Source: Thermoproteota archaeon
GTDB taxonomy: Archaea > Korarchaeota > Korarchaeia > B14-G2
Direction of reading: 5' to 3'
Assembly (NCBI GenBank): GCA_037917675.1
Contig: JAVCBW010000034.1
Coordinates: 32,001 to 96,000, forward strand
DNA: 64,000 bases
Shown here: piece by piece, positions 1-64,000 of the stretch
Layout: the number at the start of each line of letters is the position of its first letter
Position numbering within the stretch: the stretch's first letter is position 1
Translations under genes and position numbers: made by a program
Notes under the pieces: model-generated
Database searches by the model: none
What the model saw: the letters and a program-made list of their open reading frames with translations, nothing else
What the model was told of the DNA's origin: nothing

Positions 1-152
1 ACTATGTTGCCTGCCTCCTTGAAGCCAGAGGCTCTCCAAGCCATAGGCTATGGGCTTCCCCAAGGGCTCTGCCTCCATCAGCATTCGCGAGGTGGAGCTG
101 GAGATCCCTATACGAGTACTACAGGTGGAGAGGCAAGGTCATAGGAGAGTAG
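1..152 (+). CDS. 3' end of a CDS entering the window (hypothetical protein)
   Basis: Open frame from base 3 (YVACLLEARG...YYRWRGKVIGE) ends at TAG 150-152, just before the TTG of the next gene. Confidence 0.55.
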   Translation, partial: YVACLLEARGSPSHRLWASPRALPPSAFARWSWRSLYEYYRWRGKVIGE

Positions 153-153
153 C

Positions 154-1758
154 TTGCTCACGCTCATAGTTGACGCGCTAGCCTCAGGGAGAGGCTGGAG
201 AGCTTCAGCTAGAGACGCTATAGGAGCAGGCCCAAGAGCTATAGCTGGAGTCCTCGAGAGGCATGGGCTAGAGTGCAGGATAGCTAGAGCTGAGGAAGCA
301 CTGAGAGAAAGGAGGCTCCTCATGAATGCAGGCGTCATCTTGGCTTCAGCTATGACCATGGACATCGAAGCTCTTAGGAGGCTCTCATATGCTGTGAAGC
401 TCAAGAGCCCTGAGACCCCCATGGTGGCTGGAGGGCCAGCTGCATCAGACCCATATGCTCTCCTCTCGAGGACCCTGTTCGACATAGCTGTAATAGGAGA
501 GGGAGAGAAGACCCTAGAGGAGCTCCTGAGCATAGGGCTCTCAAGGGGAGCCATACCAGACCCAGACGACCTCAAGTCTGTAAGGGGGCTGGCATATAGG
601 TGGAGAGGCAGAGTTGTAGTCACAGAGCAGAGGCCTCTGATGTCAGGGGGAGAGCTAGACTCCTATAGGCCGTCAGTGAGGAGGGTAGCTGACTACCCAC
701 ACTACTTTGCTGCCAGAGTGTATGTTGAGGTTGTGAGAGGGTGTAGTAACTTCAAGAGGACGTCTCTGAAGCTGAGGAGTGGCTTAGAGTGCACTGGCTG
801 CAACAGGTGTAGCAGTGGGAGCTTAGCTGAGAGGCTGAGCTGCCCAGCTGGGATAAGGCCAGGATGCGGGTACTGCTCAGTCCCATCGCTACATGGGCCA
901 CCTAGGTCGAGGAGCATCGAGTCCATAACATCAGAGGTCAGGGAGCTCATAGCTCTCGGAGTACATAGGATCGTACTTAGCGCACCAGACTTCCTAGACT
1001 ACATGAGAGAAAAGCTTGTAGAGCCTGAGCCTCTGACAGACCCTAGGAGCCCAGAGCCAAACTACAGTGCCATAGAGGAGCTGCTAGCTTCCCTGAGGAG
1101 CATCGCAGAGGAGTCAGGCGCATACATCATGGTAGAGAACATAAAGCCTTCTCTATTCACTGAGAGAGCTGCTAGGATCCTAGCAGAGTACCTTCCTGGG
1201 ACTCCAGTGCACATAGGCTGTGAGACAGGAGACCCAGCTCACTCTAGGATGCTAGGCAGGCCATCAGCTCCATCTGAGGCTCTTGAGGCAGCTAGGAGGG
1301 CAGCGAGACACGGCTTGAGGCCCTACGTGTACTTCATACATGGCCTGCCAGCACAGACACGTGAGACAGTTGAGAGGACAGTGGAGCTCATAGAGAAGCT
1401 TGATGAAGCTGGGGTTGAGAAGGTCACAGTCTATAGGTTTAAGCCTCTCCCGATGTCAGCTTTCGAGCATGAGCCTCCAGGTAGGCCTGCCTCCAGAGAC
1501 CCACTGAGCTACAGGATAGTTGAAGCAGCTAGGCAGCTGAACACAAGGAGGAAGATGAGGCTAGTAGGCAAGAGGATGAAGGTCATAGTTGCAGAGCCAC
1601 ATCCTAGGCACAGGAGATATGCCTATGCATACCCGCTGGAGGATGGGCCAGCAGTGCTGCTAGTAGATGGAGCTGCCATGATAGCTAGCGTGGTTGAAGC
1701 TAAGGTGACTAGAGTCCTTTCAGATAGGCTTGTTGAAGCTGAGGTCTCTGGTAGCTGA
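154..1758 (+). CDS. B12-binding radical SAM protein with C-terminal TRAM-like domain
   Basis: GGP and AVIGEGE cobalamin-domain motifs; VEVVRGC...GCGYCSVP split radical SAM motif; C-terminal beta-rich domain. Confidence 0.85.
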   Translation: MLTLIVDALASGRGWRASARDAIGAGPRAIAGVLERHGLECRIARAEEALRERRLLMNAGVILASAMTMDIEALRRLSYAVKLKSPETPMVAGGPAASDPYALLSRTLFDIAVIGEGEKTLEELLSIGLSRGAIPDPDDLKSVRGLAYRWRGRVVVTEQRPLMSGGELDSYRPSVRRVADYPHYFAARVYVEVVRGCSNFKRTSLKLRSGLECTGCNRCSSGSLAERLSCPAGIRPGCGYCSVPSLHGPPRSRSIESITSEVRELIALGVHRIVLSAPDFLDYMREKLVEPEPLTDPRSPEPNYSAIEELLASLRSIAEESGAYIMVENIKPSLFTERAARILAEYLPGTPVHIGCETGDPAHSRMLGRPSAPSEALEAARRAARHGLRPYVYFIHGLPAQTRETVERTVELIEKLDEAGVEKVTVYRFKPLPMSAFEHEPPGRPASRDPLSYRIVEAARQLNTRRKMRLVGKRMKVIVAEPHPRHRRYAYAYPLEDGPAVLLVDGAAMIASVVEAKVTRVLSDRLVEAEVSGS

Positions 1759-1782
1759 AGCCAGCTGCCTCACGATGAAATC

Positions 1783-1808
1783 TTTAAATACTTCTGTGCC
1801 ATGGCACA
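1783..1808 (+). promoter_or_regulatory. TATA box followed by perfect 14-bp palindrome TGTGCCATGGCACA (candidate operator)
   Basis: TTTAAATA at 1783-1790 and palindrome at 1795-1808; the same arrangement recurs at 34087-34112. Confidence 0.65.
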
Positions 1809-2172
1809 CATGGTGCTCAGGTTGAAGATAGCTCTAGCATGTAGGAGCAAGAAGGGGTTAAGCAGCCAGCTCTCAGATGTCTTCGCTAGGTCAGCCTACT
1901 TCACGCTCGTCAAGTTAGAAGGCTGTGAGCCTAGGGAAGTCGAGGTCATCGAGAACCCGTACCTAAGCCTCAAGCATGGCATAGGCCCACTGATATGTGT
2001 CATGCTCAAGAAGGAAGGTGTAGAAGCTGTTGTAGCAGGAGACTTCGGCCCGACAGTCAAGCAGCTCCTGAGGGAGCTTGACATAAGGCCAGTAAGGGTG
2101 AGAGCTGGCCTGAAGGTCTCTGAGGCAATCAAGGAGGTCTGCAGCATGCTACAGGCTAGAAGCTCAGCATAG
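1801..2172 (+). CDS. NifB/NifX (FeMo-cofactor biosynthesis / orange protein) family protein; true start may be TTG 1822
   Basis: KIALA...VFARSAYF...ENP...HGIG...GVEAVVAGDFGP pattern. Confidence 0.85.
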   Translation: MAHMVLRLKIALACRSKKGLSSQLSDVFARSAYFTLVKLEGCEPREVEVIENPYLSLKHGIGPLICVMLKKEGVEAVVAGDFGPTVKQLLRELDIRPVRVRAGLKVSEAIKEVCSMLQARSSA

Positions 2173-2230
2173 GCTTAAAGCATGCTGCTAGCGTACACAA
2201 CTGTTATTAATCTCAGCATAGCTCAGGAGG

Positions 2231-3088
2231 GTGGTGTCAGAGATGCGAGAGCAGGCTGCTGAGCGCAGAGAGCTACCTGTGAGGCGTGAGCAGCCTAAAG
2301 GGACTGAGCTGGCTGGCATGAAGGACGTGAAGCATAAGATATCTGTGATGTCAGGGAAGGGAGGAGTAGGTAAGACTACTGTAGCAGTGAACCTGGCTTT
2401 CACACTAGCCTGGAAGGGCTACTCAACTGGGATCCTAGATGCAGACATACATGGGCCTGATGTCCCAAAGATGCTGGGTCTCGAGGGAGAGCATCCTATA
2501 GTAACGAACTCTGGCATCCTACCTGTCCCAGGGCCACTTAACATAAAGGTCATGTCAATGGAGCTCCTCCTAGTGGACTCAAGCACCCCAGTGATATGGA
2601 GAGGGCCTCTGAAGATGCGTGCAATAGAGCAGTTCCTCAGCGAGGTGCTATGGGGCTACCTAGACTTCCTGATAATAGATCTCCCACCTGGAACAGGAGA
2701 TGAGCCTCTTAGCATAATGCAGCTCATACCAGACATGAGCGGCGTGATCATAGTGACAACACCACAGGAGGTCGCCTTGCTAGATGTGAGGAAGGCTATC
2801 AACATGGCTAAGAAGCTAAACGTCAGGGTCCTCGGCATAATAGAGAACATGTCTGGCTTCACCTGCCCAAAGTGCGGTGAGACAACGTACATATTCGGTG
2901 TAGGTGGAGGAGAGAAGGCTGCTAGAGAGCTAGGCATCCCCTTCCTAGGGAGGCTCCCAATAGACGTGAGGGTCAGAGAGGTGAGTGACGAGGGCAAGCC
3001 CTTCGTACTGGAGCACAGAGAGAGCGAGGTGAGCAAGTCCTTCATGGAGGTCGTTGAGAAGATAGAGAGGGCCCTCGGGCTAGCCTAG
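2231..3088 (+). CDS. mrp: Mrp/NBP35 (ApbC) Fe-S cluster carrier ATPase
   Basis: [32 protein letters not shown] and CPKC motifs. Confidence 0.95.
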
Positions 3089-3476
3089 CTACCTTAGAGA
3101 GGTACCTTGAGAGCTTAACGTCCTCTGCCTCAACCCTATAGAGCCTCCCCTTATAGACGACGTAGTGTAGAGCCTCAAACCCCCCGATCAGCTTCCTCAC
3201 CTCCTCGACAAGCATGTGTAGCTGGACACAGTGTGGTGAGCCATCTACACTCAAGGCTACAACCTCGCTCAGATTAGATGCTCTGGCAGCGCAAGCAAGC
3301 TTGTAGGCTACCATGTTATAGTGCTCTCTCTCAAGGCAGACTGATGCAGCAAACCTGCCTTCTGAGAGAGCTCTAAGGTGCTCTGGCCACTCCACCTCTA
3401 TGCAGGAGCCATAGAGGAGCAGCTTACCCAGCTCCCTGAGCCTCCTCGAGCCCACGTTCGTCTCCATGAACTCCAT
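3042..3476 (-). CDS. Small putative Fe-S protein, last gene of the hdr operon
   Basis: GSC, VCLE and [10 protein letters not shown] Cys motifs; start overlaps hdrB stop. Confidence 0.7.
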
Positions 3477-4348
3477 TACCCCAGCCTCTCAAGCACCTTC
3501 TCAACTGGGCTAGAGTTCAGGTCGAGCCCAAGCTCCTCCTCACTGAGCTCTAGCGCAAGCCCAACTAGCTGAGTAGCATAGAGCACTGGCATAGACAGGG
3601 GCTTGCCTACAGCAGCTGCAGCAGCCTTCTGGCTTTGATCAAGCATCTTCATACAGTGTGGGCATGGTGTCACAATGAGGTCAGCTCCCCTCTCCTGTAC
3701 TGCAGCGATCTTCTCTCCTGCAAGGGTGAGTGCAGCCTCCCTCCTAGTGTATACTAGGATTCCTCCACAGCAGCTGAGCTTCTCAGGATAGTCTATTGGC
3801 TCTCCTCCAATAGCCTCGACTATGGCTTCTATTCTCCCTGGGCTCTCAGAGTGGTCTGGCCTAGGCATGTCACTTGGCCTCAAGGTCTGGCAGCCATAGT
3901 GTGCAGCCACCTTGAGGCCACTGATCCCTCTTCTCTCAGCTAGCTTACCTGACTCAGCTGCCTCAGCTAGCACAGTCAGTATGCTGACTGCTCTAGCTCT
4001 GCCAGCATACCTCAGCCCCTCCTGGCCTAGCAGCTCCAGGACCTTGCTCCTGAGCTCTCTGCTATGCTCCAGCACCCTTCTAGCCTCTGAGATGTGGAAG
4101 TCGCAGACGCTACATAGCGTGAGCAGGCTCCCACCCTGCTCCTCAGCTAGAGCTAGGTTCCTAGCTGACAGGTAGAGCCAGGCAAGCATGCTCGCGCTTC
4201 TCACAGGCATGCCGCAGCAGGAGAGGCCCTCAGCCTCCCTATAGGGTATCTCAAGCGCCTCAAGCACCCGCCTAGCTGAGAGCTCACATGCATAGAGCTC
4301 TGTTGAAGCTAGGCACCCAGGGTAGATCACAAGCTCCAGCTCACCCAC
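3476..4348 (-). CDS. hdrB: Heterodisulfide reductase subunit B
   Basis: Two CCG domains: YPGC..SCCG..LCSVC and HYGC..SCCG..PCPHC. Confidence 0.93.
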   Translation of the reverse strand: MGELELVIYPGCLASTELYACELSARRVLEALEIPYREAEGLSCCGMPVRSASMLAWLYLSARNLALAEEQGGSLLTLCSVCDFHISEARRVLEHSRELRSKVLELLGQEGLRYAGRARAVSILTVLAEAAESGKLAERRGISGLKVAAHYGCQTLRPSDMPRPDHSESPGRIEAIVEAIGGEPIDYPEKLSCCGGILVYTRREAALTLAGEKIAAVQERGADLIVTPCPHCMKMLDQSQKAAAAAVGKPLSMPVLYATQLVGLALELSEEELGLDLNSSPVEKVLERLG

Positions 4349-4883
4349 CTAAGACCACCTCCAGCGTGCTCATCAAGGCCTCAGCGAACGCATCCATCCT
4401 CCTAGGCCTAGAGGCAGGAGGGAGCCCTAGCTTCTCTCTCGTGTACCTCCTCCCACTCCTCCCAACAGCCTCTCTAGGCTCCTGTATGAGCCCAGTGTCC
4501 AGTATGGACATCACCATCTTAGAGAGCTCCTCAGGCAGCTCAGCTCCCCTAGACACCGCGATGGACCTCAGCTTCAGTATTATGTCTACTGGAGAAACGC
4601 TCTGGGGGCATCTCTCTCTACACTGCAGGCACTGGGCACATGCCCATATTATCTCTGACCCAGCTAGCTCCTCTATGAAGCCGTCTCTAGCTAGAGCAGC
4701 GATCTCATGTGGCTTCAGCTCAAGCAGCCTCATTGAGGTGCATCCTCCACTACATCTGCCACAGAGGTAGCAGTAGTCTGGTGTGCTCAGCCCAAGCTCA
4801 AGCAGCTCCCTATAGACTTCCCTCTTGAGCTCAGGCTTCTCTTCAGCTAGGGTAAGCAGGTCTACTAGAGCCATGTTAGCCAC
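4341..4883 (-). CDS. hdrC: Heterodisulfide reductase subunit C
   Basis: CYLCGRCSGGC and WACAQCLQCRERCP 4Fe-4S motifs; lies between mvhD and hdrB. Confidence 0.9.
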   Translation of the reverse strand: MANMALVDLLTLAEEKPELKREVYRELLELGLSTPDYCYLCGRCSGGCTSMRLLELKPHEIAALARDGFIEELAGSEIIWACAQCLQCRERCPQSVSPVDIILKLRSIAVSRGAELPEELSKMVMSILDTGLIQEPREAVGRSGRRYTREKLGLPPASRPRRMDAFAEALMSTLEVVLGG

Positions 4884-5277
4884 CTCTCAGAGGCCCAAGC
4901 TCCCTGAGCTCCTCAGTGAACATCCTTACCACCTCAGCGAACTTCTGGCCCTCAGAGGCTGAGATCCACTCCAGCCTGAGTCTTTCAGACTCTATCCCGA
5001 GCTCAGGGAGGAGCTTCCTGACGAGTAGGAACCTCCTCAAAGCCTTCATGTTCCCAGCCATGTAGTGGCAGTCTCCAGGGTGGCAGCCTGCTATCAGAAC
5101 TCCATCTGCTCCATGCTTGAATGCTGCAAGCACTAAGCTTGCGTCGACTCTGCCAGTACACATCACTCTGACTATCCGCACGCTAGGAGGATACTCTATC
5201 CTAGAGGTGCCAGCTAGGTCTGCTCCAGCATAGCTGCACCAGTTACAGCAGAAGGCTATGATCAAAGGCTCCTTCAA
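4876..5277 (-). CDS. mvhD: Methyl-viologen-reducing hydrogenase delta subunit
   Basis: FCCNWCSYAGADLAG, RVMCTGRVD, GCHPGDCHY, WISASEG. Confidence 0.96.
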   Translation of the reverse strand: MKEPLIIAFCCNWCSYAGADLAGTSRIEYPPSVRIVRVMCTGRVDASLVLAAFKHGADGVLIAGCHPGDCHYMAGNMKALRRFLLVRKLLPELGIESERLRLEWISASEGQKFAEVVRMFTEELRELGPLRGG

Positions 5278-7271
5278 GCTCTCACCTCAGCTAAGGCTTC
5301 AACCTGCCTGTGGAGCTGCTCGTCTGTGAAGCCAAGCTGCTGTATGGCTCCACTTGGGCAGGCTGCTGCACAGGCTCCACACCCTCTACAGAGGGCTGGA
5401 GTAACCTCAGCGACAGTCCTCCCCTCCTTCTCAGTGAGGCTTATCGCATTATAGCTACAAGTCTCAACACAGACCCCACAGCCACCACAGAGTTCAGTGT
5501 CGACTGTAACTATGTGGGGTGGGAGCTCGACTACCCCAGCTGACATCAGTGATACTGCCTGAGCTGCAGCTGCGCCAGCTTGAGCTACAGTGTCAGGTAT
5601 GTCCTTTGGGCCCTGCGCGGACCCTGCTAGGAACACTCCTGAGACAGCTGTCTCAACAGGCCTCAGCTTCGGGTGTAGCTCAAGCAGGAAGCCATCTGGG
5701 CCAGCTGGAAGCTTCAGCTTCTCCCTTATCTCAGCTGTCCCATCACTTGGGACCACACCGTTCTCTAGGATCACGAGGTCTACTGTGACCCTATATGGCC
5801 TAGCTGTCCCAGTGTCCCATATGTCGAATGTCAGAGTGCCATCTGGGTTCTCTCTGATCTCACCTGGCTTCCCCCTTATGACCACAACATTCCCTAGGCT
5901 TCTGACCTTCCTATAGAACTCCTCGAATCCCTTGCCAAAGGACCTCATGTCCATGAAGCACAGGACTATCTCAGCTTCTGGATTGCTGCCATGCACATAG
6001 TAGGCATGCTTAAGCCCACACATGCAGCCTATCCTACAGCAGTATGGGAGGTGCTTCTCGTCTCTGGAGCCTACACAGAGGAGTATAGCTACCCTCCTAG
6101 GAGGCTTCCCATCTGATGGCCTCAGGATCCTTCCTGCTGTAGGACCTCCAGCTGAGGAGAGCCTCTCTAGCTCTAGGCCTGTTATGACGTTCCTGAACCT
6201 GCCGTAGCCATACTCTGGGATCTCCCTTGGGTCTAGCAGCTTGAAGCCTGTAGCTACGACTACTGCTCCAACCTCTACCTCCTCTACTCTGTCTTCCTGC
6301 TTGAAGTCTATGGCTTCAGCTGGGCAAACCTTCTCACATACTCTACAGACCTCCTTCGTGAAGTAGAGGCAGTGCTCTCTGTCTATGACAGGCCTCCTTG
6401 GGACAGCTTGAGGGAACTGGAAGTATATTGCAGTCCTATATCCTAGGCCCTCATTGAACTCGTCTGGGATCTTCTTGACAGGACACTTCTCAGTGCAAAG
6501 CCCGCAGCCAACACACTTGCTCCAGTCTACGTATGCTGCTTTCCTCCTCACCTTAACCTTGAAGTCTCCAACATAGCCTTCTATGCTCTCAACCTCAGAG
6601 TATGTCATCAGCTCTATGTTAGGGTGGCTTGCAGCCTCAGCCATCAATGGAGTTAGGATGCACTGTGAGCAGTCTAGAGTTGGAAACGTCTTATCAAGCT
6701 TAGCCATGTGCCCTCCTATGCTAGGCTGCCTCTCAACAAGATAGACTTTGAACCCAGCATTAGCTATGTCGAGTGCAGCTCTTATCCCAGCTATCCCCCC
6801 TCCTATCACGAGAGCTGCAGGCTTGACTGCGACCTTCTGGGTCTCTATGGGCTCTAGGAGGGATGCTTTCGCTACCGCGCCAGCTATGAGCGCCTTGGCC
6901 TTCTCCAGGGCCTTCTCTGGCTCTGAGCTATGGACCCATGTGACATGCTCTCTTATGTTAGCGAACTCGAGGAGGTGAGGGTTTACCCCAGCCTTCTCAA
7001 GGACCCTCTGAAATGTCTGCTCATGCATCTTTGGGCTGCAGGCTGCTATCACAACCCTGTTCACTCCAAGCTCCTTTATGTCCTTGGCTACCAGCTCCTG
7101 CCCTGGGGAAGAGCACATGTAAGGATAGTCTCTAGCAACCACTACCCCAGGGAGCTTCGAGGCATACTCTGCTAGCTTAGAGACATCTATGACTCCAGCT
7201 ATGTTCTTGCCGCAGTGGCATATGTAGACGCCGACTCTAGCCTCGCTCATAAGCTGCCCTAACCGCCTCAC
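5274..7271 (-). CDS. hdrA: Heterodisulfide reductase subunit A (likely start ATG 7250)
   Basis: VYICHCG, GGGIAG FAD motif, LDKTFPTLDCSQC, ferredoxin insert, CVGSRD, GPKDIP, C-terminal ferredoxin. Confidence 0.96.
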   Translation of the reverse strand: MRRLGQLMSEARVGVYICHCGKNIAGVIDVSKLAEYASKLPGVVVARDYPYMCSSPGQELVAKDIKELGVNRVVIAACSPKMHEQTFQRVLEKAGVNPHLLEFANIREHVTWVHSSEPEKALEKAKALIAGAVAKASLLEPIETQKVAVKPAALVIGGGIAGIRAALDIANAGFKVYLVERQPSIGGHMAKLDKTFPTLDCSQCILTPLMAEAASHPNIELMTYSEVESIEGYVGDFKVKVRRKAAYVDWSKCVGCGLCTEKCPVKKIPDEFNEGLGYRTAIYFQFPQAVPRRPVIDREHCLYFTKEVCRVCEKVCPAEAIDFKQEDRVEEVEVGAVVVATGFKLLDPREIPEYGYGRFRNVITGLELERLSSAGGPTAGRILRPSDGKPPRRVAILLCVGSRDEKHLPYCCRIGCMCGLKHAYYVHGSNPEAEIVLCFMDMRSFGKGFEEFYRKVRSLGNVVVIRGKPGEIRENPDGTLTFDIWDTGTARPYRVTVDLVILENGVVPSDGTAEIREKLKLPAGPDGFLLELHPKLRPVETAVSGVFLAGSAQGPKDIPDTVAQAGAAAAQAVSLMSAGVVELPPHIVTVDTELCGGCGVCVETCSYNAISLTEKEGRTVAEVTPALCRGCGACAAACPSGAIQQLGFTDEQLHRQVEALAEVRA

Positions 7272-7297
7272 TAGCCCACGTTTTTAAAGGTGGGCTA
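7272..7297 (-). promoter_or_regulatory. hdrA TATA box enclosed by an 8-bp inverted repeat
   Basis: TAGCCCAC-GTTTTTAAAG-GTGGGCTA; minus-strand TTTAAAAA about 31 nt before ATG 7250. Confidence 0.55.
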
Positions 7298-7313
7298 CTC
7301 CAGCCTATCTGCT

Positions 7314-8690
7314 TTAAGCTAGCTTATGCCTCCCTCCGATCTCTGAGACTGCTCTAGCTGAGAGCTCCAAGCCGAGTCTAGCAGCATCCTCGACATCACA
7401 GCCGCCCAGGAGCCCTATGGCAAGCCCAGCTGAGAAGGCGTCTCCAGCTCCAGTCGTGTCTCTTGCTGTAACGCTATCTGCTAGCAGCTCTATACACCTG
7501 TCCTCTCTCAGGATCAGACACCCCCTGCTACCGAGGGTGACTACAGCAGCTCCACAGCCCTCTCTAACCAGCTGCATGAGCTTGCTCCTCCAGCCTTCAA
7601 TAGAGCTAGCTGACTCTATGTTCAGTATGAAGACATCAGCTAGCTTAGCTATCTCAAGAGCCTGCCTGCCTCTGATCTTGATCATGGGAAGCCCAGGCCT
7701 ATAGACCACAGTCTTCCCTCTGTCCCTGGCATATCCTGCTATTACGCGAGCTATCTCCGTGTAGACCTCTCCGACATAGACTAGCTTGCTCTCCTCAACC
7801 CTCTCCCAGCTGACCTCGCTAGGAGAGCTCAGTGAGAGGGATGTCTCCTCTCTAGCTGGAAGAACCACCTGCTTACATCCGTCTCTAGCCACTAGCACTA
7901 TTGTTCTAGCTGTCTCAGCCTCCTCTGAGACTACTATGCTGCTCAAGTCTACACCTAGCTCAGCTAGCCTAGCCATAGCTATGAGAGCAGCCTCGTCAGC
8001 ACCGACCTTCGCTATGAGAGCTGTTGCAACCTCCATCTGAGCTAGAGCTGCAGCTACATTAGCTGCCATCCCACCTGGGAGAACTATGGTGTCTAGTGTG
8101 AAGTATGTTTCGTCTCTCAGAGGGAGCTCCTCAGCTGGCACCTCATAGTCTACTGCTATAGAGCCGAAGACAGCTGCCTCTATGCTCTTCCTAGTGGATG
8201 CAGCTAGGCTGCTCAGATATGACTTGAGGAAGGACTTCAGTATGAGCTTTGGGCTGACCTTGTAGTCGACACAGAACCTAGCTACGCTCTCAGCATATAG
8301 CTTGAAGAGCTCCACTGAGAGCTCTCTGACATACTCGTCTTCAGCTAGCCTCGGAGGTGAGAGGAGCATCGAGATCCAGGCTCCAAGCTTCGTGAGCCTA
8401 TACCTCCTGACCCACACCCTCTTTCCCTTGGACTCAACTCTCCCAGTAGACTCCTCTAGTAGCCCTGCTCTGACCAGCTCCCTAAGCCTCTTCACCACAG
8501 TCTTGTCTGACTTCCTCCCCTTAAAGGTGTCTACTATCTCCTGCTGCCTCACAAAGCCCCTTAGCGGCATGAGTCTAAGGATCTCCATCGCGTCCTCTGA
8601 GCCGAATGCTGACAGCAGGATCCTAGCCTGCTCATTCAGCTTGACTGGTAGCGGAAGTATGTAGGGCCATATGCTGCTCAAGCAAGCCAC
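7314..8690 (-). CDS. Winged-helix DNA-binding domain fused to PfkB/ribokinase-family kinase
   Basis: N-terminal wHTH (KTVVKRLRELVRAGLL..YRLTKLG); C-terminal GGMAANVA and DTTGAGDAF PfkB signatures. Confidence 0.88.
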   Translation of the reverse strand: MACLSSIWPYILPLPVKLNEQARILLSAFGSEDAMEILRLMPLRGFVRQQEIVDTFKGRKSDKTVVKRLRELVRAGLLEESTGRVESKGKRVWVRRYRLTKLGAWISMLLSPPRLAEDEYVRELSVELFKLYAESVARFCVDYKVSPKLILKSFLKSYLSSLAASTRKSIEAAVFGSIAVDYEVPAEELPLRDETYFTLDTIVLPGGMAANVAAALAQMEVATALIAKVGADEAALIAMARLAELGVDLSSIVVSEEAETARTIVLVARDGCKQVVLPAREETSLSLSSPSEVSWERVEESKLVYVGEVYTEIARVIAGYARDRGKTVVYRPGLPMIKIRGRQALEIAKLADVFILNIESASSIEGWRSKLMQLVREGCGAAVVTLGSRGCLILREDRCIELLADSVTARDTTGAGDAFSAGLAIGLLGGCDVEDAARLGLELSARAVSEIGGRHKLA

Positions 8691-8722
8691 CTGCCAGGCT
8701 ATTGGGCTGATGCAAGCTCCTC

Positions 8723-8800
8723 TTTAAACTGTGTGGTATGCCGTCTAGCAGCTGGAACCTCAGGAAGAAGGCTTTCCACCGCTTCCAGGCAAGTTTAAAA
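8723..8800. promoter_or_regulatory. Divergent promoters with a central 37-bp dyad
   Basis: TTTAAA at 8723-8728 and 8794-8800; CTGGAA-N5-GGAA-N7-TTCC-N5-TTCCAG at 8752-8788 with one symmetry centre (8770). Confidence 0.6.
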
Positions 8801-8831
8801 CGCTAGAGCGGAGAGCTAGCCTGGTGGTCTT

Positions 8832-9566
8832 GTGCCTGCACCCTCATCTAGACACCTAGCTCTCATAGCTGTCTTGGCGGCAGTCTATGCCATGGCATCT
8901 ATGCTCCCAGGCATACCTGTGATCGGTGGAGGAGGTAAAGGCAGAATAGAGCTAGCAGCCTTCCTTGGGCCAGTCTACGGGATGCTGATAGGCCCATTCA
9001 CAGGCTTTGCTGCAGCGTGGCTTGGAGCTCTAGTAAGCTGGGTTCTACCACCTGGGTCTTCAGGCCCATGGGGGCTTGCCACAACTCTCTGCCCAGCTAT
9101 GGGAGCTCTAGTCTCAGGGCTAGCTGTCACCCAGAGGGTCGGCAGGATGAGAGGCTGGACTCTAGCTTCAGCTGTCCTAGGAGCTCTGCTAGCTGGCTGG
9201 TACATGACAGCAGTAGGGAGGATAGCCTACTGGTATCCTCTGCTCCAGTGGGCTGGGCTCATCATGATCTTAGCTTCAGGTAGGTGGCTCCCAAAGCTAT
9301 ATGATGGGAAGTCTATGCCTGCTGCAGCTGTGCTAGCAGGCTATGCTGGCATAGTCTCAGACCACATGGTCGGTAACCTGCTCTTCATAGAGCTCGGAAG
9401 CCCACTCCTAGGGGTCTCCATGGCACCTGAGAAGATGGCTGCCCTCTTCAAGGCTGTACTACCCATCTCAGCAGCAGAGAGGATGACCATGCTCCTGCTC
9501 CTAGCGGTCATAGGTGTTCCAGTGATCTATGCTGTCAGGTCTTCAGGTGTCCTCAAACGCAGCTAA
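8832..9566 (+). CDS. Integral membrane protein, probable ECF transporter S component
   Basis: N-terminal AxxAA helix, GMLIGPFTG motif, multiple TM helices, DH and ER polar residues within membrane segments. Confidence 0.7.
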   Translation: MPAPSSRHLALIAVLAAVYAMASMLPGIPVIGGGGKGRIELAAFLGPVYGMLIGPFTGFAAAWLGALVSWVLPPGSSGPWGLATTLCPAMGALVSGLAVTQRVGRMRGWTLASAVLGALLAGWYMTAVGRIAYWYPLLQWAGLIMILASGRWLPKLYDGKSMPAAAVLAGYAGIVSDHMVGNLLFIELGSPLLGVSMAPEKMAALFKAVLPISAAERMTMLLLLAVIGVPVIYAVRSSGVLKRS

Positions 9567-9579
9567 ACAAAAATGCTGA

Positions 9580-10647
9580 GTGAGCCCCCTTCTCTCAGGT
9601 GGGTGCTTGAGTAGAGTCCTACTCAGCTTCAGAAGCTATGCTCTAGCTGAGAGGGAGGAGAGGCTGGAGGCTGAGGTTACGAGAGAGCTGGCCCTAAGCC
9701 TCTATAGTAAGATGGTGCTCTCTAGGGTCCTTGAAGAAGAGCTCAAGAGGAGGTATGAGAGCTTTGAGATGAGAGGTGAGCTCCACCTCAGCCGAGGCCA
9801 GGAGGCTATCCCAGCTGGAGTATGTGAGCTCCTATCTGACAGAGACTTCGTCTCAGCTACTCATAGGTGCATAGCTCATGCTGTATGTAAGGGGCTGCCA
9901 CTAGAGGGTATCATAGCAGAGCTGTATGGGAGGGCTTCAGGAGTCTGTAAGGGTAAGGGAGGCCCAATGCATCTTGCGAGCAGCAGCAAGAGGTTTCTGG
10001 CAACAGGCATAGTTGGAGGAGGGATCCCTATTGCTGTGGGAGCTGCGTTAGCCTTCAAGACACTCAGGGAGGACAGCGTTGCAGTAGCCTTCTTCGGAGA
10101 CGGAGCTGCAAACCAGGGTACATTCCATGAGTCCCTCAACCTAGCCTCCATATACAGGCTTCCAGTAGTCTTCGTCATCGAGGACAACCAGTATGCCTTC
10201 AGTACGAGGAGAAGTGAGTCGACTGCTATAGAGGACAACGCTATTAGAGCTCTAGGCTACAGGATGCCAGGCCTAGTTGTAGATGGGAATGATGCTATAG
10301 CAGTGTATGCAGCAGCAAGGTGGGCTATAGAGAGAGCTAGGAGGGGAGGGGGGCCAGCTCTGCTGGACTGCAAGACATATAGGCTGTCACCTCACCTCGA
10401 GGTAATAGACACAGAGGAGTATAGGCCTGGAGGAGAGAGGGAGAGGTGGGAGAGGCTTGACCCAGTCAGGAGGCTAGAGGAGAAGGCGGTAGGGCTGAAG
10501 CTGGCGTCAAGCGAGGACTTCGAGCAGATATGGTCTGAGTCTAGGGAGCTGGTCGAAGAAGCATTCAGGAGGGCTCTGAGCTCCCCTCTACCGAGCCAAG
10601 AGGAGGCTTTCTGCGACTTGTTCTCAGGTGAGTGCTATGCCACGTGA
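9580..10647 (+). CDS. TPP-dependent 2-oxoacid/acetoin dehydrogenase E1 alpha subunit
   Basis: GQEA, HR, GKGGPMH, GDGAANQG...EDNQYA TPP motif. Confidence 0.93.
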   Translation: MSPLLSGGCLSRVLLSFRSYALAEREERLEAEVTRELALSLYSKMVLSRVLEEELKRRYESFEMRGELHLSRGQEAIPAGVCELLSDRDFVSATHRCIAHAVCKGLPLEGIIAELYGRASGVCKGKGGPMHLASSSKRFLATGIVGGGIPIAVGAALAFKTLREDSVAVAFFGDGAANQGTFHESLNLASIYRLPVVFVIEDNQYAFSTRRSESTAIEDNAIRALGYRMPGLVVDGNDAIAVYAAARWAIERARRGGGPALLDCKTYRLSPHLEVIDTEEYRPGGERERWERLDPVRRLEEKAVGLKLASSEDFEQIWSESRELVEEAFRRALSSPLPSQEEAFCDLFSGECYAT

Positions 10648-11644
10648 GATAGCTATGTGGGAGGCCATAAACGAGGCCATGAGGCAGGAGATGGAGAGAG
10701 ATAGCAGGGTGATAGTGCTAGGAGAGGATGTAGGCAAGATGGGTGGGGTCTTCTGGTGTACTCAAGGCCTCCTAGAGCAGTTCGGGAGCTCCAGGGTAAT
10801 AGATACACCGATAAGCGAGGCTGGGTTCATGGGGATGGCTATCGGAGCAGCACTGATAGGGCTGAGGCCTATAGTAGAGCTCCAGCTCATAGACTTCTTC
10901 GGGGTGGCTTGGGACCAGATATACAACCACCTGGCTAAGATCAGGTACATGTCTGGAGGCCAGTTTAAGCTGCCAGTTGTGATAAGAGCTCCGATAGGAG
11001 GAGGCTACGGTGGCGCAGCACAGCACTCCCAGGTCCTGTACTCCATATTTGCTCACATCCCAGGGCTGAAGGTTGTAGCTCCATCAAACCCATATGACGC
11101 TAAGGGCCTGCTGATCTCAGCTATAAGATGCGATGACCCAGTCGTGTTCCTAGAGCATAAGCTCCTATATGGCCTATTCTATCTCCCACCAGGCTCCTTT
11201 GGAGAGGTACCTGAGGGCTCATATGAGCTCCCACTTGGGGAAGCTAGAGTGGCAGCTGAGGGAGACGATATCACGATAGTCGGGGTAGCATACACAGCAT
11301 ACATAGCTGAGAAGGCAGCTGAAGCTCTCAGAGAGCAGGATGTGAGCGCTGAGGTCATAGACCTAAGGACTCTAGTGCCACTAGACAAGCAGGCGCTCAG
11401 GAGGTCAGTGAGGAAGACAGGGAGGCTCCTCGTAGTAGATGAAGACTACCTCCCTTATGGGCTGACAGGTGAGGTCATAGCTACTGTAGCAGAGGACGCT
11501 GAGTCCTTTAGAGCGCTTAAGGCTCCTCCAGCTAGAATAGGGAACCCAGGTGTCCCAGTACCTTTCTCGGAGCCTCTGGAGCAAGCTGTTCTCCCATCCC
11601 AAGATAAGGTTGTAAGGGAAGCTCTAAAGGTGGTGAGGGGCTGA
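10628..11644 (+). CDS. 2-oxoacid/acetoin dehydrogenase E1 beta subunit
   Basis: GEDVG, DTPISEAG, AAQHSQ, PGLKVV, DDPVVFLEHK, IDLRTLVPLD. Confidence 0.94.
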   Translation: MSAMPREIAMWEAINEAMRQEMERDSRVIVLGEDVGKMGGVFWCTQGLLEQFGSSRVIDTPISEAGFMGMAIGAALIGLRPIVELQLIDFFGVAWDQIYNHLAKIRYMSGGQFKLPVVIRAPIGGGYGGAAQHSQVLYSIFAHIPGLKVVAPSNPYDAKGLLISAIRCDDPVVFLEHKLLYGLFYLPPGSFGEVPEGSYELPLGEARVAAEGDDITIVGVAYTAYIAEKAAEALREQDVSAEVIDLRTLVPLDKQALRRSVRKTGRLLVVDEDYLPYGLTGEVIATVAEDAESFRALKAPPARIGNPGVPVPFSEPLEQAVLPSQDKVVREALKVVRG

Positions 11645-11859
11645 GGGTAGCTGTCTCCCTAGCAGGCTAGCTTCATTGACGGCACATAGCTCTGCATGCT
11701 GTCAGAGTGCTGTTTAATCGCGGGCTCTGTGAGAGCAGCAGAGAGCTGAAGCTTGAGGATTGTAGCTCTAGATGTTATGTCGAGAACATAACCGGCATAT
11801 AGCTGAGAGAGGGGAGTCTTCCCCTCACGCTCGGGAAGCATGGTGTCTGGCTTCTATCT

Positions 11860-12006
11860 CTATGGGAGAAGCACTCGGAGGTGGGTTCTAGCCTTAGAAA
11901 GCCTCTTAGCTACATGGGATAGAGCTTTAGATGCTGCTGCAGCCACAGCTAGAAACAGGGAGATTAATAGCATTGCAAGAGGTATCGCTATAGCTGTGCC
12001 ATCCAT
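11860..12006 (-). CDS. Putative 48-aa single-pass membrane protein (not in ORF track)
   Basis: MDGTAIAIPLAMLLISLFLAVAAAASKALSHVAKRLSKARTHLRVLLP*; minus-strand TTTTTATAT box at about 12044-12052. Confidence 0.4.
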   Translation of the reverse strand: MDGTAIAIPLAMLLISLFLAVAAAASKALSHVAKRLSKARTHLRVLLP

Positions 12007-12089
12007 TAACTTTCACCACGTAGCTCTCGCTGGAGCTCAGCGCATATAAAAACTTTGGCTGGCAGTAGTCTCACTGGTATAGGGCACAT

Positions 12090-12650
12090 GTGGGTGGTGA
12101 GAGGTTGAAGGCAGATGTTGGAGACTACTTCCACAGGCTCCTACACCCTAGTCTCACAGTACTCTTGGTCTCAAAGAGCAGGGGGAAGGTCAATGTGATG
12201 GCATGTAGCTGGATAACTCCTGTAAGCGAGGATCCTCCTCTGGTAGCTGTAGCTGTAGGCAGAGAGTCTCTAACTAACCAGCTGATAAGAGAGTCAAGAG
12301 AGTTCACTGTGAACATCCCTCCAGCATCTATGCTGAGTCAGGTCTGGAAGGCTGGCACTACAAGTGGCAGGAGGGTTGATAAGGTCAGAGAGCTGGGCCT
12401 GAGGCTTTCAGACCCCAGGGCAGTGTCTACTCCAGTGATAGAGGGGTGTATGGCAAGCCTAGAGTGTGTGGTGGTCAGAGAGGTTGAGGCAGGAGAGTGT
12501 ACTCTATTCATAGGAGAGGTGAAAGCTGCCTATGCTGACAGAAGCCTCTTCAAGAGAGGCTTATGGGATCTGAGCAAGACAGATCTGCTACTCCACTTAG
12601 GGTCAAGGTACTTCACAGTCCCACGTGAGAGGCTTCAGCCTCCAAGGTAG
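12090..12650 (+). CDS. Flavin reductase-like (flavoredoxin) family protein
   Basis: NVMACSW, PPLVAVAV, EFTVNIP, SGRRVDK, LECVV..LFIGEV. Confidence 0.9.
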   Translation: MGGERLKADVGDYFHRLLHPSLTVLLVSKSRGKVNVMACSWITPVSEDPPLVAVAVGRESLTNQLIRESREFTVNIPPASMLSQVWKAGTTSGRRVDKVRELGLRLSDPRAVSTPVIEGCMASLECVVVREVEAGECTLFIGEVKAAYADRSLFKRGLWDLSKTDLLLHLGSRYFTVPRERLQPPR

Positions 12651-12986
12651 CTACTCCCCAAGCCTGATGACTCCCATGTCATCTAGGAAGTCTAGTATGC
12701 CATCAGCTACAGCTAGAGCCTTGACCCAGAGGCTAGCTTCGCTTGCTGCTGCAACAAGGATGCAGCAGGGGAAGTGCTCTAGGTAGGGTGCTTTTAGGAG
12801 CCTTTTTCCAGCAGCCTCAGCTACATCCTTCATGATGAAGGCTATGAACGTGGCTGCTAGAGCCACGTCATGCCCTGAAAGCTTAGATACGTAGAGCACC
12901 CATGCTGGAAGCCATATCAGGTACCAGACCACCCTCCCAGGCCCTCTATTCTTAGCTAAGAGCTTCTTAATCCTCACCATCCACAC
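12651..12986 (-). CDS. Hypothetical membrane protein
   Basis: Overlaps the ccdA stop; hydrophobic segments; EHFPCC motif. Confidence 0.6.
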   Translation of the reverse strand: MWMVRIKKLLAKNRGPGRVVWYLIWLPAWVLYVSKLSGHDVALAATFIAFIMKDVAEAAGKRLLKAPYLEHFPCCILVAAASEASLWVKALAVADGILDFLDDMGVIRLGE

Positions 12987-13627
12987 TATATGACCCCCTG
13001 AGCATGAGCTATCATATAGGCTCCTACAGCAACTAGAGTTGACCCAGCAACATGCTCCATGTATCTGCTTAGCTTAGCAAGCTTAGCTGTAACCGGCTTC
13101 CTTTCAGCTATCCCACCGACTATGAGGAATGGGAGACCTGCTCCAAGACTGAATGATAGCATGTATAGTGCAGCATTGAGCAGGTCAGCTGAGGCAGCCA
13201 TAGCTACAGCTGAGATGATCACAGGGCCAGCGCATGGCGCACCGATCAAGGCGAAGGCTAGCCCTATCATAAATGCCCCCAGAACTCCCTCTTTAGCTTC
13301 AGGCTGCCAGCCTAGCCTGTAGAAGATTTGTTTAAGTGGGCTGAGCACCACAGTGCCCATCAGGACTAGTAGAGCTCCTGAGGCTGTAGCTAGCCTGCTA
13401 TACTCTGCTATGAGCATGTGGCTCACATAGGATGCCAGCACCCCATAGGCTGTGAAGCTAGCTATTATCCCAAGCATGCAGGCTGCTCCAGCCAAGAGCC
13501 CTCTTCTGCCACGTGATGCAGCTAGGTAGGTGACGAATGTAGGCAGCACTGGGAAGAGGCATCCAGAGAAGGCTACGGAGACCCCCATTATGAATGCAGC
13601 AGGAAGCTCTGCAGCCTGCAAGCTCAC
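12986..13627 (-). CDS. ccdA: CcdA/DsbD-beta family thiol-disulfide membrane transporter
   Basis: Six TM helices with FSGCLFPVLP and APCAGP Cys motifs. Confidence 0.88.
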   Translation of the reverse strand: MSLQAAELPAAFIMGVSVAFSGCLFPVLPTFVTYLAASRGRRGLLAGAACMLGIIASFTAYGVLASYVSHMLIAEYSRLATASGALLVLMGTVVLSPLKQIFYRLGWQPEAKEGVLGAFMIGLAFALIGAPCAGPVIISAVAMAASADLLNAALYMLSFSLGAGLPFLIVGGIAERKPVTAKLAKLSRYMEHVAGSTLVAVGAYMIAHAQGVI

Positions 13628-14229
13628 CTCCTCTTAGCTAGAGCTATAGCAGCTGCTGCAGCAGCTAAGACAGCTAGAGATAGGGCAGCTGGCAGCAGCC
13701 TAGAGCCTCCAGCTTCCTCTGCTGCCGTGGTTTCCTCTGGAAGCTGCCCTATTAGCCTAGAGACCTCCCTGGACACCACGTCTGTGCTTGTAAGCCCCAC
13801 GTGGAACCATGCAATAACACCCTCTCTGTCTACTAGCACTAGAGTCGGTATAGCTTTGACACCATATGCTGAGCCAGCTGCCCCCTCTGGGTCTACTAGG
13901 ACTATCCACGTCATCCCTCTGCTCTCAGCGAACTCCCTGACCTTCTCTATGCTCTCACCGAGGTCCACGGAGATTATCACGAAGTCCTCTGGCGGGTACA
14001 TCCCCCTGAGCTCAGCTAGCCTAGGTATCATCGACCTGCATGGCCCACACCAGGTGGCGAAGAAGTCTAGGAGGACTACCTTCCCTCTGAAGCTGCTTAG
14101 AGCATACTCCTCTCCATCTATCCCCTCTAGCTTGAAGTCAGGTGCCTTAGAGCCTACTTCAGGCTGGCAGGCTGCTAGGGCTCCAGCAGCTGCCATCAGG
14201 GCTAGAGATGCTGCCAGCATAGCCTTCAA
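13624..14229 (-). CDS. TlpA/ResA-like membrane-anchored thioredoxin
   Basis: APDFKL, DFFATWCGPC, IPT; start reassigned to TTG 14229 or ATG 14220, downstream of a TATA-like box near 14260. Confidence 0.88.
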   Translation of the reverse strand: MKAMLAASLALMAAAGALAACQPEVGSKAPDFKLEGIDGEEYALSSFRGKVVLLDFFATWCGPCRSMIPRLAELRGMYPPEDFVIISVDLGESIEKVREFAESRGMTWIVLVDPEGAAGSAYGVKAIPTLVLVDREGVIAWFHVGLTSTDVVSREVSRLIGQLPEETTAAEEAGGSRLLPAALSLAVLAAAAAAIALAKRR

Positions 14230-14287
14230 GCCAGCACCAGCAGCAGGCTGGTGTACATGGTTAAAAGGTTTCTGGCAGCTATAGGCT

Positions 14288-15070
14288 CTAAGTGGTGTCA
14301 CCACACACGCAGAAGGCTTCGTTAAGCAGGTCATAAACCTCTCTCAGCCCCTCTCCTGTTACAGCTGAAGCTAGCGCCACCCTGCTTGCTGCCCTATACT
14401 TCACGAGCACCCCAGCTATCTCAGCTGCCATCTCTGCGATGACTCCGCCTGAATCAGACTGCACAGCTTCCATAGCCTCACTCTCATCCATCTCCTCAAC
14501 CATCCTCTTCAGGAGGACCCTCCTGTCATCTGGAAGCACATCCACCTTGTTCAGCACAGCTACCATTGGAGCTTCAAGCCTCAGCTCAACTGCCTTAGCT
14601 AGAGCTAGCGTCAGCACTGTCTCAGCTAAGGTTGATGGGAGAGCTGCATCTATCAGGAAAGCCCCTGCTACCCTAGCGTTCTCCTGGAGGTAAGAGACAA
14701 GCCTAGGCCCAGCCTCCCTGAAGGCGAATATCTCAAGCTGCCCAGGAGTGTCTATCAGCGTGACTCCAGCACCTGAGCTCCAAAGTGGAGCAAGAAGCTC
14801 ATCTGCTGTCTCAGCTATCCTCTCGACAGCTCTGACCTGAGCGCTATTAGGCCCAAGCCCCTCCTCCTTCATGATGCTCCTGACTGTGAAGTGCTCTCTG
14901 ATGTCGTAGTCTGGCTTATAGGGTAGGTACTCTGCTCCAGGATCCAGGTTGACTGCTAGGTGGCTCTCACCTATCTCAGCTAGCAGCTTGCTGAGTGCAG
15001 AAACCATCGTGGACTTACCTGCTCCAGCTGTGCCAAGCAGTAGGACGCATAGCATAGCCACCGCTATCAT
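14288..15070 (-). CDS. GPN-loop GTPase
   Basis: GTAGAGKS, NLDPG, GLGPN, DTPGQ and NKVD motifs. Confidence 0.92.
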   Translation of the reverse strand: MIAVAMLCVLLLGTAGAGKSTMVSALSKLLAEIGESHLAVNLDPGAEYLPYKPDYDIREHFTVRSIMKEEGLGPNSAQVRAVERIAETADELLAPLWSSGAGVTLIDTPGQLEIFAFREAGPRLVSYLQENARVAGAFLIDAALPSTLAETVLTLALAKAVELRLEAPMVAVLNKVDVLPDDRRVLLKRMVEEMDESEAMEAVQSDSGGVIAEMAAEIAGVLVKYRAASRVALASAVTGEGLREVYDLLNEAFCVCGDTT

Positions 15071-15127
15071 GTTATAGCCTCGACAGGCTTATTAACACTT
15101 ATATTTACCTGACCTTATGTCAGCATA

Positions 15128-15844
15128 GTGGTGAGAGGTATGGTGCCTCCGATAATCATGCAGATATGGCAGATGCTGGTAAGCTGGGTTCCAAGGCTGA
15201 TAGCTGTCATCATAATACTGCTGGTAGGCTGGATCATAGGGAGGCTGCTAGGCAAGGGTATCTCAAGGGTGCTTGACAAGGTGGGGCTAGATGATGCTCT
15301 GAGGAAGACCATATTAGGGAAGGCTATAGAGAAGTCTGGGATGAGCATAGTAGGCTTCTTCGACTTGATAGTGAGGCTCTTCGTCTACCTTGTAGCGATA
15401 TTCGCTGCAGTAGACTACCTGGGCATAGAGGTCCTCAGCGCGTACATGAAGGCTGTAGTAGAGTACCTGCCAAGCCTGCTAGCTGGCATCTTTGTGATCA
15501 TAGTAGGCTTCATAGTCTCAGACTTCATAGGGGACACGCTGGCTGCAGTAGGCAAGGAGGCTGAAGTAGCCTATGCCTCGCTGTTCGCTACAGGCCTGAA
15601 GTTCTTCCTCTACTTCATAATAATAGTCATAGGCCTCCAGATGATGAAGATCGACGTGAGCATAATATACCTGTTCGCTAAGGCAGCAGCTTGGGGTGCT
15701 GCAGTAGGCATCGGAGCAGGCTTAGGCATAGCAGTCGGGTGGGGCTTCAAGGACTATGTAGCCAGGAAGGCAGAAGAGTGGACTAAGACTCTATCAGAGG
15801 CGGCAAAGAAGGCAGAGGAGGGTGTTGGCAAGAAGGCTACTTGA
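15128..15844 (+). CDS. TM-helix repeat membrane protein (CmpX / MscS-associated type)
   Basis: Repeated [14 protein letters not shown] and [15 protein letters not shown] helices; [10 protein letters not shown] terminus. Confidence 0.8.
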
Positions 15845-17558
15845 GCATGGGCATTCTGATTCCCTCCTTTTTTACAGTCTGGATTGCCTTCTCATAGCCT
15901 GCGTCAGCATGCCTTACGACACCTATACCAGGGTCTACTGTAAAGACTCTGAGAGCTCTCTCCTCAGACTTCTCTGTACCATCTAAGACTAGGCTGAAGC
16001 CTGCATGTATGCTGTAGCCTATGCCTACTCCTCCACCATGGTGGACTGCGACCCATGTTGCGCCAGCTGCTGTGTTCAAGAGAGCATTGAGTATAGGCCA
16101 GTCTGCTACAGCATCTGAGCCATCCTTCATCCCCTCAGTCTCTCTCATCGGTGAGGCTACGCTGCCAGAGTCAAGGTGGTCTCTACCGACCCATATAGGC
16201 CCAGCTAGCTCCCCTCTCCTTACCATGTCATTTATCATCTTGCCGAACCTAGCTCTCTCACCGAAGCCAAGCCAGCAGACCCTAGCTGGGAGCCCCTGGA
16301 ACCTCACGTGCCTCCTAGCCTTCTCAATCCACCTACACAGCCTCTTGTTGTAGCTGAACTCACTTAGTATCGTGTCGTCGAGAGCATATATGTCCTTTGG
16401 CTCACCAACTAGGCTAGTCCACCTGAATGGTCCTCTACCCTCCTCGAACATAGGCCTTATGAAGGCTTGGACGAACCCTGGGAATGCAAATGCCTCAGCA
16501 TACCCTGCCTCATAAGCCATTCTCCTGATGTTGTTCCCGTACTCGAAGACGACACTGCCCTTCTTAGCGAACTCAACCATTGCTTCAACATGCTTCCTCA
16601 TCGACGCTAGAGCTCTCCTGACATACTCTCGTGGGTCGCTTTGCCTCAGCCTAGCAGCCTCCTCAACTGAAAGGCCTTCTGGGATGTATCCGCTAAGCGG
16701 GTCATGGGCTGCAGTCTGGTCTGTCACGACATCTGGTATCACACCTCTCCTGAGGAGCTCAGGGAATACTGTGGCAGCGTTGCCTAGAAGCCCTATGCTC
16801 AATGGCCTCCTCTTCTCCTTCGCTTCCAGAGCCATGTCTATAGCCTTGTCGAGGTCATCTGTCCACGTGTCTAGGAAGCCATGCCTGATTCTCCTCTCAA
16901 TCATCCTCCTGTCGACTTCAACTATCAGCCCAACGCCTCCATTCATCGTTATCGCTAGTGGCTGAGCTCCACCCATCTCACCTAAGCCAGCTGTCAAGAC
17001 AAGTCTCCCCTCGAGGCTTCCTCCAAAGTACATGTCTGCAGCATACCCGAATGTCTCATAGGTGCCCTGAAGTATCCCCTGTGTCCCTATGTAGTTCCAG
17101 CAGCCAGCTGTCATCTGCCCGAACATTATCAGCCCCCTCCTCTCAAGCTCCCAGAAGTGCTCCCAGGTAGCCCACTTAGGCACGAGCAGAGCGTTGGCAA
17201 AAAGTATCCTAGGAGCCATCTCATGGGTCTTGAACACAGCTACAGGCTTCCCACTCTGGATTACAAGGGTCTCATCAGGCTCCATGGTGAGCAGCGTGTC
17301 TACTATGGCCTCAAAGCACTCCCAGTTCCTAGCTGCCTTCCCAGTCCCACCGTACACAATGAGGTTCTTAGGGTCCTTAGCTACCTCAGGGTCAAGTACA
17401 TTGAATAGCATTCGTAGAGCTCCCTCAATCTGCCAGCTCTTACAGTGGAGCTCAGCTCCCTTGATCACATGAACCTCTCTCTTCTCAGGGTTATAGTAGC
17501 CTTTATCAACCAGAACCTTAAGAGGCCTCGCCTCAACAGCTAAAGCTCTCTCACTCAA
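15837..17558 (-). CDS. hutU: Urocanate hydratase
   Basis: [48 protein letters not shown]. Confidence 0.97.
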
Positions 17559-18207
17559 GCTTACACCAGTCTACAACCATGCCAGCACTTAAAAACATAG
17601 CTGGCAGAGCTACAAAGCTTAAAGCAGGAGCTGGCCTACAGCTGGCATGCTCAAGGTCACAGGAGAGAAGCTCCCAATCTGATGGAGAGGGTACTTGTAG
17701 AGAGCGAAGCTGACGGAACCCATCCTATCTCCTTCGCTTGTGGAGGGATCTTCTACACATAGCTCACTTAAGCTCTCACTCATCAGCTAGCCCTGCTATC
17801 TTAGAGGTCAGAGCTGGCTAGGCTCCTCAACACTATGGCTTGCATCAGCTCTAGCAGATGAGAGAGTAGATGGCATGTTTACTCTATAGGAGCCGATGAG
17901 AGGAGGCTGAGAAGGCTCCCGAGAGCCTTAAGCAGATGGGGCTAGCAGGCTACATGGAGGTGGTGCCCAGAGATGTGAGAGCTGCTATAAGAGGCCTCCA
18001 CCTACTACTCAACTTAGCCTTCATAGGTGGAGGGAAAGAGGAGTACAGCGCCCATCTACGACTCCTGTCAGCTAGGCTCAGGAGGGGGTCTGCTGGCTCA
18101 CAGCGTGATATCACCACACATGAGCTAGCAGGCTTTCTCAGGGAGATGACAGAGGCACGCTGCTGGATGACGACGATACTACCAGCTGGCCAAGCAGGCA
18201 TAAGCTG

Positions 18208-20010
18208 TCAATCAAAGCCTACTGAGCTCTTCGCTACACGTAGGATGTCAGGGAGTGCTTCTCTAACCTTAGCTATGTCTCTGTAGTAGGGGCGGTCTTC
18301 CCTTATCGGGAGGCCTATCAGCCTCCCTATATGGCTGTAGGCTGCTCCTGTCCCTGCTCCGAGGCTGCTGGCGCTCAGCTCTGCTGCCTCCAGCCTCAGC
18401 GATATAGCCTGAGAAGCGTTTAGCAGCTCTATTGCAAGCACCGTCTTCGCGTTCTCTAGGATCTCTCTAGCCTTCAAGGCTGCAGTCATGCTCATACTCA
18501 CATAGTCCTCCTGGTTGGCTGATGTCGGTATGGTGTCTGCTGAGGCAGGGTGTGCTAGCACCTTGCTCTCTGATGCTAGTGCTGCAGCAGTATACTGTGT
18601 TATCATGAGCCCAGACATCAAGCCGCCTCCCTCTATGAGGAATGGTGGCAGCCCCCTGTTTAAGGTAGGGTCAAGTAGCCTGAATGTCCTCCTCTCTGAG
18701 ATCATGCTCACATATGTCAAGGCTATTGCTAGCGTGTCTAATGCGAGAGCTAGAGGCTGCCCATGGAAGTTTGCTCCAGAGATGACCTCCATGCTCTCTG
18801 GGAGGACCAGAGGGTTATCGCTTACAGAGTTTATCTCGACTTCAACTATCTTCCTAGCGAACTCTATGGCCTCTCTCAGCGCGCCATGCACGACTGGAGC
18901 ACACCTTATCGAGTAGGCGTCTTGTACTCGCCCTAGCTCAGCTCTCGTGAAGTCCATGTCTGAGAGGATCTTCTTAGCCTCGCTAGCAGAGCACATGGCT
19001 AGCAGCCTATTCTCTCCTTCAGCATGGACTCTGATCCCTGCTTTAATGGATATGGCTTCAGCTAGCTTAGCTGAGCTCACACCTAAGGCTGAAAGCAGCC
19101 TCCTACTCACCTCAAGCTTAGCTCCACCAGGAGCCTCCTCGAGCTCAGTGAGCTCAGCTAAGCTGAGCCCCATCCTCCTCAGCATAGGATCTGAGCTTGC
19201 CCCTACAAGCCTGCTTCCAGCTAGGAACGCTCTAGCTAGCCTAGCGCTCTCCACCTGCCCGCTATGCGGCCTGAGCTCATGTAGCCTGCTGTCAAGGTGG
19301 TCTGTTGGCGAGAGGAGGGCCTCCATGGTCATCGCAAGCGCTAGGTCAGCTAGCTCAGCTAGAGCCTGGCTCTCATGGAGTAGGAGGCATGCTAAGCCTG
19401 CTGTAGCCTGCGTCCCATTGTTGAGTGCAAGCCCCTCCTTGTAGCTGAGCTCAAGAGGGCCGCCGACCTCTCTCAGAGCACTCTTCAGCTCCTCTCCTCG
19501 GACTCTCCTACCTCTCCAGTAGGCTTCCCCCTCCCCTATCAGAGCTAAGGCCATGTGGGATAGAGGAGCTAAGTCTCCACTTGCTCCAACAGACCCCCTC
19601 TCAGGGACAACTGGAACCAGATCCCTGTTGAGGGCTTCGGCTAAAACCTCTAGCACATGATACCTGACACCAGAGTAGCCTCTAGCAAGAGTGTTTAGCC
19701 TCACTAGCATCATTGCTCGAACAACCTCTCTAGGAAGCTCTCTCCCAACACCAGCTGAGTGGCTGAGGATCATGTTCCTCTGGAGCAAGCTAGCCTCCCT
19801 AGAGCTGACCCTGCTTTCAGCAAGAGCACCAAAGCCTGTTGTAACCCCATATACGACAGCTCCCCCCTCAACTAGCTCAACTAAAGCCTTCCACGCCTCC
19901 TCAACCCTCTCCCGCACCCCCTCAGCTATCTTGACCTCAGCTCTCCCATAAGCAACATCTACGACATCTCTGATGGTTAAGCCCTCTCCACTCACAACCA
20001 CAGCCCTCAA
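18208..20010 (-). CDS. hutH: Histidine ammonia-lyase with large internal insertion
   Basis: YGVTTGFG, LSHSAGVG (His-specific SH), MIO triad GASGDLAP, QDAYSIRC, NQEDYVSM. Confidence 0.93.
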   Translation of the reverse strand: MRAVVVSGEGLTIRDVVDVAYGRAEVKIAEGVRERVEEAWKALVELVEGGAVVYGVTTGFGALAESRVSSREASLLQRNMILSHSAGVGRELPREVVRAMMLVRLNTLARGYSGVRYHVLEVLAEALNRDLVPVVPERGSVGASGDLAPLSHMALALIGEGEAYWRGRRVRGEELKSALREVGGPLELSYKEGLALNNGTQATAGLACLLLHESQALAELADLALAMTMEALLSPTDHLDSRLHELRPHSGQVESARLARAFLAGSRLVGASSDPMLRRMGLSLAELTELEEAPGGAKLEVSRRLLSALGVSSAKLAEAISIKAGIRVHAEGENRLLAMCSASEAKKILSDMDFTRAELGRVQDAYSIRCAPVVHGALREAIEFARKIVEVEINSVSDNPLVLPESMEVISGANFHGQPLALALDTLAIALTYVSMISERRTFRLLDPTLNRGLPPFLIEGGGLMSGLMITQYTAAALASESKVLAHPASADTIPTSANQEDYVSMSMTAALKAREILENAKTVLAIELLNASQAISLRLEAAELSASSLGAGTGAAYSHIGRLIGLPIREDRPYYRDIAKVREALPDILRVAKSSVGFD

Positions 20011-20246
20011 AACACCACCAAAAACCCTCTATCACAGCACCTTATAACTGAGGCCCTAGCTCCAGCATCCATGTTAGCTTTAGCATCAGCCATAGCTCAC
20101 ACTAAAGCTGATGGCAGAAGGCATGGGGAGTACTCTCCATAACTGCATGTAAGCTATGCTGCACCCTTAGCCTCAACTGTAACCTGAGCATCCAGAGGCC
20201 TTATATAGTGCCCTAGGACGCTAAAGAGACGTGGACGAGAAGCTAC

Positions 20247-20833
20247 GTGTGTCGCCACCCCTCAGCTGAGGGATCAGAGTGGAAGCTGATAGCTCCATGT
20301 GGCCTCTACTGTGGTGAGTGCACAGCCTTCCTCAATGGAGAGTGTAGTGGATGTAGAGCTGGTGTTGGGCTAGCTAAGGAGTATAGGAGGCTTTGCAAGA
20401 TTGCCAAGTGCTCTGAGAGGAAGGGTATCCAGGTCTGCATAGACTGTGATGAGTTCCATGTAGGCTCTTTGAGCTCTTCAAGTCTGAGGATCTAGAGTCT
20501 AGTGCTTGGCTCCTAGATGTGTGGGTTAACATGAAGCAGGTCAGGAAGCTAGGGATATCAGAGTTCCTGAGCAGGAGGAGAAGCCGGGTTGAGGAGAGGA
20601 AAGCTTGTGCTAGGAGCATGGGAGTCAGCTTCTGTGACGAGTGTGAAGACTGGCCATGCGACCTGCTAAAGAGGCCTGTACTAGCCCCCATGGACCTCAA
20701 GCTGTTCGAAAGGCTCATGGGGGCACGAGGAGCCCTAGCTGAGCAGAGCTACGAGGTATACCCAACATTTCCAGCGTGTAGGAGCATCATGGAGGTAGCC
20801 TGCCATGCCAGCTCTCTGAGCTCATCTCCATAG
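20247..20833 (+). pseudogene. DUF3795-like Cys-rich protein split by a frameshift (or a sequencing error)
   Basis: APCGLYCGEC..CSGC..CIDCDEF continues as PCRLFELF... if one C is added at 20456-20457, joining ORF 20519..20833. Confidence 0.7.
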
Positions 20834-21036
20834 CTCACTTACACCATAGCCTCTCAGAGGCCTGCGAGGCCATCTCGCAGCTACAGCTGCTGATCACAGG
20901 GCCTCAGCAATGTGGGTCGAGACAGCAGACACTAGCAGCATGCTTGAGTTAGGTGCCGAGTGGGTCCTCTGAAGCCTTTAAGCTGCTTTGGTAGCCTAGA
21001 AAAATTTTAATTATAGCTTAAGCTAGGTCTAGTTGC

Positions 21037-21124
21037 GGCCGGGGTGAGGTAGCCTGGTTAGCCTGGGGGCCTGTGGAGCCCCAAGCCCGGGTTCAAGGCT
21101 ATAGAGAGAGTCCCGGCCCCGGCC
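21037..21124 (+). tRNA. tRNA-His(GUG) with encoded G-1 and a 13-nt intron at position 59/60 (21098-21110)
   Basis: Acceptor GCCGGGG/CCCCGGC plus C73; D stem AGGT/GCCT; anticodon stem GGGGC/GCCCC with loop CTGTGGA; T stem CCGGG/CCCGG; AT-rich promoter near 21000-21015. Confidence 0.93.
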
Positions 21125-21536
21125 CATGCTGCTAGCTGCCTCCCAAGCTTAGCTGAGCACTTAGATCTACCTCATGCAGCTACCATAGCTATGACACCGC
21201 TAGTGGCGCTAAGATATGGGGTTAGAGGTGGTTTTCAGGCTGAACTCGCTTCAGAGGCTGTCAGCCTACTAGGCATCTAGCCTCTATCACAAGCTGCTTG
21301 GAGAGGGAGCTATAGCCCTAGTCAGCACCTTGCTTCAGCTTCCAAAGAGCTACCTTGGTCTGCAGGCTGGGGTGTAGTATTGAGAGGTGAGCTGAGGTAG
21401 CGTAGGAGATGGTGCTTCAGCTGAGGAGTATTAGCTGAGTGCTTTCATAGGTCAGCTCCAGAGTGGGCTTAGGCTGCTCTAGCAGCTCATGCAGCGTGTA
21501 TATGGCTTTTGCTGTTGCTTGGCTCAGCTGGCAACC

Positions 21537-21544
21537 TTTAAATA
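21537..21544 (+). promoter_or_regulatory. TATA box upstream of the hisS operon
   Basis: GCAACC-TTTAAATA; the only strong TATA between the tRNA and hisS. Confidence 0.55.
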
Positions 21545-21574
21545 AGCTGCCTGAAGCCTCCAGGTGGGGTTGGT

Positions 21575-21652
21575 ATGCTGCCAGCTTCTAGAAGGTTTTC
21601 CCTCTCAGCTGTAGTAGCCTCTAGTCTAGGAGGTTTTTGGGTTCATAGCTGA
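21575..21652 (+). CDS. Candidate 25-aa leader peptide upstream of hisS
   Basis: ATG about 30 nt after the TATA; MLPASRRFSLSAVVASSLGGFWVHS*; His is the penultimate codon. Confidence 0.35.
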   Translation: MLPASRRFSLSAVVASSLGGFWVHS

Positions 21653-21708
21653 CGGAGGCTGCCAGAGGAGGTTTCTGCAGTCAGGGAGCCTAGCTTGGAG
21701 GTGTCTGT

Positions 21709-23331
21709 TTGAGCAGGGTGTTTAAGGCTCCACGTGGAACTAGGGACTTTACCCCAGAGGAGATGGCTAAGCGTAGCTATGTTGAGAGGGTCATCAGGAG
21801 GGTCTTTGAGAGCTATGGGTTCCAGCAGGTTCAGACACCGATCTTCGAGGCATTCGCCCTCTTCGCTCTGAGGTCTGGTGAGGAGATAAGGAGCAAGATG
21901 TTTGTCTTCACAGTAGACGGAGAGGAGATGGCTCTGAGGCCAGAGGTGACGGCAGCAGTCTGCAGGATGGTCTCCTCAGGTGAGCTAGACCTGTCTAAGA
22001 AGCCTCTCCGCCTATACTACATAGGGCAGTGCTACCGCTATGAGGAGCCTCAGGCAGGCAGGTATAGGGAGTTCTGGCAGGCTGGAGTAGAGCTCATGGG
22101 CTCACCTAACCCTGAGGCTGACGCTGAGGTCATAGCTCTAGCTGTAGACGTGGTGAGGAACCTCGGGATAAGAGGCTTCGAGCTGAGAGTCGGAGACATG
22201 CGTGTCATGAGAGGCCTCCTAAGCGAATCAGGTGTGCCAGAGGAGGCTCAGAACAGGGTGATAAGCTCTCTGGATGTGCTGGAGAGCAGCATAGAGAAGC
22301 TCTCGCTCTACGCTGACAGGCTCAGAGGCAGCGGAGAGCTTGCTAGAGAGGAGCTAGCTGACCTGGGCAGGAGGCTTGATGAGCTCAGAGCATGGAAGGA
22401 AGAGGAGTATAGGAAGATGTCCTCTGGAGAAAGCGAGCTGCCAGCTAGCTTAGAGCCTCTCCTGGAAGTCGACCCCCTAGTATACAGGGTGAGGGAGCTA
22501 TATGAGAGTGGCAGGAGAGAGGAGCTAGCTGAGCTCATAGAGAAGTCGATCCGAGAGCTCAAGGAAGCCCAGAAGGCAATGTGGGTCTACTATGGAGTAG
22601 AGTATGAAGATGGAGTGGAGGTGAAGAGAGCTAAGCTGAGCACCAGCACAGCTGAGGCTCTCCTCAAGATGATGGACCTACATGGCCCAAGAGACAGCGT
22701 GCTAGATGCTGCCAAAAGCATACTCTCCAGCTATCCCTCAGCTCTAAGAGCCTTAGACGCATACAGAGAGGTCCTAGACCTGCTCCCACACCATGGGGTA
22801 GAGGAGTATGTTGCTGACCTCAGCATAGCTAGAGGCCTAGAGTACTATACTGGGATAGTCTTCGAGATCCACTGCCCATACCTAGGCGCTCAGAAGCAGG
22901 TCTGTGGAGGAGGACGCTATGACAAGCTCGTAGAGGAGTTCGGTGGCCCGAGCATGCCAGCTACAGGGTTCGCCTTAGGATTCGATAGGCTAGTCTTAGC
23001 TATGGAGAAGTCTGGTGTGAGGTTTCCGCCACAGAGGAGAGCAGATGTCTATGTGGCTGCACTCTCAGCTAACATAGTCCCATATGCCATAGAAGTCTCC
23101 AGGAAGCTCAGGGAGGCAGGGGTAAGAGTAGAGATGGACACTATGAGGAGAAGCATCAGGGAGGCGCTTTCCTTTGCATCCAAGATGGAGATGCCGTTCG
23201 TAGCGATCATAGGTGAGAGGGAAGCTGCTGAACACAAGGTCACCTTGAGGATCATGGGTGAGAGAAGGCAGGTCACACTCACCCCAGAGGATGCAGCTAG
23301 CCTAGTAGCTAGCAGGGTGGGATCACGGTAG
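21709..23331 (+). CDS. hisS: Histidyl-tRNA synthetase with enlarged insertion domain
   Basis: PRGTRDF, LRPEVT, motif 2 RYEEPQAGRYREFWQ, RGLEYYTG, GGGRYD, motif 3 GFALGFDRL, C-terminal anticodon-binding domain; SD GGAGGTG at 21697-21703. Confidence 0.95.
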   Translation: MSRVFKAPRGTRDFTPEEMAKRSYVERVIRRVFESYGFQQVQTPIFEAFALFALRSGEEIRSKMFVFTVDGEEMALRPEVTAAVCRMVSSGELDLSKKPLRLYYIGQCYRYEEPQAGRYREFWQAGVELMGSPNPEADAEVIALAVDVVRNLGIRGFELRVGDMRVMRGLLSESGVPEEAQNRVISSLDVLESSIEKLSLYADRLRGSGELAREELADLGRRLDELRAWKEEEYRKMSSGESELPASLEPLLEVDPLVYRVRELYESGRREELAELIEKSIRELKEAQKAMWVYYGVEYEDGVEVKRAKLSTSTAEALLKMMDLHGPRDSVLDAAKSILSSYPSALRALDAYREVLDLLPHHGVEEYVADLSIARGLEYYTGIVFEIHCPYLGAQKQVCGGGRYDKLVEEFGGPSMPATGFALGFDRLVLAMEKSGVRFPPQRRADVYVAALSANIVPYAIEVSRKLREAGVRVEMDTMRRSIREALSFASKMEMPFVAIIGEREAAEHKVTLRIMGERRQVTLTPEDAASLVASRVGSR

Positions 23332-24518
23332 TGAATATAGCTGTAGTAGGGGAGGCAAGCTGTGGCAAGTCGATGCTCATAGGAGCTCTCCTCCATAGCC
23401 TCAGAGAGGTCCCAGATGGGTTCGTGGAGAGGCTCAGGAGAGAGTCTAAGGCTGTGTCTGGAGAGGACAGGGCCTACGCCTACCTGCTAGACAAGAGCAT
23501 GGAGGAGAGGAGGCTAGGCCATACGCTTGAGGTTAAAGCCTGCAAGCCACTAGAGCTCCATGGCACCTCAGTTAGGCTAGCTGACACACCTGGCCTCGAG
23601 AGAGGTGCTCACGGACTCATGTCAGCGTTGATGCAGGCTGATGCAGTCTTAGCTGTAGCAGACCCGACATCACATTCTATAGCTAAGCTAGAGGACTCTC
23701 TCATGACAGCAGCTCTCCTCTCAGTAGACCAGTGTATAGCTGCTATATCCAAGATGGATGCTGTAGGCTACTCAAAGCATGCATATGAGTCTACAGCACT
23801 GAAGATCGAGAGGGCAGCTGATTCAGCTGGCATAGTCCTCAAGGCTATAGTCCCAGTGTCAGCTAGGGAGCTCGAGAACATAGCTGAGCCAGGAGGGAGG
23901 ATGAGCTGGTATAGCGGCCCAACGCTAGCTGAAGCTCTAGCTGAGCTGAGAGAGCCAGAGAGGCACCTAAGCCTCCCAATGAGGCTCCCAGTCCAGAGGT
24001 ACTATGAGAGGCCAAATGTGATAGCAGGTGTGATCGCTACAGGTGTAGCTAAGGTAGGCATGGAGATCGTGCTAGCTCCATCAGGTGCCAGAGGGGTAGC
24101 TGAATCCATTGAGTCATGGGGCACTAGGCTAGAGGAAGCTGAGGCAGGTGAGGATGTTGGAGTCAAGCTCAGGGGGGTAGCGAGATACCAGGTGAAGAGA
24201 GGCTTCCTAGCTGGGCCAGCTGACAGCCCACCTAAGTCAGCTAGAGAGCTCACTGCCAGAGTGCGTGTCAAGGTGCCTGAGGCCATCAGGCCTAAGAGGT
24301 CTCTGATGGCATATGTCCACCAGGCTAGAGCTCAGTGTAGGATTCTAGAGGCAAGCCATGAAGGAGAACACACTCTGCTCAAGCTTAGAGTAGAGGATCC
24401 ACGCCCACTTCCAGTAGACGAGCATATGCCTGTAGTCAGCAGGATAGCTCTCAGAGCCCAGCTGAAGGAGTCATCTAAGACTGTAGCTGGAGGAGTCTGC
24501 ACTGAGGTGGCAGAGTGA
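23331..24518 (+). CDS. Divergent EF-1alpha/EF-Tu-like three-domain GTPase paralog
   Basis: GEASCGKS, LLDKSMEERRLGHT, DTPG, SKMD, PVSA, MSWYSGPTL, RLPVQ, VKRG..PP; GTG start overlaps the hisS TAG. Confidence 0.88.
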   Translation: MNIAVVGEASCGKSMLIGALLHSLREVPDGFVERLRRESKAVSGEDRAYAYLLDKSMEERRLGHTLEVKACKPLELHGTSVRLADTPGLERGAHGLMSALMQADAVLAVADPTSHSIAKLEDSLMTAALLSVDQCIAAISKMDAVGYSKHAYESTALKIERAADSAGIVLKAIVPVSARELENIAEPGGRMSWYSGPTLAEALAELREPERHLSLPMRLPVQRYYERPNVIAGVIATGVAKVGMEIVLAPSGARGVAESIESWGTRLEEAEAGEDVGVKLRGVARYQVKRGFLAGPADSPPKSARELTARVRVKVPEAIRPKRSLMAYVHQARAQCRILEASHEGEHTLLKLRVEDPRPLPVDEHMPVVSRIALRAQLKESSKTVAGGVCTEVAE

Positions 24519-24845
24519 AGGCTACGCTGAAAGCCTACACCTACATGGAGCTCATGAGGTGGTGTTGGATCAGCCCCTAGAGCACAGATGGCTCCATTAG
24601 AAGGTCTGCTGGCAGAGGATTCGTGGCGAGGCTGAGAATATAGCTAGAAGCCTCCAGATAAGAGATTCGTCAGCTCTAGCAGAGCTCACCTCAGCAGGGT
24701 CAGCCATAACGCCAGCTCTCTAGAGGAGGGTGAGAAAGCATACAGGATAGCAGAGCGCTCAGCGAGCAGCCACATGTGATAGCTTCCATGCAGATGAGGC
24801 CTAAGCTGAGTAGCATGGGGTGCTGAGGGCTGCATCCAGCTTGCT

Positions 24846-25436
24846 CTAGAGCAGCCTAGCAGGCCTCCTGAGCTTCGGCTCAACAGGCTTATATGGATAG
24901 GGTTCTCCTAGCCTATCTAAGCTAGCAAGCTCACTGACGTCTCTTCTAGGCGTAGCGCTTGGCTTCTCAGCTGGGTAGCCAACCGAGATTATCGCTACTG
25001 GTATGAGAGGGCGTTTCGCGCCAACAGCTTCAAGAACAGCTTCATCGCTAAAGGCTCCAACCCAGCATGTGCCGAGCCCAAGGCTTGTGGCAGCCAGCAT
25101 GGCGAACGTAGCAGCTATCGTAGCATCCTGGATGCAGTAGAGCACTTCACCACGGCGCCCATATCTCACTCTAGACCTCTCAGGGTTAGCTAGGAAAACG
25201 AGGTCGACTGGAGCTTCAGCTATAAACCACTGCCCGAGAGCAGCTCTAGCCAGCTTAGCTCTAACACTCTTATCTCTCACGACAACTATCTCATAGGCCT
25301 GTAGGTCTCCAGCAGAGGGCGCTGAGTTAGCTGCCTCCAATATGAAGCTGACAGCTTCATCAGAGACTTCCCTATCAGAGTATGATCTGACAGACCTCCT
25401 AGATGCAAGCACATCCACAAACTCCAAGCACATCAC
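24846..25436 (-). CDS. Nitroreductase family protein
   Basis: RRSVRSY, APSAGDLQ, LGLGTCWVGAF, ISVGYP. Confidence 0.92.
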   Translation of the reverse strand: MMCLEFVDVLASRRSVRSYSDREVSDEAVSFILEAANSAPSAGDLQAYEIVVVRDKSVRAKLARAALGQWFIAEAPVDLVFLANPERSRVRYGRRGEVLYCIQDATIAATFAMLAATSLGLGTCWVGAFSDEAVLEAVGAKRPLIPVAIISVGYPAEKPSATPRRDVSELASLDRLGEPYPYKPVEPKLRRPARLL

Positions 25437-25671
25437 CTACAGCCCACAGCAGGTCTCCAGCTGACAGAGGCTACCACCTGGGTAGGAGCCTCAAAGTCAG
25501 ACTCTAGCCCCCTTATAAGCATTCCCTACAGGCGCTACATGCAGCTGACACCCAGGCAGCATCTCAGCTGGAAGATAGGCAGCTGCTAAGATCGCTGCAG
25601 CTCTAGCCTGCTGGCTGCATCTAAGCTAACGTTTTAATGTGTAGCCCTCATGTGATCTCCTGCGGTGTCGT

Positions 25672-27807
25672 GTGCTCATGAGGATGCTGAAGCTTAGGGT
25701 CGCTGAAGCTAGGCCTGAAGACGTCTATAGGAAGCTTGCCAGGCTAAGCCACAAGTCTATGGTTGAGCTCAATGCTGCCAACGGCGACTTCATCGAGCTA
25801 TCCTCACCTAGGGGCGCTGTAGTATGCCAGGCTTGGCATGACCCTGAGGATGAGAGCTCTGACCTAATCAGAGTCGATGGGCATGTGAGGCAGCAGGCTG
25901 GAGTCCGCTTAGGAGAGCATATATCAGTCAGGAAGGTAGATGTCCCTCCTGCCTCAAGGGTCGTGCTAGCTCCAGTCGATCAGGTTGGCTTCGACCTTGA
26001 GCTGGTAAGCTACCTTAAGAAGCAGCTCCTAGGCAGGCCTCTCTCACGTGGCGAGCTCATAGTCATACCTGTATTAGCAGCTGAGCTCAGGTTCCTCGTT
26101 GTCTCAGCACACCCATCTCACACTGTCTACGTAGCAAGCGAGACGAGGCTAGTGATCCGTGGAGCTCCAGCTGAAGCTGTGAGAGGCATCCCAAGGGTCA
26201 CATGGGAGGACATAGGTGGCTTGGAGGAGGCTAAGGCGAAGATAAGGGAGGTCGTTGAGCTACCCATAAGGTACCCTGAGCTCTTCAGACACCTTGGTAT
26301 AGAGCCTCCTAAGGGTGTGCTCCTCTATGGGCCACCTGGCACAGGGAAGACCCTGCTAGCTAAGGCTCTAGCGAACGAGGTTGGAGCATACTTCATATCC
26401 ATCAATGGCCCAGAGATCATGAGCAAGTTCTATGGTGAGTCTGAGGCCAGGCTCAGGGAGATATTTAGGGAAGCAGAGGAGAACGCGCCCTCAATAGTCT
26501 TCATAGACGAGATAGACGCCATAGCTCCTAGAAGAGAGGATGTCACAGGTGAGCTTGAGAAGAGAGTTGTAGCTCAGCTTCTAGCTCTCATGGATGGCTT
26601 GAAGGAGAGAGGGAGAGTCATTGTGATAGCTGCTACAAACAGGGTCAGTGGAGTAGACCCTGCACTAAGGAGGCCAGGTAGGTTCGATAGAGAGATAGAG
26701 ACCCACCTACCAGATAGGAGGGAGAGGCTTGAGATACTCAAGATACACACCAGGAGCATGCCTCTAGCCCCATCTGTCAGGCTGGATGAGATAGCTGAGG
26801 CTACACACGGCTACACTGGAGCAGACCTAGCTGCGCTAGCTAGAGAGGCTGCCATGAACGCTCTAAGGAGGGTTCTCCCAGGAACTGACCTCAGCTCCCT
26901 CAAGGTCACAAGAGAGCTTCTCAGCAAGCTCAAGGTTGAGATGCAGGACTTCCTTGAGGCAATGAAGCACATCCAGCCAACCCTGCTGAGAGAGGTCTAT
27001 GTTGAGGTGCCTGAAGTCCACTGGAGCGACATAGGCGGGCTAAGGTCTGTCAAGCAGGTCTTAAAAGAGTCTGTTGAAGCCCCACTAAGGTACCCTGAGG
27101 TCTTCAAGGAGATGGGTATAGAGCCTCCCAGGGGAATACTCCTCTATGGGCCACCTGGCTGCGGGAAGACCCTGCTAGCTAAGGCTGTGGCAACAGAGAG
27201 TAGGGCAAACTTCATATGCATTAGGGGCCCAGAGCTGCTGAGCAAGTGGGTAGGTGAGTCTGAGAAGGCTGTGAGAGAGGTCTTCAGGAGGGCAAGGCAG
27301 GTAGCGCCATGTGTCGTGTTCTTCGATGAGATAGATGCCATAGCTCCAGCTAGGGGGAGCTCAGACTCATCTGGCGTCACAGACAGGGTTGTCAACCAGC
27401 TTCTCACAGAGATGGATGGCATAGTCCCACTGCAGAACGTCATAGTCTTGGCAGCAACCAACAAGCCTGAGGTGCTTGACCAGGCTCTCCTCAGGCCAGG
27501 GAGGCTTGAGAAGATCCTCTATGTGCCTCCACCAGACATAGAGGCTAGAATAGAGATATTCCAGATACACACCCGGAGGATGCCTCTAGCTGAGGACATA
27601 GACTTCAAAAAGCTAGCAGAGATGACCGAGGGATACACAGGTGCAGACATAGCTGCAGTGTGTAGAGAGGCTGCGATGATAGCTATAAGAGGAGAATACA
27701 AGCTTAAACCTGTGGAGATGGAGCATTTCACCCAGGCGATAAGGGTGGTTCCTCCATCTCTCAGCAGCAAGCCATGGCTCCAGCAGCAAGCATGCAGCCA
27801 GCTCTAA
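25672..27807 (+). CDS. cdc48: CDC48/VAT/p97 AAA+ ATPase
   Basis: N domain plus two AAA modules ([16 protein letters not shown]; DEID; RPGR). Confidence 0.95.
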
Positions 27808-27921
27808 AGCCGGTCGCGTAGCTGATGCTGGGTGTGCTGCTGAGGCATCTAGCACCAACTGGGCTAACTCGAGGAAAAATTTAATTTAAGTCCTGCTGCC
27901 CCTGCATGATGGTGTCCTCCT

Positions 27922-28014
27922 TTGAAGCATACCCTCCTAGCTTTGCTGCATGCCACTCTCCTAGAGGGCTCTACTGCCATAGCTACCCTGCTCCTCAGGA
28001 AGGCTAGAGGATGA
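27922..28014 (+). CDS. Candidate 30-aa hydrophobic peptide (not in ORF track)
   Basis: TTG start after GATGGTG and an AT-rich promoter (about 27875-27890); MKHTLLALLHATLLEGSTAIATLLLRKARG*; stops 4 nt before the next ATG. Confidence 0.35.
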   Translation: MKHTLLALLHATLLEGSTAIATLLLRKARG

Positions 28015-28018
28015 CACC

Positions 28019-28654
28019 ATGATACCTACTATCCTCAAGCTAACTGTAGCATCAGAGGCTATAGCCTCTCTGCTCAGCTTTCTGATAGGGTACTATGCTC
28101 TCAGAGCATATAAGGTCACTGAGCTGAAGGGGATGCTCTACCTGAATGTAGGCTTCACCCTGCTTGGAGCTGGCATGCTATTCAGAGCTCTGTCAAGCAT
28201 ATACATCCTGACCCTCGCATCGAGGGGTGCTGCTGCAGCTGCCAGAGCTGCAATCAGAGTTACGTCAATAGCCTACATGGCTGTCAAGCTGGCAGCATAT
28301 GCTATGCTCGCAACCATGTATAGCAGGCAGCCTAAAGCCTCTAGCGTCTCCATGTCAGCTCTCATCTTCCAGCCTAGAAGGCAGGTAGCTGCCCTAGTCT
28401 ACAACATCTATCTTGAGCTAGCTGCCATACCAGTGCTCACATATATCTCAGCTCAATCTCTGATGAACTTCCTCTACTCTAGAAGCAGGGAGAGCCTACT
28501 GGTCACCATTGGGTTCACGCTGCTGCTAGCAAGCCACGTGCTTGCCCTGCTCATCCCTCTAGCAGCAGCATTCTATATGCTATCAGTTCTAGCTCAGCTC
28601 TCAGCTCTAGTCTCCATGCTAGCTATGCTCCTGGCGGTGAGATCCAGTGGCTAA
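28019..28654 (+). CDS. Uncharacterised ~6-TM membrane protein with internal duplication
   Basis: Hydrophobic helices; GFTLL motif occurs once in each half. Confidence 0.75.
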   Translation: MIPTILKLTVASEAIASLLSFLIGYYALRAYKVTELKGMLYLNVGFTLLGAGMLFRALSSIYILTLASRGAAAAARAAIRVTSIAYMAVKLAAYAMLATMYSRQPKASSVSMSALIFQPRRQVAALVYNIYLELAAIPVLTYISAQSLMNFLYSRSRESLLVTIGFTLLLASHVLALLIPLAAAFYMLSVLAQLSALVSMLAMLLAVRSSG

Positions 28655-28922
28655 GAAGTACAGGTCTAGGATGCAGATATATGCTGACATACTAGCTGAA
28701 CTAGAGCATGGGGAAGCTTCAATAACTCAGCTACTCTATAGAGCAAACCTATCTCATGCAAGGCTAGTCAAGTACCTCAATAGCCTAGTGGACTCAGGGC
28801 TAGTGAGGAAGCTGGAGTCAGAGGGTGCTGTCAGATATGTGCTCACATCCAAGGGGCTAAAGTTCCTACAGGAGTATAGGAGGTTCATCAAGTTTGCTAA
28901 GGCCTTTGGGATCGAAGTTTAG
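28647..28922 (+). CDS. Small winged-helix transcriptional regulator (ArnR1-like HTH_45 type)
   Basis: RSRMQIYADIL, TQLLYRANLS, YVLTSKG. Confidence 0.88.
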   Translation: MAKKYRSRMQIYADILAELEHGEASITQLLYRANLSHARLVKYLNSLVDSGLVRKLESEGAVRYVLTSKGLKFLQEYRRFIKFAKAFGIEV

Positions 28923-29064
28923 CCTGAGAGGCTGCTGCCTCTAGGTCTATAGCATGCCTAGCTCCGCCTTCCTGCTCTCCTTGGTGAGGCGGCTACGCTA
29001 GCAGGAGCCTAGCAGCATCCTCCACTGGTCTAGAGGCTGCTTCTACAGCTTGATCTGGGAGATC

Positions 29065-29838
29065 CTAGACGCCAACCCTGATAGCTCCCTCTCCCTTAGC
29101 TATACTGAAGCTCACCCACTTAGTGAGGTGTCTGACGCCACTCATCCTCCTCACTCTAACCTGCTTAGATAAGATCCCCATCTTCATGGCATTTGGGTCG
29201 AATCTCAAGTCTATTATGCCATCTGTGAAGCACTCCATTATGCTCCTGTAGTTGTCGAATACTCCGAAGTGCATCGTGTAGAAGACTGGGACTATCAGCC
29301 CCTTACAGAGGTCTGCTCTCAGCTCCTTCATGGACTCAAGCAGGACAGCAGGGTCTACTCTCGTTAGGAACTCTGTGATGGAGTCTAAGACGACGGCTCC
29401 CCTCTCAGCCATCCCCCTGCTTTCAGCTTCAGCTATGACAGCTCTCCAGACATCCTCTGGCCTCCCCGGCTTGCTCAGGTAGACTGTGTTACCTGATATA
29501 GCTTCCCTGAGCCTGCTTACTGAGGGGCTGAGCTTCACCTCTCTTAGCCTCTCCTCTATCCTATAGGAGAAGCAGTCTAGGAGTACAAGCCCTCCCTCCA
29601 GAGACCTAGCTAGGTCAAAGCCTAGTGCAAGGATCCTCTGGGCAGCTGAGAGCGCTGTGTCTTCCATGCAGACCATGATAGCTGGCTCACCTCGCTGTGT
29701 GAACCTGTAAGCGATCTCTGTCACGATCGCACTCTTCCCTGTACCCGGCTCCCCCTCAACTGATATCAGGGAGCTTCTCAAGACCCCCTCTGGGAGGAGC
29801 TCATCTAGCACAGAGACTCCAAGCTTGACAGCTTGCAT
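29065..29838 (-). CDS. KaiC/RAD55-like RecA-superfamily ATPase
   Basis: GVSVLDELL, GEPGTGKS, VVLDS, DGIIDL, RRMSG; start reassigned to ATG 29838. Confidence 0.88.
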   Translation of the reverse strand: MQAVKLGVSVLDELLPEGVLRSSLISVEGEPGTGKSAIVTEIAYRFTQRGEPAIMVCMEDTALSAAQRILALGFDLARSLEGGLVLLDCFSYRIEERLREVKLSPSVSRLREAISGNTVYLSKPGRPEDVWRAVIAEAESRGMAERGAVVLDSITEFLTRVDPAVLLESMKELRADLCKGLIVPVFYTMHFGVFDNYRSIMECFTDGIIDLRFDPNAMKMGILSKQVRVRRMSGVRHLTKWVSFSIAKGEGAIRVGV

Positions 29839-29839
29839 G

Positions 29840-30007
29840 CTACCTCTTCCTGACCATCTTGCTTCCACACCTAGGGCAGCTCACTGTATAGCATGGAACC
29901 CCACGCTCATGTGGAACCGTATACCCACAGCTTGGGCAGATACACTCTCCACCAGGCCCAAGCCCATAGCCTCCCATCCTGCCTCTACGCCTACCCCACC
30001 CAGCCAA
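29840..30007 (-). CDS. 55-aa Gly/Arg-rich zinc-ribbon protein (not in ORF track)
   Basis: MAGWGRRRGRMGGYGLGPGGECICPSCGYTVPHERGVPCYTVSCPRCGSKMVRKR*; fills the gap exactly; AGGTGG SD. Confidence 0.85.
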   Translation of the reverse strand: MAGWGRRRGRMGGYGLGPGGECICPSCGYTVPHERGVPCYTVSCPRCGSKMVRKR

Positions 30008-30024
30008 GCTGCCACCTGAAGCTG

Positions 30025-30354
30025 CTAGGCATACATCAGGAGCTCAACAGCCTCCCTTTTACCCTTCCTCTCTCTAGCCCAGTCTCTGACGAGCCAGTCG
30101 ATGAGCTCCTCAAGCCACCTCCTACAGTCGTCCTCCTCAAGGCACTCCCTAAGCTTGCTCTCGAGCTCACTGCATAGCTCAGGGTCATCTGGGTCGCTGA
30201 CATAGCCTACAGGCGTCATATGGCGGCCAAGCTCCCTGACAAGATAGTAGTCAAGCTCCTCTCTCTCCTGATCACTCAACTCCCCGATGGCTCTCTCAAT
30301 GGCCATGTCAATGATACCCTTAATCAATCTGAGTGCATGTCTACTCAATCTCAC
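30025..30354 (-). CDS. Hypothetical acidic protein
   Basis: Typical codon usage; first gene of a minus-strand operon with a TATA near 30383-30388. Confidence 0.7.
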   Translation of the reverse strand: MRLSRHALRLIKGIIDMAIERAIGELSDQEREELDYYLVRELGRHMTPVGYVSDPDDPELCSELESKLRECLEEDDCRRWLEELIDWLVRDWARERKGKREAVELLMYA

Positions 30355-30488
30355 ACCTAGCTTCTAGCTGCCATAGGATATCTTAAATCTTGCCTACGTG
30401 GAGGCCATAGCTCAGAGCAGGTTACAGGCATCCGTGTATGCCACCAAAGCTTTAAATCTCATGACTGAAGCCTCCTAGTGGTGTCTAG

Positions 30489-31214
30489 ATGGCTGTACTT
30501 GAGGTCTCAGAGCTTACAGTCGAGGTCGGTGGCCGCACTGTAGTAGAGGACGTGAGCTTCAGGGTTAGAGGCGGAGAACTCCATGTCCTGCTAGGCCCAA
30601 ATGGGAGTGGTAAGACTTCCATAATAAACGCCATAATAGGGATCCCAGGCTACAGGGTTGTTAAGGGATCTATTAAGCTGGATGGGGTAGACGTAGCCAG
30701 AATGCCTATAGATGAGAGAGCTAAGCTAGGTATCGGAGTCATGTTCCAGAGGCCACCTAGCATAAGAGGAGTGAAGCTAGGTGAGCTAGCTGCCAGAGTG
30801 GCTCAGATACATGGCAGCAGCCCTCCTAGCATAGACCTGAACATATCTAGCTTGCTAGGTAGAGAGCTCAACATAGGCTTCAGTGGAGGAGAGGTGAAGA
30901 GAAGCGAGCTCTACCTGCTGCTCTCTCAGAGGCCTAAGATAGCGCTGCTAGATGAGCCTGACAGCGGAGTAGACGTGGAGAACCTTGCTCTCATAGGTAA
31001 GGCTATAAATAGCCTCCTGGAAGCTGGAGCTGGAGTCCTCGTGGTAACACACCTAGGCTACATAATGAGGCACATCACAACGAAGACGAAGGCCTATGTC
31101 CTAATAGATGGCAGGATAACATGCACAGGAGACCCAGACAAGATCCTAAGCGACATCTTGAAGAAGGGATTCGACTGGTGCCGTGAGTGTGAGGCTCCAC
31201 TAGAGAACTGCTGA
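30489..31214 (+). CDS. sufC: Fe-S assembly ABC ATPase SufC (SmsC-type)
   Basis: GPNGSGKT, FSGGE, LDEPDSGVD; C-terminal CREC; adjacent to sufB. Confidence 0.92.
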   Translation: MAVLEVSELTVEVGGRTVVEDVSFRVRGGELHVLLGPNGSGKTSIINAIIGIPGYRVVKGSIKLDGVDVARMPIDERAKLGIGVMFQRPPSIRGVKLGELAARVAQIHGSSPPSIDLNISSLLGRELNIGFSGGEVKRSELYLLLSQRPKIALLDEPDSGVDVENLALIGKAINSLLEAGAGVLVVTHLGYIMRHITTKTKAYVLIDGRITCTGDPDKILSDILKKGFDWCRECEAPLENC

Positions 31215-31223
31215 GGCGAAACC

Positions 31224-32423
31224 TTGATAGCTGAGAGAGCGAGGAAGGCCTTAGATAAGCCCTCTAAGTATGGCCCTGACATAGACCTAAAGTCACTTGA
31301 GATACCAAAGGGAGCCATAGACATCCGGTCAAGAGAGGAGGTGGCAGAAGAGTACTCAAGGGAAGCAGAGAAGGTTGGAGTAGACCTGAGACGGAGAGGA
31401 GGATACGTCCAGGTAGATGAGAGGGTGGTCTTCAAGCTCACAAGAGACTGGATGAAGAAGCATGGTGTGCTCCTCATGAGCATGAGGGAAGCCATAGAGG
31501 AGCTCAGCTGGGCTAAAGACTACTACTGGAAGGCTGTTCCAGTAGACGCTGACAAGTATACTGCTACAGTAGAGCTCGCGGAGGCACAGGGCTACTTCAT
31601 CTACGTCCCTCCAGGTATCAGAGTAAAGGCCCCAGTGCAGACTTGCCTCCTCCTATATAGGAGTGGCATAGCTCAGCCAGTACATAACATAGTAGTTGTG
31701 GAGGAGGGTAGTGAGCTCCACCTGCTGACAGGCTGTGCGTCAGCAGCACATGAGGGGGCGCATCTCAGCGTCTCAGAGTTCTATGTCAAGAGGAATGCGA
31801 AGCTGACCTTCACCATGATACACAGCTGGTCAACAGGCTTAGATGTGAGGCCTAGGACAGGAGTGGTCATAGAGGAGGGTGGAGAGTACATAAGCACCTA
31901 CCTGACACTAGCTCCAGTACGCTCACTTCAGTCCTATCCTATAGCATATCTGAAAGCTGATGCCAAGTGTAGGATGAACACGATCATAGTGGCCAAGGAG
32001 AGGTCGATCATGGACCTAGGAGGGAAGCTCGTCTTTAGAGGAGAGGGAGCAGGAGGAGAGGTTGTGTCTAGGGCTGTAGCGAGAGACGAGGCCAAAGTAT
32101 ATGCTAGAGGAGCTCTAGTAGGGGAGAAGCCTGGTGTGAGAGGGCATCTGGAGTGCAGTGGCCTGATACTCTCCACAAAAGCTAGGATACTAGCTGCCCC
32201 AGAGCTAGATGGGAGGGTGGCTGGAGTAGAGCTCACTCACGAGGCTGCAGTAGGGAAGATAGCAGAGGAGCAGATCACATACCTCATGGCGAGAGGCTTC
32301 ACAAGAGAAGAAGCGACATCAATCATAGTGAGAGGGTTCATGGAGGTCAACCTAGAGGGTATACCTCCTGAGCTTGCTACTGAAGTCAAGAAGGTCCTAG
32401 ATGCTACAGCCAGAGGCCTCTAG
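31224..32423 (+). CDS. sufB: Fe-S assembly scaffold SufB/SufD family (SmsB-type)
   Basis: VHNIVVVEEG, HSW, VRPRT, HLECSG, PEL, THEAAVGKI, YLMARG. Confidence 0.92.
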   Translation: MIAERARKALDKPSKYGPDIDLKSLEIPKGAIDIRSREEVAEEYSREAEKVGVDLRRRGGYVQVDERVVFKLTRDWMKKHGVLLMSMREAIEELSWAKDYYWKAVPVDADKYTATVELAEAQGYFIYVPPGIRVKAPVQTCLLLYRSGIAQPVHNIVVVEEGSELHLLTGCASAAHEGAHLSVSEFYVKRNAKLTFTMIHSWSTGLDVRPRTGVVIEEGGEYISTYLTLAPVRSLQSYPIAYLKADAKCRMNTIIVAKERSIMDLGGKLVFRGEGAGGEVVSRAVARDEAKVYARGALVGEKPGVRGHLECSGLILSTKARILAAPELDGRVAGVELTHEAAVGKIAEEQITYLMARGFTREEATSIIVRGFMEVNLEGIPPELATEVKKVLDATARGL

Positions 32424-32464
32424 CAACGTTTAAAGCCAGGCCAACAGGACCAGAGAGGGGCTCC

Positions 32465-33157
32465 TTGAAAGCTCTGATCCTAGCTGGAGGCTTCGGGAAG
32501 AGGCTTAGGCCTCTGACAGAGAAGCTACCTAAGCCTCTGCTCCCAGTTGCAGGTAAGCCTATACTAGAGTACCAGCTTGAGTGGCTGAGTAGGAATGGTG
32601 TGAGAGATGTAGTCCTATGCGTAGGCTATCTGAGAGAGAAGATAGAGCAGAGGCTAGGTGGAAGGTGGAGAGATATCAGGATAGAGTACTCTGTCGAAGA
32701 GGAGCCTCTAGGCACAGGTGGAGCCCTGAAGGCAGCTAGAGAGCATGTAGCTGGCACAGAGCTGTTCATAGCCCTAAACGGGGATGTGATCACAGACCTA
32801 GACCTCACTCCACTAGCCTCTGAGGCTAAAGATGTGCTAGGAGCCATAGCAGTAGTCCAGCTCAGGTCGCCATATGGCATAGTAGCCATAGGCGAAGGCT
32901 CCAGGATCCTGAGGTTCATAGAGAAGCCCATCCTGAGAGAATACTGGATAAACGCTGGAGTCTACTGCCTCAAGCCTGAGGTGCTAGACTACATGCCTGA
33001 GAGAGGAGACCTTGAGAAGACAGCCTTCCCAAGGCTAGCTGAGGAGGGCAAGCTTAAGGCAGTAAGGTACACTGGAGTATACTGGAGGAGCATAGACACA
33101 TACAAGGACTTAGAGGAGGCTAGCAGAGACATAAGCGAGGGAAGGTACTCTCCCTAA
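32465..33157 (+). CDS. Sugar-phosphate nucleotidyltransferase
   Basis: ILAGGFGKRLRPLT, PKPL, LGTGG, NGD, EKP. Confidence 0.92.
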   Translation: MKALILAGGFGKRLRPLTEKLPKPLLPVAGKPILEYQLEWLSRNGVRDVVLCVGYLREKIEQRLGGRWRDIRIEYSVEEEPLGTGGALKAAREHVAGTELFIALNGDVITDLDLTPLASEAKDVLGAIAVVQLRSPYGIVAIGEGSRILRFIEKPILREYWINAGVYCLKPEVLDYMPERGDLEKTAFPRLAEEGKLKAVRYTGVYWRSIDTYKDLEEASRDISEGRYSP

Positions 33158-33866
33158 ACCCTCGCCACAAGCCCAACACCACAATCAATCAGCTTTCCTC
33201 TAAACCGCTCCCTAAACACGCCAGCAGCCCTCTCCCCACTGCAGTGGCATAGAGCTGCCCTCTCAACTCCTAGCTCAATAAGCCTCCCTGCTATATCCTC
33301 AAGCCTGCCTCTGTCAGCTCCAATCAGGTGGAAGCCTCCTACGAGAAGAGGTATTCTCCTAGATCCAGCAGCCTTCTCAGCTGCCTCATCAAGCTCAACC
33401 ACACCAGGGTGAGCACAGCCAGTCACAACAGCTATCCCACTTCTCGCAGCAACCACGAGTGCATGCTCTCTCATAAACCTTCCCAGCGTACCTGTAGTGT
33501 AGACTCCATTACAGATGCAGGTAGGCTCAGCACACTCAACCACACTACAGCTGAGCTCCCTTATCCTCCTCTCCACTCCCTCAGGGAACCCAGATGAGAC
33601 ATACACGCTGACACCAGGATTCAGCTCAAGCACCTTCCATAGCCCATCAACATGGTCACCATGCTCATGTGATATCATAGTGGCATCAACTCTGAGGTTA
33701 GCTCCAAGAGCTCTAGCATTATAGAGCAATATCTCTGAGCTGCCACCTGCATCAAACAGACCCTCACCCTATCTGCATCCACTAGACAGGAGAAGCCCCA
33801 TGCTCCCCTAGCTCCACTTGCAAGCACCCTGCTATCATAGATCACAGTGAACTCAGCATGCTCCAC
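33154..33866 (-). pseudogene. MBL-fold metallo-hydrolase split by a 1-nt frameshift
   Basis: WGFSCLV..RV joins LFDAG..SHEHGDH..TGCAHPG..GGFH..HCSG if one base is added near 33759. Confidence 0.8.
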
Positions 33867-34086
33867 AGCTTCAACATCCCATGCTCTAGGAGCCTCAGCT
33901 GCCTCAGCTCCCCCTCTAAGCTTTATGGCGTGAGGAGAGCTAGCCCAGCTGCTGCGTTGAGCGGTGCCATGGAGCTATCCTCTGCAAAGCCTCCTAGCAT
34001 CTGTGCCCTATCCATAGCGTGTGGTTTTCAACTGCAAGGTTGCTGCTCCATAGCTCACATGTGGTATGCTGTTTCCGAACACAATC

Positions 34087-34112
34087 TTTAAAATCTAGTG
34101 TGCAATAGCACA
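34087..34112 (+). promoter_or_regulatory. TATA box followed by TGTGC-AATA-GCACA dyad
   Basis: TTTAAAAT at 34087-34094 and dyad at 34099-34112; same 12-nt offset as at 1783/1795. Confidence 0.65.
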
Positions 34113-34125
34113 GAATGGTGAGAGC

Positions 34126-34380
34126 ATGGGTTGGGGTAGAGGATGGCGAGGCTGGGGCTGGTGGGGCCCCTGGCCAGGTAGAGGCCCATTCAGCTTCCTA
34201 CCACCCTGGATGAGGCCAGGATGGGTCTTTGGGAGAGGAGCATGCTGGTGGCTCTTCAGTCCATGGCTATGGACATGGTATACCCCATACATGTACTGGT
34301 ACATGCCCTACTGGTATACAGGGTACATGCCCTACTGGTATACAGGGTACATGCCATGGTTTAGGTACTGGTGGTGGTAG
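34126..34380 (+). CDS. Trp/Tyr/Gly-rich small protein (DUF5320-like N-terminal motif)
   Basis: GPWPGRGPFSFLPPWMRPGW..GRGACW; 20 Trp in 84 aa; promoter and GGTGA SD upstream. Confidence 0.75.
   Translation: MGWGRGWRGWGWWGPWPGRGPFSFLPPWMRPGWVFGRGACWWLFSPWLWTWYTPYMYWYMPYWYTGYMPYWYTGYMPWFRYWWW
34298..34355 (+). repeat. 24-bp tandem repeat (2.4 copies) encoding YMPYWYTG
   Basis: ggtacatgccctactggtatacag x2 plus ggtacatgcc. Confidence 0.9.
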
Positions 34381-34381
34381 C

Positions 34382-34600
34382 ATGTGGTACTGGCCATACT
34401 GGCTATGGGGCTACTGGAGCTGGTGGACACCATGGAGCTGGCTGAGCCCATGGTACACGCCTCCACTCTATGAGCCAGCTGAAGCCATGAGGTACATACT
34501 TGAAGCAAGGAGGAGCATGCTAGAGCTCCAGAAGAGCATGATAGAATCTGAGCTAAGCCTCATAGAAGAGAGATTGAAGGAGCTGAAGCCCACTGGCTAA
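34382..34600 (+). CDS. Small protein with Trp-rich N-terminus and C-terminal coiled coil
   Basis: MWYWPYWLWGYWSWW...LELQKSMIESELSLIEERLKEL; ATG 1 nt after the upstream stop. Confidence 0.75.
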   Translation: MWYWPYWLWGYWSWWTPWSWLSPWYTPPLYEPAEAMRYILEARRSMLELQKSMIESELSLIEERLKELKPTG

Positions 34601-34774
34601 GCACACACCACACCTCCATTTGAGCAGCCTAACCCTCATCCCATAGCTAAGAGGATAGCACTTAGCGAAGCTAGTATCCTAAGAGTGTGGAATACACTTG
34701 ACAGTGCTAGAAGGAGACTGCGAATTCGCTAGGCACATATTTAAACATCCACCCACAAGCTTGAATGTGTCTTT

Positions 34775-35371
34775 ATGAGGAAGATAGCGGTCTCATCCCA
34801 GAGCTCAGGAGGGCTAGAAGACTACGTGTCCCCTGTGCTAGCTAGGTGCCCAGTCTTCACGATAGTTGATGTTGAGGATGATGAGATCAAGAGCGTCACA
34901 ACCTTACAGAACCCTGCCATGTCAGCTCCAATGGGAGCTGGAATGCAGGCAGCTCAGATGCTAGCGAACCAGGGAGTAGAGGCTGTTATAGCAGGGAGAG
35001 TAGGCCCAAACGCATGGGCAGCCCTAAACAGTCTAGGCATAAAGTTCGTACAGGCATCAGGAATCAAGGTGAAAGAGGCTATAGAGAAGTACATCAGAGG
35101 AGAGCTCCAGCCAGCTACATCACCAACCGGGAGAGGAATGAGAGCATGGGGCAGGCCACCAGCTCCATCAGCACCAGCGCCACCAGCACCAGCTCCATCG
35201 ATGCCACAGTTCCAGTATCCACAGCAGCCCTATCCTCCCATGTGGGCTCCTCCTCCGCTTCCACCTGAGATGGAGCTACAGATGCTGGAGAGCATGAAGA
35301 GGATGATAGAGGAGCACTTGAGGATAGTCAGTCAGAGGATAGAGCAGCTAAAGAGGCAGCTTAGCAGGTAG
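34775..35371 (+). CDS. NifB/NifX-family protein with Pro-rich linker and coiled-coil tail
   Basis: KIAV..ARCPVF..NP..GAG..GVEAVIAGRVGPNA, then PAPSAPAPP.. and a coiled coil; TATA at 34737-34745. Confidence 0.88.
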   Translation: MRKIAVSSQSSGGLEDYVSPVLARCPVFTIVDVEDDEIKSVTTLQNPAMSAPMGAGMQAAQMLANQGVEAVIAGRVGPNAWAALNSLGIKFVQASGIKVKEAIEKYIRGELQPATSPTGRGMRAWGRPPAPSAPAPPAPAPSMPQFQYPQQPYPPMWAPPPLPPEMELQMLESMKRMIEEHLRIVSQRIEQLKRQLSR

Positions 35372-35374
35372 CTG

Positions 35375-36355
35375 ATGGAGTTGAGTACAGTATACGGGCC
35401 AGTGCAGTCTTGGAGGTTTGGGAGGTCACTTGGCATAGATGCTATCAAGCCTCCGAAGAAGTGCACCTATAGCTGCATATACTGCCAGCTCGGGAGGACA
35501 GTACACTACCTCAGGTCTCCAAGAGATCTGAAGCAGCCTGTGACGTCAGAGGAGGTTGAAGCTGAGCTCAGGAGCTATGTCACCAAGCTCAGCACAGCTG
35601 ACATAGACTTCGTTACGGTCTCAGGCTGTGGTGAGCCTACACTCAACCCCATGCTCAAGGGCATCATAGAGGCTGTCAGAAGAGTGCTCCCAGGGAAGCG
35701 TATAGTAGTCCTCACGAACTCATCTCTCATGCACCTAAGAGAGGTGAGGGAGGCTCTAGGTGAAGCTGACATCACAGTAGCAAAGCTAGATGCTGGAGAC
35801 GAGAAGGCATACAGGCTAGTGAACAGGCCAGCTCCAGGTATGCCTGGAGTAAGAGAGCTTGCCTCCTCCATCAGGGAGGCGAGAAGTATGCTCAAGTGCC
35901 TGATGCTCCAGGTCATGCTCCTAGAGACCACGTGGGGCTTTTCAAATGCAAGGCCACCACACTTAGATAGCCTACTAGACTTGATACTCGACATAAGCCC
36001 AGATGTGGTTCAGCTTGAAGTCCCATATAGGCCCCCAGCTGAGCCCTATGTTAAGGTGCCGCCGAGGGAGGATGTACTTAGTGCTCACAAAGCTCTAGTA
36101 GGCTACTTTGGAGGAGACAGAGTCTGGACTTATGGACTCCACGATGAGCGTGGCAAGCCAGTCAGGTGGCTAGCTGAGGCTAGCGAGCACATGGTGCTGG
36201 AGCTGCTTGCTAGAAGGCCCTGTACAGTACAGGAGCTAGCTCAGTCTCTAAGTATCCCTCAAGATGAAGTTGAGCTAACCTTAAAGTCTCTCCTTGAAAG
36301 AGGGTTGATCACCTACATGGAGTCAGGTGGCCTCGTGTACTATGTTGTGAGGTGA
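35375..36355 (+). CDS. Radical SAM Fe-S oxidoreductase with C-terminal wHTH
   Basis: YGPVQSWRFGRSLG, CTYSCIYCQLG, SGCGEPTL; C-terminal RRPCTVQEL HTH. Confidence 0.9.
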   Translation: MELSTVYGPVQSWRFGRSLGIDAIKPPKKCTYSCIYCQLGRTVHYLRSPRDLKQPVTSEEVEAELRSYVTKLSTADIDFVTVSGCGEPTLNPMLKGIIEAVRRVLPGKRIVVLTNSSLMHLREVREALGEADITVAKLDAGDEKAYRLVNRPAPGMPGVRELASSIREARSMLKCLMLQVMLLETTWGFSNARPPHLDSLLDLILDISPDVVQLEVPYRPPAEPYVKVPPREDVLSAHKALVGYFGGDRVWTYGLHDERGKPVRWLAEASEHMVLELLARRPCTVQELAQSLSIPQDEVELTLKSLLERGLITYMESGGLVYYVVR

Positions 36356-36359
36356 GCTC

Positions 36360-36767
36360 TTGAAGGTAGCTATCCCATGCTATAGCCCAGGTGGATTAAG
36401 CTCTCAGATCTGCCCCCACTTAGGTAGGTGTGATGTCTTCACGATAGCTGAGCTCAAGGGGAGAGAAGTGAGCTGCATAGAGCTTCTGCCCAATACAGGA
36501 GCACACATGGGAGGAGGCATGAGGCCAGCTGAGCTCCTAGCTCAAGCTGGAGTCGATGCTGTGCTCTGCCGTGGAATAGGGATGAGAGCTCTAGCTCTAC
36601 TGAGCTCAAAGGGGATCAAGGTCTACTACACCTCAGCTTCCACAGCTAGAGAGGCCATAGAGGAGCTCCTTGAGGGGAGAGCTAGGCACATGGATGAGGC
36701 TCTAGCATGTCCAGGAGAGCATCACCATAGGTGGAGCCATGGAGGAGCTCGTCATAGTCAGTGGTAA
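36360..36767 (+). CDS. NifB/NifX-family protein with His-rich tail
   Basis: PHLGRCDVF, GVDAVLCRGIG, ACPGEHHH. Confidence 0.88.
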   Translation: MKVAIPCYSPGGLSSQICPHLGRCDVFTIAELKGREVSCIELLPNTGAHMGGGMRPAELLAQAGVDAVLCRGIGMRALALLSSKGIKVYYTSASTAREAIEELLEGRARHMDEALACPGEHHHRWSHGGARHSQW

Positions 36768-37623
36768 GGGGGGTGTAGGCAAGACATCAATTGCAGCCTC
36801 ACTTGCAGTGCTTCTTTCAAGGAAGCTTAAGATCATAGCAGCAGACACAGATGTTGATGCACCGAACCTAGCGATAGTGCTGGGAGCAGAGCTCAGAAGA
36901 GAGCTTGAAGTCAGGAGCTCAGAGAAGGCTGTAGTAGACGCAGGCAAGTGCACAGGCTGCGGGAAGTGCGTTGAGGTCTGCAAGTTCAGCTCAATAACCC
37001 TAGCTGAGGGCAGAGCTGTAGTAGACAAGCTGACATGTGAAGGCTGTGGAGCATGTAGCATAGTCTGCCCAGCTGATGCAGTCAGAATAATGCAGGTGAA
37101 GACTGGGGAAGTAGGTGTAGCAGAGACAGAGTATGGATTCAAGCTTGTATCAGGACACCTGGAGATAGGTGAAGCGAACTCAGGCCATGTTGTGACAGCA
37201 GTGAAGTGGCTTGCTAGGAGGAGAGCTGAGGAGGACGGCGCTGACCTCATCATCGTAGATGGCCCACCAGGCATAGGGTGTCCTGTGATAGCCTCACTTG
37301 CAGCTGCATCACATGCCGTAGTCGTCTCAGAGCCTACTCCAGCTGGAGCATGGAGCTTAACCAGGCTAATCCAAGTGATCAACCACTTCAAGATACCATT
37401 CATGCTGGTAGTCAACAAGTGGAGCCTAAGCCTCCAGTATGCTACAGCCCTAGAGGCTTTAGCTAAGCAAAGTGGTGGAGAGCCTGTTGCTAGGATCCCT
37501 GTAGACTACACGATAGCTGAGGCTATGGCGTTGAGGAAGCCTGTAGTAGCCTACAGGCCGGAGGCAGAGTCTTCGAAGGCCATAGCTAAGCTAGCTGACG
37601 TGATCCTAGAGAGGCTGAGCTGA
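36739..37623 (+). CDS. MinD/CobQ-superfamily P-loop ATPase with 2x4Fe-4S insert
   Basis: [47 protein letters not shown]. Confidence 0.92.
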   Translation: MEELVIVSGKGGVGKTSIAASLAVLLSRKLKIIAADTDVDAPNLAIVLGAELRRELEVRSSEKAVVDAGKCTGCGKCVEVCKFSSITLAEGRAVVDKLTCEGCGACSIVCPADAVRIMQVKTGEVGVAETEYGFKLVSGHLEIGEANSGHVVTAVKWLARRRAEEDGADLIIVDGPPGIGCPVIASLAAASHAVVVSEPTPAGAWSLTRLIQVINHFKIPFMLVVNKWSLSLQYATALEALAKQSGGEPVARIPVDYTIAEAMALRKPVVAYRPEAESSKAIAKLADVILERLS

Positions 37624-38552
37624 TGCCTAGGATAGCAGTGACAGGAGGTAAGGGAGGTACAGGGAAGACGACTATAGCAGTCAACATAGCATACACTCTA
37701 GCCCAAATGGGTGTCAGAGCCCTCTTAATAGATGCTGACGTAGATGCACCAAGCTGCTCAAGGCTCCTAGGTGTAGCCACAGCCAGAGTGCTTGATGTCA
37801 AATCCTTCCTCCCAGCAGTAGACTCAGAGAAGTGCATGATGTGTGGCCTATGTGCACAGGCATGCAGGCCACATGCCCTAGTCCATGTCGAAGGCAGGAT
37901 CCCAATGCTCTTCCCAGAGCTCTGCTCAGGCTGTGAGGCATGTAAGCTAGTATGCCCAAGCAGCGCAATCAAAGAGTCCTCGAAGCTCCTAGGCTGGGTC
38001 AACATGGCAGAAGCACATGGAATAACCCTAGTGGAGGGAGAGCTGCAGCCAACTGAGGCCAGATCCACGCTAGTCCTACTGAAGGCAATAGAGTATGCTA
38101 GAGGCTTGAGGTCAGAGAGAGGCTATGATGTAACCATAGTAGACACAGCTCCAGGAACACACTGCAATGTGATACATGCGATAAGGGGAGCTGACCTAGC
38201 TCTAGCAGTCACTGAGCCGACGCCACTAGGTGCACATGACCTTGAGCTCATCCTCAAGCTCACAGAAAAGCTCAGGGTCAAGGCTACAGTGGTCTTAAAC
38301 AGAGCAGACCTACCTGGAGGCACACCATCTGAGGTGAGAGAAGTCGCTAGAAGACATAACGCCCCTATAGTAGCTGAGATACCACTAGACCCACTAATCC
38401 AGAGCAGCCACATCCAAGGGAAGCCTGTCCTAGAGATAGCTCCCAGCTCCAGGGCAGCAGAAGCCTTCAGAGCTCTAGCTAAGACAGCGCTAAGGCTAGC
38501 TACACCTGAGCATGAGCCACAGAGTGAGCCTCCAGCTGCTAAATGCACCTAA
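37623..38552 (+). CDS. MinD/CobQ-superfamily P-loop ATPase with 2x4Fe-4S insert (paralog)
   Basis: GGKGGTGKT, DADVDAP, CMMCGLC, CSGCEAC..CP, DTAPGTHC, EPTPLGAHDL. Confidence 0.92.
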   Translation: MPRIAVTGGKGGTGKTTIAVNIAYTLAQMGVRALLIDADVDAPSCSRLLGVATARVLDVKSFLPAVDSEKCMMCGLCAQACRPHALVHVEGRIPMLFPELCSGCEACKLVCPSSAIKESSKLLGWVNMAEAHGITLVEGELQPTEARSTLVLLKAIEYARGLRSERGYDVTIVDTAPGTHCNVIHAIRGADLALAVTEPTPLGAHDLELILKLTEKLRVKATVVLNRADLPGGTPSEVREVARRHNAPIVAEIPLDPLIQSSHIQGKPVLEIAPSSRAAEAFRALAKTALRLATPEHEPQSEPPAAKCT

Positions 38553-38769
38553 GCACCGGCTTTCTAGCTTACACACATGTACCTGATAGCTTGCCTTCTC
38601 CAGATGGGTACATTAAACCTCTTACATGAAGGCGATAGAGCTCCTAGCTTCCAGGCTGTAGTAGGCGAGTTTAGCTTAATGATTCTACTGCCATAAAGTT
38701 AAATATTATGATGCAGGGGCTATGCATCAATAACCTCCCGCATCATAACCAGCTAGGAGGTTATTCTTC

Positions 38770-40851
38770 ATGTATAGGGTTGGAGTAGACATCGGTGGAA
38801 CCTTCACAGACTTAGTTGCGCTGAGTGATGATGGTGAGCTTATCAACATAAAGGTACCGAGCACACCGCTAGCTCCAGAGAAGGGTGTTGTAGAAGCCTT
38901 AGTTGAGCTTCTAGCTGAGGTCAGTCCAGATGAGATAGATGTCGTTGTCCACGCGACCACCATAGCTACGAACGCTCTCCTAGGGCAGAAGGGGCTGAGC
39001 CTCCCGAAGACAGCTCTAATAACTACAAGGGGCTTCAGAGACATCATTGAAATAGGGAGGCAGAGGAGACCTAGACTCTACGACATCTTTTTCACGAAGC
39101 CTAGGCCTCTAGTCGAGAGGAGATATAGGTATGAGGTGACAGAGAGGATAGGGCCGAGAGGAGAGGTCATAAAACCCCTGAGCACTAGCGAAGTTGAAGA
39201 TGCGGTTAAGGACATGCTTAAAGAGGGTGTTGAGGCTGCTGCAATAGGATTCCTGAACTCCTATGTGAACCCAGCTCACGAGCTTGAGGCTAAGAGGGTA
39301 TTGCAGGAGATGGCTCCAAGCCTACATGTGACAGCTAGCTGCGAGATTTCACCAGAATACAGGGAATATGAGAGGATCAGCACTGCTGTCGTGAACTCGG
39401 TCCTTAAGCCCATAGTGTCTCTCTACGTTAAGAGACTTGAGAGCGAGCTCAGATCTCTCGGGGTCATGGCTCCACTCTACGTAATGCAGAGCAATGGAGG
39501 AATGGCTTCTACAGGCGTCGTGTCAGAGGCTCCAGTGACAGTAGTAGAGTCAGGGCCTGCTGCTGGGGTGATAGCTGCAGCATTCTATAGCAGAGCTCTA
39601 GGGGTGAGCAACGTCATAAGCTTCGACATGGGTGGGACGACAGCTAAGGCAGGCTCAATATTCAGAGGGACACCAGAGCAGGTGGCAGAGTATGAGGTCG
39701 CTGGAGAGATTCATAAAGGTAGAGTAGTGAAGGGAAGCGGCTATCCAGTCAGGTTTCCATTCATAGATCTAGTTGAATGCAGTGCTGGAGGAGGAACTAT
39801 AGCATGGGTCGACAAGGGAGGAGCGCTGAGGGTAGGCCCAGTGAGTGCTGGAGCAGACCCTGGGCCAGCATGCTATGGGCAGGGTGGAGAGGACCCTACG
39901 ATAACGGATGCAAACCTGTTGCTAGGTAGGCTTAACCCCAGGTACCTGCTAGGAGGTAGGAAGAGGATATACAGAGAGCTAGCTGAGAAGGCCTTCAGAG
40001 AGAAGATATGTGAGCTGCTTGGAGCAGACTTGACTGAGGCTGCCATTGCAGTCATCGAGCTAGCGAACACAGAGATGTCAAAGATCCTCAGGATAGTCTC
40101 AGTTGAGAGGGGATATGACCCAAGAGACTTCTCTATGATAGCATTTGGAGGAGCAGGCCCAATGCACGCCTGCGCTCTAGCTGAGGAGCTCGATGTTAAG
40201 GAGGTGGTAATCCCTCCCAACCCAGGGCTCTTCTCAGCTCTAGGCCTCCTAGCAGCAGACTTCCAGCATGACTTCACTAAAGCTGTGATGTCTAGGGCAA
40301 GTGAGCTGGAGCCAGCTAGCGTAGAGGAGGTTTTCAGGGAGCTAGAGGAGAGAGGCTCCAGGATCCTAGAGGAGGAGGGGGTCAGCCAGAGCCAGATGTC
40401 TTTCATCAGGAAGCTAGACCTCAGATATATCGGGCAGGCATATGAGCTCACTGTGCCGGCTTCAAGTCCCTTCGACAAGAGAGCTCTAGAGCAGGTGATA
40501 GAGGCATTCCACAGGAGGCACGAGGAAGTCTATGGGTATGCTGCGAGAGAGGAGGAAGTATATGTAGTCAATGCTAGGGTTACCGCAGTAGGCATCGTGA
40601 GAAAGCCTAAGCTGAAGAGGTATGTAGCTGGAGGAAGCCAGCCGCCAGCTCAAGCTGTGATCGAGGAGAGAGAAGCCTACTTCAGTAGAGGCTATGAGAG
40701 ATGCAAGGTCTATCAGAGAGAGAAGCTGAAGCCTGGGAACACGATTGAGGGACCTGCTGTGATAGAGCAGTATGACTCAACTACAGTAGTGCACCCTAGC
40801 TTCCAGGCTACAGTAGACGAGTTCAGTAATCTCGTCTTAAGGAGGTGCTGA
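38770..40851 (+). CDS. Hydantoinase/oxoprolinase subunit A (ATP-dependent)
   Basis: GVDIGGTFTD, ESGPAAG, DMGGTT, AGGG, SAGADPGP, FGGAG. Confidence 0.95.
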   Translation: MYRVGVDIGGTFTDLVALSDDGELINIKVPSTPLAPEKGVVEALVELLAEVSPDEIDVVVHATTIATNALLGQKGLSLPKTALITTRGFRDIIEIGRQRRPRLYDIFFTKPRPLVERRYRYEVTERIGPRGEVIKPLSTSEVEDAVKDMLKEGVEAAAIGFLNSYVNPAHELEAKRVLQEMAPSLHVTASCEISPEYREYERISTAVVNSVLKPIVSLYVKRLESELRSLGVMAPLYVMQSNGGMASTGVVSEAPVTVVESGPAAGVIAAAFYSRALGVSNVISFDMGGTTAKAGSIFRGTPEQVAEYEVAGEIHKGRVVKGSGYPVRFPFIDLVECSAGGGTIAWVDKGGALRVGPVSAGADPGPACYGQGGEDPTITDANLLLGRLNPRYLLGGRKRIYRELAEKAFREKICELLGADLTEAAIAVIELANTEMSKILRIVSVERGYDPRDFSMIAFGGAGPMHACALAEELDVKEVVIPPNPGLFSALGLLAADFQHDFTKAVMSRASELEPASVEEVFRELEERGSRILEEEGVSQSQMSFIRKLDLRYIGQAYELTVPASSPFDKRALEQVIEAFHRRHEEVYGYAAREEEVYVVNARVTAVGIVRKPKLKRYVAGGSQPPAQAVIEEREAYFSRGYERCKVYQREKLKPGNTIEGPAVIEQYDSTTVVHPSFQATVDEFSNLVLRRC

Positions 40852-42563
40852 ACATGGTCGTCGATTTAGTCACTATAGGTGTGGTCAAGGGGAAGCTGAC
40901 GTATGCAGCTGAAGAAATGGGGATAGCACTCAGGAAGTCAGCTTACTCACCGAACATAAAGGAGAGAATGGACCACTCATGCGCGATATTCGACGCCGAG
41001 AAGAGGCTTGTAGCTCAGGCAGAGCACATCCCCGTCCACCTAGGCTCCATGATCCTAGCAGTCCAGCAGGGCTTAGCAAGCTACCGTGGTGAGCTGGAGG
41101 AGGGAGACATGCTCCTCTTCAATGACCCCTACATAAGTGGTACTCACCTACCTGATATGACGCTGATTGCTCCAGTCTACTATAGAGGAGAGGTCATAGC
41201 TTATGTTGCGAATAAAGCTCACCACTCAGATGTAGGGGGGAAGGCTCCTGGAAGCATGCCAGGCGACTCAGCTGAGCTGTTCGAAGAAGGCATCATAATA
41301 CCTCCAGTGAAGCTCGTTAAAGGAGGTAGGATAGACAGGGAGATAGCTGAGATCATCTTGAGCAACGTCAGGACACCAAGAGAGAGGATGGGTGACCTGA
41401 GGGCTCAAGTTGCAGCAAACTTCCTCGGCATCAGGAGGATCATAGAGCTAGCTGAGAAGTATGGAGTAGAGAAGCTTGAGGCAGCTATTGAGGAGATCTT
41501 GGCTCACTCAGAGCGCATGATGCGCCACGAGATAGAGAAGATACCTGATGGCGTATATAAGGCTGAAGACTACCTTGAGGACACAGGTACATCAGATGAA
41601 CCTGTCAAGATAGCTGTAGAGGTCACAGTGAGAGGAGACTCCATCAGGTTCGACTACACTGGCACTTCACTACAGGTCGATGCCCCAGTCAATGCTCCCC
41701 TTGGAGTGACTCTAGCAGGAGTCTTCTATGTTATGATCTGCATCACAGACCCTAGCATACCAGTCAATGATGGCTGCTATAGGCCTATTGAAGTCCATGT
41801 CCCAGAGGGCACACTGCTGAACCCGAGGAGGCCTGCTGCAGTCTGCGGTGGAAACGTAGAGACATCTCAGAGGAATGTAGACACTCTCTTCAAGGCTCTA
41901 GCCCAGGCAGTTCCAGATAGGGTGTGTGCTGCAGGCTCAGGCACCATGAACAACATAAGCGTAGGGGGGGTTGACCCAAGGTCAGGTGAGCTCTGGGCTT
42001 TCTATGAGACCATAGGTGGAGGCTATGGGGCCAGACCTGGGCTAGATGGAGTCGACGGCGTACATGTCCACATGACCAACACAATGAACACGCCGATAGA
42101 GGCTATAGAAGCCCAGTTTCCAATATTATTCCTCAGCTACAAGCTCAGAGAGGACAGTGGTGGCCCAGGGAAGTGGAGAGGTGGCTGCGGGATAGAGAGG
42201 AGCTGGAAGCTCCTAGCTCCATCAGCAACCCTCTCCATTCTAGCTGAGAGAAACAAGATGAGGCCATGGGGGCTCATGGGAGGCTTGGAGGGTGCTGCTG
42301 GAGAGCACCTCATAATAAGGGGAGGCACGGCTATGAGGCTGAAGTCTAAGTGCACGGTGAGGCTCCAGAAGGGAGATGTTCTTGTAGTGAGGACCCCAGG
42401 TGGAGGAGGCTATGGGAACCCACTTGAGAGGAGCATAGAGCTTGTCCTCAAGGATGTGAGGGATGGCCTAGTTTCACCTGAGGCAGCCCACAGGTACTAC
42501 GGGGTTACAGTAGATCCTGAAACATGCCATGTCTACAGGCTACACAAGCTTCAGGGCCTTTGA
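40845..42563 (+). CDS. Hydantoinase/oxoprolinase subunit B
   Basis: SPNIKERMD, HIPVHLG, NDPY..GTHLPD, AHHSDVGG, PGGGGYG. Confidence 0.95.
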   Translation: MLNMVVDLVTIGVVKGKLTYAAEEMGIALRKSAYSPNIKERMDHSCAIFDAEKRLVAQAEHIPVHLGSMILAVQQGLASYRGELEEGDMLLFNDPYISGTHLPDMTLIAPVYYRGEVIAYVANKAHHSDVGGKAPGSMPGDSAELFEEGIIIPPVKLVKGGRIDREIAEIILSNVRTPRERMGDLRAQVAANFLGIRRIIELAEKYGVEKLEAAIEEILAHSERMMRHEIEKIPDGVYKAEDYLEDTGTSDEPVKIAVEVTVRGDSIRFDYTGTSLQVDAPVNAPLGVTLAGVFYVMICITDPSIPVNDGCYRPIEVHVPEGTLLNPRRPAAVCGGNVETSQRNVDTLFKALAQAVPDRVCAAGSGTMNNISVGGVDPRSGELWAFYETIGGGYGARPGLDGVDGVHVHMTNTMNTPIEAIEAQFPILFLSYKLREDSGGPGKWRGGCGIERSWKLLAPSATLSILAERNKMRPWGLMGGLEGAAGEHLIIRGGTAMRLKSKCTVRLQKGDVLVVRTPGGGGYGNPLERSIELVLKDVRDGLVSPEAAHRYYGVTVDPETCHVYRLHKLQGL

Positions 42564-42746
42564 AGCCTTGAGAAGCATTGAGCTAGACTCGGAAGCCTGT
42601 TGTGGAAAGCACCTGGCCTCTGTGGCTACGCTAACGCCTTAAGAGTTAGGCTACATCAGTCTCAGCTGCTATAGCAGCTCAACACCCTCAGCTGCATGCT
42701 CTCTGCTGCCAGCAACCTTTAAAGGAAAACCTGACGCTGAGCTCCC

Positions 42747-43379
42747 ATGTTACCGAGGATAGGCCTGCTTAGAGCTATAGTCGAGGGTGTGCTACAACTC
42801 ATATCTGATGGAGGATATGTCGCTATCGGCTTCCTGATGGCTCTTGAAAGCGCGCTGATGCCTGTCCCCAGTGAGGTTGTAATGCCATTCGCAGGCTACC
42901 TTGCCTATCTAGGTGTGCTCAGCCTCACTACCGCCACGATAGCTGGCTCCATCGGGAACCTGATAGGCTCTCTACTAGCCTACTATGCTGGGCTCTATGG
43001 GGGGAGGAGGTTTGTGGAGAAATATGGCCGCTACCTGATGCTGAGCAGGAGGCATCTAAGGCTTGCTGAAGAGTTTTTCTCTAGATATGGGAGTGCTGCT
43101 GTGCTTATCTCACGTATGCTGCCAGTCATAAGGACTGTGATAGCCTTCCCAGCTGGTGTAGGGAGGATGAACCTAGCTAGGTTCTCACTCTCCACTCTAG
43201 TTGGCTCTCTGCCATGGTGCTATGCGCTAGCCTACTCTGGCTACAGGCTAGGGCCCTACTGGAGCAAGGCTATGGAGCTCACTGAGAGCCTTGAGCTCGT
43301 CATCCTCCTAGCAGCTCCACCTGCCCTATACCTCATCTATAGGACACTGAAAGCTGGCAGTATGGAGGAGGATACTTAG
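42747..43379 (+). CDS. DedA family membrane protein
   Basis: LESALMPVPSE, FAG, YG..AVLISRMLPVIRT..PAG. Confidence 0.92.
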   Translation: MLPRIGLLRAIVEGVLQLISDGGYVAIGFLMALESALMPVPSEVVMPFAGYLAYLGVLSLTTATIAGSIGNLIGSLLAYYAGLYGGRRFVEKYGRYLMLSRRHLRLAEEFFSRYGSAAVLISRMLPVIRTVIAFPAGVGRMNLARFSLSTLVGSLPWCYALAYSGYRLGPYWSKAMELTESLELVILLAAPPALYLIYRTLKAGSMEEDT

Positions 43380-43687
43380 GCTTAGGCGCTGCTAGTATAG
43401 TCTCCGCTTCAGGTTGAGCTGTGTCCAAGCATGATCTCACTGCTTAGCCTCTAGGTTAATCAGAGCTTTCTCTACAGCATATGTAGCTTTCTCCGCTGTC
43501 TGCCTACGCAGCCTGAAGTCTCCTAGCACAGCTCCTGGCCTCGTCTCCTCTAGGCTCCAGGTCTCTAAGTAGCTTAAGGCTGGAAGCTCTGTTGTAGGCT
43601 TGGCAGTGGAGGAAGTAGGGCTCTCCTCTCTTGACTACAGCTGACTTTAGCTCCATGATCCTTCTAGGAGGATGGAAGCTGGCTCCT

Positions 43688-44239
43688 CTAGGGGAGGCCG
43701 AGAGCAGCAAGCAAGCCTACTGAAATGAAGAGGGCTGAGGAGGCTAGCCTCAGAGGCCTCTCAGGGATCCTCTCACCGATCTTGTCTCCTATGGCTGCTG
43801 TGGCAGCTGCAGCAGTAGAGAGGGCTAGGAGAGATCCAGTGAACACAGCTAGCGGAGACCCTGTAGCTGCTGCAAACGCCATGCTAGACAGCTGAGTTTT
43901 GTCTCCTAGCTCAGCTAGGAAGACTGATGTGAACACTGTAGCTATGGTGCCGGCTTCTCTCTTCTTCTCAGCTCTACTCCTCAAGCTGAGCACTCCAGCT
44001 GCAGTGAACATGGCTCCAGCTGCAGCTCTCACAGCTCTCTCTGGGAGCATGCATCCAGTATAGTAGCCTAGAGCTATGCTTACAGCCTGGACTAAAGCGA
44101 AGGCTGGTATGGCTCCAGCTATCGTCCTAGCTGCCCCAGCTCTCAAGCTGAAGGCCAAGACAGCTAGCTGGGTCTTGTCAGCTAGCTCAGCTACCAAGAC
44201 TGCCGTGAAAACAGCTAGGAGAAGCTTCCAAGCTAGCAC
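43688..44239 (-). CDS. TMEM165/GDT1 (UPF0016) family cation transporter
   Basis: Two motifs ELADKTQ and ELGDKTQ. Confidence 0.9.
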   Translation of the reverse strand: MLAWKLLLAVFTAVLVAELADKTQLAVLAFSLRAGAARTIAGAIPAFALVQAVSIALGYYTGCMLPERAVRAAAGAMFTAAGVLSLRSRAEKKREAGTIATVFTSVFLAELGDKTQLSSMAFAAATGSPLAVFTGSLLALSTAAAATAAIGDKIGERIPERPLRLASSALFISVGLLAALGLP

Positions 44240-44351
44240 ATGCAGCTAGGGTCAGCCTGGTATATAAGCTAGCCTACAGCTACTATGAGCTCAATAGCCA
44301 TAAGCTCGTAGATGAATGCTCACATAGCTCAGATACGCTTAAATATGGCAT

Positions 44352-45353
44352 GTGAGCTCAGTCAGGTGGGTAGCCATGGGGCTATGGAAACTGAGGCTAT
44401 CCATGTTAGGTACTCTAGCCTTGATCATAGGGATATCAACCTTGCTGTTCACAGTAGTGCTGAGCTACATAGGTACCTTAAGCCTCTTCTCACTGGCCAC
44501 ATTCGTGGTAGGCTTCAACCTACTCCAGTGGCTTATCGCACCATACATCATAGACATGATGTATGGTGTGAGAGAGGCTCCTAGGGAAAGCTACCCCCAG
44601 CTCTATAGGATGGTAGAGGAGATATCCTCTAGGGCAGGTGTCAGGACGCCTAGGGTGATGATAGCTAGACTACCTGTCCCAAATGCCTTCGCCTATGGGT
44701 CGCCGATAGCTGGGACGAGGGTAGCTGTCACAGAGGCTCTACTGAGCACCCTCGAGGAAGAGGAGGTAGAAGCTGTGATAGGGCATGAGCTAGGGCACAT
44801 AAAGCACAGAGACATGCAGGTGATGATGTTTGCATCAGTTCTGCCAGCAATCTTCTACTACATAGGCTACAGCCTCATGCTCTCATCATGGTATAGAGGT
44901 GGGAGAGAAGAGGAGCAGGGGCCTTCAGCTGCTCTGCTAGGCTTCCTCTTCATGGCAGTCTACTGGGTCCTGACCATGCTAGTCTTACACCTCAGTAGGC
45001 TCAGAGAATACTATGCTGACAGGTTCAGTGCTGAGAACGTCTATGATGGGGCAAGGAAGCTGATGGAGGCGCTAGCCAAGATAGTGGCCTTCACAGGCAG
45101 GCTTAGATCCAATCTGGCTTCAGAGGGAGCTAGAGTAGGGAGCTTTAAAGCCCTGTTCATAAGCGACCCAGATACAGCAGACAGAGATCTCACCTACCTG
45201 AGAGGCTATATGAGAGACCAGGAGCTGGTCAAGCAGATCATGTCTAGAGGGATAACTACAGCAGAGAGAATAGCTGAGCTATTCTCAACACACCCGAACA
45301 TAGTGAAGAGGCTGAGAGCTCTACAGGAGATAGCTGGGATAGCATACGTGTAG
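44352..45353 (+). CDS. htpX: Zinc metalloprotease HtpX (M48)
   Basis: PNAFA, HELGH, SRLREYYAD, STHP. Confidence 0.94.
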   Translation: MSSVRWVAMGLWKLRLSMLGTLALIIGISTLLFTVVLSYIGTLSLFSLATFVVGFNLLQWLIAPYIIDMMYGVREAPRESYPQLYRMVEEISSRAGVRTPRVMIARLPVPNAFAYGSPIAGTRVAVTEALLSTLEEEEVEAVIGHELGHIKHRDMQVMMFASVLPAIFYYIGYSLMLSSWYRGGREEEQGPSAALLGFLFMAVYWVLTMLVLHLSRLREYYADRFSAENVYDGARKLMEALAKIVAFTGRLRSNLASEGARVGSFKALFISDPDTADRDLTYLRGYMRDQELVKQIMSRGITTAERIAELFSTHPNIVKRLRALQEIAGIAYV

Positions 45354-45360
45354 ACCAGCT

Positions 45361-45963
45361 ATGGGCTGGCTCACACCATTCTCACAGCCAGCTAAGCCAG
45401 TCCCCTGGAGGAGAATAAGGTCATGGGCATGTACTAGCTGCGGAGAGTGCTGTAGACACTTCCGTGTCCCACTGGCTCCACTAGAGTATGCTAGGATCCT
45501 CAGAGTATTTGGGTCATGGCCTATTGAGATCAGGATAGGGAGAGCATATCTGAGGAAGAAGCCTGATGGCAGATGTGTGTTCCAGTACAGGCTTGGTGGA
45601 GTGTGGCTCTGTGGTATCCAGAGCTTCAAGCCTCTGGCATGTAAGCTCTGGCCTATCAAGCCTCTTGAGAAGCCTAAGTATGGGAGAAGTCAGGAGGCAG
45701 CCTTCTACTCTAGGCATGGAGAGTTCTATGTCTACCTAGATCCAAGATGTCCTGGAGTGGAGCTAGGTGAGCCTACACCTAAGCTGGCTACAGCCATAGC
45801 TGAGGCTATAGACCTCATGTATAATCTAAGCAGACCTCAGAAGTACACTACATCACAGCTTGCTCCTCTTCAGGTAGCTGGAGTAGGAGTACATGGCCTT
45901 GAGCACCCTAGCACACTCCTCTATGCTCCAATACGTAGGTATCCTCATGGATTCCAGCCTTGA
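45361..45963 (+). CDS. YkgJ-like Cys-cluster protein
   Basis: CTSCGECC, CVF, LCGI..KPLACKLWP, CPG. Confidence 0.85.
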   Translation: MGWLTPFSQPAKPVPWRRIRSWACTSCGECCRHFRVPLAPLEYARILRVFGSWPIEIRIGRAYLRKKPDGRCVFQYRLGGVWLCGIQSFKPLACKLWPIKPLEKPKYGRSQEAAFYSRHGEFYVYLDPRCPGVELGEPTPKLATAIAEAIDLMYNLSRPQKYTTSQLAPLQVAGVGVHGLEHPSTLLYAPIRRYPHGFQP

Positions 45964-47265
45964 TGCAGCTAGCTCAGCGCTCTCCTTGTCCCCGTGTACA
46001 TAGGCCACCAGAGGCTTCCCAGCCTCCCTAGATGGCTCCATGAAGCCTCTCCTAAGCCTCTCCTCCTCTATCAGAGGCCTTGTCCACCCGCCCATGCACA
46101 GCAAGATCGCTATACAGGCATCTACACCAGGGTCCTTGAGAACTTCTCTCAGAGCAGCTTCATAGCAGCTGACGCCAACAGACTCATAGAGTGGCTCAAC
46201 ATCCACGAATAGGCCGACTCTAGCCCACCTAGGCATCATCTCCTCAATCCTCCTCTTGACTCCATCTGAGAGCTCAGCCACTTTGAGGCCCATGTTGGAG
46301 ACAGCATCAGAGGCTAAGACTCCTCCTGCGCCAGTCATGCTCACGGCAGCTACTCTCGGCCCTCTTGGGAGAGGCTGCATGAGGAGGCCCTTAGCTATAC
46401 TGAACATCTCACCCATGGAGCTTGCTCTGATGACTCCTGCCTGCAGGCTGCTGAAAACACCCTGTCATCTCCAGCTAGCGACCCCGTATGCGTCATTGCA
46501 GCTCTAGCTCCAGCTGCAGTCCTACCTGCCTTCAAGACTATCACAGGCTTCCTAGCAGTAACCCTCTTAGCGACTTCAAGAAACTTTCTTCCATCTGAAA
46601 CACTCTCTAGATAAGCTGCTATCACCTTAGTCTCATCATCTCTTCCAAGATACTCAAGAGCCTCCCACTCTGAGACATCACACTTGTTTCCAAGCCCACA
46701 GACCTTAGCTACGCCAAAGGGCTGAGTGGTGAGCATCCAGCTCAGGGTTGCACCAGCAAACAGTCCAGTCTGAGCTATGAATGAAACTCCCCCCTTTCTG
46801 AGCCCCTCCAGTGGGACAAAGCTCGTAGTGAACATGTTTGATGTGTCGAGTATCCCAGTCGTGTTAGGGCCTATTATCCTCATCCCAGCCTTCCTAGCCA
46901 CCTCGAGAAGCTCCTTCTCAAGCTCCTCCCTCCTCTCCAGTTTCCTTGAAGCCTGAGCTGACCACCACAAGCCCCTTGACCCCCTTATCAGCACATTCCC
47001 TAGCAGCCTGAGGTACTCTGTCAGCTGGGATAGCTATGATAGCCACATCGACTTCATCTGGCACATCAAGTATACTCCTATAGGCCTTGAGCCCCTGGAT
47101 ATAGCCTCCCTTCACATTCACAGCATAAACCCTCCCCTTATACCCTAGTGTGAGCAGGTTTCTCAGCAGGTAGTACCCAAACTTCCCCTCCTTGCCTGAT
47201 GCTCCTATCACAGCTACACTCCTAGGCTCGAAGAAGAAGCCTATCCCAGGCATCAGAGCCTCCAT
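45853..47265 (-). pseudogene. ADP-forming acyl-CoA synthetase alpha subunit split by two frameshifts
   Basis: PRSVAVIGAS (ORF 46918..47265), IGPN/HTGSLAG (46395..46994) and GAGGVLASD (45853..46416); shifts near 46928 and 46438. Confidence 0.85.
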
Positions 47266-47412
47266 GGCAAAGCTATTTAAGCCATTACACGCATCTATAG
47301 GCTTCCCACGTTAGATCCTTGAGAGCATGCTTCTGCTGGATCCTGCAGCGTAGCTGGCTTGAGGGGCTTTGAGGGCAGGATATTCTTAAATACAGCCTCT
47401 ACAGGCGCTAGC

Positions 47413-47465
47413 TGGTGATGAAGACTGGGACAGCTGACAGGTGATGAGTTTGCCGATTACTGAGC
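47413..47465 (+). ncRNA. Archaeal C/D-box guide sRNA
   Basis: C GTGATGA 47415-21; 12-nt guide; D' CTGA 47434-37; C' GTGATGA 47441-47; 12-nt guide; D CTGA 47460-63; own TATA CTTAAATA at 47385-92. Confidence 0.9.
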
Positions 47466-47951
47466 CTACCTCATCTTACCCTCCTCAACTGAGCTCAGTA
47501 TGATCGCAACTACATCAGATACATACCTTATCACCTTGCTTACCTGCTTCTTCACAACTCTATAGCTGAGGACACCATCATAGAAGCCATCTAGCATGAG
47601 GATCTTCTCGAGAGCAGCAAACCTCTCTGGGAGGTTGAAGGCCTCGATGATGTGGCTGTTCTCTGCTAGGCTCCAAAGCCTTTCCATTCTCTCCTTAGAA
47701 GTCTTCGGCACTCCAAGCCCATAGGCGGCGAGCAGGGCGTCTGTTGCCTTAGATATGGAAAGCCATGCATTAGCACATGCTGCTCTGATTGATGGGGTTC
47801 TACCTCCTATGCTTGCCTTAATGTCATTTACAGCTTGGAAGACCAGGTCCACAGCCTCATGGAGGAGGCTGTAGACGACGTTAGGACCTTTCTCCATCTC
47901 CTCTTTAGCTCTAGCAAGCATTTCCTCAAGCTCTCCTGATGGGGCTGCCAA
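47466..47951 (-). CDS. PaREP1/HEPN-like helical protein
   Basis: ACANAWLSISKATDALL...PKTSKER...L(M)LDGFYDG pattern. Confidence 0.55.
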   Translation of the reverse strand: MAAPSGELEEMLARAKEEMEKGPNVVYSLLHEAVDLVFQAVNDIKASIGGRTPSIRAACANAWLSISKATDALLAAYGLGVPKTSKERMERLWSLAENSHIIEAFNLPERFAALEKILMLDGFYDGVLSYRVVKKQVSKVIRYVSDVVAIILSSVEEGKMR

Positions 47952-48071
47952 CAGATCCCTGGTACCATCTAGCTCATATATCTTAAAACCTTTAGCTAGC
48001 TACTCTAGCACCTATGTCTCTCAGCTTCTGCTTGGATAAAATTTTTAACGTGCTAGCATCTAGGGGATGCC

Positions 48072-48416
48072 TTGCCTGCTAAGGTAGCTCACTTCACTCA
48101 GGTTGAGGAGCAGGTCTTTGAGGAACCTTCTGCTAGAGGCCTGAAGGTCAGGTGGCTGATTACGAGAGAGGATGGGGCAGAGAACTTTGCCATGAGGCTC
48201 TTCGAGCTAGAGCCACAGGGTTACTCTCCACATCACACACACGACTGGGAGCATGAGGTATACGTGCTAGAAGGTAGGGGTGTCATCAAGATAGGTGATG
48301 TAGAGCATGAGGTTGAGCCAGGATACTTCGCCTTCATACCGCCAAACGAGCCACATAGCATAATCAACAGAGGAGATAAGCCTCTAAGGTTCCTCTGCCT
48401 CATACCATATAAGTAG
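48072..48416 (+). CDS. Cupin domain protein
   Basis: FAMRLFE, PHHTHDWEHE, FIPPNEPH. Confidence 0.92.
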   Translation: MPAKVAHFTQVEEQVFEEPSARGLKVRWLITREDGAENFAMRLFELEPQGYSPHHTHDWEHEVYVLEGRGVIKIGDVEHEVEPGYFAFIPPNEPHSIINRGDKPLRFLCLIPYK

Positions 48417-49524
48417 CAGCTAATCTCCTCAGCCTCTTCAGTGCATCCAGCTTCTCTCTCTTCTTAGCGTCAGCTCTCTCGAGCGCTGTGGTCAGGAAGT
48501 CTATTGCTTCATCTAGAGCCCTCCTGTCTACAGGGAATGGCACCCCATCTTTCCCGCCGAATGCGAAGCTGAACTTAGCTGGGTCTCTCCAGCTCGCCTT
48601 CTCGCCATAGACTAGCTCAGCTATCAGAGCTAGCCCTCTAACTGTAGCAGGCCCAATCCCCCTTATCTCTATGAGCTCCTCATACCTGCTAGGCTGAAGC
48701 TGGTAGGCCTCCTCTAGAGCTCTCCAGTTTATGCTCCAAGGCATCTTCAGGTAGCTTGCTCCAGCCTCCCCTCCAGGAATCCACTTCAGAAGGGTCTTCT
48801 GACCCCCTATAAGCTCATCTATGAGCCTAGCTACCCTCCTAGGCCCCTCCCTAGCTAGGTCTAGGGAGGCCCTCCTGGCGCCCTCACTTTCACCTGCAGT
48901 CATGTCTAGCACACTCTTCCTGACCTTCTCAGCTACTATAGCTGTGTGAGGCTCTTCTGTGAAGCTTCTCAGCCTAGCTGAAAGCCAGTGGTATCTCCTA
49001 GCTGTCTTGTCAGCTGGGCTCATACCCTGCTGAACCACAGTCCACAGCCCACTTTCAGCGAAGACGAAGGCATGGTGGTAGAGCTGGTAGCCATCTTGCA
49101 CACATGCGTTATCGACTTTGGCAGCAAGCCTGCTAGCCCTAGTGAGCTCGCCTGCGAGCTCCATGACACCCATCTTCCTACAGGCCTCCTCTATGTCAGC
49201 TGGAGCTCTCAAGCTAGCTTTACCCTTCCCACCACAGACTGCCACCCCATGCTCAGCTGGGTCTATAGCCTCTCTAAGTGCTGCAGTGACTACTGTGGTG
49301 AGCCCAGAGGAGTGCCAGTCGAAGCCTAGCACACACCCTAGTGCCTGGAACCAGAATGGGTCTGCTAGCCTAGCTACAAGCTCCTCACTACCATACTCTG
49401 AGGTCACGACAGAGACTAAAGCTCTAGCTAACTTAACCATCCTAGAGAAAAGCCACCTGGGAACCCAGCCTCCATGGAGAGGTAAGTCTGCTATCCCAGT
49501 TAAGCTCAACCCTGACCCTACCAT
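48400..49524 (-). CDS. DUF763 family protein
   Basis: ADLPLHGG, GFDWHSSG, QDGYQLYHH, GGKDGVPFPV. Confidence 0.92.
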   Translation of the reverse strand: MVGSGLSLTGIADLPLHGGWVPRWLFSRMVKLARALVSVVTSEYGSEELVARLADPFWFQALGCVLGFDWHSSGLTTVVTAALREAIDPAEHGVAVCGGKGKASLRAPADIEEACRKMGVMELAGELTRASRLAAKVDNACVQDGYQLYHHAFVFAESGLWTVVQQGMSPADKTARRYHWLSARLRSFTEEPHTAIVAEKVRKSVLDMTAGESEGARRASLDLAREGPRRVARLIDELIGGQKTLLKWIPGGEAGASYLKMPWSINWRALEEAYQLQPSRYEELIEIRGIGPATVRGLALIAELVYGEKASWRDPAKFSFAFGGKDGVPFPVDRRALDEAIDFLTTALERADAKKREKLDALKRLRRLAATYMV

Positions 49525-49693
49525 ATAGCTGCAGCTACAGTATAAATGTACCCACTAGCTCAGGCCTCTGGGCCACTAAGGTCATGAGCAGAAGCCCCAG
49601 CTCCAGAGGCTACATGCGCCAGCTGCTCTCTGAGCCCTCACCTCCAGCCTTCAGTTGCAGCTGCAAGCATCTTTTTAAGCTATCTCATCTACA

Positions 49694-50947
49694 GTGATCG
49701 GCATGCTAGATCTCTCTCAGGTATTCAGGCAGCTTGAGCTCAAGCTAAGTGTGCTCAAGAGAGGAGTAGAGAGCTACCCTGAGCTGCTAGACAAGCTGGC
49801 TAAGGTGCTCAGCAGCCCTCTGCCAAGCAGAGATGATGTCCTATCTCTGCTAACCGGAGATAGGAGCTGCCTAGCTCTGCTAGGAGACCTAGCTCTCCCA
49901 ACTAGTGAGTGGGGTGTGCCCTCCATCCCACCCAGCTTCAGGGTTGGCGCATTCAGTGCAGGTGAGACCTGGGCTCTAGAGGCCTTAGAGGATGCAACCG
50001 TGATCGCGACAGACTCAGGGATCATCACACCAGACCACCACATCCTACCTCTCATGGCAGTCTTGAATAAGGGCTACTATGCAGCATACTACAGGAGAGC
50101 AGGGACATCTTGCCTTGAGGGCTCTGAGTGTGAGCTTAGGGTTGGAGAGGAGCTGTACCTACAGCGTGGAGGAGAGCTGAGGCTGATGAACTGGGCTGAC
50201 AGAGATGCCTGGGCATATGAAGGAGAGCTCTCCATCGCAGTCAAGGCAGCTGAGCAGGTTAAGGGCTCTAGGCCAGCAGTCCTCCTCCTAGACAGGCCTC
50301 TGTCTCTGACTTATGCCATGGACAGGAGGCACTTGGATAAAGCTAAGCTCATAGCTGTAGTGAGGAAGTGGCTTCCAAAGCTGAGAGAGGCTGAGATCAT
50401 ACCTGCTGGAGTCTACTTCTCAGCTGCAAGGTCCCTGTGCAACACTCTGGTTAGAGCTGTGCTGTGCTCTAAGGTGGCCTCATGCTCAAGCTGCAGATCT
50501 ACATGGAGAGCTAGGGCGAGTCCTCCTCTCTGCCGTGAGGCTGTTGCAGTCAATGATTCGCTCCTCTACTCGAAGCTACTGAATCCAGGTGAGAGGTCTC
50601 CTCTCCTCAAGGCCTACAACAAGGCTACAGCAAAGACGCTGGACATACTGTTCTTCTACTTGAAGGCTGGTGAAGGCGTGCTTAGAGTGGAGATCCCAGA
50701 GTGGGCTATGGCAGAAGCTGAGCTAGTGCATAGAGTAGTGTGTGCTCAAGCTGCTCTAGCTGGAGGATACCCCTACGCCATGGTGAGAGCACATGAGAAT
50801 GCTGTAGTCACTGGAAGAGAGAGGTCTGCTTTCTATGAGCTTGTAGACAGGTTCCTAGCATCCAGGGGGATAACCCCCCCTGGAGGAAGATCTCCTGGAG
50901 TCAAGCTAACTAGGAAGGCTAAGCTGAAGATGAGGACGGTGATCTGA
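49694..50947 (+). CDS. nurA: NurA nuclease with Cys-cluster insertion
   Basis: ATDSG, LLLDRPL, RVEIPEW, GYPYAMVRAHE. Confidence 0.85.
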   Translation: MIGMLDLSQVFRQLELKLSVLKRGVESYPELLDKLAKVLSSPLPSRDDVLSLLTGDRSCLALLGDLALPTSEWGVPSIPPSFRVGAFSAGETWALEALEDATVIATDSGIITPDHHILPLMAVLNKGYYAAYYRRAGTSCLEGSECELRVGEELYLQRGGELRLMNWADRDAWAYEGELSIAVKAAEQVKGSRPAVLLLDRPLSLTYAMDRRHLDKAKLIAVVRKWLPKLREAEIIPAGVYFSAARSLCNTLVRAVLCSKVASCSSCRSTWRARASPPLCREAVAVNDSLLYSKLLNPGERSPLLKAYNKATAKTLDILFFYLKAGEGVLRVEIPEWAMAEAELVHRVVCAQAALAGGYPYAMVRAHENAVVTGRERSAFYELVDRFLASRGITPPGGRSPGVKLTRKAKLKMRTVI

Positions 50948-51588
50948 TGTCATACCTAGATGAGTACTCTAGGCCTGATAGAGCCTTCGGAGAAGTCTTC
51001 ACCTCAACCTTCACAGAGTTCTCAGTCCAGTCATACTCTCCAGCATACTCCTCGACACCAGAGTATGGCTCCCTGATAGCTGTGAACTGCGAGACCCTAC
51101 TCATAATAGGCCTTGTTTACTCTTCAGAGGTTGTCTCAGCGACGGTCGTGGCATCTCTGCCGACACCACTCAGGAAGACTAGGAGAGAGATCCAGAGCAT
51201 GTACCCAGATCTAGACTCCAGGCTGAGAGACGTGTACAGAGCTGTCTCAGTAGGCTACTATGATGGAAGCATGTTCTGGCATGACAGGCCTCCGAGAAAG
51301 CCTCTGGTACACGACCTAGCTTACCTGCCAGACACTAGGCTCATAAGGGAGTTCCATGGGACCCCGCCGAAGCTAGGCTACCTGCCGCTTGTCTTCGCCT
51401 CCCTGCCAGAGAGGGAGGCTCTGATGCTGACCAGAGGTCTAGCGAGGTTCCTTGCATCCAAGTTCAGGTCTCAAGAGGAGAGGGAGCAGCTTCTGAGGAG
51501 CGGAGTAGAGTCTCTGCAGGCATGGGGCTATGACGCAGAACTGATAGTTATGGTAAGCGAGATGCTCGAGTCGATGCTAAGCATGTAG
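50947..51588 (+). CDS. Stand-alone HAS-barrel protein
   Basis: GEVFTSTFTEF..PEYGSLI..GLVY..PPRKPLVHD; located between nurA and herA. Confidence 0.7.
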   Translation: MSYLDEYSRPDRAFGEVFTSTFTEFSVQSYSPAYSSTPEYGSLIAVNCETLLIIGLVYSSEVVSATVVASLPTPLRKTRREIQSMYPDLDSRLRDVYRAVSVGYYDGSMFWHDRPPRKPLVHDLAYLPDTRLIREFHGTPPKLGYLPLVFASLPEREALMLTRGLARFLASKFRSQEEREQLLRSGVESLQAWGYDAELIVMVSEMLESMLSM

Positions 51589-51647
51589 CCGCTGCCAGCT
51601 GCAGCAAAGTTTAGTAGCCTCCTGCCATAGGCTCATGTGGTGTCTTC

Positions 51648-53279
51648 ATGGGTAAGCTTAGGGTGTTTGGTGGAAGCTTATCCTCTGGCGTCTATGCTCG
51701 TATCCCACCTGGGTCATCTTCAGAAGACTATGCCATAGGCTCCATAGTAGCTGTCAGAGGGGTTAAGAAGACCTTTCTAGCTGTGGTCGGCGACATCCAT
51801 CATAGGAGCGGGGTTACTGCAGCTGAGTCCCTGAGCGGGAGCCCTGAGCCTCCAGCTCAGGCGATAGCTCAGCTTAGAGGGAGGACTCTAGGCTCCATGG
51901 TCACCCTGATACCTGTAGCCCAAGCTGACAGCAGCGGTGAGGTAGAGGAGGCCACAACGATACCAGACTACCTCACAGAGGGATCTGAGCCGACTGAGGA
52001 GGAGGTGATAAGGTTCTATGGGACACCAGACTACAAGCTGAGGTGGCCAGTAGGCTCTCCAAAGAACTCTATGGCGCAGGTTCCACTCGACATAGATGCG
52101 CTGACTAGAGGCTGCTTTGGGATATTCGGGAAGAGCGGCACAGGAAAGACCTTCCTCGGGAACCTGATTGCAGCAGCCATAGCAGTAGCGTCAAGACGCA
52201 TGGAGGGCCAGCCTCCAGTAAAGCTCCTAATACTAGACATGCATAGCGAGTATGCTCTTAAAGTCAAGGATCAGCTTGGAAGAGACTACGAGAAGGGTGT
52301 AGGGCAGGCTCTAAGAGAGGAATTCATGTCCTACACGATAGACAGGGCTCTAGAGGCTGAGCATGGCCTCAGGATGTTCACTATACCAGTCAGAGCCCTC
52401 AGGATAGACGACATAGTAGCATGTGAAAAGGCTCTAGGCTTGACACCAAGGTTCATAGAGCTGCTCCCAAGCTTAGCTAGGAGGATAGGAAGCTGGCTCA
52501 AAGCTAAGGGAGAGGAGCGTAGCTGGCTTGAGTGGCTGATCAAAGCTGACGAAGAGGAGCTACATGGGTTCCTCGAGGAGAAGAGGGTGCAGCCTGGCGA
52601 AAGGCACTCGCTGCTGTCAGCTAGAAGCCGCCTCCAGAGGCTAGAAGACTTCGAGTTCATGGAGTGGGGTAGCCAGCAAGCTGACTCAGTAAGCGAGGTG
52701 GTTCAGGGCATAGTGGAGCAGGGGAGGAGCTGCATAATAGCATTCGGCAGGTATGGAGACGATGCGCTCGCATACATGCTTGTAGCGAACATACTAGCCA
52801 GGAGGATATGGGAGAAGTATGTTGACATGGCTATGAGAGGAGAGAAGCCTAGGAGCAGGCTGGTCATATTCCTAGAGGAGGCCCATAAGTTCCTGGCTCC
52901 AGACGTATACTACAAGACTCCATTCGGGAAGATAGCTAGGGAGCTCAGAAAGCGTGGTGTAGTCCTCTGTATCATAGACCAGAGGCCCTCCCAGATATCA
53001 GATGAGGTCATGGCTATGCTATGGAACAGGTTTGTCATGAACCTTGCAGAGGAAAAGGACATAGAGACAGCCACCATGGGGCTCCCATTCAAGAGGCTAT
53101 TTAAGCCACTTGTAGAGAGGCTGAGGAGGGGGGAAGTACTCCTCTTCGGAGAGGCAGTCAAGATACCTGCTGTAGTTAAGGTAGCAGACTACAAGCAGAT
53201 GATGAAGAGGCTACAGGAAGAGTATAGAGAGGCATTGAGGACACCAGATGAAGAGCTAGCTGAAGCATATGGGTACTAG
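51648..53279 (+). CDS. herA: HerA (DUF87) DNA translocase/helicase
   Basis: GKSGTGKT, DMHSEY, EEAHKF, ARELRK, QRPS. Confidence 0.92.
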   Translation: MGKLRVFGGSLSSGVYARIPPGSSSEDYAIGSIVAVRGVKKTFLAVVGDIHHRSGVTAAESLSGSPEPPAQAIAQLRGRTLGSMVTLIPVAQADSSGEVEEATTIPDYLTEGSEPTEEEVIRFYGTPDYKLRWPVGSPKNSMAQVPLDIDALTRGCFGIFGKSGTGKTFLGNLIAAAIAVASRRMEGQPPVKLLILDMHSEYALKVKDQLGRDYEKGVGQALREEFMSYTIDRALEAEHGLRMFTIPVRALRIDDIVACEKALGLTPRFIELLPSLARRIGSWLKAKGEERSWLEWLIKADEEELHGFLEEKRVQPGERHSLLSARSRLQRLEDFEFMEWGSQQADSVSEVVQGIVEQGRSCIIAFGRYGDDALAYMLVANILARRIWEKYVDMAMRGEKPRSRLVIFLEEAHKFLAPDVYYKTPFGKIARELRKRGVVLCIIDQRPSQISDEVMAMLWNRFVMNLAEEKDIETATMGLPFKRLFKPLVERLRRGEVLLFGEAVKIPAVVKVADYKQMMKRLQEEYREALRTPDEELAEAYGY

Positions 53280-53340
53280 CTCTCTGCTCTCAGCCTACGC
53301 TAGCGGTTGGCTTTAAGTAGATCTGCTCTAGTAGTATAGC

Positions 53341-54525
53341 ATGCTGCTAGTGCATACTGCTGACTTCCATCTTGGCGTTGGGCTGCTTGAGGCTCCTGCT
53401 GGCAGCGCTATCTGGCAGCGTAGGGTCGAGGACTTTGTCGGTAGGATGATGGAGATAGCTAGGGAGGCTATCAGGATCAAAGCTGACTTCGTCATGGTTG
53501 CAGGAGACATCTTCCAGACTACACGCCCCCATGGCTGGCTTCTACGAGAGTTCGCTAGGTTCATCAGGATGCTTGTCGAAAATAGGGTTCAGGTTGTGGC
53601 TATAGCTGGAAACCACGACCAGCCTAGGTTAGTTGAGTCCTCAACTCACTTAGATGCTCTAGCTGAGCTCAATATCAGAGGCTTCTACTATGCGAGGAAG
53701 CCTATGGCAATCGATCTAAAGGGAGCATACAGCGGAAAGAGGCTCAGGTTCATCTGCCTCCCATACATGCACCCCCTCCTCACCAGGGAGGGCTCCATTG
53801 ACACTGTAGCATATGAGAAGCTTGTTGAGTCTCGCCTCAGAAAGCTAGCTGAGGAGTCTACTGCAGAATACACTGTCACTATAGCTCACTTCCTCGTCTA
53901 TGGAGCTGTCAGGGGAGCTGAGATATACCTTAAACCAGGAGTCTATGAGGCTCCAGTGAGCCCCCACATCTTCAGGATCCCACAGGTGAGCTACACTGCA
54001 TTAGGCCATGTACACAAGTACCAGGAGCTAGCTAAGAGGGTCCTCTACTCTGGCTCGATAGAGAGAGTGAACTTCGGTGAGGCAGAGGAGGAGAAGGGGT
54101 TTATCACAGTAAGAGAGGAGAGGGGTGATCTTGAGCTAAGCTTCACACCACTCCCCTGCAGGAGGATGGCTTCCCTGACAGTAGATGTCTCCAGGAGCGC
54201 AAACCCTACAGCTAGGGTTGTAGAGGAGCTTAAGTCGCAGCTGCTAGAAGATGCTATACTGAAGCTCACCATCAAAGCCAGGAGAGAGCAGCTTGCATCA
54301 CTGAACACACGTGAGATAGACAGAGTGCTAGAGAAGCTGAAGTGCTTCTATCATGTCCTCAGGTATGACATGGCATATGAGAGACCAGGAAGCCCTATGC
54401 TAACTTCAGCAATGACTCTAGAGGAAGCTCTAGAGAGGTATGTGAGGCAGCTGAACCTCAGAAAGAGCCTAGAGGAGAAGGTGATTGAGGAGGGGAAGAG
54501 GATACTGAGGGAGATGCATGCTTGA
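53341..54525 (+). CDS. mre11: Mre11/SbcD nuclease
   Basis: HTADFHLG, AGDIF, GNHD, AH, ALGHVH, YSGSIER..FGE. Confidence 0.93.
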   Translation: MLLVHTADFHLGVGLLEAPAGSAIWQRRVEDFVGRMMEIAREAIRIKADFVMVAGDIFQTTRPHGWLLREFARFIRMLVENRVQVVAIAGNHDQPRLVESSTHLDALAELNIRGFYYARKPMAIDLKGAYSGKRLRFICLPYMHPLLTREGSIDTVAYEKLVESRLRKLAEESTAEYTVTIAHFLVYGAVRGAEIYLKPGVYEAPVSPHIFRIPQVSYTALGHVHKYQELAKRVLYSGSIERVNFGEAEEEKGFITVREERGDLELSFTPLPCRRMASLTVDVSRSANPTARVVEELKSQLLEDAILKLTIKARREQLASLNTREIDRVLEKLKCFYHVLRYDMAYERPGSPMLTSAMTLEEALERYVRQLNLRKSLEEKVIEEGKRILREMHA

Positions 54526-57007
54526 GAGGATAGCAGTCAGGAACTTCATCACATATGAGGAAGCTGACATAGACCTCAAGGGAAAGCATGCCATAGCAGT
54601 CTATGGAGACAATGGAGCAGGGAAGACAAAGCTCTTTGTAGATGCAGTCACGTTCGCCTTGTATGGTAGGACGTCAGCTCTAGAGCACAGGGGAGTCTCT
54701 AGAGCAGACTTGATCATGCCAGGTAAGCCATATGCCAGTGTGAGGCTAGTCCTCAAGTTAGCTGGGGAGCGATATGAGGTCTATAGGGAGGTGAGCAGGT
54801 CAGGGAGCACAAAGCTCACGGTATCGAGGCTCACAGGAGGAAGGAGGTCTCTTATAGCATCAGGGGCAGCTGAAGCTGGGAGGTATATAGCTGAGAAGCT
54901 CCTTGGGATGAGCTACGAGACATTTGTGTCGACAGCTGTCATAAGGCAAGGTGAGGTAGAGAAGTTCTCAGAGATGACTCCCTCGGAGAGGAGGCATACC
55001 CTGCTAGAGGCATTCGGCCTCTCACTAGAGAAGGCTAGAGAGGCCCTGAGGGAGAGGCTTCGATCGATCGAGGTGGAGGAGGCTAGGTTTTCAGGTGAGC
55101 TGGAGCACGTTGAGAGAGAGCTCAAGAAGATCCCTGAGCTCGAGAGCTCTCTGAGAGAGGCTGAGAGCAAGCTAAGTGAGGCAGTAAGGGAGGCTAGGGA
55201 GGCTGAAGCTCAGCTGAAGGAGGCTGAGGCTAGAGAGAGGGAGCTGGAAAAGGAGAGGCTCAGGCTAGCAGAGGAGAAGGCGAGGCTAGAGGAGGCTTTC
55301 AAGAGGGTAAGTGAGCTGGAGAGCAAGGTGGAGAAGGCTAGAGAGGAAGCTGAGGAGCTCGCTAAGCTAGCTGAAAGAGAGCAGGAGCTCATGGAAGAGC
55401 TAAGGAGGATGGCGGTGAAGAGGGGCATGCTAGAGGAGGCTCTGAGGCTGAAGAGAGAGGAGATGGAGGCTGAGAGAGAGCTCAAGCCGAAGATAAACTC
55501 CTTGGAGTCAGAGCTCAGGTCGATAGACTCCAGGATCCAGGAGCTCAAGAGGAGGCTAGAGGAGAAGGATAAGGCTGAGGTGGAAGTGGAGGAGGCGAGG
55601 AAGGCAGCTGGGGAGGCGAAGAGGGCTGAGGATGAGCTGAAGAAGGCCAGAGAGGAGAGGGATGCTGCCCAGAGAGAGCTTAACGCTGCTGAGAGGAAGA
55701 TGCGTGAGCTCAAGCTCTTCCTAGAAGAGCTATCCAGGGGAGAGGTGAGAGAGTGTCCCCTCTGCTTCTCTAGGATAACAGGGGATAGGCTCCAGCACAT
55801 AGCTGAAGCACACAGGAGAGAGCTCAGCGAGATAGAGAGCAGAGTGGCTCTGGAGGAGCAGAGGCTCAAGAGAGCTGAAGAGGAAGTCAAGGCCATAGAG
55901 CAGAGGAGGCTAAGCTTCCTCGAGAAGGCTGCTAGGCTAGAGCTTCTAGAGGAGAAGCTTAGGGAGATGCTTGAGGCTGAGAGGGAGCTTGAGAAGCTAG
56001 CTACATCAAGGGAGCTGATAGAAGGCCAGCTGTCATCTGCTAGAAGGCAGCTAGAGGAGAGGCTGAGTGCCATAAGGGAAGAGGCCTCCAGGAGAGGGCT
56101 TCCTCTCGAGGTAGATGCTAGAGCTTTAGAGGAGCAGGCTAAGAAGGCAGCTGAGCTAGAGGAGTCTGTTAGAGCAGAGCTGGATAGAGCTAGGGAGGCT
56201 AGAGCCAGAGCAGAGGAGAGGAGGAGAGAGCTAGCTGGCCTAGAGTCCCAGCTTGAGGAAGCTAGGGAGGAGGCTAAAAGGCTCAAGCCAGCTGAAGCCA
56301 GATATGAGGCTGTAGCTAGAGAGCTAGATGAAGTGAGGGGGAGGAAAAGCGAGCTGGAGGAGAAGCTCGCAGAGGTGAGGCAGAGGCAGGCTAAGCTCAC
56401 ACAGATGGCAGATGACTTGAGGAAGAGGCTTGCTAACCTCAATGAGATGAGGCAGGTAGCAGATGACTTGAGGAAGAAGATCGCTAGCCTCAACGAGATG
56501 GAGGAGGTGTACACGGTACTCAGAGACAAGGTGTTCCATGATAGAGGGCTCCCCCTAGAGCTTCTCAGGACACAGATAGAGGCCCTGAACGCACATGTAC
56601 AGCACTACCTAGACAGCTTCACAGGAGGGTCTCTCAGAATAAACCTAGATGCGACAGATGAGGGAGAGGTGGAGGTGAGCGTATATGATGAAGCCAGGAT
56701 GAGGCCAATACACACCTTCTCAGCTGGAGAGAAGACCATGCTAGGGTTCTCGCTGAGGCTGGGGCTGATGAAGGCCATAGCTCAGGCTAGGGCAGCAAGG
56801 ACGCTAGGCCTCCTGATAGTAGACGAAGGCTTCTCCTCACTAGACCAAGACAAGAGAAGCACTCTAGGAGCAATAGTATCAAGCCTGACAAGGGAGTTTG
56901 ATGTCATAATAGCGATATCACACATGCCTGAGATAAGAGAGTACTTCCCATACTCTGTGAGAGTAGAGAAGAGAGATGGGAGAAGCAAGGCTACACCAGA
57001 GTGGTAG
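54518..57007 (+). CDS. rad50: Rad50/SbcC SMC-family ATPase
   Basis: GDNGAGKT, Q-loop RQGE, coiled coil with CPLC hook, FSAGE, DEGFSSLD, ISH. Confidence 0.94.
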   Translation: MLERIAVRNFITYEEADIDLKGKHAIAVYGDNGAGKTKLFVDAVTFALYGRTSALEHRGVSRADLIMPGKPYASVRLVLKLAGERYEVYREVSRSGSTKLTVSRLTGGRRSLIASGAAEAGRYIAEKLLGMSYETFVSTAVIRQGEVEKFSEMTPSERRHTLLEAFGLSLEKAREALRERLRSIEVEEARFSGELEHVERELKKIPELESSLREAESKLSEAVREAREAEAQLKEAEARERELEKERLRLAEEKARLEEAFKRVSELESKVEKAREEAEELAKLAEREQELMEELRRMAVKRGMLEEALRLKREEMEAERELKPKINSLESELRSIDSRIQELKRRLEEKDKAEVEVEEARKAAGEAKRAEDELKKAREERDAAQRELNAAERKMRELKLFLEELSRGEVRECPLCFSRITGDRLQHIAEAHRRELSEIESRVALEEQRLKRAEEEVKAIEQRRLSFLEKAARLELLEEKLREMLEAERELEKLATSRELIEGQLSSARRQLEERLSAIREEASRRGLPLEVDARALEEQAKKAAELEESVRAELDRAREARARAEERRRELAGLESQLEEAREEAKRLKPAEARYEAVARELDEVRGRKSELEEKLAEVRQRQAKLTQMADDLRKRLANLNEMRQVADDLRKKIASLNEMEEVYTVLRDKVFHDRGLPLELLRTQIEALNAHVQHYLDSFTGGSLRINLDATDEGEVEVSVYDEARMRPIHTFSAGEKTMLGFSLRLGLMKAIAQARAARTLGLLIVDEGFSSLDQDKRSTLGAIVSSLTREFDVIIAISHMPEIREYFPYSVRVEKRDGRSKATPEW
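56408..56509 (+). repeat. 51-bp imperfect tandem duplication in the rad50 coiled coil
   Basis: ADDLRKRLANLNEMRQV / ADDLRKKIASLNEMEEV; first 18 nt identical. Confidence 0.85.
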
Positions 57008-57048
57008 AGCTGCTGTAGCCACGAGCCTGAGGCTACAGGAAGGCAGCT
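57008..57048 (+). terminator. Hairpin after rad50
   Basis: CTGTAGCC-N10-GGCTACAG with outer AGCTG/CAGCT; no U tract. Confidence 0.3.
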
Positions 57049-57182
57049 TAAACACTAGATGAGGCCCTGCTAGGCATCTGAGCTCTCTGGTAGCAGCTTA
57101 AGCCTAGCTAGAGCACAGAGGTGCTATCCTGCTATAGGTGGTAAAGCTTATCTGGCTGCTGCCCTAGCGTACTGGTGCCTGG

Positions 57183-57824
57183 TTGAAGGTCAAGCTGATT
57201 GCTGTAACCTGCCCTCTAATCGGAGAGGGCGGGCAGGAGAAGCTTATAGCTTCAGCTGCTAGATGCTGCTGGAGTAGCAAGCCAATCGAGGAGATCTATG
57301 AGTCCATGAGCGGAGACAGAGTCAGGCTTTTCCTGGAGAAGCTCATGAAGCTAGAGCATCTAAGCCCATTTGAGCATGTCTCTCTAACATTCTACATTGA
57401 GGGGATCAGTAGGGTGACGAGCCACCAGCTTGTCAGGCACAGGATAGCTAGCTACAGCCAGCAGTCACAGAGGCATGTTAGGATTGAGGAGGGTAGCTTC
57501 ATAACTCCACCTTCAATCGAGAGGGTGCCTGCTGCTGCTAAGCTGTTTAAGGAGGCTGTAGAGAGGTGCATGCAGGCTTACATGAAGCTTATAGAGCTCG
57601 GGGTCCCGATGGAAGATGCTAGATATGTTGTACCTCAGGCTGTGAAGACGAACATAGTTGTCACGATGAATGTCAGGGAGCTTCTACACTTCTTCAAGCT
57701 CAGGCTGGCTCCAGACGCTCAGTGGGAGATCAGAGAGATGGCTCTTGAGATGCTGAAGCAGGCAGCTGAGCTCTTGCCTACAGTCTTCAAGCCTCTACTG
57801 GAGAGCTTACCTCAAGGTAGGTGA
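57183..57824 (+). CDS. thyX: Flavin-dependent thymidylate synthase
   Basis: HLSPFEH, HQLVRHRIASYSQQSQR, EDARY, AQWEIR. Confidence 0.96.
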   Translation: MKVKLIAVTCPLIGEGGQEKLIASAARCCWSSKPIEEIYESMSGDRVRLFLEKLMKLEHLSPFEHVSLTFYIEGISRVTSHQLVRHRIASYSQQSQRHVRIEEGSFITPPSIERVPAAAKLFKEAVERCMQAYMKLIELGVPMEDARYVVPQAVKTNIVVTMNVRELLHFFKLRLAPDAQWEIREMALEMLKQAAELLPTVFKPLLESLPQGR

Positions 57825-58852
57825 GCTTGGCTGCCCTAGTGTCATTTGGGGCAGTTGAGCCACATGGCCCACATCTACCATATGGAACTGACACAATGGC
57901 TGCACTGTGGCTTTCAGAGCACCTCTCAGCTGAGCTGGAGGCAGCACTGCTCCCAGCTGTCTCATATGGTGTCGTGAGCAGCCTCCTAGCATACCCCCTA
58001 GCTGTGACCATCTCACCAGAGGCTCTCAGGGAGATAGCTCTGTCGATGGCTGAGCTAGCCTTGAGCTCAGGCTACAAGGCCATAGTCTACGTCAACGGCC
58101 ATGGAGGGAACACTGACGTCTTACTCCAGCTAGTGAAGGAGCTGAGCAGAGAGAGGCAGGTGTATGCTGCCCTAATAGAGTTGTGGCATCTAGCCTCAGA
58201 TGTAACGAGGCTGGTCTTCGGCTATGAGGGAGGCCATGCTGCTGTAGATGAGGCTGCAGTAGTGCTAGCTAACGCCCCACAGCTAGTAGCAGAAGTAGAT
58301 GTAAGCTCACATAAGGTAACCTGGAGGTCTGGAGTCAGAGCATATCCATCACCTGCCCCAGTCATACTATACTCGAGCAGAAGCAGCCCGAATCCACCGC
58401 CTAGAGAGAAGGCTCACATCTACTGGAAGCTAGTCTGCAGGAGAGCTAAGCTTACACTGCAGGAGATCCTAGAGGGGTGGCTAGCTCTAGGCCTCCAGCA
58501 CAGGCCGCCAGCAAGGTGGCCTCAGAGGTTCAGCCCTAGCTCTCCACTGCTATCTGAGCTCAGCTTATCAGAGGTATCCAGCATGCGATTGAAATCAGCC
58601 TCCATACCAGTGCTAGAGTGCTCTACACCAGAGAGCTATGAGAGCGAGCTCAAGCAGGCAGCTGAAGCAGCATCCACAGACATAGTCCTCCCACCTCTAC
58701 CAGCATATAAGCCAGCATGGCTACCCAGAGCATTGAGGGAGATAGCTCTCTCCCTCAGGAGGCATGGAGTAGAGGAGATACAGGCTGTATGTAGTAGAGG
58801 CTTGAGGCAGCAGGCATCTAAGGCCAGAGGAGTAGAGGTCATAACACTCTAG
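57821..58852 (+). CDS. Creatininase-family amidohydrolase with C-terminal extension
   Basis: EPHGPHLPYGTD, NGHGGN, GHAAVDE. Confidence 0.88.
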   Translation: MSLAALVSFGAVEPHGPHLPYGTDTMAALWLSEHLSAELEAALLPAVSYGVVSSLLAYPLAVTISPEALREIALSMAELALSSGYKAIVYVNGHGGNTDVLLQLVKELSRERQVYAALIELWHLASDVTRLVFGYEGGHAAVDEAAVVLANAPQLVAEVDVSSHKVTWRSGVRAYPSPAPVILYSSRSSPNPPPREKAHIYWKLVCRRAKLTLQEILEGWLALGLQHRPPARWPQRFSPSSPLLSELSLSEVSSMRLKSASIPVLECSTPESYESELKQAAEAASTDIVLPPLPAYKPAWLPRALREIALSLRRHGVEEIQAVCSRGLRQQASKARGVEVITL

Positions 58853-59055
58853 CCAGCTTAGCCATGCTAGCTACTGGAGTCAAGCAGGCTGCCCACTCAG
58901 CTCACGCCAGCTGCCTCCACAATGCTATCACACTAAAGTAAGCCTGTTTGCTAGGCCTCAAGCTCATGCGCCATGCTGAGGCTATGCAAGCTGACAGGTG
59001 GAGCATGCAGTTGTCTGCTAGCTTAAGGCATGTGCTCTAGGATGCTTCACAAGAC

Positions 59056-60156
59056 CTATATCTCTACACCCAAGGCTAGTGAAGCTAGTCTTCCTATAGT
59101 GAATACTGCTGCAGCTGCCCCTAAGCCTACAGCAACCATCTCAGCTATCTTTCCCAGCGGCGAGAGGCCTGCTGAGACTGCTATGATGAAGCCTGTTGAT
59201 GCAAGGGCTAAGCTAGCTAGCATCAGTGAGAGTGGTATTGCTGCTGTCGTCGAGAGCCCTAGGATATAGGGGAATAGAGGTATGAATGCTCCTAGGATAT
59301 AGAAGAGGCCTGTATATGCTGCTGACTCCCCTGGGCTCTCTAGAGCCTCCTCTCTGACCCCATGCTCCTCTTCTGCTAGCACCATCGCTAAGAGCTCTGG
59401 CTTCACTGAGGCTTCTCTCGCAGCTTCCTCTGAAAGCTCTCTGCTATAGCCCTTCTTGAGCATGAGCTCTGCTATTCTCCCTCTGAGAGCGTGAGGAATG
59501 TGGCGTGCTGCAGCCTTAACTCTTCTCAGCGCCTCCTCACGTACTTGCCTCTGCGACTTCACGCTCACATACTCCCCTATAGCCATCGATAGGCTCCCAG
59601 CTACACCTACTATCATGCCGCCCAAAGCCACATGCAAGGGGTTATTGTATGCTCCAGCTAGCCCAGCTGTGACTGAAAGCACTTCTACCAGCCCATCGTT
59701 CATCCCTAGGACAGCCTCCCTCACATGGGCTAGGAACCTCTTGAGCTTCGACTCCTCTTCCTCAAGTTCCTCCTCATGGACAAGCTCGTCTTCAAGTATC
59801 CTCTCAAGCTTGCTCTTCTCGCTTTCAGAGAGCTCAGGGCTCTCAATGACCTTGGAGTACATCTCTATAGCTCTCTTCTCCCCTGCCTCAAGGATCTTGA
59901 GCATCAGCCCTAGGCCTAGGAGCCTGGAGGCGATAGCATATGCCATTAGCCTCCACCTGGCCTTCAGCTCAGGCCTAATGCCTCTGTCCTCTAGGAGGCT
60001 CCTCCAGAACTCAGCGTGCTTCTCCTCCATCTCAGCCATCCTAGCTAGCTTCTCTCTTAAGCTACCATGATATAGGGTAGCAAGCATCCTGTAAGCTGAG
60101 GCTGCAAGCATCTCTTCTCCTAGAGCCACCTTAGCGGCCTCAATTACATCAGCCAT
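59056..60156 (-). CDS. Rubrerythrin/ferritin-like domain fused to VIT1/CCC1 iron transporter
   Basis: EEKH and ELVHE di-iron motifs; VLGMNDGL, SMAIGEYVS. Confidence 0.92.
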   Translation of the reverse strand: MADVIEAAKVALGEEMLAASAYRMLATLYHGSLREKLARMAEMEEKHAEFWRSLLEDRGIRPELKARWRLMAYAIASRLLGLGLMLKILEAGEKRAIEMYSKVIESPELSESEKSKLERILEDELVHEEELEEEESKLKRFLAHVREAVLGMNDGLVEVLSVTAGLAGAYNNPLHVALGGMIVGVAGSLSMAIGEYVSVKSQRQVREEALRRVKAAARHIPHALRGRIAELMLKKGYSRELSEEAAREASVKPELLAMVLAEEEHGVREEALESPGESAAYTGLFYILGAFIPLFPYILGLSTTAAIPLSLMLASLALASTGFIIAVSAGLSPLGKIAEMVAVGLGAAAAVFTIGRLASLALGVEI

Positions 60157-60213
60157 CTCAGCCCCCCAGCTTACTAGATGACTCTTTAAATCATCTGTCT
60201 TGAGATCTCTAGG

Positions 60214-60807
60214 GTGGCCTTGGAGTTCAGGAAGATCAGGAAGATCCTCCTAGGGGCTGACTGGAGGTATGCTAGTGAGAGGGAGGAGGGAGCTTACGTC
60301 TATATGCTCATGGAGCTCAAGCCAGAGGATGCTAAGCCAGCTATAGAGGCAGCTAGAGAGAAGGTGAAGAAGACTCTGGGGTCATCTGTCAAGATCAAGC
60401 CTTTGGCTCCAGACAGGCTAGAGGACTTAGTCCACGTGTTCAATAGGTCTATGCTCACTGCCCCAGACCCATACCAGCCTATAGCCATCGAGGAGGCTAG
60501 GAGGCTCCCTATGGAGAGCACGTTCATAGCATATCTCGGTAGCAAGCCGGTTGGCTTCATAATCTGCACCCTAGAAGGCAAGACTGGAGTCATAGCTGGG
60601 ATAGGAGTTGATCCAGCTTACCAGAGGCGTGGCATAGCTACAGCTCTAGCTCTCGCAGCTACAGAGTACCTCGCTAGGAAGGGTGTTGAGAGGGTTGTAT
60701 GCGAGGTCTATGAGGGGAACAAGCCTAGCCTGAGCTTCATAAGAGGCTTCGGCTTCAGGGAAGCTGGGAGGCGATATGTCTTGAAGGCTCCTAGAGCAGG
60801 TAGCTAG
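60214..60807 (+). CDS. GNAT acetyltransferase
   Basis: GVDPAYQRRGIA, N..S..F..GF. Confidence 0.88.
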   Translation: MALEFRKIRKILLGADWRYASEREEGAYVYMLMELKPEDAKPAIEAAREKVKKTLGSSVKIKPLAPDRLEDLVHVFNRSMLTAPDPYQPIAIEEARRLPMESTFIAYLGSKPVGFIICTLEGKTGVIAGIGVDPAYQRRGIATALALAATEYLARKGVERVVCEVYEGNKPSLSFIRGFGFREAGRRYVLKAPRAGS

Positions 60808-60841
60808 CCATAACAGTTTTGACTACCATAGCTTTAGGCTC

Positions 60842-61855
60842 ATGGCTGATAGCATGAGGAAGCCTAGGCTCTATATGACTAGGCTTATCCCTGAGAGAGG
60901 GCTCAGCAAGATAAGAGAGAGGTTTGAGGTAGAGGTGTGGCCTGAGGAAGCTCCTCCACCAAAGGAGGTGATAGTAGAGAAGGTTAAGGGGAAGGATGCG
61001 CTCGTCTCGCTGCTCACAGACAAGATAGATGCTGAGGTCATGGATGCATCCCCAAACCTGAGGATAATAGCTCAGTATGCTGTCGGCTTCGACAACATAG
61101 ATGTGGAGGCTGCAACTGAACGCGGCATATATGTGACGAACACACCTGGTGTCTTGACTGAGACAGTAGCTGACTTCACGTTCGCACTGCTATTCGCTGC
61201 AGCGAGACGTGTAGTTGAGGCAGACAGGTATGTACGGGAAGGCAAGTGGAAGGTAGGCTGGCACCCAATGATGCTGCTAGGCTATGACATATATGAGAGG
61301 ACTCTCGGCATAGTAGGCTTAGGGAGGATAGGGTCAGCTGTAGCTAGGAGGGCTAAAGGCTTCAGGATGAAGGTCATATACTATGATGTCGAGAGGAGAC
61401 CTGAGCTTGAGAGGGAGCTTGGAGTGGAGTATAGGCCCCTAGATGAGCTGCTCAGAGAAGCTGACTTCGTGAGCCTACATGTCCCACTCACACCAGAGAC
61501 TAGGCACATGATAGGTGAAAGGGAGCTAAGGATGATGAAGAAGACAGCTATACTCGTAAACACAGCTAGGGGGCCTGTAGTGGATGAGAAGGCCCTCTAT
61601 AGAGCTCTCAAGGATGGCTGGATTGCTGCAGCTGCACTCGATGTCTTCGAGCAGGAGCCTACCCCCATAGACAACCCTCTACTCAAGCTAAGCAACATAG
61701 TAGTAGCTCCACACATAGCTAGTGCGAGCTTCGAGACCAGATCTAGGATGGCTGAGATGGTAGCTGAGAACCTCATAGCATTCCTAGAGGGGAAGGTGCC
61801 TCCAAACCTCGTTAACAAGGAGGTTGTAGAAGTCAGGAAGCCAGGGTTCAGCTGA
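60842..61855 (+). CDS. gyaR: Glyoxylate reductase (D-2-hydroxyacid dehydrogenase)
   Basis: AVGFDNID, NTPGVLT, GLGRIG, NTARG, LDVFEQEP, PHIAS. Confidence 0.9.
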   Translation: MADSMRKPRLYMTRLIPERGLSKIRERFEVEVWPEEAPPPKEVIVEKVKGKDALVSLLTDKIDAEVMDASPNLRIIAQYAVGFDNIDVEAATERGIYVTNTPGVLTETVADFTFALLFAAARRVVEADRYVREGKWKVGWHPMMLLGYDIYERTLGIVGLGRIGSAVARRAKGFRMKVIYYDVERRPELERELGVEYRPLDELLREADFVSLHVPLTPETRHMIGERELRMMKKTAILVNTARGPVVDEKALYRALKDGWIAAAALDVFEQEPTPIDNPLLKLSNIVVAPHIASASFETRSRMAEMVAENLIAFLEGKVPPNLVNKEVVEVRKPGFS

Positions 61856-62645
61856 GGAGGCACCTCCTCACAATATTTCTCCTGTCAATCATCCCAGCTA
61901 GCAGGTCTTCTTCATCTAGCACTGGGAGAGCTGGAGTTCTCTCTTCAACCATGACTTCAGCTGCCTCCCCAAGAGTCTGGCTGAGCTTGACATAAGGTGG
62001 GTTCTGGATCATTATGTCCTCCATCCTGATGAGCCTAAGCCTCTCCTTAAGCTGAGCTGGAAGCTGTGTCTCCTTCCTCAGCTGGATCAGGGCCTTGGCT
62101 ACCTCTCTCTCAGTTACAAGCCCGACAAGCTGCTCGCCTTCTATAACAGCTAGAGCCTTGATGTTCCAGGTGAACATGAGCTTTCTCACATGGAGCAGAG
62201 TAGAGCTTGACTTAACAGAGGCTATGCTGCCAGCAAGCCCTTCCCTGACAGGGTTCCTGCATCCCACGCAGGCCTTGAGTACATCTGTGAGTGTCAGTAT
62301 TCCTATAAGCTGTCCCTTATCCACTACAGCTAGAGAGCTGACGTTCTTCTCAAGCATCTCCCTAGCAGCTCTCTTAAGTGGGGTTTTCGGAGAGACTGAG
62401 GCCAAGCCCTCTGAACACACTGAGATGACTCTTATCTTTGAGAGCACAGCTTGAGCTGTCTTCAGTGAAGCTAGCCTATCGACGAGGTCTCTGAGCGTGA
62501 CCATGGCGAAGGGCTCTCCCTCTCTCGTAACCACCACACGGGATATGTTGTGCTTCTCCATGAGCTCGAAGGCCTCAGAGACTGGTGCGCTCTTATCTAT
62601 AGTTATGACAGGCTTGCTCATATAGCCTTCTACAGTAGCCTTCAC
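61848..62645 (-). CDS. CBS-domain protein (four CBS repeats)
   Basis: Repeated M..PV, GILTLTD and GLVTERE CBS motifs. Confidence 0.9.
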   Translation of the reverse strand: MKATVEGYMSKPVITIDKSAPVSEAFELMEKHNISRVVVTREGEPFAMVTLRDLVDRLASLKTAQAVLSKIRVISVCSEGLASVSPKTPLKRAAREMLEKNVSSLAVVDKGQLIGILTLTDVLKACVGCRNPVREGLAGSIASVKSSSTLLHVRKLMFTWNIKALAVIEGEQLVGLVTEREVAKALIQLRKETQLPAQLKERLRLIRMEDIMIQNPPYVKLSQTLGEAAEVMVEERTPALPVLDEEDLLAGMIDRRNIVRRCLLS

Positions 62646-63470
62646 CTAAACACCTCCAAGCATTCTCACTATATCAGTTTTCGTCACCATCCCAGCTAGA
62701 GCTCCTCTTGAGTCTAGGACTGGAAGCCCACTATATCCTGTTTCCACCATGACTCTAGCTGCCTCAGCTAGCTTCCAGTCTAGGCTTGCTGTCACAGCAT
62801 CTCTGTCCATGACCTCACCGACTCTCAGGCTCCCAAGCTCCTCAGAGATCCTCCCAGCATCCGTATCTAATACAGCGACCTTCCTCTTCCTCTCTAGGAA
62901 AACGAGAGTTCTCAGCCCAACCATGCCAGCTAGCTCCTCTCCCTCAGTGACACATAGGCTCTTCACGCCCTTAGAGAGCATGATGTCAGCTGCCCTGCTC
63001 ACGCTAGCCATTGGAGAGACTCTCACAGCTTCACTCATAGCTTCTCTCATGCTGTGGCTAGTTGGGTGCTCAGCATAGAATCTAGCTGCATCAGTCTTCG
63101 TAAAGACTCCAGCAGGCCTACCTCCATCTAGGACAAGCAGCCCACTCACCTGCCTCTCAGCCATGAGCCTGCATGCCTCAGAGATGCTGTCTCCTGGCTC
63201 ACATGACAGGAGGGGGCCTCTTGTCATAGCTCTTGTCACAACCATGTCTGAGAGAGGCCTCCACTTCCATACAGCTTTCTTCCTCACAAGCCTCTTGAGC
63301 ACGTCAGTCATCGTGACAACACCTATGATCCTGTCTTCCTCGTCGACAACAAAAGCTCTTGAGATGTCTTTCGTAAGGAACAGGTTCATCAGGTGCCCTA
63401 TTGTGTCATTGACCCCAACACAGAAGATCTCCTCTGTCATGTAGTCTCTGATAGCATAGCTTGACGCCAC
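62646..63470 (-). CDS. CBS-domain protein (four CBS repeats)
   Basis: GVVTMTD, GVFTKTD, LPVLD..GMVTKTD. Confidence 0.9.
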   Translation of the reverse strand: MASSYAIRDYMTEEIFCVGVNDTIGHLMNLFLTKDISRAFVVDEEDRIIGVVTMTDVLKRLVRKKAVWKWRPLSDMVVTRAMTRGPLLSCEPGDSISEACRLMAERQVSGLLVLDGGRPAGVFTKTDAARFYAEHPTSHSMREAMSEAVRVSPMASVSRAADIMLSKGVKSLCVTEGEELAGMVGLRTLVFLERKRKVAVLDTDAGRISEELGSLRVGEVMDRDAVTASLDWKLAEAARVMVETGYSGLPVLDSRGALAGMVTKTDIVRMLGGV

Positions 63471-63537
63471 CAGGCTATCCCCTACACCCTAGAGGCTAGC
63501 ATTTAAAGGCTATACCCAGCTTTCAATAGGGGTCAGC

Positions 63538-64000
63538 CTGGAGCTCAAGGTAGGGTGCTGCGGCTTCCCTGTATCGAGAAGCAAATACTTCAAGCATATG
63601 AGGGTAGTTGAGGTGCAGTCCACATTCTACAAGCTCCCCAGGGTAAGCACTGCAGAGAAGTGGAGGAGAGAAGCTCCAGAGGGCTTCGAGTATACAGCAA
63701 AAGCATGGCAGCCCATGACACACCCCCCAACATCTCCTACTTGGAGGAAGGCTAAGCTCAAGCTCCTAGGGAGCCCTGACGCATACGGCCACCTGAAGCC
63801 TACAAGAGAGAACTTAGAGGCATGGGATGAGGCGAGAGAGGTCTATAAGGCTATGGGATGCAGGATAGTGGTCTTCCAGTGTCCACCGACCTTCAAGATG
63901 ACAGAGCAGTCCATAAGGGATATGAGAGAGTTCTTCCAGGCTATAGCAGGAGAGCTCAAGCTGGCTTGGGAGCCTAGGCATGAGAGCTGGCATAGCAGCC
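63538..64000 (+). CDS. DUF72 (YecE) family protein, truncated by the window end; apparent CTG start
   Basis: ELKVGCCGF..VEVQSTFY..EKWRREAPEGFEYTAKAWQ..TH..FQCPPTF..AWEPRH; GGGGT SD before CTG. Confidence 0.85.
   Translation, partial: MELKVGCCGFPVSRSKYFKHMRVVEVQSTFYKLPRVSTAEKWRREAPEGFEYTAKAWQPMTHPPTSPTWRKAKLKLLGSPDAYGHLKPTRENLEAWDEAREVYKAMGCRIVVFQCPPTFKMTEQSIRDMREFFQAIAGELKLAWEPRHESWHSS

Follow-up and report, generated by a model that had tools for sequence, protein, structure and literature searches.

Introduction

SelB and eEFSec are EF-Tu-family factors dedicated to one aminoacyl-tRNA, with a re-tooled aminoacyl pocket; SelB works on the ribosome by means of an mRNA-binding C-terminal extension and retains the catalytic histidine of the family. 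A different route is taken by MM1309 (aSelBL), which is reported to have a closed architecture, to prefer GTP and to protect Cys-tRNA(Cys); the GTPase of this EF-Tu-family paralog is disrupted, and the protein was proposed to guard this one aminoacyl-tRNA instead of acting in elongation in the classical sense. Its gene context is described as mostly unconserved, with only occasional MetRS or AlaRS neighbours. On the side of the synthetases, archaeal LeuRS (Methanothermobacter) is reported to bind EF-1alpha with a rise in kcat of about 8-fold, and in eukaryotic aaRS:eEF1A pairs a synthetase is likewise bound to an EF-1alpha-type factor, such that turnover is raised and charging is coupled to hand-off. 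The partner in these complexes is the general, catalytically competent EF-1alpha, with no dedicated paralog, gene coupling or special docking domain known. HisZ and the HisRS-like domain of Gcn2 represent cases in which the histidine/HisRS system has been rewired into non-canonical regulatory complexes, the recruited inactive part being a synthetase paralog. Finally, CysN, the GTPase subunit of ATP sulfurylase, is listed as a derivative of archaeal EF-1alpha that was taken out of elongation and made part of an adenylate-forming enzyme (Atkinson 2015).

The module described here consists of two genes, hisS and a downstream EF1A-like gene (EF1AL), encoded in about 2.8 kb; no description of such a hisS-EF1AL system was found in print. 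Like aSelBL, EF1AL is an EF-Tu-superfamily paralog with an apparently disrupted GTPase, a predicted closed, GTP-type architecture and a possible role as guardian of one aminoacyl-tRNA. Unlike aSelBL, which is SelB-derived, it scores 51.9 bits on the selB model vs 194–212 bits on EF-1alpha models, forms an operon with the cognate synthetase in every case seen, and is matched by an extra domain in that synthetase. It has neither the C-terminal extension nor the catalytic histidine of SelB; it differs from the partner of LeuRS in being a separate, apparently GTPase-dead paralog specific to one synthetase, the contact being a predicted one; and it branches apart from CysN, whose partner is CysD. 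In contrast to HisZ and Gcn2, an elongation-factor paralog has been recruited, whereas HisRS keeps its core and anticodon-binding domains.

Layout of the locus

The window, i.e. the whole stretch of 64,000 nucleotides that was analysed, holds the following features.

15837-17558, minus strand: hutU, urocanate hydratase (TIGR01228, 890.3 bits vs cut-off 375)
18208-20010, minus strand: hutH, histidine ammonia-lyase, 600 aa (TIGR01225, 569.4 bits vs cut-off 539.15, in two stretches)
21037-21124, plus strand: tRNA-His(GUG), G-1 and C73 encoded (manual reading; ARAGORN after T-loop deletion)
21527-21666, plus strand: conserved non-coding block 5' of hisS (77% identity to sister genome G001 over 144 nt)
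21709-23331, plus strand: hisS, 540 aa (TIGR00442, 387.6 bits vs cut-off 286.75)
22231-22743, plus strand: enlarged insertion domain of hisS, about residues 175-345 (alignment lengths, AF2 model)
23331-24518, plus strand: EF1AL, 395 aa, three-domain (EF-1alpha model scores, motifs, AF2)

All five elements named by the sequence-only reading (hutU, hutH, tRNA-His(GUG), hisS and an EF-1alpha-like gene) were found where it had placed them, and the TAGTG junction it had pointed out could be read directly: hisS ends with ...CGG TAG, and the GTG of the next ORF starts on the G of that stop. Most of the spacer upstream of hisS is not alignable with G001; the block 21527-21666, which is alignable and holds TTTAAATA at about 21538, is probably the hisS promoter and leader. 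The TTG start of hisS is in register with the N-termini of 9 relatives.

That 21037-21124 encodes tRNA-His(GUG) proved correct, although ARAGORN called no tRNA on the window as it stands and Rfam (E ≤ 1) none in 15000-26000. Both missed the gene because of a 13-nt insertion in the T-loop, within 21097-21111, which is a non-canonical intron. The region reads as G-1, acceptor stem, D arm, GUG anticodon arm, T arm and C73, giving a cloverleaf with the extra G-1 opposite C73. A script removed 8-21 nt at each position of the region and submitted the variants (about 315, counted from the loop bounds) to ARAGORN; 116 deletion variants gave a tRNA call, in 116 of 116 cases tRNA-His(gtg). In G001 both exons are identical, and all 6 differences lie inside the insertion (21098-21108). 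A TATA-like TTTTAATTATA precedes the gene by about 25 nt. No further tRNA-His gene was detected in the genome by ARAGORN or blastn. At 9 other loci no tRNA-His was found adjoining the module; its place beside hisS thus holds here, but as a neighbour in this genus only.

The histidine catabolism genes present a similar picture. Both hut genes score above their equivalog cut-offs; hutH diverges from the tRNA-His/hisS/EF1AL side and carries a lineage-specific insertion of about 90 aa, hutU is 94% identical in G001, and hutI resides elsewhere in the window's genome, G000 (425.4 bits vs cut-off 298.15). The linkage of hutU stands for this locus, but its adjacency is limited to this genus, and in 4 of 5 Bathyarchaeia genomes searched hutU lies on other contigs. 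The association with hutH reaches further: 9 of 9 module genomes have the gene, 7 of them next to the module. Genomes that lack the module often carry hutH too, however (46 of 244 other Bathyarchaeia genomes).

An enlarged histidyl-tRNA synthetase

As to copy number, which the sequence-only reading had proposed to count, hisS is the sole histidyl-tRNA synthetase gene of G000, and it is single-copy also in G043-G047. The TIGR00442 match, above cut-off, is split in two stretches around an insertion; the class II core (PF13393) is followed by an anticodon-binding domain (HGTP_anticodon, PF03129, residues 446-534), and core blocks such as RYREFWQAG and GGGRYD, which we take to be class II and HisRS signature motifs, are invariant in 10 of 10 sequences. 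The hisZ model TIGR00443 is narrowly passed as well (280.4 vs 271.65); identity as HisZ was rejected, as the protein does better on the hisS model, has an anticodon-binding domain and is encoded by the only hisS of the genome.

The special feature of this enzyme is the region of residues 170-350, which comprises 181 aa here. The range in 12 ordinary HisRS is 74-83 aa, and the protein of the metagenome locus L189 has 145 aa. The insertion is ~100 residues longer than in ordinary HisRS and is made up of long helices and a small hairpin; in the AF2 model (like all AF2 models here, built on 10-row alignments) the extension has a pLDDT of 88-95, with helices at 178-207, 213-238, 246-266 and 270-295. 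About residues 220-353 are unmatched by solved HisRS chains, in which the insertion domain sits over the active site.

EF1AL, an offshoot of archaeal EF-1alpha

Against the EF-1alpha models TIGR00483 and NF008969, EF1AL reaches 193.6 bits (cut-off 540.1) and 212 bits (cut-off 502), respectively. Identity as canonical aEF1A was rejected on account of these scores, the loss of the catalytic histidine and a position outside the canonical clade; CysN was rejected with 142 bits vs 336.1, hisS and a nitroreductase as neighbours and a separate CysN clade (100), and SelB/aSelBL with 51.9 bits vs 242.25 on TIGR00475, far under the EF-1alpha scores. In the tree, which leaves out aSelBL sequences, 30 canonical aEF1A form one clade without EF1AL (SH-aLRT 99), and EF1AL together with P0011 forms its own (99); this and the HisRS tree below are quick LG+G4 searches in which long branches and compositional outliers were flagged. 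A grouping with CysN or another known family, named beforehand as the outcome that would speak against a novel factor, was thus found neither by model scores nor by the tree, and an archaeal CysN/CysD pair in G023 is separate from the EF1AL family. The separate canonical EF-1alpha whose presence was to be confirmed lies on another contig (C57, 623.9 bits), and one is present in every module genome examined. The source labels for the EF1AL proteins read 'elongation factor 1-alpha', 'GTP-binding protein' or 'hypothetical protein'.

The motifs of the window's EF1AL are the P-loop GEASCGKS, the switch-I Thr, DTPGL, SKMD and SA. Across the linked proteins GxxxxGKS/T is kept in 10 of 10, NKxD or SKxD in 9 of 10 and SA in 10 of 10, while the catalytic histidine of DxPGH is replaced in 10 of 10, by L in 7 and by M, I and Y in the others. 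Because the nucleotide motifs are kept and the catalytic His is replaced, EF1AL is probably a GTP-binding protein that is not switched off by the ribosome. In some members, to judge from their motifs, nucleotide binding may even be dispensable, because the G023 copy lacks NKxD (NLKE) and two copies carry N instead of D in DxPG.

Further changes affect motifs that, by comparison with EF-Tu structures, presumably line the aminoacyl pocket. In domain II, D → R in PxQDVF and N → D in GDNVG are family-invariant; H → W in IEMHH occurs in the core clade and in 3 of 5 deeper proteins examined, together with a 3-residue loop deletion. Canonical-invariant positions are kept in the clade at 41 of 87 sites in the G-domain, 12 of 38 in domain II and 10 of 33 in domain III, so that the tRNA-body surface is poorly conserved. 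Domain III is ~20 residues shorter in G000 and G001. The AF2 model (pLDDT 82.1, pTM 0.83) has the three-domain EF-Tu/EF1A fold and superimposes with a TM of 0.87 on GTP-form aEF1A complexes (3wxm, 3vmf) vs 0.46-0.49 on GDP forms.

The leading analogy of the sequence-only reading was SelB, i.e. a true specialised elongation factor that brings His-tRNA(His) to the ribosome. The full EF1A fold in its closed form would suit such a role, and the deepest linked member, the L189 protein, which is identical to a Theionarchaea protein and keeps GHVDHGKS, DAPGH and NKMD, could still act in this way. For the window's clade, however, the analogy fares badly: the catalytic histidine, whose mutation in EF-Tu abolishes ribosome-stimulated GTP hydrolysis, has given way to a hydrophobic residue throughout, fewer than half of the canonical-invariant G-domain positions are retained, a canonical EF-1alpha is always at hand, and with only one tRNA-His gene found there is no known second tRNA species for a special factor to serve. 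A SelB-like elongation factor is thus very improbable here.

Linkage, co-occurrence and inheritance

The pairing of hisS with the paralog, whose conservation had been put forward as a test, is found in every relative examined. In 9 of 9 genomes with an EF1A-like protein at least 36% identical to that of the window (G000, G001, G043-G047, G067 and G083), hisS lies directly upstream of EF1AL on the same strand, with a start/stop overlap or a gap of ≤72 nt; more distant members are paired in the same manner in G023 and at L189. Within the window's phylum, 3 of 43 genomes (G000, G001, G023) encode an enlarged HisRS, exactly those with the downstream EF1A-like gene; 37 others match the HisRS flanks only, and 3 have no hisS match. 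EF1AL occurs in 7 of 251 sampled Bathyarchaeia genomes, and a query with the insertion only retrieved the same 7 plus one marginal match (E=9.6e-4). In the surveyed genomes the HisRS extension thus occurs only alongside EF1AL. The module genomes are few and related, and perhaps two to four independent lineages are represented.

The 10 linked HisRS group together (SH-aLRT 97; 95 without the insertion columns), in a clade whose internal branching is the same as in the EF1AL tree, and placing the window's HisRS among its phylum-mates is rejected with an AU p=0.00074, for a group chosen after the tree had been seen. The phylogenies indicate that the module has been inherited as a unit and transferred between archaeal phyla.

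One could regard EF1AL as a decaying or neutral EF-1alpha duplicate that hitch-hikes beside hisS, with its lost histidine, its low scores on all curated models and its shortened domain III as signs of decay. This is already contradicted by the selection and co-occurrence data and hardly deserves credence: EF1AL is under purifying selection, with dN/dS of 0.21 (vs G001), 0.15 and 0.25 (0.11-0.17 for hisS in the same pairs), the reading frames are intact at all 11 loci, many residues are clade-invariant, the co-occurrence with the extension is exact, and the arrangement has persisted in lineages between which HisRS identity is only 43-59%. Together, hisS and the EF1A-like gene form a unit that is conserved, under selection and apparently undescribed.

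The genes 3' of the module vary, with an opposite-strand nitroreductase in the window's genome and an additional ORF of 129 aa in G001; four Bathyarchaeia loci (L063-L066) share a downstream ORF that starts MPASVEIINTGNELL, and L147 has a near-identical one. This bears on the suggestion that EF1AL keeps His-tRNA(His), or an acyl-tRNA modified from it, out of translation and hands it to an acceptor other than the ribosome, e.g. an aminoacyl-tRNA-dependent transferase. Sequestration would fit a GTP-locked carrier with an altered pocket, in which the canonical D of PxQDVF is Arg in every member, and the commonest neighbour, hutH, removes the alpha-amino group of histidine. On the other hand, no candidate transferase is conserved beside the module, and hutH is accompanied by hutU, with hutI also in G000, such that a normal catabolic pathway is available; diversion is thus considered improbable.

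The predicted HisRS-EF1AL complex

Binding between HisRS and the paralog, one of the two interactions on which the sequence-only reading depended, is supported by a controlled complex prediction: ipSAE is 0.63 (runs 0.59, 0.63, 0.63), while the best of 3 controls gave 0.00. The pair thus passes the mark applied to this score, which is reached by 58 of 80 solved complexes and by 2 of 110 mismatched pairs, counts that hold only roughly for models from our own alignments. With a partner pLDDT of 86, the runs share at least 90% of contacts, which connect HisRS residues 220-259, in the extension, with EF1AL residues 28-61, 226, 229 and 284-286. The predicted interface residues are no more conserved than background in either protein (EF1AL 0.48 vs 0.43, the former value being reached by 2977 of 10000 random sets; HisRS 0.56 vs 0.57). 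On EF1AL, the interface corresponds to the switch-I/domain-II face, which adjoins the presumed aminoacyl pocket. Because of this proximity, the extension might, in the model, occupy the acceptor-end site of EF1AL and not feed it.

Such a geometry lends itself to a reading in which EF1AL never carries tRNA and serves as a regulatory pseudo-GTPase subunit of HisRS; bound to the extension through its switch, it would tune aminoacylation by guanine-nucleotide or histidine status and partition histidine between charging and Hut catabolism, much as HisZ, a HisRS paralog, regulates HisG. The predicted contact does involve a nucleotide-sensitive face near the pocket, the tRNA-body surfaces are poorly conserved, G023 retains the arrangement with a copy devoid of NKxD, hutH accompanies the module in all nine genomes of the linkage set, mostly as a neighbour, and histidine metabolism provides a precedent for translation proteins recruited as regulators, HisZ models matching this very HisRS family. 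The pocket motifs, however, have been swapped for family-invariant residues and have not drifted, which suggests that a ligand is still bound there; the pairs in G023 and at L189 have no adjacent hutH, G023 having none at all, and many Bathyarchaeia have hutH and no module. A purely regulatory subunit is an unlikely explanation, albeit one to be taken seriously.

Proposed role

The reading preferred here, to which we give about an even chance, is that EF1AL is a non-hydrolysing, EF1A-derived subunit of HisRS that would capture or guard His-tRNA(His). The insertion domain of HisRS, about 100 residues longer than usual, has become a helical platform, and EF1AL, an ancient archaeal EF-1alpha offshoot translationally coupled to hisS, would be a stoichiometric HisRS partner docked on it via its switch-I/domain-II face. 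It would probably bind GTP and not be switched off by the ribosome. In its GTP-like closed form it may receive the aminoacylated 3' end as His-tRNA(His) leaves the synthetase, or shield it, in a pocket apparently re-tooled with family-invariant residues, and so serve as a HisRS-bound guardian or hand-off factor, not as an elongation factor. As a benefit, His-tRNA might be protected or prioritised in cells that also degrade histidine via HutH. The sequence-only reading, in which an undescribed His-tRNA handling system was suspected, is as a whole partly supported.

A wider picture may be sketched tentatively, and we think it somewhat doubtful as a whole. Together with the enlarged HisRS, EF1AL would represent a third kind of EF-Tu-family system specific to one amino acid, besides SelB and aSelBL: an obligate holoenzyme of synthetase and factor, in which an EF-1alpha derivative locked in the GTP state and blind to the ribosome is anchored on a purpose-built HisRS domain and takes His-tRNA(His) directly from the active site. 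As a mobile cassette, the module would take the place of the resident hisS in different archaeal phyla. Its evolution would have been stepwise, a GTPase-competent form (Theionarchaea type) preceding the GTPase-dead ones, and it would serve to secure or meter histidine for translation in cells that consume histidine via HutH.

Implications

EF1AL constitutes a subfamily derived from EF-1alpha that the 2015 census of translational GTPases does not list in the passages covered (Atkinson 2015); current annotation labels hide the family. To judge from its motifs, it would join aSelBL as a second EF-Tu-family protein to have given up GTP hydrolysis. The module also suggests that an essential synthetase gene is replaceable across phyla when it travels with a partner. 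It is a long-standing question whether aminoacyl-tRNA is channelled from synthetase to elongation factor or diffuses freely, and the aaRS:EF-1alpha contacts known so far are made by the general factor and difficult to dissect. Here, the predicted contact seems permanent and specific: a single synthetase carries a docking domain that matches an EF-1alpha derivative dedicated to it. A small, expressible two-protein system is thus at hand, with which the hand-off of a single aminoacyl-tRNA, its protection and its regulation would be measurable.

Layout of the locus

The window belongs to contig C21 of a genome assembly of 1.78 Mb (62 contigs, 92.7% complete), and the features of its histidine locus are compiled below, EF1AL denoting the EF-1alpha-like protein encoded directly after hisS, and "module" the hisS-EF1AL gene pair.

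Features of the histidine locus (coordinates, strand, identity)
14288-15070, minus: GPN-loop GTPase (PF03029), ordinary archaeal housekeeping gene flanking the locus upstream
15837-17558, minus: hutU; TIGR01228, 890.3 bits (cut-off 375)
18208-20010, minus: hutH, 600 aa; TIGR01225, 569.4 bits (cut-off 539.15)
20247-20495 and 20519-20833, plus: two short DUF3795 ORFs, with the N-terminal and C-terminal parts matched, respectively
21037-21124, plus: tRNA-His(GUG); sequence reading, and ARAGORN after removal of an insertion
21527-21666, plus: non-coding block of 140 nt directly upstream of hisS, 77% conserved relative to the sister genome G001
21709-23331, plus: hisS, 540 aa; TIGR00442, 387.6 bits (cut-off 286.75), in two matching stretches
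23331-24518, plus: EF1AL, 395 aa; best models EF-1alpha, 193.6 and 212 bits
24846-25436, minus: nitroreductase, between EF1AL and the following gene
25672-27807, plus: putative CDC48-type double AAA ATPase (read from sequence), ordinary housekeeping flank downstream

The five elements that the sequence-only reading had recognized between 15837 and 24518 (hutU, hutH, tRNA-His, an enlarged hisS and a coupled EF-1alpha paralog) were borne out by model scores and sequence reading, as was the overlap of the last two genes, the last G of the hisS stop serving also as the first base of the GTG of EF1AL (…CGG TAG TG…). The two DUF3795 ORFs may be one broken gene; the equivalent spacer of G001 gave no DNA match to them. 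The 140-nt block, which holds a TATA-like TTTAAATA, may represent the hisS promoter and leader; unlike the block, the remainder of the 580-nt spacer upstream of hisS is not conserved relative to G001. A promoter/terminator scan of the bacterial type gave sites no more numerous than in shuffles.

EF1AL, a separate subfamily linked to hisS

The EF-1alpha models that EF1AL matches best have cut-offs of 540.1 and 502 bits, and its scores with CysN (142 bits, cut-off 336.1) and SelB (51.9 bits, cut-off 242.25) are likewise low. A separate canonical EF-1alpha is present in the same genome on contig C57 (L001, 623.9 bits); its G4 motif reads SKMD, not NKMD, a variant shared with EF1AL of the window's genome (G000) and of G001, which may reflect convergence or gene conversion. 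In a quick LG+G4 tree of 51 rows, in which long branches and compositional outliers were flagged, 30 canonical archaeal EF-1alpha proteins form a single clade (SH-aLRT 99) and CysN another (100), while EF1AL stands apart from both, clustering with nine other hisS-linked proteins and the database protein P0011 (99); P0013, P0015 and P0016 (99) and then P0017 and P0018 (91) join this group in a broader clade of paralogs. Model scores and tree together rule out an assignment of EF1AL to CysN, SelB or canonical EF-1alpha. At E ≤ 0.001, an exhaustive HMMER search covering 1.84 billion representatives retrieved 5396 proteins, of which only a handful exceed the canonical level of ≈ 150-175 bits, led by P0011 (274 bits, 41% identity to EF1AL) and P0012 (265 bits, 42%), with P0013 at 205 and P0015 at 173 bits; P0011-P0018 all remain under the curated EF-1alpha cut-offs, which the canonical P0019 passes. 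A word-indexed protein search with EF1AL found one close relative, a sister-genus protein, and the ESM Atlas, queried with the protein of the metagenome locus L189, gave generic EF-1alpha clusters only. In a genome of the survey, the EF1A-like frame at G040:C22:7207-8214 is broken by two TGA and one TAG codons and may be a pseudogene or a case of recoding.

Among 43 genomes of the window's phylum, close EF1AL proteins occur only in G000 and its congener G001 (79% identity), the others carrying canonical EF-1alpha at ≈ 30-34% identity. A scan of species-representative genomes added five Bathyarchaeia MAGs (36-43% identity), and EF1AL was found in 7 of 251 sampled Bathyarchaeia genomes, at no less than 43% identity to the protein of the Bathyarchaeia locus L064 (353-918 bits; next best 38%, 230 bits). 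In all nine genomes hisS directly precedes EF1AL in the same orientation; stop and start overlap in seven (G000, G001, G044, G045, G046, G067, G083), and in G043 and G047 the gap is short or the start uncertain. The pairing noticed in the window is thus a conserved one, although the evidence comes from MAGs of a few related lineages. Two distant pairs extend it. G023, a member of the window's class, has an enlarged hisS that a very divergent EF1A-like ORF overlaps, and at L189 hisS is overlapped by the gene of a P0017-like protein with GHVDHGKS, DAPGH and NKMD retained; this protein, from the single locus of its type seen, is identical to an NCBI "hypothetical protein" of a Theionarchaea MAG. 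No hisS adjoins the match in the other 74 genome-scan loci (L067-L140, canonical EF-1alpha or CysN level). A metagenome scan with the EF1AL alignment, whose patterns were generic, gave at least 80 loci, those listed having no more than 33% identity, a level typical of canonical EF-1alpha or CysN; among the 80 matches listed, hisS is adjacent at L189 and at none of the other 79. A second EF1A-like ORF of G023 (L150, G023:C18, 5500-7522, minus strand, 398 aa, intact GHVDHGKS) was rejected as a member of the subfamily: it lies directly downstream of a CysD-like ORF and is therefore an unrelated archaeal CysN. Five Bathyarchaeia loci (L063-L066, L147) carry the same ORF of 264-275 aa directly after EF1AL, beginning MPASVEIINTGNELL in L063-L066 and MPGSVEIINTGNELL in L147, which has no counterpart in the window and which, from its N-terminal motif, might encode a CinA/MoCF-type protein.

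The HisRS extension and its predicted contact with EF1AL

The special feature of the linked histidyl-tRNA synthetase (HisRS) is an enlarged helical insertion: residues 170-350 comprise 181 aa in the window and the equivalent region 145 aa in L189, against 74-83 aa in 12 ordinary HisRS of the two lineages (the window's phylum and Bathyarchaeia). The extension is restricted to EF1AL bearers. In the window's phylum the query matched through the insertion only in G000, G001 and G023 (37 genomes matched by the flanks only, three not at all), and a query of the 122 insertion residues alone recovered from the Bathyarchaeia sample the same seven EF1AL genomes and one marginal match (E = 9.6e-4). A word-indexed search with the insertion found only the protein itself and one 74%-identical protein, too little to show how the insertion is distributed. 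In G000 and five Bathyarchaeia genomes there is no hisS besides the enlarged one, which therefore encodes the housekeeping enzyme. In the AF2 model, built like that of EF1AL on a shallow alignment, the extension (pLDDT 88-95) folds into helices 178-207, 213-238, 246-266 and 270-295 plus a small hairpin. None of the solved HisRS structures covers it, sequence matches leaving ≈ 220-353 unmatched; in structural comparison, chains of 372-448 residues come closest, with TMq 0.50-0.61.

Prediction of the complex of full-length HisRS with EF1AL gave an ipSAE of 0.63 (runs 0.59, 0.63, 0.63) as compared to 0.00 for the best of three controls; that mark is attained by 58 of the 80 complexes of solved structure, as against 2 of the 110 mismatched pairs, counts that are only a rough guide for the 10-row alignments used here. 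The partner has a pLDDT of 86, and the runs share at least 90% of their contacts. The confident contacts involve HisRS residues 61-62, 66, 111 and 220-259 (the extension) and EF1AL residues 28-42, 55-61 (switch-I region), 226, 229 and 284-286 (domain II, with the clade-invariant ARY among them). EF1AL is thus predicted to dock on the HisRS extension, in agreement with the independent co-occurrence result, whereas the conservation of the contact residues, no higher than background in both proteins, lends it no support. No solved HisRS:EF complex is known to us, so that a pass owed to a structure already learned by the predictor seems unlikely.

Co-inheritance of the module

The ten EF1AL-linked HisRS form one clade in a quick tree (SH-aLRT 97; 95 without the insertion columns), and their branching is that of the EF1AL tree: (G043, G067), (G046, G047), (G083, (G044, G045)), then G000, then G023, with L189 outside. 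HisRS of the window shares 55-59% identity with the linked Bathyarchaeia HisRS and only 38-47%, in the flanks, with the enzymes of its phylum. Forcing G000 and G023 to group with the rest of that phylum costs 76.5 log-likelihood units (AU p = 0.00074), the tested group having been chosen after the tree was seen. The simplest reading is that the module is a cassette that crossed phyla and displaced the hisS already present; the pattern may instead go back to ancient paralogs that were lost differentially.

A tRNA-His with a T-loop intron

ARAGORN found no tRNA in the whole window, nor did Rfam at E ≤ 1 between 15000 and 26000. By reading, however, 21037-21124 provides G-1, a 7-bp acceptor stem, a D arm, a GUG anticodon arm, a T stem and C73, with a T-loop of 20 instead of the usual 7 nt, i.e. 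a 13-nt insertion. A script removed 8-21 nt at successive positions (315 variants, counted from the loop bounds); 116 variants gave an ARAGORN call, and all 116 were tRNA-His(gtg). G001 carries the same gene between hutH and hisS with both exons identical, all six differences falling within 21098-21108, inside the insertion. Because of these GUG calls and the exon identity, the tRNA-His proposed earlier is real, with a 13-nt non-canonical T-loop intron. Many tRNAs of this genome contain introns, and neither ARAGORN nor blastn detected a second tRNA-His. The single-strand fold of the unspliced region gave an uninformative z of -1.76. Due to the intron, standard tRNA finders and Rfam miss the gene, and in automatic annotation the genome would seem to lack tRNA-His. 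As part of a hub, the tRNA holds for the window's genus, where it adjoins the module; it was not found beside the module in nine other loci.

Histidine catabolism

The proposed link to histidine degradation stands for hutH, which adjoins the module in seven of nine genomes (on other contigs in G046 and G047); it does not for hutU, adjacent in the window's genus only and located elsewhere in four of five Bathyarchaeia genomes searched. The orientation of hutH varies: it is divergent from the module in G000 and G001 and convergent with it in G043 and G067, while in G044, G045 and G083 it precedes the module in the same direction. Only two of the 43 genomes of the window's phylum, G000 and G001, possess hutH; in the Bathyarchaeia sample 53 of 251 genomes do, namely all seven that carry the module plus 46 of the remaining 244. 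G023 has none, though the hisS-EF1AL-like pair is present. The association is therefore genuine without being obligatory, among genomes that are related to one another. A shared histidine auxotrophy was discarded as the common factor, there being no consistent pattern (hisD was found in G000 and G001, not in the three Bathyarchaeia genomes searched, which may be incomplete). In G000, hutI lies elsewhere, and a second aromatic amino-acid ammonia-lyase homologue (G000:C5:8296-9807) scores 511.6 bits, just under the hutH cut-off. The 600 aa of the window's HutH are explained by an insertion of ≈ 90 residues (≈ 272-358), conserved in G001 (609-aa frame) and without counterpart in the TIGR01225 model and Bathyarchaeia HutH.

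Possible role of EF1AL

EF1AL is under purifying constraint, with dN/dS of 0.21 (G000/G001) and 0.15 and 0.25 (Bathyarchaeia pairs), the values for hisS in the same pairs being 0.11-0.17. The module is conserved, selected and co-inherited. Among the ten linked proteins the P-loop and the SA motif are intact in all, the switch-I Thr and N/SKxD in nine each (G023 has NLKE for the latter), and two carry N in place of the D in DxPG, while the His of DxPGH is replaced in all ten, by L in seven and by M, I and Y in the others; at the level of sequence, the catalytic His has been lost. Of the positions at least 90% conserved in canonical EF-1alpha, the clade keeps 41/87 in the G domain, 12/38 in domain II and 10/33 in domain III. 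Across the wider paralog family D to R in PxQDVF and N to D in GDNVG are invariant, and in the core clade and P0013, P0015 and P0016 so are H to W in IEMHH and a 3-residue loop deletion. The three motifs presumably line the aminoacyl side-chain pocket, as in EF-Tu ternary complexes; if this mapping holds, the pocket would be re-tooled, not decayed. The AF2 model (pLDDT 82.1) has its three domains in the closed arrangement; TM is 0.87 against aEF1A complexes carrying GTP and 0.46-0.49 against the GDP forms. These features suggest that EF1AL is maintained, yet not as a ribosomal GTPase.

A dedicated elongation factor of the SelB kind, as considered in the sequence-only reading, is unlikely for the window's clade, with the catalytic His replaced throughout, and possible for the GTPase-intact Theionarchaea type of L189. 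The closest functional precedent appears to be aSelBL/MM1309, described as an EF-Tu-family member of closed architecture that prefers GTP and protects Cys-tRNA(Cys) (PMC3037878, PMC4329189), with a gene context reported as mostly unconserved (PMC3037878); the closest physical one is the LeuRS:EF-1alpha complex (PMC2094089). As far as these accounts go, both differ from the module in lacking a dedicated EF-1alpha-derived paralog operonically tied to the synthetase and a matching docking domain. A 2015 census of translational GTPases gives aEF1A, aGTPBP, aIF2gamma, aSelB and aSelBL for archaea and no EF1AL-type subfamily, although its supplementary tables might include such sequences (PMC4342817). 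Searches of open-access full texts yielded no description of a HisRS-linked EF-1alpha paralog or of an enlarged archaeal HisRS insertion.

The main rival explanation is that EF1AL is a purely regulatory pseudo-GTPase subunit of HisRS. On the favoured reading, EF1AL would bind GTP without hydrolysing it and, docked on the extension, would hold or hand on His-tRNA(His).

What the first reader, a model, noticed from the sequence alone, without database searches (positions are those of the whole stretch)
23331..24518. EF-1alpha paralog lacks the catalytic His and has a remodelled aminoacyl pocket
Seen versus the EF-1alpha consensus (manual alignment): G1 GEASCGKS (GHVDHGKS), switch I RRLGHT (ERGIT), G3 DTPGL (DAPGH), G4 SKMD (NKMD); domain II VQRYY (IQDVY), IAGV (PVGR), IESW (IEMH), GEDVG (GDNIG). 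Established: the G3 His drives ribosome-stimulated GTP hydrolysis, the Asp and Asn positions line the amino-acid pocket, and SelB has Arg at the Asp position. Inference: a slow or non-hydrolysing tRNA carrier or sensor with shifted amino-acid specificity rather than a general elongation factor.
Basis: partly seen in the sequence, partly recalled or inferred. Interest (0 to 1): 0.72.

Follow-up and report, generated by a model that had tools for sequence, protein, structure and literature searches.

The report
EF-1alpha-like partner of histidyl-tRNA synthetase
This gene encodes a second, catalytically disabled copy of the translation factor EF-1alpha that always sits directly behind an unusually long histidyl-tRNA synthetase gene, and it most likely works as a docked partner of that enzyme rather than as a general elongation factor.

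Summary
Window 23331-24518(+) is an intact 395-aa EF-1alpha paralog with DTPGL in place of DAPGH and a remodelled domain-II pocket (R223, W263, D275). SKMD is not special, because the genome's canonical EF-1alpha also has it. It is not decay: dN/dS is 0.15-0.29 in 4 pairs, and the AF2 model has pLDDT 95.8.

The GTG start overlaps the stop codon of the genome's only HisRS. That HisRS carries a ~115-aa helical insertion.

- The pair HisRS(long)->EF1A-like was found in 10 of 10 carrier genomes.
- Across 444 genomes searched, the insertion and the paralog occur in the same 10 and nowhere else.
- The HisRS and EF1A-like trees are broadly congruent, and the operon appears to have displaced the native HisRS.
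- A complex prediction passes (0.63 against a best control of 0.00). It puts the HisRS insertion against the paralog's switch-I helices and a clade-invariant ARY motif.

Best reading: a HisRS-docked accessory subunit that binds GTP but hydrolyses it poorly, and probably handles the histidylated end of tRNA-His. Binding to tRNA is inferred, not shown. My literature searches found no description of such a pair. This is a new variant of a known kind; interest 0.78.

The parts
21709..23331 (+). Histidyl-tRNA synthetase, long form (540 aa). It is the only HisRS in the genome and the first gene of the pair.
   Evidence: TIGR00442 387.6 bits against a cut-off of 286.75, plus the HGTP_anticodon domain. 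It is the sole match over the cut-off in G000. AF2 model pLDDT 89.9.
22264..22710 (+). Lineage-specific, mostly helical insertion of HisRS (about aa 186-334). It is absent from ordinary archaeal HisRS.
   Evidence: The HMM match is split around it. Alignment A7 shows it in 9 long HisRS and as gaps in 14 normal ones. No Pfam family matches. It is modelled as long helices with block pLDDT 87-97. It was found in exactly the genomes that carry the EF1A-like gene.
22378..22485 (+). Predicted docking helices of the HisRS insertion (aa 224-259).
   Evidence: These are the interface residues of the complex prediction. D224, R227 and Y259 are invariant in 9/9 long HisRS, and E231 in 8/9.
23331..24518 (+). 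EF-1alpha-like paralog (395 aa). Its GTG start overlaps the HisRS TAG stop by one base.
   Evidence: AF2 pLDDT 95.8, pTM 0.93. TM 0.93 to GTP-form A. pernix aEF1A.
23349..23372 (+). G1/P-loop GEASCGKS. The GxxxxGKS frame is kept, but the His-Val-Asp-His of canonical factors is replaced.
23409..23513 (+). Switch-I helical region (aa 27-61), the predicted contact surface for the HisRS insertion.
   Evidence: Interface residues 27-28, 30-31, 34, 38, 41-42, 55, 57, 60-61.
23583..23597 (+). G3 DTPGL. The catalytic His is replaced by Leu.
   Evidence: Read directly from the sequence. His is present in 0/10 of the HisRS-linked clade and 23/23 of canonical factors.
23748..23759 (+). G4 SKMD, also present in this genome's canonical EF-1alpha.
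23997..23999 (+). R223, at the aminoacyl-pocket Asp position of EF-Tu/EF-1alpha.
24117..24119 (+). W263 (IESW) in place of the canonical IEMH His.
   Evidence: 10/10 in the HisRS-linked clade.
24153..24155 (+). D275 (GEDVG) in place of the canonical GDN Asn.
   Evidence: 24/24 family rows have Asp; 23/23 canonical rows have Asn.
24180..24188 (+). A284-R285-Y286, a clade-specific motif of domain II predicted to touch the HisRS catalytic-domain residues 62-66 and 111.
   Evidence: Invariant in 10/10 of the HisRS-linked clade and variable in canonical EF-1alpha. Listed at the interface.

Best explanation
The gene encodes an EF-1alpha-derived accessory subunit of histidyl-tRNA synthetase. It is made from the same transcript as the cell's only HisRS, with overlapping stop and start codons.

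It docks through its switch-I helices and a clade-specific ARY motif of domain II onto a ~115-aa helical insertion that only these HisRS enzymes possess. It keeps the nucleotide-binding frame (G1, DxxG, xKxD, SA, switch-I Thr). It has lost the ribosome-activated catalytic His, so it is expected to hold GTP rather than cycle on the ribosome.

Its three-domain, GTP-form-like body and its conserved, remodelled aminoacyl pocket (R223/W263/D275) suggest that it receives or holds the histidylated 3' end of tRNA-His at the synthetase. That could serve product release, protection or hand-off. tRNA-His could then pass to the canonical EF-1alpha, which these genomes also encode.

Shown here: paralogy, conservation, operon coupling, co-occurrence with the insertion, and co-inheritance or co-transfer with HisRS.

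Predicted: the physical interface.

Inferred: GTP binding without hydrolysis, and tRNA-His handling.
For: 1. Synteny. HisRS(long) lies immediately upstream on the same strand in 10 of 10 carrier genomes (G000, G001, G023, G061-G065, G085, G101). The ORFs as called overlap in 9 of 10, and one has a 16-nt gap.

2. Co-occurrence.
- The family profile A4 at E<=1e-122 and the HisRS-insertion query hit the same 7 of 401 sampled Bathyarchaeia genomes.
- In the window's own phylum the insertion is in 3 of 43 genomes: G000, G001 and G023. These are the three with an EF1A-like copy.
- No genome was found with only one of the two features.

3. Each carrier genome examined has this as its only HisRS over the cut-off. 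Each also has a separate canonical EF-1alpha (and, 44 for G001).

4. Co-phylogeny.
- Long HisRS form one clade (SH-aLRT 99), sister to 3 normal Bathyarchaeia HisRS. The window's HisRS nests inside it.
- An AU test rejects grouping it with its own phylum's HisRS (p=1.5e-5).
- The EF1A-like tree likewise nests the window among the Bathyarchaeia copies (96).

5. Complex prediction.
- ipSAE was 0.60, 0.63 and 0.63 against a best control of 0.00. This mark was reached by 58 of 80 solved complexes and 2 of 110 mismatched pairs.
- The runs agree in at least 97% of contacts, and the partner's pLDDT is at least 86.
- My own unpaired alignments were used, so these counts hold only roughly.
- The interface is HisRS 224-259 inside the insertion, plus 62-66 and 111, against EF1A-like 27-61 and 284-286.

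6. Interface residues are clade-specific and conserved.

7. Purifying selection. dN/dS is 0.21 for G000 vs G001 (domain II 0.14), and 0.15, 0.29 and 0.23 in three Bathyarchaeia pairs.

8. Fold. AF2 pLDDT is 95.8. TM is 0.93 to GTP-form aEF1A and 0.47 to GDP forms.
Against: - There is no experiment, and no RNA data set was found.
- The complex score rests on custom alignments, and the conservation of interface residues is not independent of them.
- R223 and D275 predate the HisRS-linked clade. They occur in relatives of unknown genomic context that keep the catalytic His. The pocket is therefore not demonstrably tuned to histidine.
- Within the clade the GTPase frame erodes. The G3 Asp is Asn in G064 and G101. 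G023 has lost NKxD and R223. Nucleotide binding and the pocket may therefore be dispensable, which favours a purely structural or regulatory subunit.
- dN/dS is 1.4-2.2 times that of the adjacent HisRS.
- The module is rare: 7 of 401 and 3 of 43 genomes, and 1 of 401 in a phylum-wide sample in which that one was the chosen centre. It is therefore an accessory, not a necessity.
- The carrier genomes are related, so 10 of 10 represents fewer independent events.
- No tRNA-His gene could be identified in this 92.7%-complete assembly. Nothing can be said about the substrate tRNA.
Confidence: 0.6

Rival explanations
1. It is a regulatory or structural subunit of HisRS that does not touch tRNA. In this reading the EF-1alpha body is a nucleotide-state switch or mere scaffold that tunes histidine activation. 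The logic is that of CysN driving CysD, or of HisZ regulating HisG.
For: - It shares the operon, co-occurrence and predicted interface evidence of the main reading.
- The predicted contact is on the nucleotide-sensitive switch-I region.
- GTPase motifs and R223 erode in some members (G064, G101, G023). This is easier to tolerate in a scaffold.
- CysN-type families are its second-best family matches (TIGR02034 142 bits).
- A histidine ammonia-lyase family gene (PF00221, 587 bits, scored for the G101 copy) lies beside the pair in 5 of 7 Bathyarchaeia loci. This hints at a histidine-status theme.
Against: - W263 (10/10), D275 (10/10) and R223 (9/10) at aminoacyl-pocket positions are conserved in the clade, and domain II has the lowest dN/dS (0.14). 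These are unexplained if the pocket is unused.
- The whole three-domain tRNA-binding architecture is retained at high model confidence.
Confidence: 0.2
2. The protein is a free-standing, slow or non-hydrolysing carrier or sensor of some aminoacyl-tRNA with altered specificity. Its position next to HisRS reflects only operon organisation.
For: - Conserved pocket changes, including a SelB-like Arg.
- Loss of the catalytic His.
- The pocket Arg/Asp pair is older than the HisRS-linked clade. A cargo-specific ancestor is therefore plausible.
Against: - Perfect co-occurrence with a HisRS-specific insertion.
- Co-transfer with HisRS.
- The predicted interface lies on that insertion.
All three are hard to explain by operon convenience alone.
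Confidence: 0.1
3. It is an archaeal counterpart of eRF3, Hbs1 or Ski7. In this reading the EF-1alpha paralog is specialised for a tRNA-mimicking protein (aRF1 or aPelota) rather than for tRNA.
For: - The best structural matches are aEF1A bound to aPelota or aRF1 (3wxm, 3vmf; TM 0.93). Those chains are simply the GTP-form archaeal factor.
- Ski7 also lacks the catalytic residue (recalled, not tested here).
Against: - No aRF1 or aPelota gene is linked to it in any of the 10 loci.
- All context evidence points to HisRS.
- The pocket residues that are conserved are those facing the aminoacyl group.
Confidence: 0.04
4. It is a decaying duplicate of EF-1alpha with no function.
For: - Long branches, and the highest divergence from the EF-1alpha model in the window's copy (193.5 bits, against 243-397 for five of the Bathyarchaeia copies).
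- Erosion of GTPase motifs in some members.
- The neighbouring OsmC-like gene is a pseudogene in the window.
Against: - Intact frames in 10 of 10 genomes.
- dN/dS of 0.15-0.29.
- Invariant clade-specific residues.
- pLDDT of 95.8.
- Retention through what appears to be inter-phylum transfer.
Confidence: 0.03

Closest known systems
Archaeal elongation factor 1-alpha (aEF1A; TIGR00483, e.g. Aeropyrum pernix 3WXM/3VMF)
   Same: It has the same three-domain fold (TM 0.93) and 30-33% identity. It keeps the G1/G3/G4/G5 frame, the switch-I Thr, and the Glu that stacks on A76 in EF-Tu (E261).
   Different: - It scores far below the family cut-off (193.6 against 540.1).
- It has no catalytic His.
- The pocket residues change from Asp to Arg, from Asn to Asp and from His to Trp.
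- The GxGxV loop of domain II carries a 3-residue deletion.
- It is encoded next to HisRS and not in the usual elongation-factor context.
- A canonical copy coexists in the genome.
SelB, the selenocysteine-specific elongation factor
   Same: It is a paralog of the general factor dedicated to one aminoacyl-tRNA. It has Arg at the same pocket position.
   Different: - SelB keeps the catalytic His and works on the ribosome.
- SelB has a C-terminal mRNA-binding extension.
- In the three SelB sequences aligned here the second pocket position is also Arg, whereas here it is Asp.
- The SelB family score is 51.9 against a cut-off of 242.
- SelB has no synthetase docking.
LeuRS:EF-1alpha complex of Methanothermobacter thermautotrophicus (PMC2094089, abstract read) and eukaryotic aaRS:eEF1A complexes
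   Same: A synthetase binds an EF-1alpha-type factor. According to that paper's abstract, binding raises the kcat of aminoacylation about 8-fold, and channelling of the product is proposed.
   Different: In that system the general EF-1alpha is used and no dedicated docking domain is described. Here there is a dedicated paralog lacking the catalytic His, and it is paired with a co-evolved insertion in the synthetase.
CysN/CysD GTP-regulated ATP sulfurylase
   Same: An EF-1alpha-derived GTPase is recruited as a subunit of an adenylate-forming enzyme. It is the second-best family match.
   Different: CysN keeps DxPGH and hydrolyses GTP to drive CysD. There is no CysD next to this gene, and the score is below the cut-off (142 against 336).
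Ski7 and other EF1-family members without the catalytic residue; HAS-GTPases (recalled from the literature, not tested here)
   Same: A hydrophobic or otherwise non-catalytic residue follows DxxG. The Pfam MMR_HSR1 hit at 60-125 reflects this DTPGL-type motif.
   Different: The partners (exosome/Ski complex, ribosome-biogenesis RNAs) and the lineages are different. There is no homology beyond the G domain.

Membership tests
Canonical archaeal EF-1alpha (TIGR00483 / NF008969) | Whole-protein score over the curated cut-off | tested here: not met
   193.6 bits against 540.1, and 212 against 502. The genome's other copy scores 623.9.
Canonical archaeal EF-1alpha (TIGR00483 / NF008969) | Catalytic His in G3 (DxPGH) | tested here: not met
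   The motif is DTPGL. His is present in 0/10 of the clade and 23/23 of canonical factors.
Canonical archaeal EF-1alpha (TIGR00483 / NF008969) | Aminoacyl-pocket Asp (IQD) and Asn (GDN) | tested here: not met
   R223 and D275 occupy these positions. Canonical factors have Asp in 20/23 and Asn in 23/23.
Canonical archaeal EF-1alpha (TIGR00483 / NF008969) | Three-domain EF-Tu/EF-1alpha fold | tested here: met
   AF2 pLDDT 95.8. Foldseek TM 0.93 to 3wxm/3vmf.
Translational GTPase superfamily, EF1 family | GTP_EFTU domain over the Pfam cut-off, with G1, DxxG, xKxD and SA motifs | tested here: met
   PF00009 50 bits against 26.5. The motifs are seen.
Translational GTPase superfamily, EF1 family | Domain II beta-barrel (GTP_EFTU_D2) | tested here: inconclusive
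   PF03144 scores 28.8 bits, just under the 30.3 cut-off. The model shows the barrel, and the whole chain superposes on aEF1A.
SelB | Family score over the cut-off and a C-terminal winged-helix extension | tested here: not met
   TIGR00475 scores 51.9 against 242.25. The protein ends with domain III at residue 395.
SelB | Arg at the pocket position of the EF-Tu Asp | tested here: met
   R223 aligns with the Arg of D-R in 3 SelB sequences.
CysN (sulfate adenylyltransferase subunit 1) | Family score over the cut-off and a CysD partner gene | tested here: not met
   TIGR02034 scores 142 against 336.1. The neighbours are HisRS and a nitroreductase.
aaRS:EF-1alpha complexes | Physical binding of the factor to the synthetase | not testable with these tools
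   Binding is only predicted: ipSAE 0.63 against a best control of 0.00. The mark was reached by 58/80 solved and 2/110 mismatched pairs, and my own alignments were used.
aaRS:EF-1alpha complexes | The partner is the general elongation factor | tested here: not met
   The partner here is a separate paralog, and the canonical factor is encoded elsewhere.
Pocket-Arg EF1A-like clade (defined here) | Arg (or Lys) at position 223 and Asp at position 275, forming a clade apart from canonical aEF1A | tested here: met
   A 24-row clade has SH-aLRT 97. At position 223, 21 of 24 rows have Arg, 2 have Lys and 1 (G023) has a gap. At position 275, 24 of 24 have Asp.
HisRS-linked subclade (defined here) | Encoded directly downstream of a HisRS bearing the ~115-aa insertion; ARY at 284-286; no G3 His | tested here: met
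   All three features hold in 10 of 10 genomes.

The most novel reading that the evidence does not exclude
A natural, amino-acid-specific EF-1alpha derivative forms a holoenzyme with HisRS. It uses a co-evolved docking domain on the synthetase and a remodelled aminoacyl pocket to take the histidylated end of tRNA-His straight from the active site. It holds GTP without ribosome-triggered hydrolysis.

This would be a dedicated synthetase-to-factor hand-off or sequestration device, and the second case after SelB of an elongation-factor paralog devoted to one aminoacyl-tRNA. The whole two-gene module can replace a resident HisRS by horizontal transfer.
Probability: 0.35. Interest if true: 0.88.

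Novelty: new variant of a known kind. Interest (0 to 1): 0.78.

Why it matters
Whether aminoacyl-tRNAs are channelled from synthetases to elongation factors has been debated for decades. The evidence comes mostly from weak or transient complexes of the general factor.

Here evolution appears to have hard-wired such a pair. There is a dedicated factor paralog and a dedicated docking domain on the synthetase. The two are co-inherited and co-transferred, and the paralog's ribosome-dependent catalytic residue has been removed.

If the complex is real, it is a compact two-protein system in which hand-off, product release or regulation of an aaRS by an EF-like protein can be studied structurally and kinetically. 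It also adds an eighth archaeal subfamily to the 7 translational GTPase subfamilies listed in the 2015 survey (PMC4342817, passages read). Finally, it shows that an essential synthetase can be displaced by a foreign synthetase that arrives together with its partner.

Tried and rejected
- Metagenome scan with alignment A5. The patterns chosen were generic, and all 44 EF-like frames printed from L161-L204 by my motif script were canonical EF-1alpha or CysN-type. The genomic context of the His-retaining relatives (P0013, P0015, P0016, P0017, P0018, P0030 type) therefore stays unknown.
- Word-indexed searches. The single-protein search found one close homologue. The HisRS-insertion region search returned only the window's own HisRS and one homologue. 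The profile search A2 added about 17 further P0030-type proteins without context.
- ESM Atlas gave only generic EF-1alpha and CysN clusters.
- Phylum-wide sample around G063. There were 25 marginal hits besides the centre. The 19 that I inspected, of those 25, are canonical.
- tRNA-His. It was not found in G000 by ARAGORN with or without introns, by anticodon assignment of 35 Rfam tRNA hits, or by a T-loop plus anticodon-loop regex. Many other tRNAs are missing too, so this is inconclusive.
- Rfam on the whole window gave no match.
- Sequencing runs: no RNA holder was listed.
- The 'Ss-EF1A-like mRNA' of PMC11698992 (passages read) is only a model mRNA and is irrelevant here.
- G040:C22 and G023:C18 EF-like hits are CysN-like proteins (next to a CysD-like gene in G040), not family members.
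- Literature. Searches returned no paper describing a HisRS-linked EF-1alpha paralog. Supplements (for example the per-genome tables of PMC4342817) could not be seen and might list such sequences.


Full report
**1. What is there**

Window 23331-24518(+) is an uninterrupted 395-codon frame. Its GTG start shares one base with the TAG stop of the preceding 540-aa gene (TAGTG).

The product matches EF-1alpha models strongly but far below their trusted cut-offs: NF008969 212 bits against 502, and TIGR00483 193.6 against 540.1. CysN models come next, and SelB and EF-Tu are distant. Pfam finds GTP_EFTU at 50 bits, a near-threshold domain 2, and a short MMR_HSR1 hit over the DTPGL region.

That canonical gene lies on another contig (L001 1489-2760, 423 aa, 623.9 bits). 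It also reads SKMD at G4, so that one substitution is a lineage trait and not a feature of the paralog.

**2. It is a conserved protein, not a decaying copy**

A congener genome (G001) has a 79%-identical orthologue with the same motifs and the same neighbours.

| Pair | EF1A-like dN/dS | HisRS dN/dS | Other gene |
|---|---|---|---|
| G000 vs G001 | 0.21 (domain II 0.14) | 0.12 (available part only) | nitroreductase 0.10 |
| G062 vs G063 | 0.15 | 0.11 | HAL 0.14 |
| G064 vs G065 | 0.29 | 0.18 | – |
| G085 vs G061 | 0.23 | 0.11 | – |

AlphaFold2 with a 49-row alignment gives pLDDT 95.8 and pTM 0.93. The model superposes on GTP-form Aeropyrum pernix aEF1A at TM 0.93, and on GDP forms at about 0.47.

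**3. The family**

An exhaustive HMMER search of 1.84 billion representatives returned 52 proteins at E<=1e-30. I read 22 of the 150 listed hits.

A small set shares an Arg where EF-Tu/EF-1alpha has the pocket Asp, and an Asp where they have the GDN Asn. These are P0011, P0012, P0013, P0015-P0018 and P0030. P0083 and P0105 have Lys at the first position.

In a 61-row quick IQ-TREE these proteins form one clade of 24 rows (SH-aLRT 97), apart from 29 canonical archaeal EF-1alpha. The branches are long, and the tool warns that such placements are unsure.

- Asp-275 is present in 24 of 24 rows.
- Position 223 is Arg in 21 of 24 rows, Lys in 2, and a gap in 1 (G023).
- 23 of 23 canonical rows in alignment A6 have Asn at 275, and 20 of 23 have Asp at 223.

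The catalytic His is kept in the deeper members (P0013, P0016, P0017, P0018 and the P0030 group). It is absent from the subclade that holds the window: L in 7, then I, M and Y, which is 0 of 10 with His. So the pocket change came first and the loss of His later.

**4.

The upstream gene is a histidyl-tRNA synthetase (TIGR00442 387.6 bits, with the anticodon-binding domain). It is the only HisRS in the assembly.

It is about 115 residues longer than usual because of an insertion at about residues 186-334. The insertion splits the HMM match and has no Pfam family. It is modelled as long helices at pLDDT 87-97.

A scan of species-representative genomes found five Bathyarchaeia MAGs with 36-43%-identical EF1A-like genes. 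In every one the gene follows a 542-546-aa HisRS.

Searching 401 Bathyarchaeia genomes with the family profile (E<=1e-122) gave 7 carriers. Searching the same 401 with only the HisRS insertion gave the same 7. The two additional carriers show the same gene order.

In the window's own phylum (43 genomes) the insertion occurs in G000, G001 and G023 only. G023 has a very degenerate EF1A-like gene directly behind its long HisRS. The other 37 genomes there with a HisRS match have a single contiguous match in open frames of about 426-496 aa where complete.

Overall, 10 of 10 carriers have the pair. The ORFs as called overlap in 9 of 10 and are 16 nt apart in one. No genome among the 444 searched had one feature without the other. 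The carriers are kin, so the number of independent lineages is smaller. I count at least the window's genus, G023, and two or three Bathyarchaeia groups.

Five Bathyarchaeia carriers checked have this as their only HisRS. Five have a separate canonical EF-1alpha, one of them cut by a contig end.

**5. Co-inheritance and transfer**

In the HisRS tree, built only from columns filled in at least 60% of rows so that the insertion was excluded, the nine long enzymes form a clade (99). That clade is sister to three ordinary Bathyarchaeia HisRS (96). The window's enzyme nests inside it next to G085 and G061 (94), far from the HisRS of its own phylum.

Forcing it and G023 together with their phylum costs 73.5 log-likelihood units (p-AU 1.5e-5). 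The caveat is that I named this group after seeing the tree.

The EF1A-like tree places the window and G001 among the same Bathyarchaeia copies (96). The simplest reading is that the two-gene module arose in Bathyarchaeia. It then moved as a unit into the window's lineage and replaced the resident HisRS there.

**6. Predicted complex**

Full-length HisRS (alignment A7) and the EF1A-like protein (alignment A6) were folded together.

- ipSAE was 0.60, 0.63 and 0.63, against 0.00 for all three controls.
- The runs agree in at least 97% of contacts, and the partner's pLDDT is at least 86.
- In the tool's calibration this mark was reached by 58 of 80 solved complexes and 2 of 110 mismatched pairs.
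- With my own alignments those counts hold only roughly.
- The tool states that a pass supports binding but does not show it.
- I know of no solved HisRS:EF-1alpha complex that could be remembered, but I did not search for one specifically.

The confident contacts are HisRS 224-259, which lies within the insertion, plus 62, 64, 66 and 111 of the catalytic domain. On the partner they are residues 27-42 and 55-61 (the helical switch-I region) and 284-286.

HisRS D224, R227 and Y259 are invariant in 9 of 9 long enzymes. A284-R285-Y286 is invariant in 10 of 10 linked paralogs and variable in canonical factors. This conservation is not independent of the alignments used for the prediction.

**7. 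Mechanism**

*Shown.* This is a conserved EF-1alpha paralog without the catalytic His. It is co-encoded, co-occurring and co-transferred with a HisRS that has a matching extra domain.

*Predicted.* The extra domain is the docking site, and it grips the nucleotide-sensitive switch-I region.

*Inferred from established EF-Tu biochemistry.*
- With G1, DxxG, xKxD, SA and the switch-I Thr kept, the window's protein should bind GTP.
- Without the His that the ribosome positions for hydrolysis, it should not cycle on the ribosome.
- The pocket residues that face the aminoacyl group are conserved, which suggests the cleft is used.

I therefore favour a HisRS-bound receiver or holder of the histidylated CCA end, serving product release, protection or hand-off to the canonical factor.

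The main rival is a regulatory or structural subunit that never touches tRNA. It gains weight from three observations: the G3 Asp is Asn in G064 and G101, G023 has lost NKxD and R223, and the contact is on switch I.

A histidine ammonia-lyase family gene (PF00221, 587 bits, scored for the G101 copy) lies next to the pair in 5 of 7 Bathyarchaeia loci. This may point to a histidine-status theme. It is absent from the window's locus.

**8. What is known**

The 2015 survey of translational GTPases lists seven archaeal subfamilies: aEF2, aEF1A, aGTPBP, aIF2g, aSelB, aSelBL and aIF5B. None is like this one (PMC4342817, passages read).

The nearest functional precedent is the LeuRS:EF-1alpha complex of Methanothermobacter. 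There the general factor binds the synthetase and raises kcat about 8-fold (PMC2094089, abstract read).

Five full-text searches found no HisRS-linked EF-1alpha paralog. Supplements were closed.

**9. Verdict**

The finding is best described as a new subfamily of EF-1alpha-like proteins whose terminal clade has become the partner of a modified HisRS.

It is rare: 7 of 401 and 3 of 43 genomes, and none beyond the chosen centre in a further 401-genome phylum sample. It is coherent, and it can be tested directly with two recombinant proteins.

Noticed in passing
window 24515-24830 (+): This is the remnant of an OsmC-like gene. In the congener G001 a 129-aa OsmC-like ORF (PF02566, 27 bits, just under the cut-off) overlaps the end of the EF1A-like gene. 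In the window the homologous DNA carries several indels (for example 18, 11 and 6 nt, plus single-base ones) and in-frame stops, so it is a pseudogene.
   Followed up: partly
L001 1489-2760 (G000 contig C57): The genome's canonical EF-1alpha has SKMD instead of the usual NKMD at G4. One other canonical row in alignment A6 also has Ser at this position.
   Followed up: partly
L039 1665-3215, L040 1665-3215, L038 5595-7163, L158 4869-6464, L159 10520-12067: A histidine ammonia-lyase family gene (aromatic amino acid lyase; PF00221 at 587 bits was scored for the L159 copy, and the others were recognised by similar length and N-terminal sequence) lies beside the HisRS/EF1A-like pair in 5 of 7 Bathyarchaeia loci. 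A CinA-like MoCF_biosynth gene follows the pair in several of them.
   Followed up: partly
L160 6709-9511 (G023 contig C1): This is a highly degenerate member of the pair: a long HisRS followed by a 409-aa EF1A-like protein with GCRGTGKS, DTPGY, no NKxD and no R223. It still has ESW, GxD and ARY. It lies on a very long branch (4.08).
   Followed up: partly
L031 1877-4218 (G040 contig C22); L028 2650-3846 (G023 contig C18): These are archaeal CysN-like EF-1alpha relatives. The G040 copy lies next to a gene I read as CysD-like (a PAPS-reductase-type ORF; recognised by eye, no family search was run). The G040 CysN-like frame is split in two by a frameshift or stop.
   Followed up: no
G000 whole assembly: Only about 35 tRNA-like loci were detected. 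No tRNA-His, and several other isoacceptors, could not be assigned. Many of the detected genes carry introns. This is probably a mix of incompleteness (92.7%) and atypical tRNA genes.
   Followed up: partly
L033 (G058 contig C21, 1175 bases): A short contig of an archaeal genome encodes a bacterial-type EF-Tu (GHIDHGKT, NKVD). This is probably contamination in that bin.
   Followed up: no
window 20010-21709: This stretch of about 1.7 kb upstream of HisRS has no ORF of 110 aa or more other than a 114-aa minus-strand frame. Rfam finds nothing there.
   Followed up: no
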